A DNA stretch of 64,000 nt from Ramazzottius varieornatus (GCA_001949185.1 BDGG01000001.1:1422263-1486262), one strand, 5' to 3'; shown: positions 1 to 64,000, counted from the stretch's first letter. The notes: generated from the letters alone by a model not told the origin. Translations and numbers: made by a program.

Positions 1-1
1 T

Positions 2-766
2 TATGGCGGGAAATGCGCTAAAGGCTATGGAGGAAAAGGAGGCCGTGGTAGCGCTGGGCGGGGGAAGGACGGTATGGGCCACCCCGGTACTATGGTAGGC
101 TGCAAAAGGGCTGCCGGAAACAGAGATGCCACCGGGAACCCAGGTGAAACGGTGGACAAGACGGTGGATATGCAGCTTAACGCTCGTTTGGAACCAGGTG
201 GTGGAATAGCGGACCTCGGCAATGTTACACTGCCCGCCATCACTAATCAAACCTTCAAAAGTGCGCCGAAAGCAGTAAGTCAACAGCCGGATGACTCGTC
301 AATCAACACAGAAGACGGCAACCAAAAGAACGTAGCAGGAAACACGCAGAGCGAAGGGAATGTAACCTCCACAGAGAGTCAGAAGACGGCCAAACAAAAT
401 GTTGATGTTTCTCTACAAAATAAGACTGAGGAGAGGAATGAAAGACAAAAGTTTCTTTCCACGTTGGACGAACATTCGCTCGGAACATTGCCAGAACCAG
501 CAAAGCAACAAGAAGAAACCAGCGTTTCCCTGCTACCTATGACGACAACTCCAAGTAATTTAACAGTCGAAGCCAAACTGGGAGTCGATGGTACTTCGGC
601 TCTCACCACAAGCACGAAGGACAGACACGAAATTTTCACGACTATAAGTGGGGATGGGGAAGTTAAGATTAGTGATGAGTCCCAAAAAGTTCAGTCAGCT
701 ACTCCCAATACTGAAACCAGCACCGCCGTCGCAGTTACCACAAGCGTTACCACCAAGACAGTATAA
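2..766 (+). CDS. 3' part of a low-complexity Gly-rich then Thr/Ser/Glu-rich (mucin-like/disordered) protein, 5' end outside the window
   Basis: Frame is open from base 2 (YGGKCAKGYGGKGGRGSAGRGKDG) into ORF 74..766; Thr-rich C-terminus; no recognisable domain. Confidence 0.55.
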   Translation, partial: YGGKCAKGYGGKGGRGSAGRGKDGMGHPGTMVGCKRAAGNRDATGNPGETVDKTVDMQLNARLEPGGGIADLGNVTLPAITNQTFKSAPKAVSQQPDDSSINTEDGNQKNVAGNTQSEGNVTSTESQKTAKQNVDVSLQNKTEERNERQKFLSTLDEHSLGTLPEPAKQQEETSVSLLPMTTTPSNLTVEAKLGVDGTSALTTSTKDRHEIFTTISGDGEVKISDESQKVQSATPNTETSTAVAVTTSVTTKTV

Positions 767-1070
767 GGCTTTGGTGCTGGTGTGGACGTGGCTTGGCCAT
801 TCTTTTGTTTCTGTTTCATGATTTTGAATGTTTCGTTTGAGATTCGAGCTCCAACCGGTCCAAAGGACTATCTTCCGTGGAAACGACTGCCTTGTTATTG
901 AATTGTGTGGACAAGTCGGACTAAAAGCCGAGAGACTAACTGACGAGAAAACAACTTCTGTACATGAGGACAAAATACTCCACGACACGTATCAGTGAAA
1001 CTGCCGGCAAAACGTCAACGGAACCGGTGTGAAGGTTGAACACTAAGTAGGGCGATTACATTTGGCGTTT

Positions 1071-3062
1071 TCAATGACCAAAAAGCGAAGGATGTATGAA
1101 TTCTTTAGAACCTGAGATCGACGATAACGAAGCAGCGTAGAAAGATTTCTGCCGGTTTCGACGGTAGGTTACAACCATGTAGATGATCATGGCCAAGAGA
1201 ACAATGAAAAAGCAAGCGGAAACGATGGCTAGGATGATGGCGATCAGCTGGTAGGAAGACTCACAGGGCGTCACATATGTTGGGTGATAGAGTACCGATG
1301 CGTCTGCAAGCAATAACGAACTTCGGTGGGCAACGCAATGGTTAGCATGCGTAGGCTTTGGCTTACTCTGAGAGGTACCGCGAGCTCGAAGAGACTTTCC
1401 GGTGATGAGCTTTTCCGGTTCTTCGTCAAGAATAACCAGGGTGTTCCCGATGCTTTGGCTCGGTACGGAAGCCGTAATCTGTGTGGCTTCTCGCTTACGT
1501 TTTCCGTAGGACTTCACACCCGAACAGTCAACCTACGAAAAGGGAAATTCGTGGCACAAATTCTTTTCAGTGGGTGAATAGCTGCCTGGCTCTTACCGGT
1601 ATGCACGAATCGACACAGTAATCAATCGTGCATTGATAAAAAACTTGGAACGACTTCCTAAATCGAAATGCCAGAAATTGGGTCTCCAAAGCGGAGCCGT
1701 TCTTTTGAAGTTGGGGAAAGACTTCCGGGTGGATGGGACAGCCTTTACCGTCGATCAAGTCGAGAGACTCGGACGGGTTTTCGCCTTGAGCCTTGCAGTT
1801 CCTTGCAAAGATACCGTAGGGACCTGTAAACGATATGACATTATATGATCGGTGGTTCTCGACGAATATTCAGATGACTACGGTGAATAATAAGCAATAC
1901 TATACAAACGATGAATATGAAAGTATCTCACTTGCGCGGCTGAGTTCGACGCGGAAGACCATATTGTCGCCGACACGTGCCACGTTGACATCATTGGCAT
2001 CCAAGTTGATCAGCCGGATGACCGGATCGGGTCGTGGAACCTTCAAGTTCATTTCCAATGGAGTAATTTGGTCAATCTCCATCGGCTTGTGGCTGATTTC
2101 CAGATCGCTTAAGTCGTATTGACAACTGATTTTAAAACGACGATCCCTTCTCGTTACCTAAACGATTACCAAAATCCATTAAGGCTTGCAGTATTCACCC
2201 AAAGTAAGAAAACGTTGTAGAAAAAAGGGACGAGACTCTTTTGGCCATCGCACACTTACAATCAGGTCATCCCACTGGATGATAATCACGTTCTCGTATA
2301 ATCCGTTGCCCTGTGAAATATGAATATTTGCTAGGCAAATTTACAAGCTGAAGTAAGGTGGACACTGAAATAAGAATTTTGGATGGTGTACAGAGTCGCA
2401 AGCTTACGATGTATTTGGTTCCACAGGCTCCTTGCAAGGGAATTTCCAACGAGAAGTTTCGCTGCTTAGACAAGTCAAGCTGGCAAGTCTTATCGAAAAC
2501 GCCTTCCGGGTATACCAAGCCAGAGAATGGCTCGGTTGATTGACCTTGAACGACAATACGATCCGGTCCGCATTCGAAAGCCACTAAGGAAACAAACACC
2601 TAGGATAATAAATCATTCACAGCGCAGAATTCAATGTGGATGTGACGACTAACATTCCATACATCCTTCCCGAGATTTCTCGTAATAATTAAAGTTTTGT
2701 ATCAGTCCATTGTCATCGAAGAGTGCCGGTTGAGTCCTGCGGTTGTAGACCGAGAGCAAACACTCAGTGTTGCCCGCCGATGTAATTCCAAAACTGAAGG
2801 ACTGACAAGATCCGGCTGCAATACACTTATCCTGACAGTCAAGATCCGACACATTGGCGAAACTCTGGAAGGCGAAGGTGGCTTTAATTCGACCCAGGAG
2901 CCGGGTGAAGCTGACGCATTCGTCAGCTGATGGATCCGATAGTTCGTGTGTTAGAGGAGTGCCTGTTTGGTTTGTAATGGTGTCGGCTTCGGCAAGAAAG
3001 ATGAGGCAGAGAGTCGGAAGGAGAACGGCATACTCCACGTCCAGAAGCCTGCGCTTCAGCAT
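1071..3062 (-). CDS. PAN/Apple + ZP domain type I membrane protein (cuticlin/dusky/NompA-like), multi-exon
   Basis: ATG at 3062 with signal peptide (AVLLPTLCLIFLAEA); PAN Cys pattern (DCQDKC..CQSFSF..CLLS..NYYEK..C); intron 2653-2584 joins to ZP-N start CMELAFECGPDRIVV..PFSGLVY; ZP-C motifs IDGKGCP and FLAFRF..VFYQCTIDYCVDSC; furin site KRKR, TM helix and short tail in ORF 1071..1517. Confidence 0.9.
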
Positions 3063-4871
3063 TCTCAAGTTCTCCGGATGTTCCGTAAAAAATCTGGGTC
3101 GAGTTGAATGCTGGCAAAGGCGGATGTTATCGACGACCGGTGAGAGTTGTTCTCCGTAGCGGTGCCGGAAGCTTGGTGGTAAAAGCCGACGTCCAACTTC
3201 GACCTTGCAATAGTGAAAAGATGCGCAGTGACCAAGGGTGAATGTCTGCACTAAAAATGGCCGATGGGGATTTTTGTCAGCTGCAAAAACTAGAAGCTAA
3301 AAGATGAGCTCGAGACCCTGAAGATGCAGCAGAGCTAACTGGCCTATTGTACGCAGCTGCTATGATGAGAACGCGGAGAAGAATGTGCCATTACGGAAGT
3401 GCTACCCTATATCATTGTACTGCTTTTTCATCCGCTTCTTTTGTCCGTATTTTAGCGTACATTCTGAGCGATCAACCTTTTTCGGAACACTTTGTAGCCC
3501 TTGAAAATATTCAAACATATCCTTGAGCTCGGTATTGTGAGCAAGGTAGCATATTACCATCATCACGTCACGCTTTGCATACTTGGCATACTCAGACATT
3601 ATCTTCCGCATACATCAACTCATCGTCCAAAAGCTAAACTTGAAAAATTTCAGCGATAACCATCTGCACCCAAAAGAGCGAACCGTGCAATCCGATCCGT
3701 TACCTTTCATTTTGTTTTTTTTTCAGGGTGAAACTTACCCTGACGTTTGCCTATTCTCGACGATCTTTGATACGCCACTCTTCGGGGAACTGAATCAGAT
3801 CTCCATCTGAAGTGGCGAAGATTCTCATTGTTGCTGGCTGAAAGTGTGCGCCACTTGGGAAAGCGGTCAAGTTCAGTTCATTTCCCGACGTCTCACACTG
3901 TACTTAGCTTGTTGCATGGGCTTTTTGTATAGGTGTATAGGATGTTCAGAAGTCTATACACCTATGCAGAATTATATAGCCTTTTTTTAATGGGGAGTGT
4001 GCTGGAAAATATGCATGTTTTCTCCACAGTGGCAAGATAGATATCAATGGGCTTGTGAATGACCGGTGGACATTGCGTGCCGCTCACACTGAGTGGTGCC
4101 TGCTTTCCATCTCGTATCCACCGGATCTCGATGACTGCAATGAAAAGGTACAAGAATGCCCTGTCATAACGGGCCATATGATTAATATGCGACACATGAC
4201 ACCCGCTTGTATTCAACTTGTCCATAACACCTCTAATCAGCCCGTCTCCGAGTTTACCGACAGACGCAAAACGAATACCGGTTTAATGGACAGAGTGTAA
4301 CGGAGAGAAAGCGACAGTAGAATCACATTAGTATGCCATCGTTAAAGATATCATAAGTCAAGGCCGCTAGCGTTCGATGCGCTCAATAAATTTATCTGAA
4401 GCTCGAATGTACTGTATAAGTTTGTGTCAAATATAGCCTTCTGATACTCTGAGCCACACTATCTGGAACTTTCACTTCAACCAAGAAGGTATCATTTTTT
4501 TGCGTTGTGGACAAAAGAGGCTGAACAGGATCGTTATTCCAAGCAGTACAAACTTTCAGCTAACCACAATAGATACGTGCGCCACTTGAGATGGTTCAAG
4601 ACAATATGGCCCAAGTCCCATGTTTCAGCCTCCGACTGTATGTCAGTGAAAACCTTTCTCACGCAGCCACACTTGGACAACCACAACACAAACAATAGAA
4701 ATGAGCGAAAAAGCAACCAAATTTGTGCCTTGTCAGTTTGAACTAATCGGTGAGTCCGAGACGAACTCCTAGAAAGCAGAAAACAATTTCGGAAGACAAA
4801 CGGGAGATAGGTCGTAGAAAAGGCATAACGAGTATTGCGACTTGAACATCAAGGAGCTTATCGAAGTTAAC

Positions 4872-7800
4872 TTAAAGTTGAGCAAGTAATTCAACAGTGG
4901 TTCCGTTCACGATCTTGGGGTGCATCTGTACCCTGGTAGAGTTCGATCTCGTGGCAGCGCCACCTGTCGAGGGAGCCACATAGTTGTCGTTGAAGATGGC
5001 GTTCACGTGTCCACTTTGCGCGTTCCTCCTTGGAGCAGTCGGCGGACAGTTCACTGTGGCCGCCTGTCCAAGTCGCAATGCTGGGCGAAGGCGATAGCTT
5101 GGCGGCTCGGGTTGAGCAGGAACGATATCGGGCAGTGGATGTGAAAGCGGAAGAGAAGCTTGATGCAGTGTGGGAAGTTGGTCCAGAGGCTGGCCTGCAC
5201 TCTCGGGTGGAGGGTGAATTGCCGGAAGGACACGTGCCATCACTGCGCGGTATTGTGGTGGGGGTGTCCGGTTGATGTCAGCAAACGATGGCTGATTGCG
5301 GTTAAATGCTGCTTGCATTTGCCTGAAAAGAAGCATTCATTACTGCCATTCATGTGAGCATTTTCGAAAGGAGATACGTACCGGTAGTCAGCCATGGTAG
5401 CGTGGTAAGACGGCGGCGGTGGCCGGATATGGAAGCTGCTGGAAGAGAGATCATAGTACGGTGCGGCGGGACACTGGTTGCGCCCGAAGGATGTGCGGAG
5501 AAGGCCGTGGAAGCTTGAGCCGGTATGGGTATGACCGTGGGAAGGACGGAAAGACTGTAGAGCAGGAGAGGTGGCGCGGCTGGGCACGAACCCCAGCATG
5601 TGGCGTAGTGATGGTGCCGAACCTTGCTTCGCTGTCAACCGCCAGGCGACGCCACTGACTGCCAGTAAGATAATGCCAACACCTGAAAAAAACATTGCTG
5701 TGTTGCGCGTACACAATAAACGCAGAAAAATTCAAATCAAGTTCTTCGTTCTCGATCTTGCCAATGACGGTATGACACCAGTGAAAATATAGATTAAGTT
5801 ACCACTCTCGTTCACTTTCCCACTGTAGCTAGGGCTTGCTCCGCCCAATTCGTCACGTGTGACTACAATGTGATTCCCGGAGCTCCCCTTTATTTAAGTT
5901 GTTTTCGAAAAATAGCGTTTTCGGATTTACGGTTAGCTAGTTATTGTAAAGCATGGTGGCTGCCCAACTTGCCAAAGTTGTGGTCAGCTGCTCCGCTGGT
6001 GAGTGACGTTGAGGCTCATTTTAGCTACAGTCGGACTTTCAACCGGCGGTTACACGTTGATCTCTGTAACGTTGGAAATCGTCTAAGAGCACGGGCTGGT
6101 TTACTCTGGATTTTCTCTCCGGGGAAATGACTGTATTTTACGCCAAACAACTACATGAAAACGTAAAACTGACTGACTCGTGGAGTATCAGTTGCCGCTT
6201 GTTCGCCATTAAGAAGGGAATCAAAATAAACTGTCCTTTATTTGCGTCAATCTTGCGCAACGAGGTAAAGTGCCCCTTGTAAGACTCGTTGGCTTTTGCG
6301 GAGTGCGTTATTTGTGGTGAGCACAGTTAGCCATGAAATATGTAACGAACACCAGGTGTTTGATTGCCGCTCCGTTTATTGTAATGTAGATTGGGTAATC
6401 GGCGCTCGCATGAGCTTACCGAAAACAAGTAACACCATTATGGTGGGTGGGCCAGTTTTCACGTCTGCATCACCGTGATTCCATAGTAAGCGTGAAGATG
6501 CATTAGCGAAATTCAGCGGAAACAAGCATAACTGGTTTAAATTCATCACTTCCGCTTGTTTTTGAACATGGCTTTACAGTAAAACTTCGTCCGGTCGACA
6601 GCCCAGTAACTTTGCTTGCGATTTTCAGTCAGCTGAGAATCTAAGACATGGACCTGCGAGCACTTGAAAATGCGAGATTCTTGGAAATTTGAATAGAGTT
6701 TTAGAGTTCGTCTGATTTTTTGGCAGATCAGGCGTTTGGAAAATGAGCTGAGGGCGAAAAACCCGATTGCCTTGAACCGATCGTTACGGCAAAGCGCTCC
6801 GCGATTAACAACTCTTTCTCACTTTGGTCTCGCATGATCGCTTCGATAACTTTATTCTGTCAAACAAAGGTCTTTTTGTAAAACCCAGAATAGTCGCCAG
6901 TTAAGTTACACATTCTTTACGATGTTTCGTTCGCGCGACCGTAATTAGGAGCGAACTAGTCGGCGTTCGTTGGTATCAACGTTCTTTTTCGCTTAATTTA
7001 TACACGTGTCTTCTCATGTTGCAAACTAGACGTCAAAAAGCTGCCGAACGGTAGATCAAAGACAAGACAAGGAAGGCTGACACTACCAACAAACAGACTG
7101 CTGTTCCGGAGTGTTCAGCTCAAGTTTCACGGTGTCCGTTCAATGTCGTCCCAGTGTAATCGGAAACTTTGGGTACACCTACGTATCTCCACCGCGAAAA
7201 ACGCAATTCCAAATGTTTTCAGTGAATGCACGTGTCTTCGTGTTGATCGTAAAATCAACAAGAAAACGAATGAGTTCTGTCTAACGGTAGCACTTTCGTT
7301 TTAGCAAAAACCTCTCGTTTGCGTAGAGTCGAATAAAAACTTGACTACTACTTGTAACTTTCGGAAGGTGCGAAACTTTTGATTGACTGATGAACAGTCT
7401 GCCCTCGTGCAAGATTGAAAGACTGTATCTTATGTCTAGAATTTTCCGACTAGGCTCGATATGAAAAACCTGAAAACGTTTCGCACATATCTTCCTGACG
7501 ACCAAACCTCAACCATAGTACGCCCTAATGGTCCACAATCAATCACATGCGAATCAATCACACACAGAAATCTGCCAGATATAATCCTATTGATTTTTGT
7601 GGATTCGAAACAAGCAGCAGGGCTTGACCCAGTGGTGGTTTCATATTTATCCAATATGACATCCTTGACGCAGCAGCTCTCAGGCCATAACGATGCTCCG
7701 GCGCAATAATACAGCCATGTGCTAGCGGTCAAGAGGTCTTGCAGCACGCTTCTTCACTCGCTACACACAATACCGCGCTCTGGCCTCCACTCCAGCCCTC

Positions 7801-8793
7801 CATGCCGGATTGCCATAATAACTTCATATCGATTAATGATACATTCATCTTCCTACACTTTTCTGATGCCATCTATCTCTGTGGGCAGCTCGAGGCAGTT
7901 TGTAATGGTCAGCGCAGATGCCGGAACCAATTCATCCCGTTCATTCTGCACATGTACGCAGGTCCACGACCCCTCACACTATCTAAACTGATGTCGTGAC
8001 ACACACCTGCAATACCACCAAGAAACAGTCGATTTCTCTACGGTATCAGTGATAGTACGCACGTCGTTGTCACAGCTTGGATGTTATGCCTGTGCGGAGA
8101 CACCAAACTGGGGGCCCATTGCAAACGAAAAATGACATTCCTCAATTTCATTGATTTTCCAGCTTTACAAGCACGTAAAAACAACAGCCCTGAATTGGCT
8201 AGATCGAGTTGTTATGTTTAGAGTTGCAAGTGTAAATTTGACTTACCAATTAAGAGAAGTGCAATAGTCAGACTATCATCCGCCGTGAACTCGTTGGCAC
8301 CCTTCAGACTGCCCAACACAATGCCCACCACCACGCAGCAAAGTGCAATAAAGCAAATCACAACGATGAACCAGCGGATATTGACCGTCGTCGGCCCACT
8401 CCCACACCAACGTTCCTCCCAATAGGGTCCACAACACCGCTTCTGGTTATCCTCGTCCATCGTACCCGCATAGGGTTCCACGCTAAACAACCGCGAACTT
8501 CCAGGACAAGTCCGCGTCGCCGTTTCCGTTGGTTGCAGCTGGAGATTCTGAGTAAAGAAGCGCATTCTGCGTCCTCGGATGAGAGTGTACGGCGGTGGAC
8601 GGTCATCCGGACAATTTATGCTGATAGCGGTGTTATCCGATGGGACTGACGAGCTTGGCTGATTGTCGTGATTTGTCCCGGCAGAAGGATGACCATTAAT
8701 GTCCGATACAGGATAAACATTCTTATCGGGCGAAGCCTTCCTATACATGTCGGGATTCGACGTCGTAGAGGACGATGGCATGTTTATCGGCAT
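4872..8793 (-). CDS. Two-TM membrane protein with multiple PPxY motifs, 3 coding exons (8793-8247, 5682-5382, 5322-4872)
   Basis: Exon 1 ends IALLLIG at a gtaagt donor; exon 2 resumes VGIILLAVSGVAWRLT after ttttttcag, completing TM2; PPPY, PPPPSY, PPPQY and PPSY motifs; upstream exons (9960-9884 and from 8931) have canonical splice sites. Confidence 0.8.
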
Positions 8794-11700
8794 GGGAGAA
8801 TGTTATGATATCACCAGACAAGGAAGCAGAGCAAGTTTGATGCCGATAAGGATATGTTAGGGGGATCAGGTCCGCTCTTGGTTATCATTTGAGGCGGAAG
8901 AGAGGGAAAGAGACGGCTTTAGCTTTCCAGTCTAAAGAAAAATAAATAAATAATTTACAACATTAGACGAAAGCAGCGCTCAAAGCCGGAATTTGATGTT
9001 GAAGAGCGTAAAAGAGGGCGTTGGTGTTTCCGCCTTGCTTTGGCTGTGAAGGATATCACCAGGAGGCCTAACTGAGTTGTTGAAGGACATCAACGCTTTT
9101 TTGATGGACAGTTTAAAAAAAGTGAGCTAGCACCAAAGCTTAACCAAGACGTTACGGACAGATGGAAAGCTGCGATCAGGCTCTGCTCGTAGAACGCCAC
9201 ATTATTTTGCGGCTAGACTCAAGCGCAAGCTGTTCAAGCTTAGCGAGCTGCTGTACCAGCAAGTCTTCAGTCGACGATTCGAAAGAGATGATTGCGTGCC
9301 TATGCGGCAATACCGAGTGATAGAGTGGAAGCTAACAACAAAAAAGCAGCCATGTGAGGAGTCATGCTCGAGATGCGCCAGACGCCATGTTCGACAGTTT
9401 CTCCTTGTTGTTATCGCCTCGTAATTTTGCTCGGGAAATAGTTGACCTCCTACATGGTTCCCGCGCAGATGGCAACTTCTGACCGGATGTCGTCTTCTTC
9501 TGGAGAGCTTAAACTGGAGTCGCTGGCTGCGCGCGGACCCTTAACCCCTCACGTCATTATGCACCCAGTCAAGGACAAGCAAAAAATTGTGATGACGAGG
9601 TACTTCGAGTTGATACGCTGCCAAAAAGAGCAAACGTTTTTACCTTCTGTATGCTTTTGATGTGCGCCTAACAAAAAAGGCTCGATTCGGTAAACATCAC
9701 GAAAAACTGGATAACGCCACGGCGTACTTTGCGTCTTTGTTTGGAAGTCTGCCGAGACTAAACAGCAAAAAGGATCTTAGCAAAACAGCAAAGGTACGCC
9801 GAACGGCTAGCCCAAGACAAATTTTGACTGTTAGCACGAAAAGCGTAAGACAATAGATACAGTAGCGAGCAGATCTCACTTACCGTCCAAGACAAAAGCA
9901 GCGGGCTTCAAGGAAGATAATGAACAGAAGATGACGACCTCCGTGTGGCTCAACTTCATGCTGTCAACAAGTAAGAAAAAGCAAACGTTCGAATGGACGT
10001 CTTCCCAAATAGAATGACGTAAATGTGCGTGGATAAGTTTGTCAGATGCCCAACGTGTGTAAAGCGTAACGGCATTGTAAACGGCCTGCAGCCAGCTGTG
10101 AAGACGTCAAAGCCTTCACAAGCCTTGTAAGCATTATGAAGTGGACTGGAGCGCATAGACCGCGTACAAAGAGAAAATGAACGCGCCAAAACGGTATTAC
10201 ACAGCAGAGCGCCTAATGCTACTGTAAACTCTAAACATGAAACCGCTGAGAAGTCTGCACTGAAATGAGAACCAGATTTGTTCGTATCGATGGACGCCAT
10301 GCATGGCGGTTGAGAATGGAAAGCCGCTCGATGGATAGATGGTCCAACCCGTCTCGACTTTGAAGGCCAGCTAACCGTCCACGCGATGATACACTTCACC
10401 AGTTTATAGCTGCTCGCTCAAACGTGAAAGTCGAGGACGCGCTGCACTGTGTTGTGGTGGATGAAGCCATAATGTCGATATAGCTGACCATCTGTCTTGC
10501 AGCTGGACAGTATTAAACTCCGCTTAATTCTCTGCCAGACGTATGATTATATCCCGAGCTTTACTATCGTCTCGCGTTACTCATCAAATAATCAGCCGGG
10601 ATCAATGTAAACTCATATTCAATGAAACTCAACCGAGCTAAGAAGAAAGTTCAGAGCGAACATAAATTACTCTGTAAAACGTAGATTATGGTCGAGTCCA
10701 GTACGGAATGTCCGATCTCAGTAATTTTGTTTATTTCTTGGTGGGTCGATGTACTCAGATTTGAAGTGACTTCAGAAAGGAAATGAGATGTTCTGAGGTG
10801 CGCAATGTCCTGTCTGCATCAGATAATGATATCATTCATATGAAGACAAACAGTTGGCCTTCGCCAGACGAGGTTGTAAAAGTGTTGTACCGAGTGTCCG
10901 TGGTAGGAGCCGAAGCGAGGCGGTAGAGACGGAGATGCTGACCAGCGCGTTGCTCGAAGATGAAGAGCACAGTGTAACCAATATTTGACTTGTGAAGATT
11001 CAATATTGTTCTTTTGTCTTTCAGTGAGGGTCAATCGTCACTACTCGGCAAAGTGTGCGATGTACATCCTAGGTCACAAGGAACTCGCACCATCACAAGC
11101 AAAGTTACAACTGGATCTCACATAGGCCTCAGGAACATTCCCCAGTATGTACTTTTTTCGGTCGCCGATATGCATATAATTGACGTCCCGATATCTGTGT
11201 ATTGGACAGCTTCCTTCTAATTTTTCCGGCTGAAAGCTAGTTAGCGTTGGCACGAACGAACAAAGTCGTTCGGTCAGCCAGCTTCTCACCGCGGTAACTT
11301 CCCACCGGCACTTAAATTTGCTCACGTGTTACGAAACGACAGGTAAAGAATTCTGATAGGTTCTACCTAGCTCAAGTTCAACCACAAAGTTCTTTCCGCT
11401 TCTGATGCTGCTTCTTTGTCATGGTAAGACCTCGCACTCCAACAATCTACAAGCGCGTACGTTCGCCAGAGATGCGGAAGCCGTGCACGTATGAAACGCA
11501 AGACCAGTACGAGCAGAAGCGTCGTAGTTTTAGGTGAGACAGGTGAAAGCTGGGTTGTGGTCGTGGAGAGCCAACCACCGATGCGACAGCCGCGCCACCT
11601 GCTTGAAACTTCTTCTCCGTGTCAACCCGCAAACCACCTGAGCCGTTCTGGTCTTCACGGAATATCAAAAGAGTCAAGTTAAAGACTGAAGACTGCCGTA

Positions 11701-11933
11701 AAATCAGAAACTGGTGTATGTTCCTATTTGGCAAACGCCGTGATGTTACCAGCAAGCATAACCTTACATGGAAGGGAAAAAAAACAGGAGGATATAAACC
11801 ATGAAAGGTCTTATTTCTTGCTACTGGACGCTCTGAAAATCGAAAACAGAACTCGTCACCATACTAGCAACTCGACGAAAAATCGGAGAAGGAAGAAAGA
11901 CAAAAAAAAACTGACAGAGAATTGTCAGACAAA

Positions 11934-14900
11934 TTAGAGGTCCCTTGAGTCCCCATAGAATTCAAAGTCTCGCCGGTTCTTCCGGCGCAAGTGCCTGCTC
12001 AAGGCCGTAGCCTCGCCCAGAAGTTCCGACGTTGCAGCCGGTAGTCGATTGAGGGAGAGCTCGCACCCATAGATCGCATTTGGACGCGGTGTTATTGACT
12101 GCTCTCTCCTCCATGGACATCCATCATCTATAGTAACGGACTTGTCCCGAGGTCGACGGGATTTGCTACGACTCGGTGGTCGACCAGCACTGCGACTGGC
12201 CGGCCTTCGGCGTCGAGATCCGATCTGACACAGCCCAGATGGGTCCCGGTCAACTGCATTGTCTGCGAAAGCCAATGCTCTACCTTCGTCAGTAGCTGTG
12301 TCTTCGGCTGTTAAAGTCTGCCATGATGGTTTGCGACTTCGGGACTTCCGTTTCGAAGACCGGCGTCTATTGCGGCTGGCAGTCGAACGATCTCTGGGGT
12401 TTTGCACGACGACGCTGATATTACCACCTGAAACAACGAAGCATTGTTCGACTGAACCACGGAAAGCAAAAAAACACCTTTAGGTGGAGCATAACGTAAA
12501 GTAGGAATAAACTCAAAAGAAAAGTGAGAAAGGGCGCTAAAATGATTATTATTCTGACCAAGTTGAACTGCTCCGTTGAAAGATCGACTACAGTATAAGC
12601 GGTGCACAGTAACAACATGCGCATTTACTTTTCGGATTCATCTCCGACTCAAAGGCAATGTGTAAAATTACCTGGGTTGCGTTCGACAAATCTTTGCTGC
12701 TCACACTGCTGCTCCTGGCGATTAGAGTTTTTGTCGAGCTCTTGCTGCGTATTGTGGACCACGCATTTGAGTCTGTTTATTTCCTCCTCTCGGTCTCGAA
12801 GTTGCGCGCGTAGGAATGGTGAGTCGGTGGCACGGTTCTTGAAGGCAGAAAAGGGGCGCTGCTGAGGCTGACAAGGTGGGTTCTCGGGTTGGGCCGCTGG
12901 AGCAATCTTTGCAGCGCATTCATTCCTCATTTCATAACACTGTACTTTCCGCTGGGCCTCCTCGAGTTCGCAGCGCACCAAATCCAGAGCTCTCTTAGTC
13001 TACAAACCGAAAGTACGTAAAACATTGCGTAGAATAGCCATCCTAAAAACCCAAAATACCGTACGACAAAGGACGGAAAGTAACGGGCGAACTTTCCCTC
13101 ATCTGTTTTCCATCATGCAACGAGCTAGAACTTCAACAGAGGTTCAATAAACTAACAAGGAGAAACTAGTTTTCCGTCTCGCTAGTCCACGTTGGCTGAC
13201 ACGTACCTCTGCGTATTCACGGCGGCAGTGGTCAAGTTGACGGAGCAATTCCGTTAAGTTGCCTCTATTATCCAACTGTCTTCTCTCCAGCTCAGTCTGT
13301 ATTATCTGCTGCCGCTCCAAATGTCCCTGCAACCTTTCGCACCGTTTTTGCAACCTGTCCACAGTCTCTCTCTGCATGGCAATCTCCCTCCGACAAGCCT
13401 CATGACAGTCGACCGGCTGATCCACTCCTCTCCTTCCGTCTCCATCCAAACTCGCATCAACACTACAACTATTATCCATCTGTCCACACTGTGCCACCTT
13501 CAAACACTCTTTCAGATTCTTCACGGCGGCTTTCAGTTTCTTGATCGTCTGTTCGGACTTTGCTAATCTGGCTTTGCACAAACTCAACGGATCACAACCT
13601 CCGTCCGACCACGAACACTGTTCCCCGTCGCTTTCGTACCTCTTCCTCGCACTCAAATTCGAGCACCTCATTGCCTGGATCTGTTCCCTCAGCCGTTTGT
13701 TCTCATTCTCGTAAAACGAAAGACTGTTCTCACAGGTTCTCAACCTCTGGCAAAGATCATCATTTTGGTTGGCCGCATTGTTCGCACACAGGCAGGGATG
13801 ATTAAGCGCGCCGGTTCGACAAGATCCGTCGCCTTCACCGCTCCGTTCTCCGCATTTATTCTGCACAGTCAATTTGATATCTTGCATCTGTTCACTGAGA
13901 TGTTTCAACGTTTCATTATCCATGTTGTCTCGCTGTTGTAACAGCATTCGGAGATTTTCTATCTGTCGTTTAAGCTTGCAGTGTTCCATCTGCCATTCTT
14001 CGGCTGCGTTACTGCTGGCCTCCGTTGAGCAGCTCATTGATCTGCGTGGAAGCGTTGTGGTTTTCTCTATGGTGTGTGCCTTCATGGTGCCTTGGGTGGA
14101 AGTAAGGGGTGGTTGTGGTGTGAGGCGGGCCTGGAGGTTTTCGATCTCGGAACGAAGGTTTTCACGGAGTAGTTGGGAGTCATGGAGGGAGGACTCTTGG
14201 ATTTGGTCGAGACCGTTCTTGATGGACCCGTAGACGGTTGAGATTTCTTTCTTCATGTGTCGGTTTAGCTTAGAGAGCTTGCGAGAAACGTCGCTGATTT
14301 GTTGTTCGAGCTTGTTGGTGGAGCTTTCCATTGTCGGAAGGAAGGCTGGCCCCGCCGTGCTCTAGTGAAAAAAACCATCAAATTCAGTACCAAATTTATA
14401 ACGGTCTTTCGCATGTATTGGAAAAATGTAGAAAATCGGTTGAAATTGAAGCCAAGGTTGCAACGGATGATACTGTGCTACGGTATACTCACCATCGAGA
14501 GTATGAAAAACGATGACATTTGTGCTCAATTGGTTTCTTCGAAGAAGTCAGGGTCGGACATGCCACACACTTCGTATGAAGACTTACCAAGTTCGAAGTT
14601 GCGGAAGGTACCTCTATGGTGGAAGCTGGCGCCACCATCGAGATTTCAGACGGCATCTGAGCGTGACTCGGCTGCACACTCGTGCGGCTGGTTGATTGAT
14701 GTGCTAGATCCGGTCTTCCCGCATGGAAGTCCGTGTTGCTCGTCGACTGATGGCTCTGCTCGGTCAACTGGCGCGAAAACTGGTCGACCATCTCGATCAA
14801 CGCCTGCTGAGAACCCTTCAGACTCTCCAGTCCGCTATCCCATTTCTTCGAAACCGGCAGTCTGGACGAGGCTTTATGCGAGATCTTAGCCGTACTTGCT

Positions 14901-17900
14901 GCGGATGGTACGAAAGGCAGATCACTCCTCGTCGTGGAGCTCGCTACTTTTTCCAACCTTGAAAGCCGTTTTTCAATGTCTCTCGAGTCTTTTTCGCTCA
15001 ACGGAGTCTTGGACAAAACCTTTGACAGTTTGTGCCGGCAGTTGGCGAGTTCTACCCGCATTCTAGCTTTTACTTCCTCAACACACTTCTTCACCTCGTC
15101 ATCGGGTTCTTCTCCGTACGTTGAATCACTCTCCTGTGACTGCGAGCTTCCTGACTGTTGTTCGGGCACTGGGCTCTTTGCACTGATGTTACTCATTTGG
15201 CTGTGTTGAGTGGTGATTGACTCTTGTTGCGCAATGGCTTGTTCAGTGCTCTCAACTTGCGCAAGGAGTTTCTGATAGTCGTTCTGCATGTTCCGGATTT
15301 GCGAGTCAAGACGGGACAGTTGGGCGTGGGGTACCGTGATATGGGATGGTGAAGGCCAGGTGGCGCTGCTGGGACTGTAATCGGCCTTGAACAGACCGGA
15401 AACGTTGGAAGTTAGCCTCCCCGTCGAAGGAACGAGGGCGGTGGAAGGTTGGTTGTAGTGGCTGATACGACTTAGATGGTCTTTCAGAGCAGCATTCTCG
15501 ATGGTGAGGTGGGAAAGGGCTGAAGTGGCGTCGGTGAACTGCGAACTGGGTGCTGTTTTGTTCGTGCCCCAGTCTAAAAATAAAAAGAATGAAACCAATA
15601 TGGCATTTTTCAATCTTCACACACTTCCAAATAGCAGATTTCTCGCACGTGCGAATTCGGCAGTTTTATTTGTAGTGTTATTTGCAGTAATCAAAACACC
15701 GGAAAACTGAACAGTGTAAGACGTAAAACCGGTGGAGCCAAACTAACCTGTCGCAGAAGTGCCTTGAGTGGACGTTTGTTCTACCGGTATACAGCCTTCC
15801 GACTCCTGTTGCATCGACCTGGCGCCCATATGGTTCCGCGAAGGCTGTCCTTGGACAACACTAATAGCTGACTTTTCCATACGTATCAGATGGTCCACCG
15901 GGGTTAGCTGATCTTTCGAGGCTATCTCGCCTTGATGCATGGAGGCATTCTGGTGAGACGGAAGGCGCATGAGGGATTTGTGGAGTTTCTTCAGTTCATG
16001 CTCCGATCCAGCTTTGGCTGTTGTCCAGATTGCGTTCTCCCATTCCGGTACGTTGAGGTGCTGATGGCTCTTTAGTTTGTGATGTCCTCCGTCATGTCCA
16101 TGCTTTTCAATAGACTAAAACAGGTTATGGATGGTTCAAGACAAATTAGATGGTTAATGGCTGAGATATACTGGCAGCCGACACCTCTGATCGATCGGGA
16201 GAGCAATAAAAAGATGATGCAGGCGGCTCTACTTCGAAAACTGCCGGCTGGTCCGACCGACTACATCTTGTCAATGTGTCGGCCAGAAGTATATTTGGTG
16301 GAGCCGACATCAGCAGATACAAAGTCGGTAGGCATCGGCAGCTATCTGCTGGGGGTTTGGCTCGGATCGACATGTCGGCTGGCTTTGACCAATGGCCATA
16401 TGAAAATCGGTGCCGTACCGTCATATGGGCTTCGGTATCACAGGATGACGGCCCGGTACTTGCCAACCGCAGATCTTAAGTTGTCGAAACCTTCTACATG
16501 GTATTGGAATACAGGAATTAAAACTTTGGATTTTACAAATCTGAAATCTGTACGTTTCCTCAAGCTGTAGTCGACATCCAGACATTTGATCCATCGACAG
16601 CTCGTTCTTTCTGCACAAACCATCAAAGTCCGTACTTCAACGCAACTGGTGCAGTGCATCGTATTGAACGTTGCCGGTTTTGATTTTTAGGCCTTCGAAA
16701 ATTTGTTTTGGTGTTTCCGTCTAGGCCAGAAGGTTTGTTGAACATCACCTTATTAAAGGCAGAAAACAAAATCTCAGAACGTTTTAGTGACGAGGATTCG
16801 CGGCTGGCGACCTAGAGGCTACTTCTCATTACCGCGTTTCAGTATCGGGTTGCCACAGTACACCACTACACGCCCAGCTCGTTAGCTATAACTTCCTGAT
16901 CGCGCACCTTTTCAGGATCTGTTTTGTGCATGTGATTAGCCGATTTTCATTAATCATTTCGGCTGAAGAGAAATAAACCGAAAAAGTTTTTTAAAGTGGT
17001 AAAACGACCGTGGAAATCAGAACTCTTTAAAACTAAGTAGGCGGCCTGAAGATGAGTGCTGTTGAATGATTTCGAGCTGTTTTACTAAGACTTGAGCATA
17101 TGTCCGTGGATTAGATATTTTTTGTTTGCCTAAAACCTTTTTCTAAAGAAATGGATAGAAATTTACAGTAGATTGTTATACCTGGTTAAATAAAACCCTG
17201 GTATTGTGAGCCGCAAAATCGCTGTAGCACTGCAGCTGTCTCAATCGTATAGTATAATCTGACCTGACATGACTTGGATGTTATCTCGAGATCACGGAAG
17301 TATATTCGTGTTGTCGGCTGGGAGAATCGATCGGGTCGACGCCTACGTCATCAATCCGATTGCAAGAAGTTCCCGTTCTCGAAAGACAATTTTATCGGCA
17401 GCTGCCTGCCCGTATCTGCCTGAAAAACTATCTGGCCGAATTTTTCTCGGCTGGACAAGCAGACATCAGTATGTCTCGGCCATATCACTTAACAGGCGGC
17501 TAAATCGACCAAATACATAAGACCGCAGTGACGTCAAACGAGCCGCGATGACAGACGGCGCCAAATCAACAAGGCACATTACGTACATCCTGATCGAAGT
17601 GATGTCCATGACGTCATCGCCGCCATTTGCTACCTGACGTAACGCAAACAATTTATAACTCACCGAAGTTTTATCCACATCCTTCTTCGATTTCTTTCCT
17701 TCTAAATTTCTCTTCGACGTTATACTCCGGACTTTGTTCGGCTTGTCTTCTCTCTCCAGCTCATCTTGCTCATAACCCCCTTGGACGATCCCTGTGATCA
17801 AATAACTGAGATCGTTGTCGTGCTGGCGATCATCCGGAACGGTATAGAAATGCCCGTGTGAAGACATGTGTAAGTGGTGTTTTCCATCTTCCCCTTCATG

Positions 17901-20584
17901 ATGTCGACTGGCTTTCTTTTCCACTTCTTTCTTACTCTTCTTCTTTCTTAGACTAACGTGGGAATTTACTGCCCTCGGCGCTACAAACTCCACGCTGGTA
18001 TCGTCGTGTGAATCCTGAGGATGATGGTGGATATGCGTCGAGGTAAGTCCATGTCGCTCGTCATCGTTTTCATGTGACATAAGCTTGTGAGAACTCTTCT
18101 TGCTCAGACAAGATCTGCTGTTGGATGGGTGAAGATGTCGATGGGTTGGACCGGACATAAATTGGACATGCTGGTCAGGATCGTGAGGATGGTGATAACC
18201 CAGTATACCGTGGAGAGAATTCTTTGAAGGCACAGCCCTGATCGTTTCACTGGGCACAGCCTTGACGCTAGGCACGGCCTTGACAGAGCGACTTGACGTC
18301 CGCTTCGCAGATTTAGATTTCCTTCGCTCTAACTTTTTCTCATTACGTCTATCTTCTCTCTCTTGGTCAGACAACAATGGCGGACCAGTGCACTGTTTAG
18401 CTTGTGCAGCTTTGTGGTGAGAAGGGGCAGAGTTCCCTGGCGACAATAACAAACTAGCCTGAATAATGTGCTGTTGTGCCTCTTTGGCTTGCTGGAGTAA
18501 CTCCTTCTCCTCTTCCGGAAGTAACCCCATATTCGACTCTTTCTCCTTCAATCCAAGTATCGTAGCTTCTAGCTGTCCAATCTTTGACCATAACTCACGA
18601 ATCTTCTGATCCTTCTCTAGTCCTTCCTTGTTCGCAGTCGCCAGTTGGTCCTTTAGTTTCTGGCATTCTTCTTGCAGGTGCTCGTGTTGGCCTTGTAAGA
18701 CGTTGAACGCGGCCACGTAGTTCCCGGCTATTTCTTGGTGGTGTTCACCATGGAGCCCCGTGTCGTGACCGAGGGTAGCTTGGCACGACTGGTGTTCCTT
18801 CTCGGGGTGGAAGACGCACGTGCTGTGGCCGGCGTGGACCTTATTGTGCTGCGTATCGGGGTGTCTCTTGACTTCGCAGACGTGGTTCTTGTGTGTATCA
18901 AGCGTTCGTTTGAGGTGTTCGTTCTCGGTGGTAAGGGCTTTGTTGTGATGGTGGAGAGAGTCTGCTTTGCAGTGAGGGCCACAGCGTTGCTTGTCCTCTT
19001 CGTGATCGGTGTGGCAAGCCACATCATGGCGTCGTGAATGATGGGCATGTTTGTGAGATTCTGCAGCTTCAAGTTTCTCAGAGAGATGTTTGTTTTCCCG
19101 TGCAAGCTCATCCGATTGATCAACCTGCGATACATGACGCAGTTCTTCCATAATAATCGTGGACCGAATATTTCGTAAAAGTAAATGGCTGTAACATGGT
19201 CCCTACTCCAGCGGCGGGCGTCGTTTACCTTGTGAGCGATGCAGCTGAACTGTTTTACGATGTCGTCCAAGTCGGACTTTAGTTTCTGATTTTGCTTTCG
19301 AAGGCAGTCGTATTTGCCATGTTGCTTGTCGGTCCGACATTGAAGATCCCTGCTTGGACGAGATATATCGGATTGTCAAATGATACATTACTGGTGAATC
19401 TTTCGTTGGGGGAAACGTGGAGATATGCCTACCGGTATTTTTCGAGGGATTTGCAAAGCTGGCTCTTCAGCGACAAGGTTTCTGCGCGGTACTGTTGTAC
19501 CAGTTCGGACAAAGCCTTTGTGCCCAAGCATTCCATCAGCTTACTGTTCTGGAAAACAAATCGTGTGCATATTCCCTAAATTTACTGCTGTACATGACTT
19601 AGCACAAAACTTTTAGTGTACACGTAAATTTAGGAACTGCTCAGATGTAAAGAATGATATTGGAAATAGTTTAATTACGCACTTGCTCACATTTTTCCGG
19701 GTCCAGTTTGTTTTGCAGCCGTCGCATCTGCCGGCATATCCGTATCGCTCCACAACGGATACCTTTCAAATTCGACAAAAACCTATAACGCAAACTCATT
19801 TCCATCTGGAACACACAAGCAGAAAACAGCACAATTGTGTCCACAATGACGAACTTCTTTTGGCGCTTTGCCACATTTTCGTCGAACTCCCTGTCCAATA
19901 ACAGATCTGCCTTGATCGTTTCCGTAAGTCGGTCCATTTCACGAACCAGACTTCTGCAACCAAATCCTTTACCGTAATGTTTTCGGGTTGAGCGCGTACG
20001 TCGAAGCACCCATGAGTATGACTTACTCTGTATTGAAGGTCACGTGCATCAGCTCAGGTTCACCTTCACAGACTTCCGCTTCATCCTCCATCGAACACTA
20101 AACATCAACCAGCAAACCCTCAAGCTTTTCTCTGTTGTCTTTGCGTCTCTAGATCTTGTCATAAGAAAGCGAAAACCATAAGCCTTACAGGCGCCGACGC
20201 AGGTCTCTCGGAAGATACGCATCGGGAACATCCGCCGCACATCTCGCTGCTTTCTTGGGAAGCGACGCCACTGGACAGACTTGCGCTGGTACATGGCTGC
20301 CTTCTAGTGCACGGCCGGGCTCGACTGGTCGACCTTGCTCCTCGTACCCCGCATCCGCGCGGGGATTCCACATAGAAGTTGACGTCATAACGTCCACTTA
20401 ATCGGGCACTTCGCTGGTAACTGGTTAGATCGATGTCAGAAGGAAACTTGCTGTAAGATATCACACATGTGTAAAAGCCAGAGAATAATTAGAGACGATG
20501 ATCACGAAATGTAAATAGCGGTCCAGTAAGCGGTTCCTACCTTCTGGGTGAAAGAACCTTGGCGGAAATGGAGTAATTTTCCAT
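11934..20584 (-). CDS. Large (~1870 aa) coiled-coil, His-rich, largely disordered protein of unknown function; about 13 exons
   Basis: ORF-track entries 20159, 19671, 17466, 15743, 14489, 13144, 12649 and 11934 join with matching phases: TCG|gtgagt..ttttag|TCT (DKTS/SIEKHGH), ACAG|gttagt..ttttag|AC (DWGTN), TTG|gtaagt..actag|AGC, GAG|gtacgt..tgtag|ACT, CCAG|gtaatt..ttcag|GT. Heptad-like segments and an Arg/Ser-rich C-terminus. The start codon at 20584 is tentative. Confidence 0.75.
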
Positions 20585-21264
20585 GCGAACTTGCGCGTTT
20601 GTCTGGTTTATCACGTCATTTATATATAACCAGGGAATAGCAGTGACCGATATCCACAATTACATGTAGAGAACTAAACTTCAAATGGTCCAAGACGATG
20701 TTGTAGAAAATTAAATAGCAGAAGCAAGGTACTCCTCATTTCAGATCGTCGACATGTCCAGAATTTTCACGACGTTTGGTTCTGGAATGCTTCAAGCGTG
20801 AAACCTAAGGTACAAGACAATATTAGATGTTTGCTTCATCATTCTTCCAACTTTTCTTTATTGCTTCCCGTATCGTGGTAACACCAGTAGCTTGCATTGA
20901 GACCACCGCGATGAGACGCACAGTCCATAATATATCTTGACGCAGTTTAGGTCAGAACTGTCAGGTGGCTTTACCGGTCTCCAATTTTGATATCGACACA
21001 TTCAGATGAAACAGTGTGTAAATCGCTGACCAGCCAGCTTGCTCAAGTTACATCATGTACTCAAGTCTAACAACAACAACAAAAACACGTAAGGAAATGT
21101 CAAAAGACAGAGTTTCCCAAACCCATCATATGACCGACTTCACCAGAACCGAAGTGCCGTCAGAAGTCCTTTTATCAACGCAGTAACCGATCCGTCGCAC
21201 GTAGGCAAGGTACACTTCTCTTCATAGAAAGGGTAAGTAGTCTGAAGGGTGAAAATGATCGCCT

Positions 21265-21620
21265 CGGCAAGCTCTTCTGGCTAACCTTGAGGCTTGAGTG
21301 ACAAACTTCCTCGGTACACACCGAATCTCCACATTGGGCGTAGTAAACTTGTCCCGTAGTCTTTCCACTGCCTCGACCGAGTCAGGGATGACGACTACCG
21401 TGTCGTCCTTTGCAGTTATTTTCCTGCTGCCGACAAGGATACCCATCATAATGACTTTTTCTTTTGACAGCAACGGGCGACTGGTCAGCAGGTACATCAG
21501 CGATGGGCATAGCCATGTTCTCTGGGTCACGGTAGCCGACGAAAACTCCGATGCCGGCGCGAACTGTGCCAGTCGAGCCTCGAAGCATCAGAGCACCACC
21601 CGTCTGGACGGTGTGTACTG
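21265..21620 (-). pseudogene. Degenerate RNase H (RNase HI-like) domain split by a frameshift
   Basis: VHTVQTGGA..RAGIGVFVGYRDPEN resembles vyTDGA..raGiGVf.g..dp.N; after a +1 shift in an A-run (~21455-21465) KEKVIMMGIL..VVVIPDS..VEIRCVP..ASRLARRA matches the E, TDS and ADRLA motifs. Confidence 0.6.
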
Positions 21621-22372
21621 CTGGACTCGGTGAACTTGTGTGAAGGTGGTGGTAGCGTATCAGGGCAACAGGACTCTGACTCGAGAGCAATCTCTGCATC
21701 AGTGACAAGTGTGCCATCCAGATAACTGGTGAGTGTGGCAATGACGTCGAATTACCCTGACGCTTCCCGTAACAGAGGAAACATTCATAGGCTATCTCCC
21801 AAGCAGTAAGTAAATCTGGCACCAGGTTTCGGAAACTCAATATTCTGTCCGGTCGGCGGTGCAAAAGCTTCCTATGGAAACAGACTTCCTCTATATGCTG
21901 ATAGCCTGGTAAGACGAAGAAGGATCGACCTCGAGAACATACCGTAGTATGCTGACTGCTATAGCTGTCAGCCTGTAGCATCGGACGAGTCTGCCAAAGA
22001 GAGCATGACTGTGATTCAATTTCGCAGATACGATATGTTGGGAGTAATCTGATGCTCAGAAGCGAAATCATATCGATAGCAAATATCTTCTCCCGTCTTT
22101 AATCTGTCTACCAGTGGCTATTTCGACAACTTGTTTCAATAGTGTACCATCGTCATCTGTTCGAGGCGTTTGAGAGATCCAAGCCAAGAAAACAGTCAGG
22201 TATAACCATAACGTGCGCAAACGTCTTCACGGAAAAAAATTGATATTACTGTAGTTATCTATTCACATTGTCAACGGATTGAGGTATATAACAGATGGTG
22301 CCGACAAAATGTTGACAGGGGTAAAAATGTACCCCTCCCAACATCGACTCTTACAAGCAACCGAAAAACTGC

Positions 22373-23257
22373 TCAGAAGTATCTGAAACTTGTTCCCGCA
22401 TCAAAAAGTAGCGAAGAAAGTGATCGTTTCACCGGGTTAGGCGATCGTCCACTGCTGCTGCCGCTTCCTCCGCTGCCTTTTCTTGGCAAGAGTTGGGATG
22501 CAGTTACGCTTGAAGCTGGACTGCTTTTCGGCGAATGCGTGTTCAGGATTTTCGGTGATGAGTTCGGGGTGGCTTCTGATGGTCCCTTAATGGTCAGGAA
22601 TGCGCTTCTCAGTACTTCATGGTCCTTCTTCGTTCGCTCCTGCAAATTCAGAGGGCTGCGCCGTGGGCTGGATGGTGTTGGCGTGATGGACCTCGGAAGT
22701 GTATCGATATCAGACTGTAAATTAGGTGACGCCGTGTTTCCATCTTCGTCAGGAGGAACCAGAACAATTTTGGGTGGTCGAGGGGCTGGACGTCGGCTGG
22801 TCCCTTTGGCAGTCCTCCCTGAATGTTCGCATCGTTCACCTTCTTTTACTGTTTTGCCAGAAAGGGTTTCGTGATTCGGGCGTTGAGGAGAGCTAGCCTC
22901 TAGGCTTCCGCGTCGATCTTTCCGAGACAAGCCTGGAGATGGCGTTGAATCGAACGTTGAAGCTACCCGAACTGATCCGAATTTTCTCCGTGGCGCAGGA
23001 GTAGGACGAAAGGCCTTCGCTGACTGGGGGCTGGGACTTTTGGGTATCGACTGGCCGAGGCCGTCACCCATATTCGTTGGTTCATCGTAGCCAGGTTCTT
23101 CCCAAAAAGGGTTCTTGCCCTCATCATATGAAAGGCTGTCTTCGCTGTTTCCATAAAGAGATTGGTCGGACCCAAAAGGATTCAGCTGGTCTGGGTAATC
23201 AGCAGTAGGGAAGGGTTTTGCTGCTGTCTGGTCGGTTGCGGAAGTAAGGGAACACAT
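22373..23257 (-). CDS. Pro/Ser-rich disordered protein with two NPF motifs, similar to the NPF region of MICAL-like proteins
   Basis: 294-aa ORF; YPDQLNPF and YDEGKNPFWEE motifs; PTPAPRRK and RPAPRPP Pro-rich motifs. Confidence 0.6.
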   Translation of the reverse strand: MCSLTSATDQTAAKPFPTADYPDQLNPFGSDQSLYGNSEDSLSYDEGKNPFWEEPGYDEPTNMGDGLGQSIPKSPSPQSAKAFRPTPAPRRKFGSVRVASTFDSTPSPGLSRKDRRGSLEASSPQRPNHETLSGKTVKEGERCEHSGRTAKGTSRRPAPRPPKIVLVPPDEDGNTASPNLQSDIDTLPRSITPTPSSPRRSPLNLQERTKKDHEVLRSAFLTIKGPSEATPNSSPKILNTHSPKSSPASSVTASQLLPRKGSGGSGSSSGRSPNPVKRSLSSLLFDAGTSFRYF

Positions 23258-23760
23258 CTTGGTTTACCATATACACAAGCTCTCACTTGGATCTTTCGAA
23301 TTCCGAAATGTTTCAACTTCGAAAGGAAGTAAAGAACAAATGCAATACCAAGATGTACTTGTCCTCGAGGTATGACAATTTTTTGTTGTATACGACTACC
23401 GTAACCGAATAGTTATGTTTTCAGTATTTGTGACTTCTTCTGGCATATGTCTGGCAGCTAGCCCTAGCAGTATGTACGCAGCCGCACGCCTTTCTATATC
23501 AGCAGATTACGGAGAATCGCTTCGTATCGGTAGCCTATGCGATAACATGTCTCGCTTGAACTTGGTCCGCAAATGTTTTTAATTCGAGCTATCTGAAGAT
23601 TTACGCCGGATGACATATCCGTATGCCGGACACACCGGCAATGACTTCACCTCATACGTAAGTCTTGTAATGGATGGAAAGTTTATAATCTTGCAAACCA
23701 CAAACCGTCGTCAAGGTCAGTGAATTCAATAACAACAATTATTATGAGCAACATAATACA

Positions 23761-23939
23761 CTTCCTTCAGCTGAAAAGGTCGCGGCCGAACCAAATGAAC
23801 CAATCTCACGGCCGAACCGTTTGATTACCGGACATGATTTTGACCTAATCCGCCAACACGGCAAGGTTCAATGGTAAATCCTACCAGGTACTTCACTAAC
23901 TAGTCTGGGCTGGTTCGGCCGCAGATTCGCATCTGGAAG
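23761..23939. mobile_element. Small degenerate MITE-like inverted-repeat element
   Basis: GCGGCCGAACCA near 23782 and TGGTTCGGCCGC near 23910; CTTCC/GGAAG outer ends; internal extra CGGCCGAACC. Confidence 0.4.
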
Positions 23940-25230
23940 TTTTCGTGCTTTGCAAAGCTTAGGGTGTGACTACACAATAAATGGAACACCTTAATTCCGT
24001 CTGGGCAGCTTTACCACTACGTGAGGTCCGGTCAAACAGACAAGAAATTAGTACGCACCAACATCTGGAACAACGAAGTGCTTGCCAGGTCGTGCAGGTT
24101 CAAGTGCACCTCAGTTGAAAATCCATCGGTATTGAAGTGTGAGTCGAATCTTGAATCTTGCGTCTAGAAGCAGCCAAGGTCAAACTGCCAAGCATTTACT
24201 GGTCCGGCTTTCACTTCGCGGTCAAATTCGTCTTCTTTATCCTTGGTACAATGATTAATAAGTTTTCGGCCGCAAGCACTGCCAGTACTACAGCGGCCAT
24301 TCACGGCACATCTTCCCGAGAAATGATTTGCGGCCTTCCCAGCATACTACCGGGATACTTCTTGTTCGATACCACCTAAGCGAAATTCAAACGTTGCCTT
24401 AAATATGGCTGTCATTAATAACACGTTCAGTCACGGATGCGAAAGCATAGCTGCCAGAGTACACAATAACTGTGAGAATTCTCACCAAAGCGATTTGAAC
24501 CAACTGTAGCTAACCCGAACATGGACCACCACAGCCTGTTCTGCAATCAGACGAGGAATGTACGTAAAGACCGCGGGAACAGCCATCAACTGGCATCGGC
24601 CTGCGGGACAGGGCTCACCACTTGACGAGCCACTTCGTTGATTTCTTGGAAGAAAGCCTATTTTTAATCTGTCTCCCTCCAACTCGCACCATGTTTTCAA
24701 AATGGAGAACCAGAGGACATGAAGTATGATACGATCTCTTCCTTCTTTCAGGTGCCAGAATGCGTAGCTCAATAGGTACTATCGCTGTGACCATGCATCT
24801 GATTCCTCTTGTCGCTATTCTCGCAGTATACATCCATCGTAGGCGCCAGCTGCAGTGAGCAGGATCGGTTTAACCGTTTAACTTTACTACCCGTTGCAGC
24901 GCTCGATCCTATGAAAATCAACCGCAGCAAAACGTTTTATAGGTCCACGACAAGGGAGAAAATATGGAAAATAAAGACGTACAATCTGACTCTACTCGCC
25001 GAATCTCCTTGGAAAAGCGCGATGGACTTGTAAACTGGGAAACGACGAACCGGGAAACAATCCATTGACTACTGTGCAGTTAACGCTCATCCTTCATAAT
25101 TTATCTCGGTGTAGACCTTAACTGTTCAATTCTGCACGCGAAATGCTTTAAATATGGTTTTATACAAAATAGCCTAATTAGCTCGTTGACTGTAACTGCG
25201 GGAACTCAAATGAGAAGCCTCGACACTACT

Positions 25231-26390
25231 TCAATCGGTTGACAGATCTCCCACCAGTAGGTTCGAGTAGCTGTCGGTCAGATGTACAGCAAAGGTACCT
25301 TTGTCCGAAATTGCCATTCCATTCTCCAGCGTAGCCCTTCCCGTACATTCATATCTCCCTTCGTGCCGCGAGGCGTTAAAGTTAGAAATGCGCAGGCTTG
25401 AATGTACAATATACACATGATCAATGCAAGTGTAGCCTTCGAGGCCTTCTTTCTCCACGTAACCGGCACCCCACGACGCGTGCTGGAACTGCCAGCTGAT
25501 TCGTGGTTTGGGATATCCGGTAAAGTTGCAGCTCAAATCCAAAGAGTCCTGCCTCTCGACGTAAATGTTCTCAAACTGCATAGACGGCGCCACGCGGACA
25601 AGATCTACTAAAACAAATAAATGGAAGAGTCTCTCATTCTCCGAACACCTCCTGAAGGGAGCTCGGCATATAGGCCAGCTCGGCCAGATCGTCTTACAAG
25701 TGGCGCACGCCTTCATGCAATAACAATGGGAACGTGCGCCGCTCGGAAGAACAATGTCGTCGAGTTTGCCTGCGGAGCTCCTGAACAATGAAGACCCACG
25801 TTCTCGAACGAAGCGGAGCTGTTTTGTTAGAATGTGGGTGTGGTTATGGGAGGCAGTAGGTAATACTTCGGCTGTACAGTAGAATCGGACGAGTGGCTGC
25901 GTGGTGTCAACCGGAGCCAGGTCGAGAACAGTGTTTAGACGTCCGACGAAAGATCCCGAGCCACTACAGAGAACCCGGAAACATTGCCTTAGCTGGCTTC
26001 AAGAGTTTAGCCAACTTGCACTCCCTTACTCGGCTGTTGAGGTTGAAACTCTTAAACCGGATAGGCGTGTTGACCCCGTAGGTCCCAGTTGGAACATGGC
26101 CAGTCTGAAGGGATACCGAGAGCTACCACGACAACGGACAGTAACAGGCATATAATATCCAGTCACTGGGAAGAAGGAAGCCAAATCTGAAACTCCGCGG
26201 CTGGGTGTAATGTTGAGCAGAACATCTGGAAAGAATTAAGAGCGTTAAAGCTCTGCAAATCCGTTCGGACCTGATTGGCCTCAAACGGCAGTAAATTACC
26301 CTCTGCGTAAATGCCCAAAGACACGATCCACGTAAACCATAACGCAGCAACCATCGGCGCAATCCTCTGCCCGTTCAAACGTTTATCCAT
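25231..26390 (-). CDS. Secreted protein with two Ig-like domains, 4 exons
   Basis: Hydrophobic leader (MVAALWFTWIVSLGIYA); FQMFC..IW..VRFYCTAE (Ig1) across phase-compatible introns; GAAC|gtgggt..tag|AT joins to LDLSCNFTGYPKPRISW..SSLRISN..EGRYEC (I-set Ig2); no TM segment. Confidence 0.75.
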
Positions 26391-27277
26391 CAGCCCGCAA
26401 AAGTCAATGCACGCCCATAGCAAAAAAGTACATCCGCCACCAGCGCCCCCTGCCGGTGAAACACTTTGATTGATTGATTACTAAGCAACGAGTGACATGC
26501 TGGGCGCAGTATTGTGGCTCCCAACTGCAAAGGGAGGTTCAACCTTTGAAACCCGAAGCGGTTCTGCGTTCTACAGTAGATCTCAGTAAGTAAGAGAATT
26601 CCGCCAAGTTTACAAGAGCGCAGATTGTATCGCCAGACGCAGGCCTGTACGAACAGAGTTCTGCCATACAGCAGACTTCTCAAAAGTATGAGCGTTATCC
26701 CATCGGCCTGATCTTCATCATTGGCGCTGTAGATGAGCGGTTTTCTAGTTTAATGGTTTGTGACGTAACAATTCAGTACGCTCCTTGAACGGGCAGGCTA
26801 ACGTCAGACAAATCGAATCTGGATACCAGCAAGTATGCTCCAAGTTCTGCAATACAGCATCAGCTGTTCATACTTTTGGCAGTTGTACAGTATGGCAGAA
26901 CTCGTGTCCAGCCAGGCTCGCGCCTGTGTATCACCCGTGAAGTTTCGAGTTTACTCGTTTTGAACCTTTGATCTGAACGTCGATATTCACTCGAATAGAT
27001 AGGATCTCGCAAAAGCCTCCCAGTACAAAACTAAAAAATCCGCAAAACCAAAGGCATAACAACCATCTTTGGTAACATCAAAAGCGTCTCTGAAACTATT
27101 ACATCACAATGACAGGAACAAACACATTATGGTCCTAGCGGCTACCAGTCGGGAAACACCTAACCGGTACAAACTAATCGCATCTAAAAGCAGAAAGACC
27201 CACGAGATTTATTGTCTAATAAACCCGCAGTGAAGAACCATCGTCTTTTCTAAGAACCGAAGTTGGTCCAGTCATCC

Positions 27278-29307
27278 TTACCCTGTCGTTATACCGACAA
27301 GAACAATAGTTTGATTCGTCACCCTATCACACAACTCATGATCCCTCGGGTCTCCCCACCCACCATTGACCTTAGGATCCCTGGGCTTCATCAGCGCCTG
27401 ACTAGTTTTACTGAGCTTCTCCGGAAACAGTTTCCCTTCTGCATTCCGCACCGTCTCTACTGCGCTCTTCACATTAGCGGACGGATCACAGGCTGTTTTG
27501 TGGTGGATACCCCCACAGTCGCCTATGTGAAGTACCCGTGGCGCCAGTGGCAGAATCATATGGTACTCTTTCTTCAAACATTTTGTAATGACGAAGAAGA
27601 GACTCCAGTCCCAGTTGTAGTCGTCAATGTGGCAAAAGGTTTTTGCACAACTGTTGATTAGTTTGAACAGGTCGTGATCGAAGACTATGCCAATGTTATC
27701 GCGCGAACCCACCCATTGACCGATGAAGTAGCGCGCGTAAGCTTCAGGTTCGCTGGCGAGCTTGGTCTTGTGATGCGCCACTGATATCACCGCGCACCTT
27801 GGACTGCAGGCGATCTCGCGCTTGGCACTGAGCTCGTCGAGGACGTAAAGTGCGTCCGGCAGGAAGTAGTGGTCTTCCTCGACGAACAGCACCGGTACGT
27901 TGGCTCGTGCGGACGGTACGTGTGTGAAGACAAACTGAAACTGCAACCAGAACAGCAGTCCGTCACTTTAGCGACTTTATTCCATCCTTCAGGTGGGTTC
28001 TGAACGACGAGACCAGAAAACGCCATACCGATATGCAGATCTACTACAGTAAAAGACCGCACCAAACCCAGAAGCCTCCTCGTGCATTCAACTGCCATTC
28101 TTACAAGCACAAGAAAAGTTTTGCAGTCCGAAATAGCCTTCTGCTCTTAGATTATTTCTTTGGATACTCATTCTACCATCTCAAAAGCTTGTTGGAAAAT
28201 TCGAAAATTTTTTTTTCAACGACATGTTTCTGCGACCCGAGTCGTCTATATAAGACTTTGAGGCTCGAAATGTTTTCCTCACCTTCCACCACCAATGGTG
28301 CTTCACCTGCGTCAAGCGCGGCGTTCGATAGTTCCCATAGGTATCGGGATGGTCATGAAACAGACACCGTCTTTTGGTAGCTTCAGCCTTACCCACTCTG
28401 TCAGGACAGTCCTCGGGACACGTACCCGGAAACCTGTCGGGATGCAGTTGAAGTGAATGTGGAAAGTAAATCTGCACCGTCTACAAAAAAAATCGATCGC
28501 TCGACAAGCACCACTCATTGTACTAAACCCCGGAGCCGCAATCGAGTGGAAATATGATGTGATCAACAACAACTTCAACACGGTTTATGCTGTCATCCGG
28601 AAATCACCAGTGTCATGTTACGCACCTCGAAGCTTTTCGACACCGTGAAGGGCAGACTGTCAATTTCCTCGTCCACCACGTCGTGACTGAATATCACCAA
28701 AGCATCCCGAATATTCCGCAAACCTGCTAGCGACTCCAGCATCGCTTTGATGTACGTCTTGCGATCGTGAACCTGTACTACCATCACATAACGAAAGACC
28801 TGTAAAGGAGTAACACTGATTATCCAAAACCCGCGCAATCAATAATATGATCCGTATATTATCCTCTGGTTCGTTTCTGTCCAGATGAACCATGCCTGCA
28901 GGCATTATTGACCAGGCGTTAAAATAATACGCCACCGTGACGAATTACCATAAATAAATCCGTCACTCTCCGATGGGTCTTTTCCCGCGAAGAAACAATT
29001 CGGTATTTTTCACCCCAGCAAATAAAACACTTACTTTTATGTTTGAGAGATCTTTTAGCCGTTTGATGGCTTGTAAGTTGCGTTCCGACACCAGCTCGCG
29101 TAATGCCAAGACTTTGATGTCCTTCATGGGATCCGCTTCGTTGAACAGTGTTACGTTGTGGAATCCGTCGTCCACCGGGATCATCAGATGTCCCTGATTA
29201 TTGTGTCTGGCTATCACGGCGAGGTAGAACAGCCATATGAAGACGGTGAAGACAAATGCGGAGATGATGAAGCGTCTGGAAGGACGGACATGGAAGAAAG
29301 CGGTCAT
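27278..29307 (-). CDS. MGAT2: Alpha-1,6-mannosyl-glycoprotein 2-beta-N-acetylglucosaminyltransferase (GnT-II, GT16), multi-exon
   Basis: Type II TM anchor; VVQVHDR..LVIFSHD, QIYFPHSLQLHPDRFPG..PEDCP, YGNYR..TQVKHHWWWK, FVEEDHY, DDYNWDWSL, RVLHIGDCG and NGGWGDPRDHELC are diagnostic MGAT2 motifs. Confidence 0.97.
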
Positions 29308-30929
29308 GTCATCGATGAACAGTTAGGCTTCGATACGATCGACGGTCGCCATTCTCTTCCCAATCTATCATCCTTCCTCACCCTTTCTCCCGTCGGTTAT
29401 TTTCTGAATGATCATCGATCCCTCGGGTTTCACTAGAAATATATAGAGTCCACGATACCAGCTAGAATAAACCACACGAAAAACCATCCAGTTTTCCGTG
29501 GTGTAGCCAGAGTGATACTCTGGTGTAGCCTTGTGCCAGCAGTGGTTCGTGACGTGGAACACCTATCAATCAAGCAAAATGGATGGACTACTTCGCCCCG
29601 CAGTCAGATACGGACTGGATGGGCAGCAAGATTCCACTCATTCAGGCTGTTTCACATCGGAAGGTTTTCTCCGACGGCTCGCTGAATGCCCCACAGTCCA
29701 TGGCTTGCTCCGATGTCGGTGGAATCAATGCTTGTCGACTCTGGAAAACATAAACACCGCAAGATGATCATGATAAAAAAGTGGTGACTCGTTACTTGAT
29801 CTCAGCAATCAAGGACAAAGTCATAGCAGCTGCTGCGCCTGCGGCCTGCATGACCTTCCGAAAGACGTATTGATATATGCTGCGAACCAAAGTCTTCGTC
29901 ATGATTGTTTGGCATTGGGCCTGGTGATGAGACATTGACAGGCAAAGATTCTATGACGTACTGCGCCAGCTTGTTCTCGGAGCTAAAAGGGGCGGTGCGA
30001 GGGTTGCGGAACCGGCCCGGGCACACACCTGCACTTGCGGTGTTTTTTTCCACCTTAGATCCTATCTGATATACGATTTTCCACCATTCCACCCTAGACA
30101 ACAAAGGTGCCTTACGCAAGGTGGAAAAGGTGCCTTAAAATAATGCAGGGTGCCTTTGATAAGCTGGTCAAATTTCTAGTCATGATTACTCGGAACGCAA
30201 AAGTCTAGTACGAGTCTGACTCGATCGGGCGTGACTGGAGTGTGAAGCAAGGTTGTGTCTCAGCAGGCCACTGTGTTGCTGTGATTCAACAGTTTTGACT
30301 GGTCTTGGGCGCGGATCTAGCCGGTGAACAGGGTAAATTTGATCATCTGCAGGGTCGCGTTGAACAGTGGGCCGCGGGGGCCCGGCGCACTGAAAACCTG
30401 AAAACATGCCCCCACCGTCCGGCTTTTTCTTCGCCCGTTCATTACGAGTACGTGGGCGTTCTCTCATTTTAGGGGAAGTTACTGAGCATCCAGACTCTTG
30501 TGAGAAACAATCATACTTTAACCAGACTTTGACTGTAGTCGGGTCAATTGTTCTAAGTTTGCTTACGTTACAAGACGGACAGGGAGAGGCTTGACCAGTC
30601 AACTTCCACCCTGTGCCTGTGGATAATCTTCACGCTGCATCGGTTCAGCTTTGGTCATTGGGTGAGTGTCGGCTCCTCTATCCGAGCACCTGAGCTGCCT
30701 TTCTACAGTCAAGCAATCAGCTGCTCTGGTGGCATCACAAAGACGGCAACCTGCATTTCAATGAAGCTTTCACGGAAGCTAGTTCTCTTGTTTCTTCATC
30801 TTGGCTTTTATAACCCTTACCGCCTCATCTCGTTCCAATAGTTGGTGTACGGCGGAGGTGACCATAGCCTCTGACCGAGACCAAGACACAAAAACAATGC
30901 ATCGTCTTGAGAATCGTTATGTCGAGGGT

Positions 30930-30979
30930 NNNNNNNNNNNNNNNNNNNNNNNNNNNNNNNNNNNNNNNNNNNNNNNNNN
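30930..30979. other. Assembly gap (50 N)
   Basis: Run of N characters. Confidence 1.
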
Positions 30980-31091
30980 CTCGACATAAGTCCAAGTCAC
31001 GTCGCTCACCGAAGCGTCATAGTCTCGGCGGCGGAACGGGAACAGTTCGCCAGCGAAATTGACTTGATGACTACTGTAGTTTTCGAGATAC

Positions 31092-31133
31092 TTGACAAGA
31101 CTTAGCTTTGTTCTCAAAGCTAAGTCTTGTCAA
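31092..31133. repeat. Perfect 19-bp-arm hairpin
   Basis: TTGACAAGACTTAGCTTTG-TTCT-CAAAGCTAAGTCTTGTCAA. Confidence 0.9.
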
Positions 31134-31494
31134 AACATACGAGTTTTAACTTCCCACAAAAGCTGTCGAGCTTTCGGAATATCGCATCTATACGCGAGTG
31201 TACAATCGAGAAGCCTACGAAAATTCCGGGTGAAATTGTAAGAAAAGAAGATCCCATACTATTCTGCGAGGTTCAGCTCTAATGTTTATTGGTGTTTTGC
31301 AGTGCGGCATTAGGTAACTAACAAGTTGGCATGTAATTGTGATCTTTGTTCCTCTCTTGTGGACAAGACGGCTCGTGTAGATCTCTTTGTGGTATGACCA
31401 GACTGAGCTGTATCCAGTCGAGCGAGAGACCGCGCCGACTGACATACCATCAACCACATGCCTCGCATCCCCGGTCACTCTGTCCGAAAGGGTG

Positions 31495-32460
31495 GGGTAC
31501 GTTTTCCCCTAACTTCAACTCCTCCTAAGCGTCGCTCCGAAGAACCTCAGACACGAAGAACGCTTTCCCCTAACAGCTTCGCACCCGAAAAGCACCTACC
31601 CCTAAGATATGTCCTTATTCCCGAAGAATTAGGGGCCCGAACGCCCGAACAGCTTCGACCCCCAACAGTCACGAGCCTCAATAACTTTAGCCCCGACGAT
31701 CACTCTGCCCTAGAAAAAATTTGTTGTAATGTTCGGACTTTGGAATTGCCCTCCGGACCCTCCCTCAGTGGTCGAACGACGAATTAGCGAAAGTATTTCT
31801 CGCAGCTGGAATCGAGAGAAAGAGTGGTTTTTCGCATTTAGCTGCTGTTGAGCGAAGCACCTCGTACTGAATGACTTGAGCGGTATACCGTTGGTTCGAT
31901 CGAATCGATGCATGTCATTTCTCACAGCATCATCCTCATTTGCCCTTTTTCTTTGAGTTGTGGTCCATTGATAACTATATAAAACGTCCCTACTGGTTGA
32001 CTGATTATTTTCAGTTACATTTAGCTTTTGTTCTGCGGAAGTCGAATTGTCTGTCCCGGCTAACGAAAGTGGTAGTTCGGAAATCGAGACCGCAGATTTT
32101 TGTTTCTGGTGCCAACAACAAACCGAGCTTGGTATCGTTCGTCAACCCATCCAAATGAGGCAATATGATGCCTATTTAGAATTCAGTGAAGCGTTGAAAC
32201 GTTTTGACGCTGCAGTGATCAGTGATCAGATGCTTCTGAGAAAACTTGAGTAGCGAGAAGCGTTCTTCAGGGAAGGTGGTCTTCGGGTCCGCAGTTCTTC
32301 GGGGTCGAAGTTGATCGGGTTCGAGGCTGTTAGGGGAAAGTGGTATTCGGGTCTAGCTTTAATTTTTCGGGGCAAGAGTTCTTCGGGTAGGAGGCTGTTA
32401 GGTTTGCCGGTTAGGGGAAAGAGGATGTTAGGAGAAATTGTCATTAGGGTTCCAGGTACG
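31495..32460. mobile_element. Foldback-type element with ~15-bp subterminal tandem repeats in inverted orientation
   Basis: Left arm repeats TTTCCCCTAAC / CCGAAGAA / CCCGAA (31500-31720); right arm repeats GTTAGGGGAAA / TTCTTCGG / TTCGGG at ~15-nt period (32280-32450). Confidence 0.6.
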
Positions 32461-33581
32461 GGGCCGTCCGAAAGATTATGGAGAGGCGGATTCCGGTTTG
32501 ACCCGATCAACTTCATAATTTTATATCTCGAAAACTACAAAAGCCATCAAGTCAATTTCGCTGGCGAACTGGTAGAGAACACATTGAACTCTCACTAGAC
32601 GATTCTCGAATCTGGGTAGTTCAACCCTTTCTGAAGAATAATCTCGCCTTAGAACCGCGGAGTACTTGATCCCCAGGCTGGGTCGAATTAGCCTGGCTTG
32701 TCGAACTGGGCCTAGCTAGCTCGGCAGAGCCGGGCAGAGAGATATCTCGGGATAACGGTCTGGGGGAATATGATAAAACATGACATACTGGGATGAAGGT
32801 TATACATGCAGGTGCAGGAAACAACAAAACGGACTGATATTGGGGAAACCAATAGACGAGGATAACTTTTTCCTTTCGATATACGATATTGGACGCGGCA
32901 CCCTAAGGCCGGGCGCTAGTGCAAACCTGACCAAGCACTGTTTATTAATCCTGTGAATGGCTGTGGGGTTGAAATGCCCTCATCACCGACCCCGGGGCCG
33001 CTGACCATCAGCGAAACTTATTTTTCGGACAGCTGCGATTGCGAAAAGCAGATTTTCATCCAGGGAAACCGCGGGTCCGATGGGCTTTGCTCCGTTAAGT
33101 CTCACAGATGATTTTGATTGTTATTGCGTCTTGCTACGGATTTTGAGAAGATACCGTCGCGACTCTGGTTGCACGGGACGCTGCATGAAAAGGCTTTGCG
33201 TTGGGCGCTCAATGTCCATCAATGTCGATTACTTCGTCTTTCGAGCTGCTCAAAATTATCAGCCATCCCCTCGAGTCTCGTAAGAGGCAGTGGTGAGTAC
33301 GCTCTCCTGACATCATACTCTTCTGAGGAATGGCGTCAGCTAGGCTTGGACGTTCGAGAGTGTGACGATCGAGCGTCCTCTTCTCGCTCGCTTTTCGAGT
33401 GGCGCAGCAATGCCGTAGTTCATCATGGATTTATGCGCCATCAGGTCGATGATATATCTTTCTCTCAGTTGATTGGTTCTTTGGCTTTAGCCGGTTGATT
33501 GGCTCAGTTAAGCTAGTTGTGCTTCATAGCCTTCATTGAAGTGGTGTGTGGGTTTGGTTTCAGGCAGCCACCGAATGAGGG

Positions 33582-36500
33582 ATGGATCAGAACAGGAGAC
33601 CATCCACATCGGCAGGAATTCCAGCTGCAACCTCCGCACCCTCAACGTCGAAGAATGAACCTGCTTCCAGCAGAGGACATCGTAGTCGAAGAGAAGAGCA
33701 CGGTATACTGTAATTTTTGCTTCTGCGGATTTTTAGCTGCTGTAATCTTCAGACAGGGTCTTACTCCACAGAAGCGACAAAGAAGAAAGAATGGCGGCTG
33801 AGTAATTTAATCGTCCGGAGAGAGCCTCCGACGACTTCTCCGCGTTTGGCTCTCATCACTGATACCTATGCTCGCTCGCTCGTATTAACCAAGCCCGAAG
33901 TCGTGGGACCCTTGTTCTCCTACTACACACTGCAAGAGGTCCGGAAGATTCTCAAGGGTCGTATGGTCCTGTTTATTGGGGACTCAGGTACGAAACAAAT
34001 TCCTCGAACAGGAATTGTCATACCCGGTCGAACCGGCGCATTCTGTCGGTGGTCTTGTCGATAAAGTACGCCATCTGATAACATCCAACATACTGTTCGT
34101 AGTGACTCGATCCGTATACAAAGATTTGGTTCACATGTGCCAAGCTTCCTCCTTGGTGTATCCATTCGACTTACAGAAGAAAGGAGAGTTACGCCATGAG
34201 GGTGACCTGTTGGTCAAAGGCAGCAAGCTGCTAGGAAGGGCAGCCAGTAAAGGTATCGATTTCGAAGAGGTCCGAGCGTATATTCCGCAACCGAATCCAG
34301 AGTTCAGCACTCTTCTCTCGGTAAGCGCGTGCCAAAACTGGGCCGTAACTTGGCTGATCATTTCCATGCGTTCGTTCTGTCTTACACAGTTTGCATTCAC
34401 GACGAAAATGTACAATCTGAACACGAAAGATACGCTCGAAAACGGTTATTTCTCACCGCAATCGAAATTCGGCTTCCCGGAAATCGTCTTCATGAACTCG
34501 TGCCTTTGGGACATGGTCAGGTAATAATATCGTCCAATATTTTCTGTTTCAACATCCGAGAAGTTTTGCTGGAATATCTCGAGAATTACTGTGGATTTTT
34601 CCAGGTTACGAATTCAATTTCGAAAGTTCAATTTACAAGTTTTCAACTGGATTTCATTCCAGGTATCGGAAGTACCGAGACTTCAAGCATTTCGAGCCAG
34701 ACTACAAGAGTGACGTGAGAAAGTTCATCAAGCTGTTTCTCTCGTTGAGTGAGAAGCGGTCGTACCTGATCTTCCTCTCAACGCTTCCAGTCGGTCAGTA
34801 CGTCTCCGCTGCTTTCCTGGACGATCCGAAGACTGCGTGGGGCGGTCAGGCACAAGGAACACTGTGGAAGTACATCAAGGACAGCAACAAGGTGGTTCGT
34901 GATGTTGTCCGAACATTTCGTAAAGAAGGCCACCCTGTGGGCTACTTGGATCTGTACACGCTTGCCGAGAACCTGGATCTCAAGAAACAATGGCTTGAGA
35001 ACGTAAGACAGAAGTCGTGAATTGGGCGGGGGCGGCGATAGAGACGGTCTAGATTGTCCCCCAAGTGGCGCACGCGTTCAGCCAGTTGTAACAGAAACAT
35101 GCGCCACTTAAGAACGATCTTTGACGTTCCGTTTGCTGACTGTCCCTGTTCTACTTTGATACTGCAAGTTTACTTACCTAGTTTTGCAATGTTCAGGATG
35201 GAACACACTGGAAGCCGCAAGCCCACAGATTATTCTCCTACAATATTCTGTCTCTGGTCGCGAAGCTGATGAAGACAAAAATTCCACCAAAGCTCGAATT
35301 CGAACCCTACTTGAATGCTTGTGATGATTTGACGCGATTGTAAGTAACTGCTCTCTCTTGCAGGAAAGGGCGTTGTTATGCTGTTTCTGCGTGACTACTG
35401 GGATAATTATTTTGGGAGCTCGGCGAACAAACTTGACTACAGTACATTATTTTCTCCTGAATGGCGCACGCTTTCATCAAGTAACTCTGAGAATATGCGC
35501 CACTTGGGAACTCAACCAGGTCGTTTTTACAAGCAGGGCACGTTTCCGGCTAAAAATACCGATAGCGTGCGCTGCTTAGATAAACTATCTTACTGAGTTT
35601 GTTTGCCTGGGTCCCATTTCGGGCTGTATAGCTCGAACCAATACTCTTCAGGGTAGAAACTGGTTGGCTGTGATTTCTTATTGCAGTGATATTTGTGTGA
35701 AGTGGGAGATAACCGATTTCCTCCGGAAGTCCTGCATGACGATGGAGCAGATGGTAGACATGTGGGAAGCCCAGAAGAACGGCGCCACGTACGTTCCACC
35801 GCCTCCCACTCTCGATGTCCTGGGCTCTCGCGACGTCAACATGCTCAACGCTCCTGCCATTCCTCCTTTCTCAAGCCTGCAAAAGATGGAAGTGGACAGC
35901 CCGAGGGATTCGCCGAAGACGCTTTCCGCTGTGGTTAGTAACGGATTTACGAATTTTGTGCATCCTTCTTACGGTCCCGATCGATTTTAGAAAGCGCAGT
36001 CTCACTTTTAGCCCTTCTTTCATTAAGCAGCTCCTTTTTTATCTCCTTCTTACGCAATTTGGTTAGCCACGGTCAATTCGCTGAAAATTCCCAAAGATTA
36101 TTTGAGTTCAGAGTCTACTTTGTTGAAACCGCTGACGTTGTTCACCCATTTTTATCCGTCGTGGGATTCTATGAATCAATAAAAGAAACTGCTGTGAAAG
36201 TCTGATGTTATCTGTGTGTTTTAGAGTACGCCAGCGTATGTTGAGTTGGAAGACGGCGAGGTTGGTGATGCTCTCAGCGCGGATCCTCTTCCTAGAACGC
36301 CGAATGACACGTCCGAAATGTCTGCGGGAGCTGAAGCGGAAACACTGTGGCACAAGCAACAAGGTACGAACACAACGCTGATGGCCGTTGAGAATACCAT
36401 GAACGAAACTTGCCAACGGACGCCTGAGAAAGACCAAGATGAACCCATGGATACCTTTCCCGTCTCACCCGTAAACATTCAGCAAGGTAAAGTGGGAAGC

Positions 36501-39179
36501 CCAGACACTGAGAAGGCTCAAGAAGACTCACTTCCGGTCGCAGACGATACAGATAACATGTGGGTCGCCGCTTTCTCTCCAGTCGAAACGAAAGCAGAGA
36601 AACTTGCTCAGAACTTACCGAAGAACGAGAAAGTGAGTGAACAGTCACCGGAAATTATCTCGAAAGACGCGGAAGAGAATGTCAAGAAGTTTCTTCCGAA
36701 AGAAGCTCCGACTTATAACGTACCCTCTCCCAAAGTCAGTCAGTCGAAGCCAGGCGGTATTGAGATCTCTTCGATCAAGCAAACCAGCCAAGATAAGCCC
36801 GTCAGCGCACTTCCGGTCAGGACTTCGGTCAGCGTACCCAAACCAGGTAGCCAAAAAACAGCGAACCAACCGACTTCCGCCAAACCAGTCGATCAAGCCA
36901 AGCCCATCAGGCCTTCCGAACCTGTCAAGAAACCAGAAGCTCCCAAGCCCTTACTTCCCGCCGTCAAAGCTGAGCATCCTCTCTCGTGGCTTCCAGAAGC
37001 GAAGCGGAAGTCTACTCTCGGTCAGAAGCCGATTTCGGTCGGTCTAGATAAACCGAAGAAGCCCAGCGAACCTTTACCGTCACTTGGTCAAGTCAAGTTG
37101 AGCTCCTCGGCTACAGGAGCTGTTCCTGATGCCCCGAAAAATACGAAGCCTGCTGTACCGCCAGAAGCAAGAAAGAAACCTGTGGAGGTACCAGCAAAGA
37201 GTGGAATGGACAAGCCAGCAGCGGTGAAAGAAGCGTTACCGACAGCGCGAAAGACGCCGCCTCCCAGTTTTTGTTTTGCTGCCAAGCCTGAACCCGTCAA
37301 AACGGCCGAACAAGTTGCCACGCCAGTCCCTGTGACAAGTGTCCCTAGTGTGAAGGCTGTGAGTGAGCCAAAATCAAGAGATTCAGAGGCGGAATCCAGA
37401 GACTCGCAGAAAGATCACAAAGACAGTTGTAAGCCGTCGTCAAGCGGAAGTAAGAACGGAAGTCGACCCAGAAGCAGGAGTCGAGATCGCAGTGAAAGAC
37501 GAAGAGACAGAAGTCGAAGTCGGCACCGAGACCGAGACCGAAGAAGAGATGACTCCAGAGATCGAAAGAGGAGGGATGACTCGCGGGATCACGACAGAAG
37601 TAGCTCCAGCAGAAGAAGGGAAGACTCCACAGAACGAAGGAAAGATTCCAGCGACCGTTACAAGTCAAGGGCGGAACCTCGACCCCCTGCGGAGCCGCCG
37701 AAGGTCCGTGCTCCACCCCCTCCAGCAGATGGACCCCCACCACGTCGGGCACAGCCACCGCCCCCAGCCCCGCCTCCCCGATATGACAACCAGTCACGAA
37801 GCCGGGGTGGCTTTACCAACCATTTCCGTGCCGGAAGTCCGTCGCGCAGTTTCTTTCCACCAAACCAACCAAATCAACAACTGACCCAAGGTCGGCCTAA
37901 TCAACCAGTGGTGTTCAATCAAGTGGAGGACATCGAAGACGTGGAAATGGAGGACGTTGGTGCAGCTCGAGTAAACTACAGGGACCAAGCGCACTTCCAG
38001 CAAGACCTCCAGTATGAAGGTACGAGAAAGCCAGTATACTTTGATGGGGATGGTGTGATCGAGACAGCGAACAACGTCCAGGAGGAAGATTTGGATGGTT
38101 CCTTCGTAGAAGAGATGGACGATGAAATGATCGCTCAGCAGTGCGATCCCTTGTATGGTGCGCATTCTGGCGCACCTGCTCCGTTTCGGAATGTCTTCCT
38201 ACAAAATTTTTCTCCACAAAGTGCTTACAGCCAAGATAACTTTTATCCACAACAACAGGCAACACAATCACCAGTTTACAATAACGTACAGAACAGATAT
38301 GCTCAGAGTTATCCTGTGCAGCAGCCTCCAGCTCAGTTTGCTCCTCGAGGTTTCGGTGGTGGCGTGGCAGGTAAACTGTACGACGAGTACAGTAGGCAAG
38401 AAGCTCCGCAGAACTGGAACATTCCACGGACTGACGGTTATCAAAGCCCGGTAGTGCAAAACCCACGAGGAAGCCATTCGCGGCCGAACAGTTCAGATCG
38501 GCGTCAGGGCCTCTTCTCGCTCCCACCTGGGGAAGATCTACTTGAGTTAGCACCCGTCTTCTCACCTCCTCCAAGACAAGGTTTGCTCGAAGAGATTCCT
38601 CGTAATCACCTGACGAACCTTCGAGCCGCAGCAGTCGCGGAAGACCCGTACTACCAACCGCAGTTTCCGCCTCAACAGCCGTACGAGCAAGTGCCGCAGC
38701 TGTACACTCCGACGGTTCGACTTCGTGGACTTCAGCCGCAACAGCCTCAACCGAACCTTCAAGGTAGATTTCTACTTCCTTTTTCAAGTTTCCTCGTATA
38801 GTCGTGAGCTCGACAAACAGACTGGACAAGATTGTTTGCCATCGTTGCGCGCGTTTTCAGTTATGTTGGCTGGAAGCGTGCGCCACTTGGAAAAAGGATC
38901 CGGTCAAGTACGTCTGTCGGTATCCCATTTCGACTTTCATGTACCGTTACGGTTCTCTTCGCAGCTTACGGAGATCGACAGCTTAACCAGCAACCCAGAG
39001 ATCCTTTCTACGACCAGAACTCGTATCGCAGTGGCGCGAACAAGGTACGCTGAGATATTCCATGATGTAAGTCGCTGTGTTGTGCAACTTCAAACTGCAA
39101 TAGCAATGAATTGTTCTTTATGCAGGGGGTGCCGCATAGGCCTCACAATACATGGGTGGATGACAGCTGGAGATTGTAG
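33582..39179 (+). CDS. PCED1: PC-esterase (SGNH-like, PCED1/FAM113 family) protein with a ~950-aa low-complexity C-terminal extension; multi-exon
   Basis: ILKGRMVLFIGDS|VTRSVYKDLV, FEEVRAY, PEIVFMNSCLWDMVR, FLSTLPV, YLDLY and DGTHWKPQAHR are PCED1 motifs; phase-compatible splicing continues through 35687-35933, 36225-38763, 38966-39044 and 39126-39179 (boundaries +/-2). Confidence 0.88.
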
Positions 39180-39501
39180 CATCGCTCCGAGATGAGGTAT
39201 TGTATATAAGACTTGACAAAGTTATAATGATGGATGTTATTACTTCCTGACCAAAGATTGCAGTATTAAGGCCTAAAATGGGACTTTCCCTCATCAAAGA
39301 ATGTCTGTTTTTCTTACCCAAAAGAAATTTACTCGTGAGTTCCATATCACTGTTTCCTTTACACTGCTTTCACTGCTGCAATCTCATCCGCTTCTCAATG
39401 GTCCAAGAGACTCGTACTTGAAAATTCGGTTAATATTGTGAATAGAAAATCTTCAGCGCTTTCGATCAAAATTCGGCGCATCTGAAAGAATGTAAGTTTT
39501 T

Positions 39502-40675
39502 CTAGCGCATTGGTTTCAGAGCATTTTGCGAAGCTCTCTTTACACTTTGCTTCCTCTTCCTCGGTTCTTCCTGTATCCTCGGTTTACTCTGGTTCGGATT
39601 CGGAGTAGACTGCGTCGAACCCAGCTTGTTGTTTTGTGCGGCATTTGTCCTGTCTTTCGGCAATGGCGTGCTGAGGTTCTCCGAACTGTCTCTGTCAGAG
39701 GTCATTCCATTCGGTGAGCTTGTCAAGTTTCCTTCCGACCGTTTATCAATATGCAATTGATCAGCTAATAAGTACGCCGCCAGAAATTCCACGGGGTTCT
39801 TCGGTCTTCTCTTCAGTATTTCCGCTAAGCCCTGCGCTAACAACGGCCCAACCGTCGCTTCTAGGTAATCCGGTCCGGACATCATGGAAGCATTACTAGG
39901 GGTTAAAGGGTCTTTCTGTGATCCTTTCTGCCTGTTCCTCGAACTGATAACACGCTCTTTGAACTTTGCAGCGTATTCCATCTGAGCAGGGGATACAGTC
40001 AGTTCTTCATCAGAGGCCGCACTGCCGAGACTTGCACCTCGAGGTACAGATGCGACATCGGACCGGTCCGTGTTCGAGCCAGCTAAGGCTATTGTACTGT
40101 CGTGTAAGGGTTGCTTCTTTTGTTCGGTGGGAGCAAATTCGGTGGGGTTTTGTTTGTCATCGCGGAAGCTGGATCCATATTCCTCTTGGGACTGTTCGGG
40201 CCAGTTTTCTTCACTGACGTTGTCCGAAGCGCCATCTTGGACGGTGCTGTCGGCATCGGAAGAAGAAATATCGAATTCGGGGGTTTCGCTCGTGTAAGAA
40301 CGGCTATCGCTAGCGGTACTGCAAGTGGAGTCGTCGGCTGAAGGTGATTCCCTCACATCCAGAATACTTGCTGGATCTTTGTTACCTGCCCGTAGAAAAA
40401 ATTAACTGTAGAAGGTGTCTATAAATTCAATTTGTTCATTGCGATGTGTTTAACCGCTTAACAGCAAAGTCGATCCCCCTTTACAGAAGTTTATGAAGGT
40501 ATGACCGGTGTTTAAGTTAAATCATAGCGTTCTGATTTTCACCTGCTGCGGAATGAAGTTGTTCCCGATTCGAGGAGGAGGTAGTCGTGTTATGGTCAGT
40601 AGGCTGATTCCGCCGACTGTCGATCTCTTTGCTCTTTGTTTTTCCCAGCGGTTTTCGATTCCGGGCACCTTCCAT
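39502..40675 (-). CDS. Dpy-30 motif protein (DYDC-like) with acidic Ser-rich N-terminus; exons 40675-40543 and 40385-39502 (~338 aa)
   Basis: DYLEATVGPLLAQGLAEILKRRPKNPVEFLAAYLL is a Dpy-30/RIIa-type docking motif; phase-1 intron G|gtgaaa..gggcag|GT. Confidence 0.85.
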
Positions 40676-43644
40676 TGTAGTTATATCCTCGTTGCTACTG
40701 CGCGCCGAAATTACATAGATGTAATTTGATATCGATTCGACATGAAGTGTCGCATTGTAAATGTCTTAACGTGTTGAATCATCAAGAACTTATATATGGG
40801 ATACTACAGAAAACCCAGCGACGGTCACGAGCCGTTCACAGAGTCGGCCGGGCGAGCAGATGTTGTGAAGCAACTGGGTTCCACCTAGAGCTGGCAAGAC
40901 TAAAAGTCCAGCGATGCACTCAACGGCGTTCCAGGAAACTATTGTGAAAACTGTTTCGCGCAGCGATACCGAACGTCCAAGTTTGCCAGTACTTCATGGA
41001 CATCCGTGGCAGAGAAAGCTAGAAGCTTGTGGACGTCATGTTACTCTAGTTGGTCAGTTTTCAAAAGACTCACTTTGTCAACCGGCAGCACGGACCGGTG
41101 CTTTTTCGTCTGGTATGGCGAGACATCAGCTCACGGATGTGCGGCAGTGACGTCACCGCGAAAAAGTTATAATTCAGCTAGAGGATAGTAGGGAGTATCG
41201 AAACTGGATTGTCTGTTAATTCTTCATCCATATGCGGATTAAACTGTGTATTTTGTGTCCTTCATCGTATTTTATCGAGTCCGAAGTTCAGGCAGTCATG
41301 AGACGTATGTATAGATTTTGCTATGAATATATAATCGGGTGAATGCGTAAATCTACAGTTGTAAACCCTCAACTGACCATGACAGCTCTGAATCACCTTC
41401 ATCTGAATTCGCTACCTCAGATGCTACCAGGCAAAAAGTAACATCTGCTGCGGTGTGTAATGGTAGAGTGCGCTGAGCTGTCTCGGTAGTTCTTGTAGGC
41501 CGACACCCTAGTAGACACAATGACGAGTAGAAAAAACAAACGTTATTGCAATGCGATGCTGACGCTTTCAGCGCCACCCTACACATCCGCACCCTGGCTA
41601 AAGTAGCGGGCTAACCACGCTCCTCCACCAGCTGGTGTCATGTCGATACTGTGCGTCACATAAAGTATGGAAGTAGCGAGAATGTAACTTTTGGACTGGG
41701 TTGAACAATCTTGGTGTACTCATACGTGTACGCAGAAAAGTGGGCGTTGCCAATTGACCAGTCTTTCTGTGTTTAACCACTGTGACGTCACGGTTTGTGC
41801 AAACGTGCATTGCTGCACGAGCTTTTGCCTTTCATGCGCGACAGCAGCGTCGATCAGGTGCCAAACCTTCTCTTCTTACTTTCTGCATCAGTGATTTGTG
41901 GAATACAATCGGAGAGTGGAATATAATCGGAGAGGCTCAACCGGCAGAAGAATTCATTTTCCCTTTCAAGCATATCTCGCTTCGCATCTGCTCTGTCCTG
42001 TCCGAATTGTAAAGTAAGACCAAGTTGGTCTTGTATAAAGTCTTCAGATTCTTCCGCTCGATCTGCTCCGATACACTTCCTTGTCTATTTCGATCTGATC
42101 GTCCCTTTCTAAAGTTCCGTTCATTAGTATCCATTGAGTTGAGAAGGTCATCCTTGTACCTTTGGGGATCAGCCTTGGAATTATTTGGACGATGGATAAG
42201 GAGAACCGCGGACTTGTGCGCGTGCCAGCACGGACCGGTAAGTGATTGTTTGAACCTTGGATATTTGTTAAAGAGATGCTGGTTATATTTACCTGGCACT
42301 TGAATTGAGTAATGAATCTCCTCACTGTCCGCTCAACAAACTACTTGATATAGTTGATACTTGGCTCCCAGTACGGAAACTCTAACTTTGAGCCGGGCAC
42401 GTAGTACTCGAACATCAAACCGCGTACTCGGTGAGGAAGGAAGAAAAAACGCAGGTTGCTATATACGAAATTGTTACCTTTCTTTTGTCTACATGAAGAT
42501 ATATTGACATATGATTGCTGAACTGCTATAACGGTGTACGTTTACCCGCAGTACGCTCCAGCTAATGCATATGATGTGTCGTATCGAGTCAAACAGTCAT
42601 CGCCAGTTTTTGCTTTCTGCTTCTTGGTAAACATATTCTAGCGGTATAAAGTTACCCACTTGTAAAGATCCAATTCTGCTTTACCGTTGCACGATTACTA
42701 ATACCATTACTCAGCTTGCATGTTTCTACTTTTGCCATGCTTTTGCTTTGCAGCAAGTTTTCAACAGTAGCCATCTTGTAGTATCGTCTAGCTCACCGCT
42801 TTTTGAACTGGATGGACTGTTCTTCACGAGCGGCGGATTATTTTTGCTGTGCAGCTCTAGTCATTGTTCCGATATACATTTTGTAGTTTCAAGTTCGCAT
42901 GTCATCAAGTGTTGCTTTTGACTTTTGATGTTTGCGTGCAATGTGTTCAACCGATATGAACTGAAGGGCGTTCGTGTGACCATTTTACATAGCACGCTCG
43001 GACCTCTACCACACTGAGACAAAGTGCACGCAAACACTTCCATCTTGGTTTTTGATCCCTACGCAATTTTTTCTCGAACAATCCTCCTTCGAGTCGATTA
43101 GAGGTAATTTTGTCAAATTTTCTATGAATTTTTTGATTACAGATTTTCTTATCGGTGACCGTCCGACTTTCTGAGTCTGTCAATTTGCAGTCGATCCTTC
43201 ACTTTAATTTTGAAATCCGACAACTCGATAACGTCAGATGGATACGGTCAAATAATACCGCTAGCTCGATCGAACACTGATATGTCCGTCGCCGGCTTAA
43301 CTCGTATTAATAGGGATAAATGCCGGCTGTTGAATTTATGGTGCTGTGCACAGTTGCGGCTCGCCTGATAGTCGTCTCATTTTCTTCCATCCTCACAACT
43401 GGTTTCTCGAAAGTCTCCCCGCTAGTCTTTCTTCAAAATTTCTTCCAGCTATCTAGCACAGCCATAAAATTTAATCCGTGCCGTAACGTCTCTCTTTTGT
43501 CCGTCCAGTAGATTCCCATCCGGGACTTGTGTGTATATTTCCTGGTGCTACAGAGTTTGCAGAGACAACAACCATTGTGTAAACCCAATTTGCCCGTTTG
43601 TTGTTTTAGCTTGGTTCTTTTCTGTTGCAGGAATATCAACAAAC

Positions 43645-46600
43645 ATGTCTGCCGGCGAGAAGATTAAAGCCTTACAGACTTGGTGTCAAAAAGTGACGGA
43701 CGGATTTGCCGGGGTGAGCATCACCAATTTCACAACATCCTTCCGCGATGGACTGGCCTTCTGCGCCATCATTGCGCGCTTCCGTCCAGATTTAATGTAA
43801 GTCTGATGGGGTAGTCTATCAATCCCAAAGACAAACACTTCGTTGACGCAATAATACAAACGATGCTTAAACGGCGGGCAGAAGTATAGTGAGGTCCAAG
43901 TTTACCGAATGAACGATATGTATGCTGTCGCCAGTGAGTTCCTCATTACGCAATATGTGCTTCTAACGATATTATTCAGTGAACGAGCGATAAGAACATT
44001 CGCCACAAGGCCAACATGTGCTTTTGTTTTTGATTGATCGACAAAGTACTTGTATGCAAAATTTTCCTTGAATTTTTCGATTGTGTCGAATATGGGAGGT
44101 TTCTCGAAATTTTCATGGTTGACGGTTCCGGCTATTGTTATGCACCACTCGAGCATCTCTTTCAATGATCTGCAGAGCATAATTACGGTCTTCGCACAAG
44201 TAATTGTCGAAAGAAAGCGAAAGCTCAAAGGAGGGTAATCTGTATACAGTGTCTATCTCTGCAACCGAAGATAACCAATTTAGTCTGCTGAACGAAAATA
44301 TGTATAATTAGTCCGAAGAGCTCAGACCGCTCAAACAGCACCGCGCGGTGACTTTGGCGTCTTTGACCGGCAGCGTTCAAATTTAACGACTTGAGGCTCT
44401 TCGGCTTTGCTTCGGACACCGAGCAGAAGAGCACGTTTTGCACCCATCAATTTTCGGCTGGGTAGCCTGGGTATAATTTATTGCGCGGCCTTTTAGTGAC
44501 AGTCGAGAGAGCAGGACAGTAGTCAAGGACTACACAACGAGCTCTTGGGTCCTCCTCACATTCACCAGAATGCTAAATTGATAGGACTGTAAACCGGTTC
44601 CGACCCTTCAATCAGTGGTCAATCCTGAGAAATCGACGGGCGACATGGGATGTTGTGTCCGTTGGACCAAATAGTTTACAACCTGTCGTCCCAAAAGGCC
44701 TTCCGGCTATTTTGACTGTTTTGAAATTGCGGTATTTCGTAATCCTTTAGTTTAAACCGAGGTTCTTTTCTTTTGCAGAGATTACGACTCGTTATCCAAA
44801 GGCGACATCCTCCACAACAATCAGCTAGTAAGTACTACGATGGAAAAAACCAAAGGGACAACGGAGTTTGATGCACGTTCGAAAAAGTAGCACTGCGGGA
44901 ATGCGTGACGTACTGTAGCAAAATGCTTGAAATTTCTTTCTTGCGGTCGAACTTCATACATACCATCAGTTGTACAAAAACTCATGTCTATGAAATCCGT
45001 AGCTGATTGGTTCATTGCAAAATGTGGCGTAAGGTATGGCGGTAATCTTTGTTGGACCGAGAAAGTCGAACGTTTACTCCGGAATGTATCGTCACGATCC
45101 AGGCTGTAGTTTGCCGGGTATTCATCACTGATGACATCCTGCATGGTCATTGTGATTTATGATCCTGCTAGCTCGCTTTACATTTACCATCAATGCGCTA
45201 AACAGAAGAGCGCAGGCAGTGGGAAGGTCCACGACACAAAGATAACAATTGTCAATTAACCGAACTCTGTCAGCGAGCAATCGGATAATTGAGTTGACGG
45301 TTCTTTGTTTTATTCATGATCTTATCGCTTCCTTCTTTGCTCTTCACAGGCTTTCGACGTCGCGGAACAGAAACTTGGCGTCCCTGCCCTCCTGGACGCC
45401 AAAGATTTGTGTCACTACAGCGTGCCTGACCGAAAATGCATCATCCTATACGTCAGCCAGGTTAGTCAAACAAGCGCTGAAAAAGCCATATACCACTGGG
45501 AGCTCGGACTGAAAAGTGCAAACCCGACCAGATCATTTTCCCGAATGGCGCACGTTTCCAATGCATTTGGCTGAAGCGTGCGCGACTTGAAAGAGCAATT
45601 AAGTCGAGTTTACTTTCCACAGTGGCACAAGTTTTCGTTATTACTGGTTGGAAATGTGCGCCATCTGGGAGAAGCAAGCCAGTCCGACAAGAATGCTTTC
45701 TGAAGTGACGCACTTTCGCTACGATATTGGCTGCAGGAGTGAGCCACTTGGACAAGCGATCTGTTCGACTATGTCAACCGAGCTGTATGTTTTCGCGACG
45801 TTGCTTTAGCATGTTTATTATTTTTGCGGCGTTCTACAATCAAGACCAAAGTGAAAAGGGACGATTCTCACATATGGGTTCATTGTTTGATTACACGCAA
45901 AATTCAATGAACGGGCATGAGCACGTTGTATAAATAGCTTTATCAGTGTTTATTATGGCTTCGTGCTTTCAAATCTGATTTACCTGACCTATTTATGTAT
46001 CCCCGTTTCTCTCCTTTGCAGCTTCACCTGCAGTTCCGTGGAATGAAGATACCAAGTAAGTATGCTGCCTGTTTGCACAGTTGCCCTCCTCCTATCTTCC
46101 ATTCGTCTCCATGCAAATAGACCTTTGGGTAGTGCCGGTAATTACATCCTATTACGTGTCACAGTACAAGTAGGGCAGATTATGGATTTTGCCCAGTGGA
46201 AAAAATTAGGTCTCCATCCAGCGATTATGATATCGGCATATAGCAATAATGACACGACGCAGGGAGGGCGCTGTTACTAGGTAGTCCCTGGCTCACGCAA
46301 CAGCTTAATAATGTTGGCCTCAATTCGCCTTCCCCTCCATCGGGAACACGATGGATAATTACCCTAGAAAAGAACGGGACACTTGAACGAATGAGGCAGT
46401 TGAGCGTATTTAACGGATTAGGTCCACTTCAGCGAAGACAATGAGCAAGTCTCCGTTTCAGCTACGCATACTCTTGCAGGGACCGTCAATCTGTACCTGG
46501 TGCGCTCTCAGACACTGTAGTTAGCCAGGCGGATATGGTAAACTGACAGGGAAGCTGGAAGAGGGCGCAAAGTTGATTTCCTTCCCAGTGGAAGGACTTT

Positions 46601-48002
46601 CTGCTCGAGGGTACTTTAGGGACTTGGTATTGCGACGACGACGGTGGTGGTCGTTTGCTTTCCTGTGCAGTGACTGCATCATAGGAATTAGATGGACACC
46701 AAAAGCGAGATCACAAGTGCGATATGTCAGGTAGAGGACGGCCACATAATTAGATTGCCATGAGCGAAGAAAGCGAAGGACAGCAGGTTGGACAGCATGC
46801 CAGACATTATGGCATCAATCGCAGGGCAGGTGAAGCTTTTTGTGATTTTGAGTGCGGTATGTTGGGGAGGGTAGACGTTACAAAAACAGAATCGAGGGTT
46901 TACAATGGTCGAGGACAATGGTACTTCAACCGTAGCTAAAAAATTTAGAAGTTACAGTATTATACACTGACCTTCAACCTGACCATTGTGATGTCGCAGT
47001 CTAATTATTTCTGCCTTCCAGGTCGGCACAAATCAGTACAGGCTGACAACGAGGAGCAGAATTATTTCAAGGTGAAGAATCTATCAACGCACTTGTATTA
47101 AAAGTGGCAATTCCTGATGTTTGCATTTTTCTACTGTTTTTCCACAAGATCAAGTTTGTTATTTGAGCATGGAAAAAATCATTTTCATGTTTCAAGTTCT
47201 TTCTTGCTTGTAGGATATCATCAGTCAACTGTCAACGGCAGAGCCATATCAGTCTCCGGCTGTGCCCTCCATCCGTCGTTCGGTGTCCGAAGACTTCAGC
47301 TCCAACTATAGCCCCGCAAGCTATGTGTCGCGTTCCATATCCTTCGTTAACACAGTCGAGTCCGTCTCCGAAGTACCCGACGAACCTTCGCTCGAAATCG
47401 TCCGGGCCGAAGTACACAACCGTTCCTACAGTTCCTCCACCTCTGAGACCGAAAGCGACTCGACGTGTTCCGCCACGTCCGTGTCGGCCAGTCCATCCAG
47501 TACATCTTCTTACAAGTCCTTTTCCTCATCGGACAATTCATTCTCCTCCGTTAACTCTTCTCCCGAAATCTTCAGTCCGAAAGCCATCGAACGCGAAGCA
47601 AAGGTTGATCTGGAAGGCCCCCAAACAGAAAGTCGACCAAAGCCGGCGTATGAGCGGACCCAGTCTTTGGCCGTAGTGACGTCGCAGCCGGCACCGGTGG
47701 TACGTCGTTCCATGCTGGACGTCCTGTCATATCCGCGAACAACACGGCCTCGTACGGTTCAGACTTGGTATGTTCCTACGACGAATAACAATGACACCGT
47801 TAAATCGACTGCGCCATCAATCTCATCCAGCTCTTCAAAAGTGGCGCACTTGCTCAAGTCATTCGACAATCATCGAAATGTCGTCAAGGATCCTTCATCA
47901 GTCAACCCACCCTTGTACAAATCTAGCGCAACAATGAGTATGACGCCGAAGTACTCTAGACAAACGTCGTTGACGACTGCGCCTGAAACTCGCCTCACAG
48001 CG
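43645..48002 (+). CDS. Calponin-homology (type 2) protein of the MICAL-like/EHBP1 group, 5' portion; exons 43645-43796, 44779-44827, 45350-45460, 46022-46055, 47022-47071, 47214-48002
   Basis: [79 protein letters not shown]; all introns GT-AG and in phase; Ser-rich exon ends at a gtaagg donor (or reads on to a stop at 48044). Confidence 0.88.
45520..45770. repeat. Three tandem copies of the dispersed AAGTGGCGCA-N27-TGCGCCACTT palindrome (further copies at 3810, 4541, 25698, 35063, 35459, 38842)
   Basis: Cores at 45543-45588, 45620-45666 and 45703-45749, inside an intron of the CH-domain gene. Confidence 0.8.
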
Positions 48003-48652
48003 GTAAGGAAAGATAGATCAATTCGAGCACAAGTGACAATTTGAACGACATGGAATCATGGATTTTTGATTTACGAGGCCTCTAAAATTCGGCTTTGTTA
48101 TTTTTTGCAGCACATCTGAAGAAAACCACACCACCACGCCGTTCCGTCCTTCTCATACGTAGATGAAAAGATGATTGATAGTCGTTATAATCGGACCAAT
48201 CAAATTTGTCATGGTTTTTCCTGAGCTTTAGATCTTTTGAAAATTTTCCGATCGTGTGCTGTATCTTCAAATACAATACTAAATTAGAGTAACTAAGATC
48301 TAATATCTATACTGTAGGGAGTAACGTGCATGTGGGAATTTCGTGGTTGTTGTTGTTGAGTTCGTCCTTCTTCAAAACTGTATCGGGTGCTGCCACCTCG
48401 TGGTTATACGCTCGGCTATGAATCCCTATAAGAAATTCGATCTCTAGCAATGGGCTGTCCTGTAAGCAATTAAAAACTGCGCTGAACCGAAATCTCTTCG
48501 CTCTATTTACTTGGCCTTGTGTGGTAAAGATTCGTGCAAGAACTGACTAGCGACAAGAGCAACAACCTTCTTACCACAAGTCTCTGTAGACAACGGGCAG
48601 GGTGCCAGTGCTTAATTTTGGGAAGGACGTCCTTCCTACTTATTCCGGGGGA

Positions 48653-49453
48653 ATGAACGCGCGACGTTTTACATCGATTCTGGTAATGAGTGCTTCATGT
48701 TGTTTCATCGTTTTTGGAGACCCTTATAGAACACCAGACGGGTACAAACTACCGTATCAACTTCAGGTTCAGCCTTTGTTTTTCAACGGAGGAGCGTATC
48801 CGGGTGCGCCAGTTGGTACACCAATTGGTTACGCACCACAGCCTCTGTACAACACATCTGAGCCGTACCGAATTCCAACAAACTATACCATCAACATCCC
48901 TGGACTCTCTCCATTTTCCGTAGCCAATCCATATGGCTACTATCTGCCGCCGATTGTGGTGGTAGTGCGAGAAAAAGGTGCGGTGTATTCGACTCCTACC
49001 TCGCCCACCACCAGGTCGAAGACAACCACTACGAGGTAAACGTTACAATTCGGGCGGGTCAGTTTTCCCGTCATAATTCGGGCGGCTCGAAAAGTTGATA
49101 CGTTATTCGCCACGCTGTATTGATTGATCACCGTACGTCGGTTGATACAACTTTAGGCTTTTTAACATTGCGCATACCCCTCTTCCTCCCACCGCTGACT
49201 CCGCGACTCTTTGACATCTTTGGATCTTTCAACCTATCACGAGAGATAGAAGAGAGGATGTTCTACCCTGGGAAGAAAAAACTAGGCAGTTTGGAGCAGA
49301 AACAGCTGAGATACAGACCGCCCAAATTGTGACTGGAAAACTGGCTCGCCCGAATTGTGACGTTTACCTCGTAGGTCGAACACAACCGCCAGAGCGCCAC
49401 CTGGAATGGGCCATCGCTTTTACACCAGGTCGAAATGGCGGAAGTCGCGGTGA
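48653..49453 (+). CDS. Small secreted Pro/Tyr/Thr-rich protein; predicted exons 48653-49035 and 49375-49453 (153 aa)
   Basis: Signal-peptide-like start; the TTRSKT/TTRSNT repeat continues across the MITE; unspliced ORF stops at 49039 inside the MITE. Confidence 0.7.
49032..49371. mobile_element. Tc1/mariner-like MITE, 340 bp, 54-bp TIRs, TA target-site duplication
   Basis: TIRs 49032-49085 and 49318-49371 (6 mismatches in 54 bp), starting CGAGGTAAACG; TA at 49030-49031 and 49372-49373. Confidence 0.92.
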
Positions 49454-49916
49454 GAATCTGCTGGACTATTGGACAGTATGCTCAACGGTCCTTCACACCT
49501 TGACACGCTTTTGCTGCAAACAGCCTTTGTATCTTTCGTTAACACTGCGTTTCTTTGAAAAACATACTTTGGGACATTAATATTGGCGCTTTCCGACATG
49601 TGTGAGAAAAGAGTAACTTTTTTACGACTGACAGCTCAAAAACAATCTTTTTTTTCTGCGCAACAACATGCTTACGACCGACTTGGCAATGTCAGGACTT
49701 GTCTTAACGCACTAGCAAGACGTACATGAAGCGTAATACCTTTTACAACGACCCGTAACTTCTTTCCGAAAACATGCCAACAGTGTGATAAAAGGCTTTG
49801 AAAACAGATTACAAAATAAATTTACAGTTTATGAAAGCAAAGCGACCCGTTACACTCCATCAAAGCGCAACGCCTGTATAAACTGTACACAATACTCCAC
49901 TTCCGCGATGACGTCA

Positions 49917-52502
49917 TCATCCACACAATGAATGGTAAAATCTCCTCCATGCCGGTAAATTTGCATGCGCGGCTCGTTCTTTTGCCAGTATCCGATCCAA
50001 GTCCAGTTCTCTTCGTCCAGTGACCAGATCGATGGTCTCTGTCTTGAAGAACCCATCTGGGTTGCCTTTTCCCGCTACCATGAAGGGTGTCTTCTTCAGC
50101 AGCTTCCAGAAAATGTAGAACACAAGGACGATCGGCGCGGCCAAGTAAGCGTTGAAAAAGCTTTCCGCTGTGGCTGTTTCGCCAATAGGTTTCACCGCAA
50201 CGTAGAACTGCGCAAGAAGAATGAGCACGTTGAAGATCACGCCCCACCACGAGCCGATGACCCCAAAGGCGGCTCTGAACGGTAACTCATCCAGGGTATG
50301 GCCTTGAACTCGCCAGGCGCGGCGGAAACGCAGATGAGCCCAGCAGATGGACATCCAAGTGAAGATGGTAGACAAACCGGAAATGGCGAGAAGCCAGCCG
50401 AAGACAAGGTCGGACGACGCTGATTCACTGATGTAGGCGAGACCGCCGAGAACGAGGGCGAGGATAATGGCGAAGAGAGGGCGTCCTTCTCGGTCGATGT
50501 AGCCCAGGAAGCGAGGAGCTTGGCCGGTGCGGGCCATGGCACACAATGTACGAGATGAACCGTAGACAGCAGAGTTTCCGACGGACATGACCGAGACAAG
50601 GATGACACCGTTGAAGATAGAGGGAAGGATTTTGATGCCGGCGATGTCGATGGCGATGACAAAGGGCGAAGCGGTAGCATCGTGGCCTGGAAAGCAGCAT
50701 CGAAGCGTTCAAGACAAAAGACCTTCATCCGCATGGAGTTGCTATCTTAGCTAATTTCGAAATGCTTCGTTGCAACCACCTTTCCGAATCGAAGTGGAAA
50801 AACGCTTCAAGTCTGCATCAAGAATAATGTTTGCGCAGTTACGTTTTTAACAGACCAAGCTGCGCAGTTCTCTACACCATACTGGACGCTTCAAAGTCAC
50901 CGTATCTTTTCTGCGTCCAGTTTGTCTAAACTGCTTAAGCTTACCAGAAGGCGCTTCCACGGTTTTATTTTGTGGCGCAGCAGCCGACTTATCCGAATCA
51001 GCGTTGTTAGCCTGGTCAAAGTGGGAGCCAAGAAGACGTGGGTGGTTGTATGGGACGATCAGGCCTACTAGGAGTAACGTCACAATATAAAAGATGGAGA
51101 TGCGCCAGAAGACCTGTTTCGTAGCTTTTGGCAAGGACTTCCTCGGGTTCTCCGATTCGGCTGCAGCCAGACCGACCATCTCCGTTCCACCGAAGGCAAA
51201 GGCCGCAGTGACGAACACCGCGCAAAAGCCTTGGAAGCCATTGTTGAAAGCACCTGGATTGGACCATGTCTTCGCCCCAAGGTATTCATGGGTTTCACGT
51301 TGAGCGGGACCGCCGCCGACGTCGATGACGATGCCCAGTACGATAAAGCCACATACTGCCAGGATCTTGATCATAGAGAAGACGAACTCGGCTTCGCCGT
51401 AGCCTTTGACGCCGAAGAAGTTGATGAAGATGACGATGAGAAGAAAGACGGTGATCCACACGCCCACGTCGATGTCTTTTGTCCAGTATTTGATGGTTAT
51501 GGCAGCTGCGGTGAGTTCGAGAGGAAGAACGACCAGCCATTGCAGAGCGTAGTTCCAACCTAAATGAAAATCACACTCAGAATTTGCATCTATATAGTTT
51601 TTTTTAGAACTCCAAATTTCTACAGCAAAATATGAGGTGGCAAACTGGAAGAGAAATATTTCGCTTACCCATTGCGAAGCCCCAGGCTGGATCGATAAAG
51701 CGGGATGAATATATCGAGAAGGAACCGGCAATCGGATAAAGCACCGCCAGTTCTCCCAAGGCCATAACGACATTAAAAAGCTAGACAAAAGACGAAATAT
51801 CATTTTTGAACTGCTTAGTCCGTCCAGGACCTTGGTAAGTAGAATCAGCGAGGAGTGACAGATTTGAACAACAAAAACAGTAAAAGTTTCGTACCATGGT
51901 ACCGATGAGAATAAAGCCGATCAGCAGGGAAGCCGGGCCTCCGTTTGCCAGCACGCCACCTGACCCGATGAATAACCCTGTACCGATGGCCCCACCCTTC
52001 AAAAAAGCGCCATTAAATTACCGCTCATTGCTTTATGACTAAATTATGCTCCAGTCGTCCGACCACATCCCTCTCGTCAACAGTAGTTCTAAGAATAATT
52101 GGCGAGCGGACAAGAACTTACGAAGGCGATCATCTGGATGTGGCGGTTCTTCAGCGTTCGTTTCAGCTCAGGACCATGTCCGCCGGGAAGAGGCTCCTTC
52201 TCTGAGTCGCCGGGCTTGTAATTTCCACTAACTGGTCCATGACTCTCTTCCATCGGCTTGAAGGAGTCGATGTAACGTCGCCAAAAAGGTTTCTTGACAT
52301 GATCGTACTGCAGAAAACAGGCACGGCTCTCGCAACGCATCTTGTCTAGGGTCCGAATCTTACGAATTTCACTGATTCCAACGTCCCGAGTTTTAAAGTT
52401 GGCCAGCTCCTGAACTGTCGCTCGGTAGTTTTTGACACTTACCTTCGGGGAATCGTCGGAGAACTTTTCCTTTTTCACTTCGGACATCTCCATCGCGGCC
52501 AT
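49917..52502 (-). CDS. Fungal-type amino-acid permease (APC superfamily, YAT/GAP1-like), 6 coding exons
   Basis: LKRTLKNRHIQMIAF|GGAIGTGLFIGSG, ALGELAV.YP.AGSF..Y.SRFIDPAWGFAMGWNY, FGVKGYGEAEF, AAFAFGGTEMVGLAAAE.ENPRK.LP.ATKQVFWRI, SPFVIA, GNSAVYGSSRTL; five GT-AG introns in phase. Confidence 0.95.
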
Positions 52503-53556
52503 CTGGAAAGGGCGAAGATACTGTCCAAACGACACCGCGGAAACGAGCGACGAACAGCAGCAATAATAATGGAGTCGATGGAAATCAAAACGGTTGAGGG
52601 ACGATACGCAACGATATCAGTGCCGCTCGAGTTATGAATCCAAACTAAAGTCTTCGGCTCATCTTTAAAGCAGAATCAGCCGCCACGCTGCGTAAGAATA
52701 AAATATATGTGAAGAAGAATATTATTATTGTTAAACACTGCGGAAAGTGAAACTCGTTCAAACGTGACGCTTGATCGGAGAAGCAACACAAGCGATGGGC
52801 AAGCTACGCTATGACCGCCAATATTTTATTAAAATATCAAGCCAAGTGCAAACCCAGCTCAGCAAAGATTAAACGAAGTGCAATGATGAAGAGCGAGTGT
52901 TAAGCCTGAAAAAAGACCTTCAGACTGACGCATGTTTTGTCTGTTGGATAGACACCAGGATGTATACGGTCTTTCTCTTTGTGCTCGAGGCTACGCCGAG
53001 TAGGCCGTATGCCAGAATGATAGTGACACTTTCGTGCTCTTGTATTGAAGAAAGTATTTTCGTCATTCAGCAAAATTACAGCTTTGTCAGGGAGCCACTT
53101 CTTCGAATAAAATGACCGACATGGTGCTGTCGCATTGTTTTTGTAAGCCACGATACATCTTTACACATCCAGGTTCGTTGAATCGAACGGAATCATACAT
53201 TTTGAAAACTCGATCCATCCCGATAGCTGAAGGCTGGATTACCTTGTGATCTAATATTGTTTCGGCAGCCCAATTTCTGGAACATTGACTAATAACACGA
53301 TTGTTCATGGAACGGTTTTGAAGTTTTGCCTCCCCAGGGGCAATCTTCAACTGCTAATGCGATCTAGTATAATAAACATGAGCAACCAGAGTCTGACATT
53401 CATTTGGCCGTCTGACCAGTCGTCAGTTGGCTACGTCGGGAAAGTCTGAATCCGAAGTCGTATCGGTCAAATATTCGAAGCTGTTTTCTATAGTTGCAAA
53501 ACGAATCGTGGCTCGTTCGAAAGAGGTTGGAAATTGTATAAGCAGTAGCGAAGAGC

Positions 53557-54570
53557 TCAGCGGTAAAGGTGCAATCTGAATTCTGCTAGATCGATATGCC
53601 AGGTTGTAGCGAGTCGGCGTGAACGGGGCGTATCAGGTCCACCGAAATCCACCGACCGCTTCGTACTTCGGCGCCGTCGTATGCAGTGGGAAACGAGAGC
53701 CGCGCCGCCAAAGAACGCTACTACACATCCAACAGCTCCGCACACGTATACCGGCTATGAGATTGCTTCATTCGGACCCTAGAAAACGAGACGGTTGTGC
53801 CACCAAAGTACTGTTCGCTTGCACAAAAATATGACAAATGCGTTACATTAGTAGCACAGATCTACAGCACTGGTTACCGTCAGCTGGATGGGTACGAGGT
53901 TGCATTTGGGGGTCCCACAGACCTAACACCGACTACCGCTGCTTGCAGGCGGTACCAACAGTTTCTCGATGGTCCAGTTCAGAGTCTGACAGTGCTTTCG
54001 TACGTCATTCAACATCGTCTCCGCGCATCCCCGAGCAACCGATTTCTCTGTAATGATACAGTGATAACTACGACAGAACACAGAGGTAATCATAAGTGAA
54101 ACCTCTTGTTTGAAATGTGCCATGCAGTGAAGGTAAAAGAAAACTCGTATCATAGGTACTCGTACAATGCGTGGAAAGAAAGGGAAATACACTCGAATAT
54201 GCTAATGTGTTTTAGCTTCATGGATTTGTTTCATGTAAACACTGCCGCATACGTGTAGGTTTGGTTCTACAGAGCGAGAACTTACCTGAGTCAATGTACC
54301 CTGTATAACAATAACCACTGGGACACTTCTTGAAATCGCCCACGACGAAAGGTGCTTCGGGATGAAAGCACCTGTCAGAAACTCCATAGGCCGTTTCGCA
54401 AAATAAGCATCGAAAATCTTTAGTGGAATCGGCTTCTGCCCCACAAGCAAAGACTGAAAATCTCACCAGGACCCGGATGAAGACGATTTGCGTACCAGAC
54501 TTACAGAAACCCATCGCGCTCCTTTAAACTCTATCGTACTCTAAGAGCGAATCGCACCGCACAATCATAT
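53557..54570 (-). pseudogene. Ly6/three-finger (Quiver-like) domain plus TM segment, with in-frame stops
   Basis: FRCLFC..C..KKCPSGYCYT|..VARGC..C..C*VCGTPKCN, then GPNEAIS*PVYV and a hydrophobic helix followed by RRRR; splice sites retained; TAG at 53923-53925 and 53755-53757. Confidence 0.6.
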
Positions 54571-54644
54571 TGCCGTAACAGTCGGACTGGCTCAGTTTGC
54601 GGCTGGCTTATGTATTTGAGAACTAAACGTACAGGTCGGCATTT

Positions 54645-56415
54645 TCACTGCAGATCCCATTTAACCAGGGCCGACCTGTATGAATGATACAGGAATTTCA
54701 CGCATCGTGATATGGTGGCAACTGTTGGACGGTTTCGATTCGGCAGCAGTTTGTGGACGAAGGACACAATGGTAATGGAGTCGACCATATAAGTGCCTGC
54801 GACCCGAACAATCCATTTCGGTGCACGCTGCTCTTGCCGCCACCATTGAACGCTAACAGACTGTACAACTAGTACGTTGTGTTGCATATTCGTCAGTTTA
54901 AAACGAGCATCCAAAACGGGTTGGTGCACTCCGCTACACAATGAGCTGTTTCTTGTTCAACGTCGGGTGGACTCAACTGCACGTTGTTGAAGCACAGTTA
55001 CTGACAAACGAATGCATTAACGGATAAACTCAAAAGGAACAAAGCTTCAAGGGATAAGATTGTTACTGATGGCAAACAAAAACGCGCAAAGGTAGCGCAT
55101 ACTCTGCGGTTGAGCCAAAGGTTGTATGAAGCGGCGTACCATCTGATCTTGACTCGATGAATAGTACCGTATCGTACTCGTGCAAATGCTGTAATGCAGC
55201 GGTTCTAGTGATGCAGCCATGCCGCTGGAAAAATCAAATGTGACAAACAGCTGGGGAACGGCAACGTCGAACCTGACGTCACGGCTCAAACCGACATGTT
55301 AGCCATGTACGTACGCTGCACGCATTGAGCCATCACGTAGACAAAGCCGGTTTCATCTAAACTAACCGACCCGATTACGAGGCGATAGTCACATGACGAG
55401 GACCACGTCCGGGCACCCAGCTGTTTGTCACATTGGCTATCGCGCAGCGGCATGGCTGTAGTGATGGATGGCATAACGGCAAAGTAAACCCGAACACTAA
55501 TCGTAGCTACAGAATGCCGCAGAGGTGACGATGAGGATAAACGCCGAAGTAACGGTGAAGGTGGTCGCTTTGGTATTGATAACAGCATAGTTGAGTTTCC
55601 CGCAGGGACAGTGTACTTTGCAGTGTTCAGCCGTGTTCCCACCTGCAGCCAAGGAGGTAACTGATAGGGTAGTTGTTGTAGTGCTTTTGCTGGTAGTTGA
55701 CGTAGTTGTCTTCTCTGCGGTGCATTCAGATGTGTTCAAGTAGCACCCAATCGACTCGTTCCCGGTTGTGTTGAAGGCACGGAAGCGGTAGGCGGGAATA
55801 TTCAGCCGCGGCAACTTCTTACACAAAGGTAACTGACAGAGGTGCAAAAATCCTGGGTACTCAAAAAGCGCCTTGCATTTGGGATCTGCTGTCTTGTTAC
55901 ACTCGCTTTCCCCTACCGTATCAGTGAGGTGGTAGGTTCTAATCAAACCTGTAGCAGACTCTTTGATAGGTCAAGCGGTTAACCGAGCGGTTGGATATAC
56001 CTGCCGTCCGTATGAAATGTGGTCGGATGCAGCTAACTTTGCCCAGAGTTAACCGGACTGTCAACGTACCTGTTGTTGCCTGAAAAAAATCATGAGTGTC
56101 AACTCAAACAACACGAAACTACGCGTTTTCAACATCCTCTTTATCTGTGAGCATTTTAATACAGTGGTGGCCCGAACAATTTCAGTTCTTTTCAGCAGCC
56201 GAGTTTTAAATTGCGGCCTCGGCTTGGGGAACCAAGCCGAGGCCGCACGGTTGGCCATAATTGTGTCCATGCACATAATTAAGTAAAGCGTGTGTACTTA
56301 CTCTAGTTATACAGTACTGAAGATGCACCCCTACAGTTAATAACGTGACCATGAAAATGACAATTAATGGCAACCAGTCCGGCCAAAGGCGAAATTGCCA
56401 CTGGTGGCTCAACAT
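54645..56415 (-). CDS. Putative multi-exon secreted or membrane protein with a Cys-rich segment and Thr-rich stalk (may be partly pseudogenic)
   Basis: Hydrophobic leader (LPLIVIFMVTLLTVG) ending at gtaagt; probable micro-exon near 56070-56079; Cys-rich/Thr-rich exon 55948-55643; 3' structure uncertain. Confidence 0.4.
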
Positions 56416-56629
56416 GGATTGAGTGTTAGTTTTACGTTTAGCCTGGGCTTTGAACCAGTATCGGTAGAAAACAGCAGTCAATCCTGCTGCGCTCTGTTAG
56501 TACTGCGCAGCGCCGCAGGATTGACTGGCGTGCAGTTTTTTTATTCAGCCAATCAACCCGCATTTCTAGGCTGAAGGGAGAGTATCAGACCTCTACCGCG
56601 AATAAGATGTCTTAGTTTTCAAAAATTCA

Positions 56630-56740
56630 GACTGGTGGATCAGTGGCACGACGGTGCGCGTGAAAGTAAGCAGGCTGTGCGTTCGATCCTCCTAGGTAGC
56701 AGCTGTCTACGCTGCCCTTACCTACAGCAAAAATCGGACT
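56630..56740 (+). mobile_element. tRNA-derived SINE-like head (Pol III A and B boxes)
   Basis: TGGATCAGTGG (56636-56646) and GTTCGATCC (56681-56689) at tRNA-like spacing; no full cloverleaf evident. Confidence 0.5.
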
Positions 56741-56802
56741 CTGGTGCAGAACGTTGGGCTGCAAGGGATCTCTGACACTGGACTCGTTTGACAACTTTAG
56801 CT

Positions 56803-57850
56803 ATTCGAATTTTGAGCTTTTTAGAGGAAAACCGTTTGCTGACTACGAGACAGTTTGGTTTCAGGCCGAAAAGATCCACAGAGGCGCAGCTACTTCACAT
56901 GGTCCATCGGTGGACGCAAGGCCTATCGGAGAAGAAGGAAGTGGAAGCAGTGTTCCTAGACTGCACCAAGGCGTTCGACAGAGTCCCCCATGAAGTGCTA
57001 ATAAGGAGCCTACAAGACCGCGGTATCACCGGCGACCTGTTAGAGCTGATGGCCGACTACCTGCGAGGCAGAACTCAAAGAGTAACCGTTAGAGCTACTA
57101 CAGTGAGTACAGTGAAGTCCGGTCAGGCATTCCGCGAGGTTCCGTTCTGGGCCCACCGTTCTTCATTGTGGCGGTCAACAAGCTCTCCGAGTCGGCTAAG
57201 TGTGAGCTGTACCAGTACGCTGACGAACTGGTAGCCCATCAAGTGATCGGCCAGCCTGAAGACTGCCGAGCCTTTCAAGAAAGCCTGGATTAGTTGGGTG
57301 AGAACTGCGCAGAAGCCGGGCTGAGCCTGAACCCAAGCAAGTCGCAGCATGTCCGCATCTTCTTCAAAAGATCCGGAAGTGTCCCTGTCCTTCATGGTAA
57401 CCACTCCATCAGCGGTCAAAGGATCCTGACGGAGAGCTAAATGACGTGCTCGGGAGTCGTAATCGACCGGAGGCTGAACTGGACTACGCAGGTCGACGCA
57501 GTGACTGCGAGGAGCCGGAAGCGGCTTCACGCCATTTGCTCGCACTTTCCCTTTCAGCTTAGCGCGGCGAGACAGCTGCTGTACAAGAGTCTAGTTCGTC
57601 CCGTTGCTGACTACGCCTGCTCAGTTTGGAACCCACGAACCACAAGCACCAAAGACAGTTGGAGCAGGTCCAAAAAGATTTCCTCAAGAGCATCCGGCTG
57701 AGCAAGTTACCCAAAGGACAGCACGATGGAGACTTCAGCCAGTATAGACAGCACCTGGCGGAAGTCAAGTGGGACTACCTGTGGACAAGAAGGGCGAAGG
57801 CCGTGCTGGTAAACGGTTTCAGGATATGGACGAACGGGTTCCCCGATGGA
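56803..57850 (+). mobile_element. 5'-truncated, frameshifted non-LTR retrotransposon reverse transcriptase (CR1/L2/Jockey-like)
   Basis: QFGFRPKRST, VFLDCTKAFDRVPH, YLRGRTQRV, IPRGSVLGP, YADE, LNPSKS, GVVIDRRLNW, LYKSLVRP..DYACSVWNP in shifting frames. Confidence 0.93.
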
Positions 57851-58566
57851 CGGCTCCTAATGAACGTATCCAGCCCTGTGCAGCAACCACCAACTCGAGT
57901 CAACACCAGGAGCCAGACGTGTACAAGAGTTCCGGAAGGAAAAGTATGGGTCCAGCCAGCTACAAAGAAAAAGATACTTTGAACGTAACTTCTGACACAT
58001 TTGATACGTAGCTTCTGCCTTGATCAACGATACGAATTTCCACCCATCTTCGGAAAACTGCCACAATCTCCGTGCCTTCAAGTCCTATCTCGATCGACTA
58101 GACTTCCGAAAATTCTCGTGGTGTAAATAGTTGTTTGTTTTGATTGTTTTTGGATTCTTTCGAATCCGTTCTCTTATGGCTCTCTTGCCGAATTTTCCAA
58201 CTTGTGTCCAAGGCTGAGCATTTGCTGGTGATCCAAACACGAGTAAAGCGATTATTAACATCGCGACTTTCATAGCGCACAACCACTGCTGAGTCTGACG
58301 TCACGGCTCCAACTGATGCGTTAGCCGTGTACGTACGCTTCACTCATCTAGCCGTCACGTAGACAAAGCCGGTTTCGTCTAATTCTACCGATCCGAGCGC
58401 CAGCCGATAGTCACATGACAGCACCGCCTACGGCAATTGTTTGTGACATTAGCTACTGTGCGGCGGCAGGCCTGCACACAACCTTGTGGCCAACATCAGC
58501 GAGACCAAGGCTGAAGGGCTCAAGGTAACGTTGTGGAGCAGGCGCGGAAGACCTCGAATTAGCTAC

Positions 58567-59061
58567 GTCCAGGCGTCCCAAAGACTTCAGTATAGAAGGC
58601 TCGGCGAAGCTAAAATAAGCCGTTTTAGCCGTTCTTAGCCGCGGCTAAAGCAGCTGAAATGCTTTTAGCCACGGCTAGAACGTATTGTGCGTTCGAATGC
58701 TTTATTGATGCCAAAACTATTTTAGCCGACTCAGCATCAATAAATCAACGGAACGCACAATACATTTTTTAGCCATGGCTAAAAGTATTTTAGCTGCTTT
58801 AGCCGCGGCTAAAATATTTTTAGCTACGGCTCAGAACGGCTAAAGCGGCTTATTTTAGCTTCACCGAGCCTTCTATAGACTTCAGTGGGCGAGATTGTTG
58901 AGGGCAGGGGGCTAGATCCCCGCATGAGAAGTCTTGTGGGCAGAAACCGAGCGGTATTGATTGCTGGATTAGCCAGAAGGCTTTCCATGCGGAGTCCTAG
59001 CCTCCTGCCCTCAACAATCTAGCCCAGTGAAGTCTTTCGGACCCAGCGCTGACGCCTGGAC
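58567..59061. mobile_element. MITE with long TIRs, left TIR interrupted by a younger MITE
   Basis: GTCCAGGCGTC..AAAGACTTCAG|TGGGCGAGATTGTTGAGGGCAGG..CCGCATG is matched by an inverted copy at 58986-59061. Confidence 0.8.
58591..58877. mobile_element. Palindromic MITE (287 bp) with direct TSD GACTTCAG
   Basis: TATAGAAGGCTCGG..CCGAGCCTTCTATA termini; GACTTCAG at 58583-58590 and 58878-58885; internal TTTTAGCC/GGCTAAAA repeats. Confidence 0.9.
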
Positions 59062-60300
59062 ACGTCGTTTGCTCACTGCTCGGCGAACTGGTTCGGAATG
59101 TGCCCATCGAAGTCGCCGGACATCTTCAGTCGGTTGACAACCTTACCAGGATTGTTCGAAGACATGCCTGACCCGGACAAGCGCGAAGACATTTCCTCGA
59201 GGCATATCCGGAGAAGAGCGAGATTGGGCGAAGTAGAGTTCTGTACGATTCCGGTCCGTTCGACCCAAAAGTAGAGGCATGACAATTGGGGAATCCACGC
59301 ACCGAGCGCACACACCACGGTTGCGAAGGGTGGAGTGAATACATGCGCATTCGCGCACCATTGTAAAGCAAGCAATACAGAAAATACCAAAAGTAATAAG
59401 TTGAAACTTGAAGACTAAACGAGTTGCGTATTGCGCAACACGTGTTAATTCTTACTTGGCTTTACTTTTACATGCGGGTGTATACTTTACTTCACACCAT
59501 AAGGGTTCTTTACGTCAATGCGCATGCCGTCGGTCACGTGTTAAATTTCCCAATTGTAATGCCTCTACCCAAAAGCGCCTCATCATTATCAAGGCCGAAG
59601 ATTTCAACTTGCTGCGAGACTCTGACACGTGGATTATGATGGTACTTTCGACGTCGTTCCTAAATCATTTGACCAGCTCTGCACTAACCACGTGGATTTT
59701 TTGGAGGAGTGTTTCGAGTCTTATTCGCACTGTTGCCCAACAGAACCACCGCGACGTACGACGAGCTCTTCCGTGCTGGAGCTATGCCATTCCGTGCAGT
59801 CGGTGATCCCAATCCTTGCAACATCGTTACCGACAACGAGTAAGCGGTGATTAATTGTGTCAGAAATTCTAGCCCCACAATCTTTTGAACGGTGAGGATG
59901 TTTTTTTGTCTTTCACCCCGTTTTAACCTGATTTTCTCCCGAACGCTATTATGAGGAGATTTTAAGAACGGTAACGATTGATGTTCACAACTTCTTCATC
60001 TCCACTTCGGCCAAGCTGCACATCGCAAGATTGCGGGCTTGGGTATTGGGCCTCGAATGGTGTTGGAAGACTTGGGCCGTACAATCCGTATGGTCTACGG
60101 TCTGACGTACATCCCGAGGGAAAAAATTGCGGAGGCGTGGCGGATCATCTTGCAACTCGACAACCTCCCCTTGAAGTCCAATTCCGACTTCGCGACAGTA
60201 TGTCTTCCCTGCTCTGGATTAACCTTTTGACCAAGACTCCCTGGAATTTTCCCTTGTAGTGCATGAACAGAACCTGGATTGGCGAAGTCAACGATGGCGG
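59062..60300 (+). pseudogene. Decayed MULE (Mutator-like) transposase
   Basis: VAGHLQSVDNLTRIVRR, LYDSGP.D.KRLII, LLRDSDTW..DGTFDVVPKSFDQL.T.H, HFGQAAHRKIAGLG, GLTYIPREKIAEAW and NRTWIG, broken by frameshifts and a MITE. Confidence 0.85.
59272..59567. mobile_element. hAT-like MITE (296 bp) with 8-bp TSD CCCAAAAG, inserted in the MULE transposase
   Basis: TAGAGGCATGACAATTGGG..CCCAATTGTAATGCCTCTA; CCCAAAAG at 59264-59271 and 59568-59575. Confidence 0.88.
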
Positions 60301-60324
60301 CAATGAGTTTGCGGCAGGGCCGGC

Positions 60325-60550
60325 CGCGCTATCAGATTTTCCCGTATGTTAACAGGCGATGCTGGTGACGTCACAGTGACGAAACACCCAGGTTTTTGCG
60401 GGAAATCCCAGGGTAACACACGGTGCCCTTCCCGCTCTAAGAATGGCGTATTGGATCACCCTCCAGGCTTGCCTAAACTTCCCTACTGTGACGTCAATTT
60501 TACGTCAAAAACAGCTGACTAAGGTCATGCGGGGACTCTGATAGCGAGGT
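60325..60550. mobile_element. Degenerate MITE-like inverted repeat
   Basis: CGCTATCAGA..CCCGTATG..TGACGTCACAGT mirrored by ACTGTGACGTCA..CATGCGGG..TCTGATAGCG. Confidence 0.5.
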
Positions 60551-61404
60551 CCGCACCGCTGCCCAGGACAGAAGAACTATTTTCGGGCTATAGTTTGATA
60601 ACTAGACAGCTCCAATTCGACCATCGTGAATCGAGATACAAGAAAATAATCCTCGATGAGATACCGCGTGCCGCAGTCTGTCTCTAGACGCCAGATGAGC
60701 AGGAGCAGCAACACAAGGATAACTTTGGGAAGCTGTAGAGTGCGTAGCCCTCGTGCCAGATCATCTCCATTTCGCGCAAATGATAAATAAGCAAAGTAGG
60801 TTTCGCTGGATGGAAGGGCAAAAAGCAAAGGAAGATGTTGCCATCGAGAGACTAGTCTGGTAAATTTTGTGCGAGCAATGCATTTTCGCGTGAAAGTTAG
60901 CAAAGTTTTAGCTTCTCCGATGTTTAGTAGAAAACAGGTGAAATTACATCGGCACACCGGGGCACACGGTCAAGTCCGTGTGATTTCCACTTGATCTGGT
61001 TCATATGTGGTTTACTGGCTTGGCTTTCTCTGCCCTCTGCATAAAGTGGGCTCCCTATATCGGACTCAGTTTTCACATGGCTACCCTTCTGGAATTTCTC
61101 TCGTCATGATCTCCCGCTGAATTTCAGTTCTGTCTGGCTTAGAACAGAGCAAGGTGTCGGGGGGAGCTCTTGAATTACCTAGTTTCATATTGGAAAACTC
61201 GATGGTAGCTGAGGAAATTAACAGTCAGAATATTACTCGCCAGTTTGGCGAGTTAGAAAAGTCAGTTCTCGCTCCTCGTACTTTCTGCCTCATTTGGTTT
61301 GCTGTTGTTCCCATGTTGTACGCTTCCCCTGGTTTCCTGTCCATTCTCAATTCAGTAAGTTGCATCGCGTGGAGCAGTTCTACATGCGGAGTAACCACAA
61401 TATT

Positions 61405-61745
61405 TTAGTCCACCGGGATTTTTCACAATTTTCTCGGATCTGAGTTCCACAAGATTTGCTGCTAACGAAACTGGCAACGTCCCAGACTTTGGTTCAACTG
61501 GTTTTCTTATGATTTCTTGAGATTTGAGTTACCCGAGATTTATTTCCACCGGGATTGCATCCCGGGAATTTTGGTCGCAAGATGTCGGAATCCCGGGATT
61601 TCGAACCGGTAACCATTGAGCCACCCAGTGGTCAAGCTCGAAATTCGAGGGGTCGGAACATTTTTCGAGGCGCATGGTCTGGCGTTGCTTGGGCTGTGGC
61701 TACGGGGCCCGAAATTTGGCGCCCCCTCTTGAACGCGCTAGTTGA
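61405..61745. repeat. Cluster of MITE-like remnants (CCACCGGGAT/TCCCGGGA repeats, GC-rich terminus)
   Basis: CCACCGGGATT at ~61410 and ~61546, TCCCGGGA repeats at 61560-61600; no coding signal. Confidence 0.35.
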
Positions 61746-64000
61746 CGAGCGGACTGAATGATTGATTGAAAATAGCCAATTTTTCGAAGAGAGGCTCTTC
61801 AACATTGGGCTGACCGTCCTTCTTCCAAGCGAATGTTTCTCAAGAAATACGCTCGTCTTTCGTGTTTACCATGTTTGGCAAACTAATAGAGGTTTTCCTA
61901 TCGAATAACCCAAAAAATAAGGAAATCCGATCTGTGAAAGAGGTGATCTGGGTTGGACAACTACCCCATGCGATTTTGCACGGACAAGTCCGCTGCTTTT
62001 ACCTCCTAGCTTGTTTCCGAATAGTTTCGCTCCGTTCAACTGAGGCCCACTACCTCCACTCCGACAGTTTCAAAAATCCACAGGTGGCGTACAGCCGGTA
62101 CTGATTAGGCTTTCTGCCGTTTTTACCTGTTGTCCTCAACCGGACCACTAGCTCAAAGGTTGTTGTACAAAGTCAGTTAAAATATGGTCGACATTAGACA
62201 TGATGTTTCTCAAAGTCACGGGATATTCCAGGCGGATGTTCCTGCACTACAATTCTGAACTACAAACCTCTGAAGTCATAGGAAGGTTCCGACGTGTCAG
62301 ACTGTTCTGCCCACTGGTCTACAAATGTGATTACATGCCAAGGTCGCAACCGGATCAAATGCAAAAGTTTCGAGCCAGAAGACAAATGAGAGTTGTGAGA
62401 ACATAATGGTGATGTTGTTCTCGACGAACAAAGCGACTTTATAACGTCATAAGCCAAGATACAAAGATACACTGATAAGTCTTACATTTTTGATACGTCG
62501 CGAAGCGGGTTTTACGTACGGAAGCGAGCTAGTAGGTGCTGTGCGACAGTCAAATGTGTATGTCAGCACAGCGTCACGTGACTGTTTGTCGCTCTATTGC
62601 CACAAGAGCGGCAAACATGGAATTTTTTTACGTTGCTCGAGTCTGGACAAGTGAAGAGGTATTGTAGCGCACACTCCTTGTAAAGGTATCGTGCTAGTGA
62701 CGTACTAACGAAGTGAAAATTATCACTGTAATATTCTAACCTGCCAACTGTAAATGTATACTCCAGAGTCACACGCAGCAGTTTCTGGGTTGGTGACATC
62801 CCTGACGGGTTCAAACTCGCAACCGCGATGGAATCGATCTGAAAAGATTAGATTTTGTTACATCAGTGAACTGGGACAGATAAGATCTAAGATGTTAAGC
62901 GCCTCTGCGGAAAATAGTTGGGTAAGAGCAATGTTGAGACAAAGCCCCACGGCTTTAGTTGAGACTGATGTTACGGCTCAAATCGATCTGTTAGCCGTGG
63001 ACGTACCTTGGACCCGTTAAAATGGAAACGCCCAGTCTCACCGACCCGACTACGGGCCGCCAGTCAAATGGGAGTTACAGTCCTACCTGTGAGATGTCAC
63101 AGTTCAAACGCCTGATATTAGTTCTGAACAGTTCGTATGTTCACGGAGCTACGCGCCATTCTGTTTGCACGAGAACAGTCAGCTGATCGGATCTCCGCTT
63201 GATTACTTGATCAAGTCAAGCCAGAACCGGGCGTCGATCAGCTGATCGCGAAGCGCAGTGTATGGCGAGCAAGCCCGTGGAAAATCGTTGTTTAATCGCG
63301 GAAGGAGCGATTGTGACATGTCGCAGGTAGGGCTGTACAAGGATTACGTAAGCAGGTGGGAGGGGGTACTGGTCACTAAAATCTTACGGCTTGCCTGCGG
63401 TAGGAGACGGGGTACCGAAGATCTGACGTAAGGAAATACAAGACAACAATAAAATAATTCAATTTACTTTGGAACGGAAGATCTGACTTGCGTGATGTTG
63501 CACAACTTTAGCAATGTGGATTGTGCATGACGCTATCTGAATATCCATGATTCTCCTGCGTTTAGACACGGTTTGGTTGGTGTGAACTGAGAAGGAGAAC
63601 CAGCTGCTTGCAACGTGTTAGGTCCTGTAGTAATATACGCGGGATTCAGGGATGGATTGAACGGGGGCTAACGGGCTTGGCCCGGACAGGCTAGCCCTGG
63701 GAAACCCAATATCGAGCTCGAATAGACTACGCAAAATAGTTGGCTCTGTCAAGGTTGTCACTTTGTATTTGAAGAAACTCATTTCGGACTTGGTACTTTG
63801 GTCAGCGGACAAAATGTTCAAGATGGAATTTCACATCTGGGGCTGTTTGGGTCGGTTTGCAACGGCGAACACGGCCTTGTGTGTTAATCATTGGCGCTTC
63901 GTTAGCTCAAAGTTCAGGCTGAACGGATGAAAGATGACCGAGTTATGAATTTTTTCGCGAAGGGCAAAAGCCTTTTCAGGGAACTTTGATCCGCGGTGAC

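Follow-up and report, generated by a model that had tools for sequence, protein, structure and literature searches.

A pogo-like MITE inserted in a tardigrade gene and probably spliced out as an intron

The host gene and the element inserted in it

The window, by which we mean the whole stretch of 64,000 nucleotides of the Ramazzottius varieornatus genome that was analyzed (GCA_001949185.1 BDGG01000001.1:1422263-1486262), carries on its + strand a small gene into which a short transposon has been inserted. The 5' untranslated part of exon 1 spans positions 48561–48652 (+ strand); its start is approximate, with the RNA-like contigs beginning at 48561, 48591 and 48567 in runs X1, X2 and X7, respectively. 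Translation defines the coding part of exon 1 as 48653–49035 (+ strand), the last four bases of which, CGAG, are derived from the transposon, and the coding part of exon 2 as 49375–49453 (+ strand), which provides 25 codons for a conserved basic tail (PPGMGHRFYTRSKWRKSR) followed by the TGA at 49451–49453. When read without splicing, the ORF starting with the ATG at 48653 comprises 128 codons, enters the element and stops at the TAA at 49037–49039. Directly upstream of the gene lies a Ser-rich ORF (47262–48044). A fungal-type amino-acid permease gene with at least three exons (window positions 49917–52535, − strand) converges on the MITE-bearing gene, and because the X1 contig that contains the spliced junction continues for 804 nt past position 49800, the two genes probably overlap at their 3' ends.

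The product of exon 1 begins with a hydrophobic, signal-like N-terminus, continues with a conserved domain rich in Pro, Tyr and Gly, and ends in a Thr-rich linker; judging from its sequence, the protein is probably secreted. It did not match any Pfam family, and an exhaustive profile search returned only five relatives, one from Hypsibius exemplaris and the others unnamed proteins of ~145 aa (two from Logan assemblies, one from ENA and one from NCBI). The gene family looks tardigrade-specific. The Hypsibius relative corresponds to the C-terminal ~115 residues (816–928) of OQV15185.1 (P0019), a protein of 929 aa annotated as 'MICAL-like protein 2', which is most likely a fused gene model and is the only form in which this relative is known. 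For R. varieornatus itself, no database protein of 70–222 aa was found for the host gene, which probably either lacks an annotation or is part of a fused model, as is the case in Hypsibius. All relatives are organized alike: the conserved Pro/Tyr/Gly-rich domain is followed by a variable linker rich in Thr and, at the very C-terminus, by a basic tail. The part encoded by exon 1 is 71% identical to P0001 and 54% identical to residues 816–891 of OQV15185.1. The tail, for which the alignment of the relatives gives the consensus PPGxxHRFFxxSxWRK, is conserved in four other tardigrade homologues. Compared with the C-terminus of P0001, the tail encoded by exon 2 shows 82% identity over its last 17 residues, and compared with that of the Hypsibius protein it shows 67% identity. 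Considering that in the window this tail is encoded only 3' of the element (49376–49450), synthesis of a normal protein depends on a frame-preserving removal of the element. The empty site was sought in two places: a genome search showed the host gene to be single-copy and yielded no paralogue with such a site, and a metagenome scan for orthologous genomic DNA gave no match.

The inserted element is 340 bp long (49032–49371) and has no ORF of its own. Its inverted arms, at 49029–49085 and 49318–49374, are 57 nt in length and 89% complementary when the flanking CTA and TAG are counted in; excluding these, the terminal inverted repeats (TIRs) measure 54 nt each, the left one extending from 49032 to 49085 (+ strand) and the right one from 49318 to 49371 (+ strand). 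A 25-nt TIR pattern is found at exactly two sites in the window, one in either arm, compared with an expectation of 0 from shuffled sequences. TA is present at both ends of the window copy, as it is in other copies, and represents a target-site duplication with its left half at 49030–49031 and its right half at 49372–49373. Each arm is built from two direct copies of a motif of ~16–20 nt that lie 28 nt apart (49041–49060 and 49069–49088 for the left TIR), and these paired copies are probable candidates for transposase-binding sites. The arms, the duplication and the genome copies described below bear out what the initial annotation had proposed from the window, namely a 340-bp element with 54-bp TIRs and a TA duplication inside an ORF, and its arithmetic with respect to the frame, the stops, the added codon and the 25 further codons proved correct throughout.

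The transposon family and the splice signals in its ends

The TIR of the window copy is shared by two long elements, L041 (2796 bp) and L042 (1994 bp). L041, located at C1:2646783-2649578 (484–3279 in the cut-out segment), has perfect TIRs and a TA duplication, and 25 of the 25 terminal bases of L042 are the same as in the window copy. An HTH_psq-like N-terminus (E = 1.4e-3, 18.8 bits, under the Pfam cut-off of 20.4) and a DDE_1 core (E = 5e-4, 20.1 bits, under the Pfam cut-off of 22) were recognized in L041, and a DDE_1 match that is likewise sub-threshold in Pfam (E = 0.01) in L042; both elements also have a typical pogo-like C-terminal stretch. Database relatives of the transposase piece are named 'DDE-1 domain-containing' or 'HTH psq-type domain-containing', two of them carrying PF05225 or PF03184, and the core piece of the L041 transposase matches at least 139 places in the genome. 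The TA duplication places the element in the Tc1/mariner superfamily. Within it, the sub-threshold HTH_psq and DDE_1 pieces of the TIR-sharing elements, which agree with one another, together with the DDE-1 and psq names of their relatives, suggest that the window element is a non-autonomous pogo-like MITE and not a mariner-like one, as had been proposed initially. The autonomous mariner that was expected to share the TIR did not emerge either: the ten best PF01359 (Transposase_1) loci in the genome all lack the TIR within 1.5 kb, and on these ten loci a mariner-proper partner was rejected in favor of the pogo-like elements. The L041 transposase is spread over at least four open pieces (906–1133, 1160–1837, 1985–2185 and 2416–2955), which could be due to either introns within the gene or decay. 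As the coding pieces of both L041 and L042 appear to be split or decayed, the present autonomy of the two elements is only putative.

A whole-genome search identified five further copies of the window element at 90–96% identity and about six at 80–83%, as well as a large related subfamily that has only the first 160 nt in common with it, at 70–77% identity. The exact 12-mer TACGAGGTAAAC occurs 283 times in the genome, compared with 9 occurrences of reversed control patterns, and the 26-nt TIR, allowing for up to 3 mismatches, occurs 403 times genome-wide, compared with 0 for the reversed control, giving a genome total of about 280–400 such termini. Nearly all of the about 50 copies that were cut out have TA at both ends. 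At 9 of its 340 sites, the window copy departs from the majority sequence of its subfamily of six copies, indicating that the insertion is not very recent. At two of the loci, L076 (C7:1195123-1199123) and L079 (C7:1878219-1882219), a 3.7-kb segment is present twice, 98.6% identical, inverted and ~683 kb apart; each side holds the same 626-bp element of the MITE family, and the sequence comparison identifies the pair as a segmental duplication, not two insertions.

The end conserved in the family, CGAG/GTAAAC (here and below, the slash denotes the cut), agrees well with a 5' splice site, and because the two ends are inverted copies of each other, the same signals are presented in either orientation. 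Beyond the element itself, all that is required is that the TA be followed by a G on the coding strand. Among the 283 exact termini, the outer flank gives such a TA-G acceptor at 74 (26%), which is about the background rate; a preference of the family for TA-G targets is thereby ruled out, and the family does not aim at such sites. The commonest outer flank base of these 283 ends is G, not C.

These numbers bear on the question of whether the window copy is one of many introns of the same origin. A survey published in 2022 scored Ramazzottius_varieornatus as aquatic and without introners (Gozashti et al. 2022, supplementary table, PMC9860276), and reported introners in only two animal groups (PMC9860276). 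If the MITE copies acted as introns elsewhere, they would constitute a full introner family, and R. varieornatus would be an introner-bearing species that the survey overlooked, which we regard as unlikely. Such an extension would be consistent with the identical donor in every copy and with the TA-G acceptor at a quarter of the ends; in addition, the copies examined with their flanks represent about a third of the family, and a host gene that lacks a database protein of the size given above could have escaped an annotation-based survey. The analysis of the flanks points the other way. ORF continuity across the in-silico splice was followed on both strands in about 50 copies, a set enriched for TA-G ends. 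Because L076 and L079 are the two sides of an inverted duplication, the set comprises 49 independent copies with 1.5–2 kb flanks, and only the window copy has a convincing splice-restored ORF, with a long protein-like frame of 148 + 26 codons. By this criterion of ORF continuity, which is blind to short exons, no second copy within a CDS was convincing among the 49; the spans of the others lie within chance and look non-coding. Several copies in CDS would be expected if TA-G insertions into coding sequence were neutral in a genome that, on a rough estimate, we take to be compact and to have a large coding share. The absence of a preference for TA-G targets also speaks against a full introner family. 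A coding score based on codon usage (trained on 48 long ORFs) was dropped, as it did not separate coding sequence from random open windows.

One further copy, L003, was considered as a second intron and rejected, as it is located only 2 codons upstream of the stop of a possible ORF of 105 codons, for which no splicing is required. Two copies of the related 340-bp subfamily, L061 (C5:947503-951503) and L024 (C2:3844749-3847909), both on the − strand, are located directly upstream of ORFs of 206 and 184 codons, respectively, and may be part of promoters or 5' UTRs; in L061, a TA-G end points toward the ORF. The initial annotation had described the family as pre-adapted to creating introns, a notion that holds for the signals, which are found in every copy, but not for the flank they need, which is available at only 74 of 283 ends, nor for further coding copies, none of which appeared among the 49. 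What stands is one intron-creating insertion from a family of which every copy has the potential, with the introner status of the family being that of a candidate only.

The RNA junction and its likely origin

To examine the junction, contigs of four runs from four sources were aligned to positions 48300–49800; the RNA status of the runs is the guess of the tool, and assembled contigs hide minor isoforms, strand and amounts. Runs X1, X2 and X7, from studies P1, P2 and P3, respectively, each have one joint at which 339 nt are skipped (49036–49374, + strand). Shifting the cut by 2 places to the right gives the joint GT..AG ends, and the shorter side of the aligned contig extends over 214–255 nt. 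The removal of exactly this segment had been predicted from the DNA, with the junction to be looked up in RNA, and is now found in the contigs of three runs from three studies, with the tail frame conserved. The X1 and X2 contigs have 0 differences from the reference, no contig of these two runs crosses the interior of the element, and the intergenic region upstream is uncovered (48478–48560 in X1 and 48484–48590 in X2), as would be expected of RNA. In X18, one unbroken contig runs from 48300 to 49231, into the element, and thus behaves like DNA or unspliced RNA; it shows that nucleic acid from this same organism contains the element.

Run X7 bears the same organism label, but its contigs differ from the reference at 18 of 467 nt in exon 1 and 9 of 232 nt upstream, ~3–4% overall, with a 2-nt insertion behind 48517 (compared over 48300–49586), and X7 must come from a distinct strain or a sibling species. 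The substitutions comprise 4 synonymous and 7 conservative non-synonymous changes, which are too few to judge selection. Considering that the junction in X7 is the same as in X1 and X2, the element, or at least its three-base scar, must be older than the split of X7. A 237-nt contig of X7 over the element interior may represent a retained intron or another copy of the element.

Comparison of the spliced mRNA, ACC ACT ACG AG/G TCG, with the empty site, ACC ACT AGG TCG, reveals that the two differ by the addition of CGA. The removal of 339 nt restores the frame at the expense of one gained codon (ACG, encoding Thr, in the Thr-rich linker), after which 25 codons follow up to the TGA at 49451–49453.

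The best explanation of these observations, which we consider probable, is that the MITE insertion became an intron that is excised by the spliceosome. A non-autonomous pogo-like MITE would have integrated into the Thr-rich linker at a C-TA-G site and duplicated the TA. Its conserved end CGAG/GTAAAC, within the left TIR and cut after 49035, would then serve as the 5' splice site, and the other end, GTTTACCTCG, would be completed by the duplicated TA and the host G to give a 3' splice site that is rich in pyrimidines and ends in TAG/ (acceptor at 49372–49374, + strand). In the sequence, the insertion supplies the donor from the left TIR and the acceptor as CCTCG plus the TA of the duplication and the G of the host, matching the RNA junction. 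A TGAC within the right TIR, upstream of the pyrimidine run, is the candidate branch site. We infer that the spliceosome takes out 339 of the 342 added bases, leaving the CGA as one Thr codon and restoring the frame into the tail. The added Thr would be harmless, and the splice signals are probably a by-product of a TIR sequence maintained for transposition, as opposed to an adaptation that serves the creation of introns. Read by eye, an intron of the neighboring permease gene extends from ~50944 to 50690 (G/GTAAGC...TTTCCAG/G), and its donor indicates that GTAA donors are normal here.

An alternative is offered by SOS splicing, by which DNA transposons are taken out of C. elegans and human mRNAs independently of the spliceosome (Zhao et al., Nature 2025, PMC12779559). 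It is triggered by the pairing of inverted repeats and needs AKAP17A, CAAP1 and the ligase RTCB; the cut sites are multiple, lie near the ITR ends, are rarely GU-AG and leave variable indels (PMC12779559). In the present case, an RTCB-ligase-dependent reaction would excise the element, and the GT..AG ends would be coincidental or belong to the dominant in-frame isoform, owing to which the insertion could persist. The trigger is present, as TIRs of 54–57 nt, the length of those in Tc1, with a predicted near-perfect stem lie in an exon of an animal gene. In the predicted fold of the pre-mRNA, a TIR helix of ~57 bp pairs both splice sites (MFE −148.9 kcal/mol, z = −10.4); sites locked in such a helix would be unusual for spliceosomal splicing and exactly what triggers SOS splicing. 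Both cuts are no more than 4 nt from the TIR termini, where SOS sites fall, and an insertion within a poorly conserved linker is the setting in which SOS splicing rescues function. The genome encodes a protein with a CAAP1 domain (C1:2281763-2281942, 58 bits) and an RtcB ligase (C19:80794-82668, in five exon-like pieces).

In view of the form of the junction, SOS splicing, the most serious of the rival explanations, is nevertheless an improbable source of the joint. A single junction is seen in three runs and two lineages, as opposed to the many sites and variable indels of SOS splicing, and it uses the sole GT..AG pair within ~10 nt of the ends, with a good AG/GTAA donor and a pyrimidine-rich acceptor. 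Scattered excision at non-GU-AG sites was not observed in the three runs, in contigs that drop rare variants. The designation of the intron as spliceosomal in the initial annotation can be maintained as the best reading, with which the GT..AG ends and their context are consistent, with SOS splicing (PMC12779559) remaining as the rival.

Excision by the spliceosome is also to be preferred over an artefact or an event at the DNA level. That the 339-nt gap results from a jump of reverse transcriptase across the hairpin, at whose foot the junction is flanked by direct repeats of 4 nt (AGGT), or from a DNA allele (ACTACGAGGTCG) or somatic excision without the element, is very improbable: the 4-nt microhomology at the junction, the very stable hairpin and the guessed RNA status of the runs would fit, but X1 and X2 have no contig over the loop of ~230 nt, although unspliced RNA in a random-primed library should still yield coverage there, the junction is identical across three studies, a jump at the foot of the stem is expected at the TA/CTA repeats and would give the empty site (342 nt, not 339), the footprints of Tc1/mariner-type excision retain both TAs while only one is present here, and the conserved exon 2 tail is in frame only after exactly this removal.

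Comparison with known systems and implications

Removal of exonic DNA transposons through splice sites in their termini was reportedly described by Wessler and colleagues between 1987 and 1992 for the maize elements Ds and dSpm, which were spliced from waxy, adh1 and bronze transcripts, and this is said to have been proposed as a route to new introns. The tardigrade locus resembles these cases in that an exonic DNA transposon is removed via splice sites in its termini; in contrast, the maize examples are plant laboratory alleles with several alternative, often imprecise junctions, and involve hAT and CACTA elements. Removal of Tc elements from C. elegans mRNAs was reportedly the subject of earlier work by Rushforth and Anderson in 1996. 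Like the removal of Tc1, Tc3 and Tc4 in that species (PMC12779559), the present case concerns an element of the Tc1/mariner superfamily with inverted repeats of ~54 nt and a TA duplication in an animal exon, which is excised near its termini with a minor, in-frame alteration where the protein is poorly conserved. It differs by its single canonical GT..AG junction in two diverged lineages, and so behaves like a fixed and precise intron as opposed to the heterogeneous repair of a recent insertion.

A further animal example is provided by the MITE-derived introns of Fritillaria borealis (Henriet et al. 2019, via PMC11282704). According to that account, these introns share with the present one the animal host, the origin from a MITE and a pairing of the TIRs that joins the intron ends. 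The same account describes them as having non-canonical ends (AG-AC, AG-AT), numbering in the thousands and needing an altered spliceosome (PMC11282704), unlike the standard GT..AG ends and the single case found here.

The closest parallels in mechanism come from algae, where one splice site is provided by the introner and the other by the duplication (PMC11282704, PMC9860276); cases in which the mRNA is lengthened by one or more codons have been described as well (PMC9860276). The tardigrade element is similar to the introners of Micromonas pusilla and Aureococcus anophagefferens and to DNA-type introners (PMC9860276, PMC11282704) in being a short non-autonomous transposon with TIRs and a target-site duplication that brings one splice site along and obtains the other from the duplication and the host. 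[quoted passage not shown] Moreover, introners are defined by families of many similar introns, whereas one intron copy was found here. None of the papers searched ties introners, or intron gain from transposons, to tardigrades. What is new in the present case is therefore the host and the type of element, a pogo-like, TA-duplicating MITE in a tardigrade; the mechanism is already known from algae.

The origin of new spliceosomal introns in animals is poorly documented. The locus described here provides a clean and datable animal case, in which the transposon family of origin, the target site, the scar of one codon and the junction in RNA can all be seen, and in which the relatives of the gene identify the spliced frame as the functional one. 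It stands at the junction of two ideas, introners on the one hand and SOS splicing of inverted-repeat transposons on the other. It is conceivable, though unlikely, that the locus represents a fixed intermediate, in which tolerance of the SOS type came first and was followed by the precise use of the TIR donor and the TA acceptor, and that this and other MITE families made further introns that were missed by annotation-based surveys. If this were true, tardigrades would be the third animal lineage with active transposon-driven intron gain.
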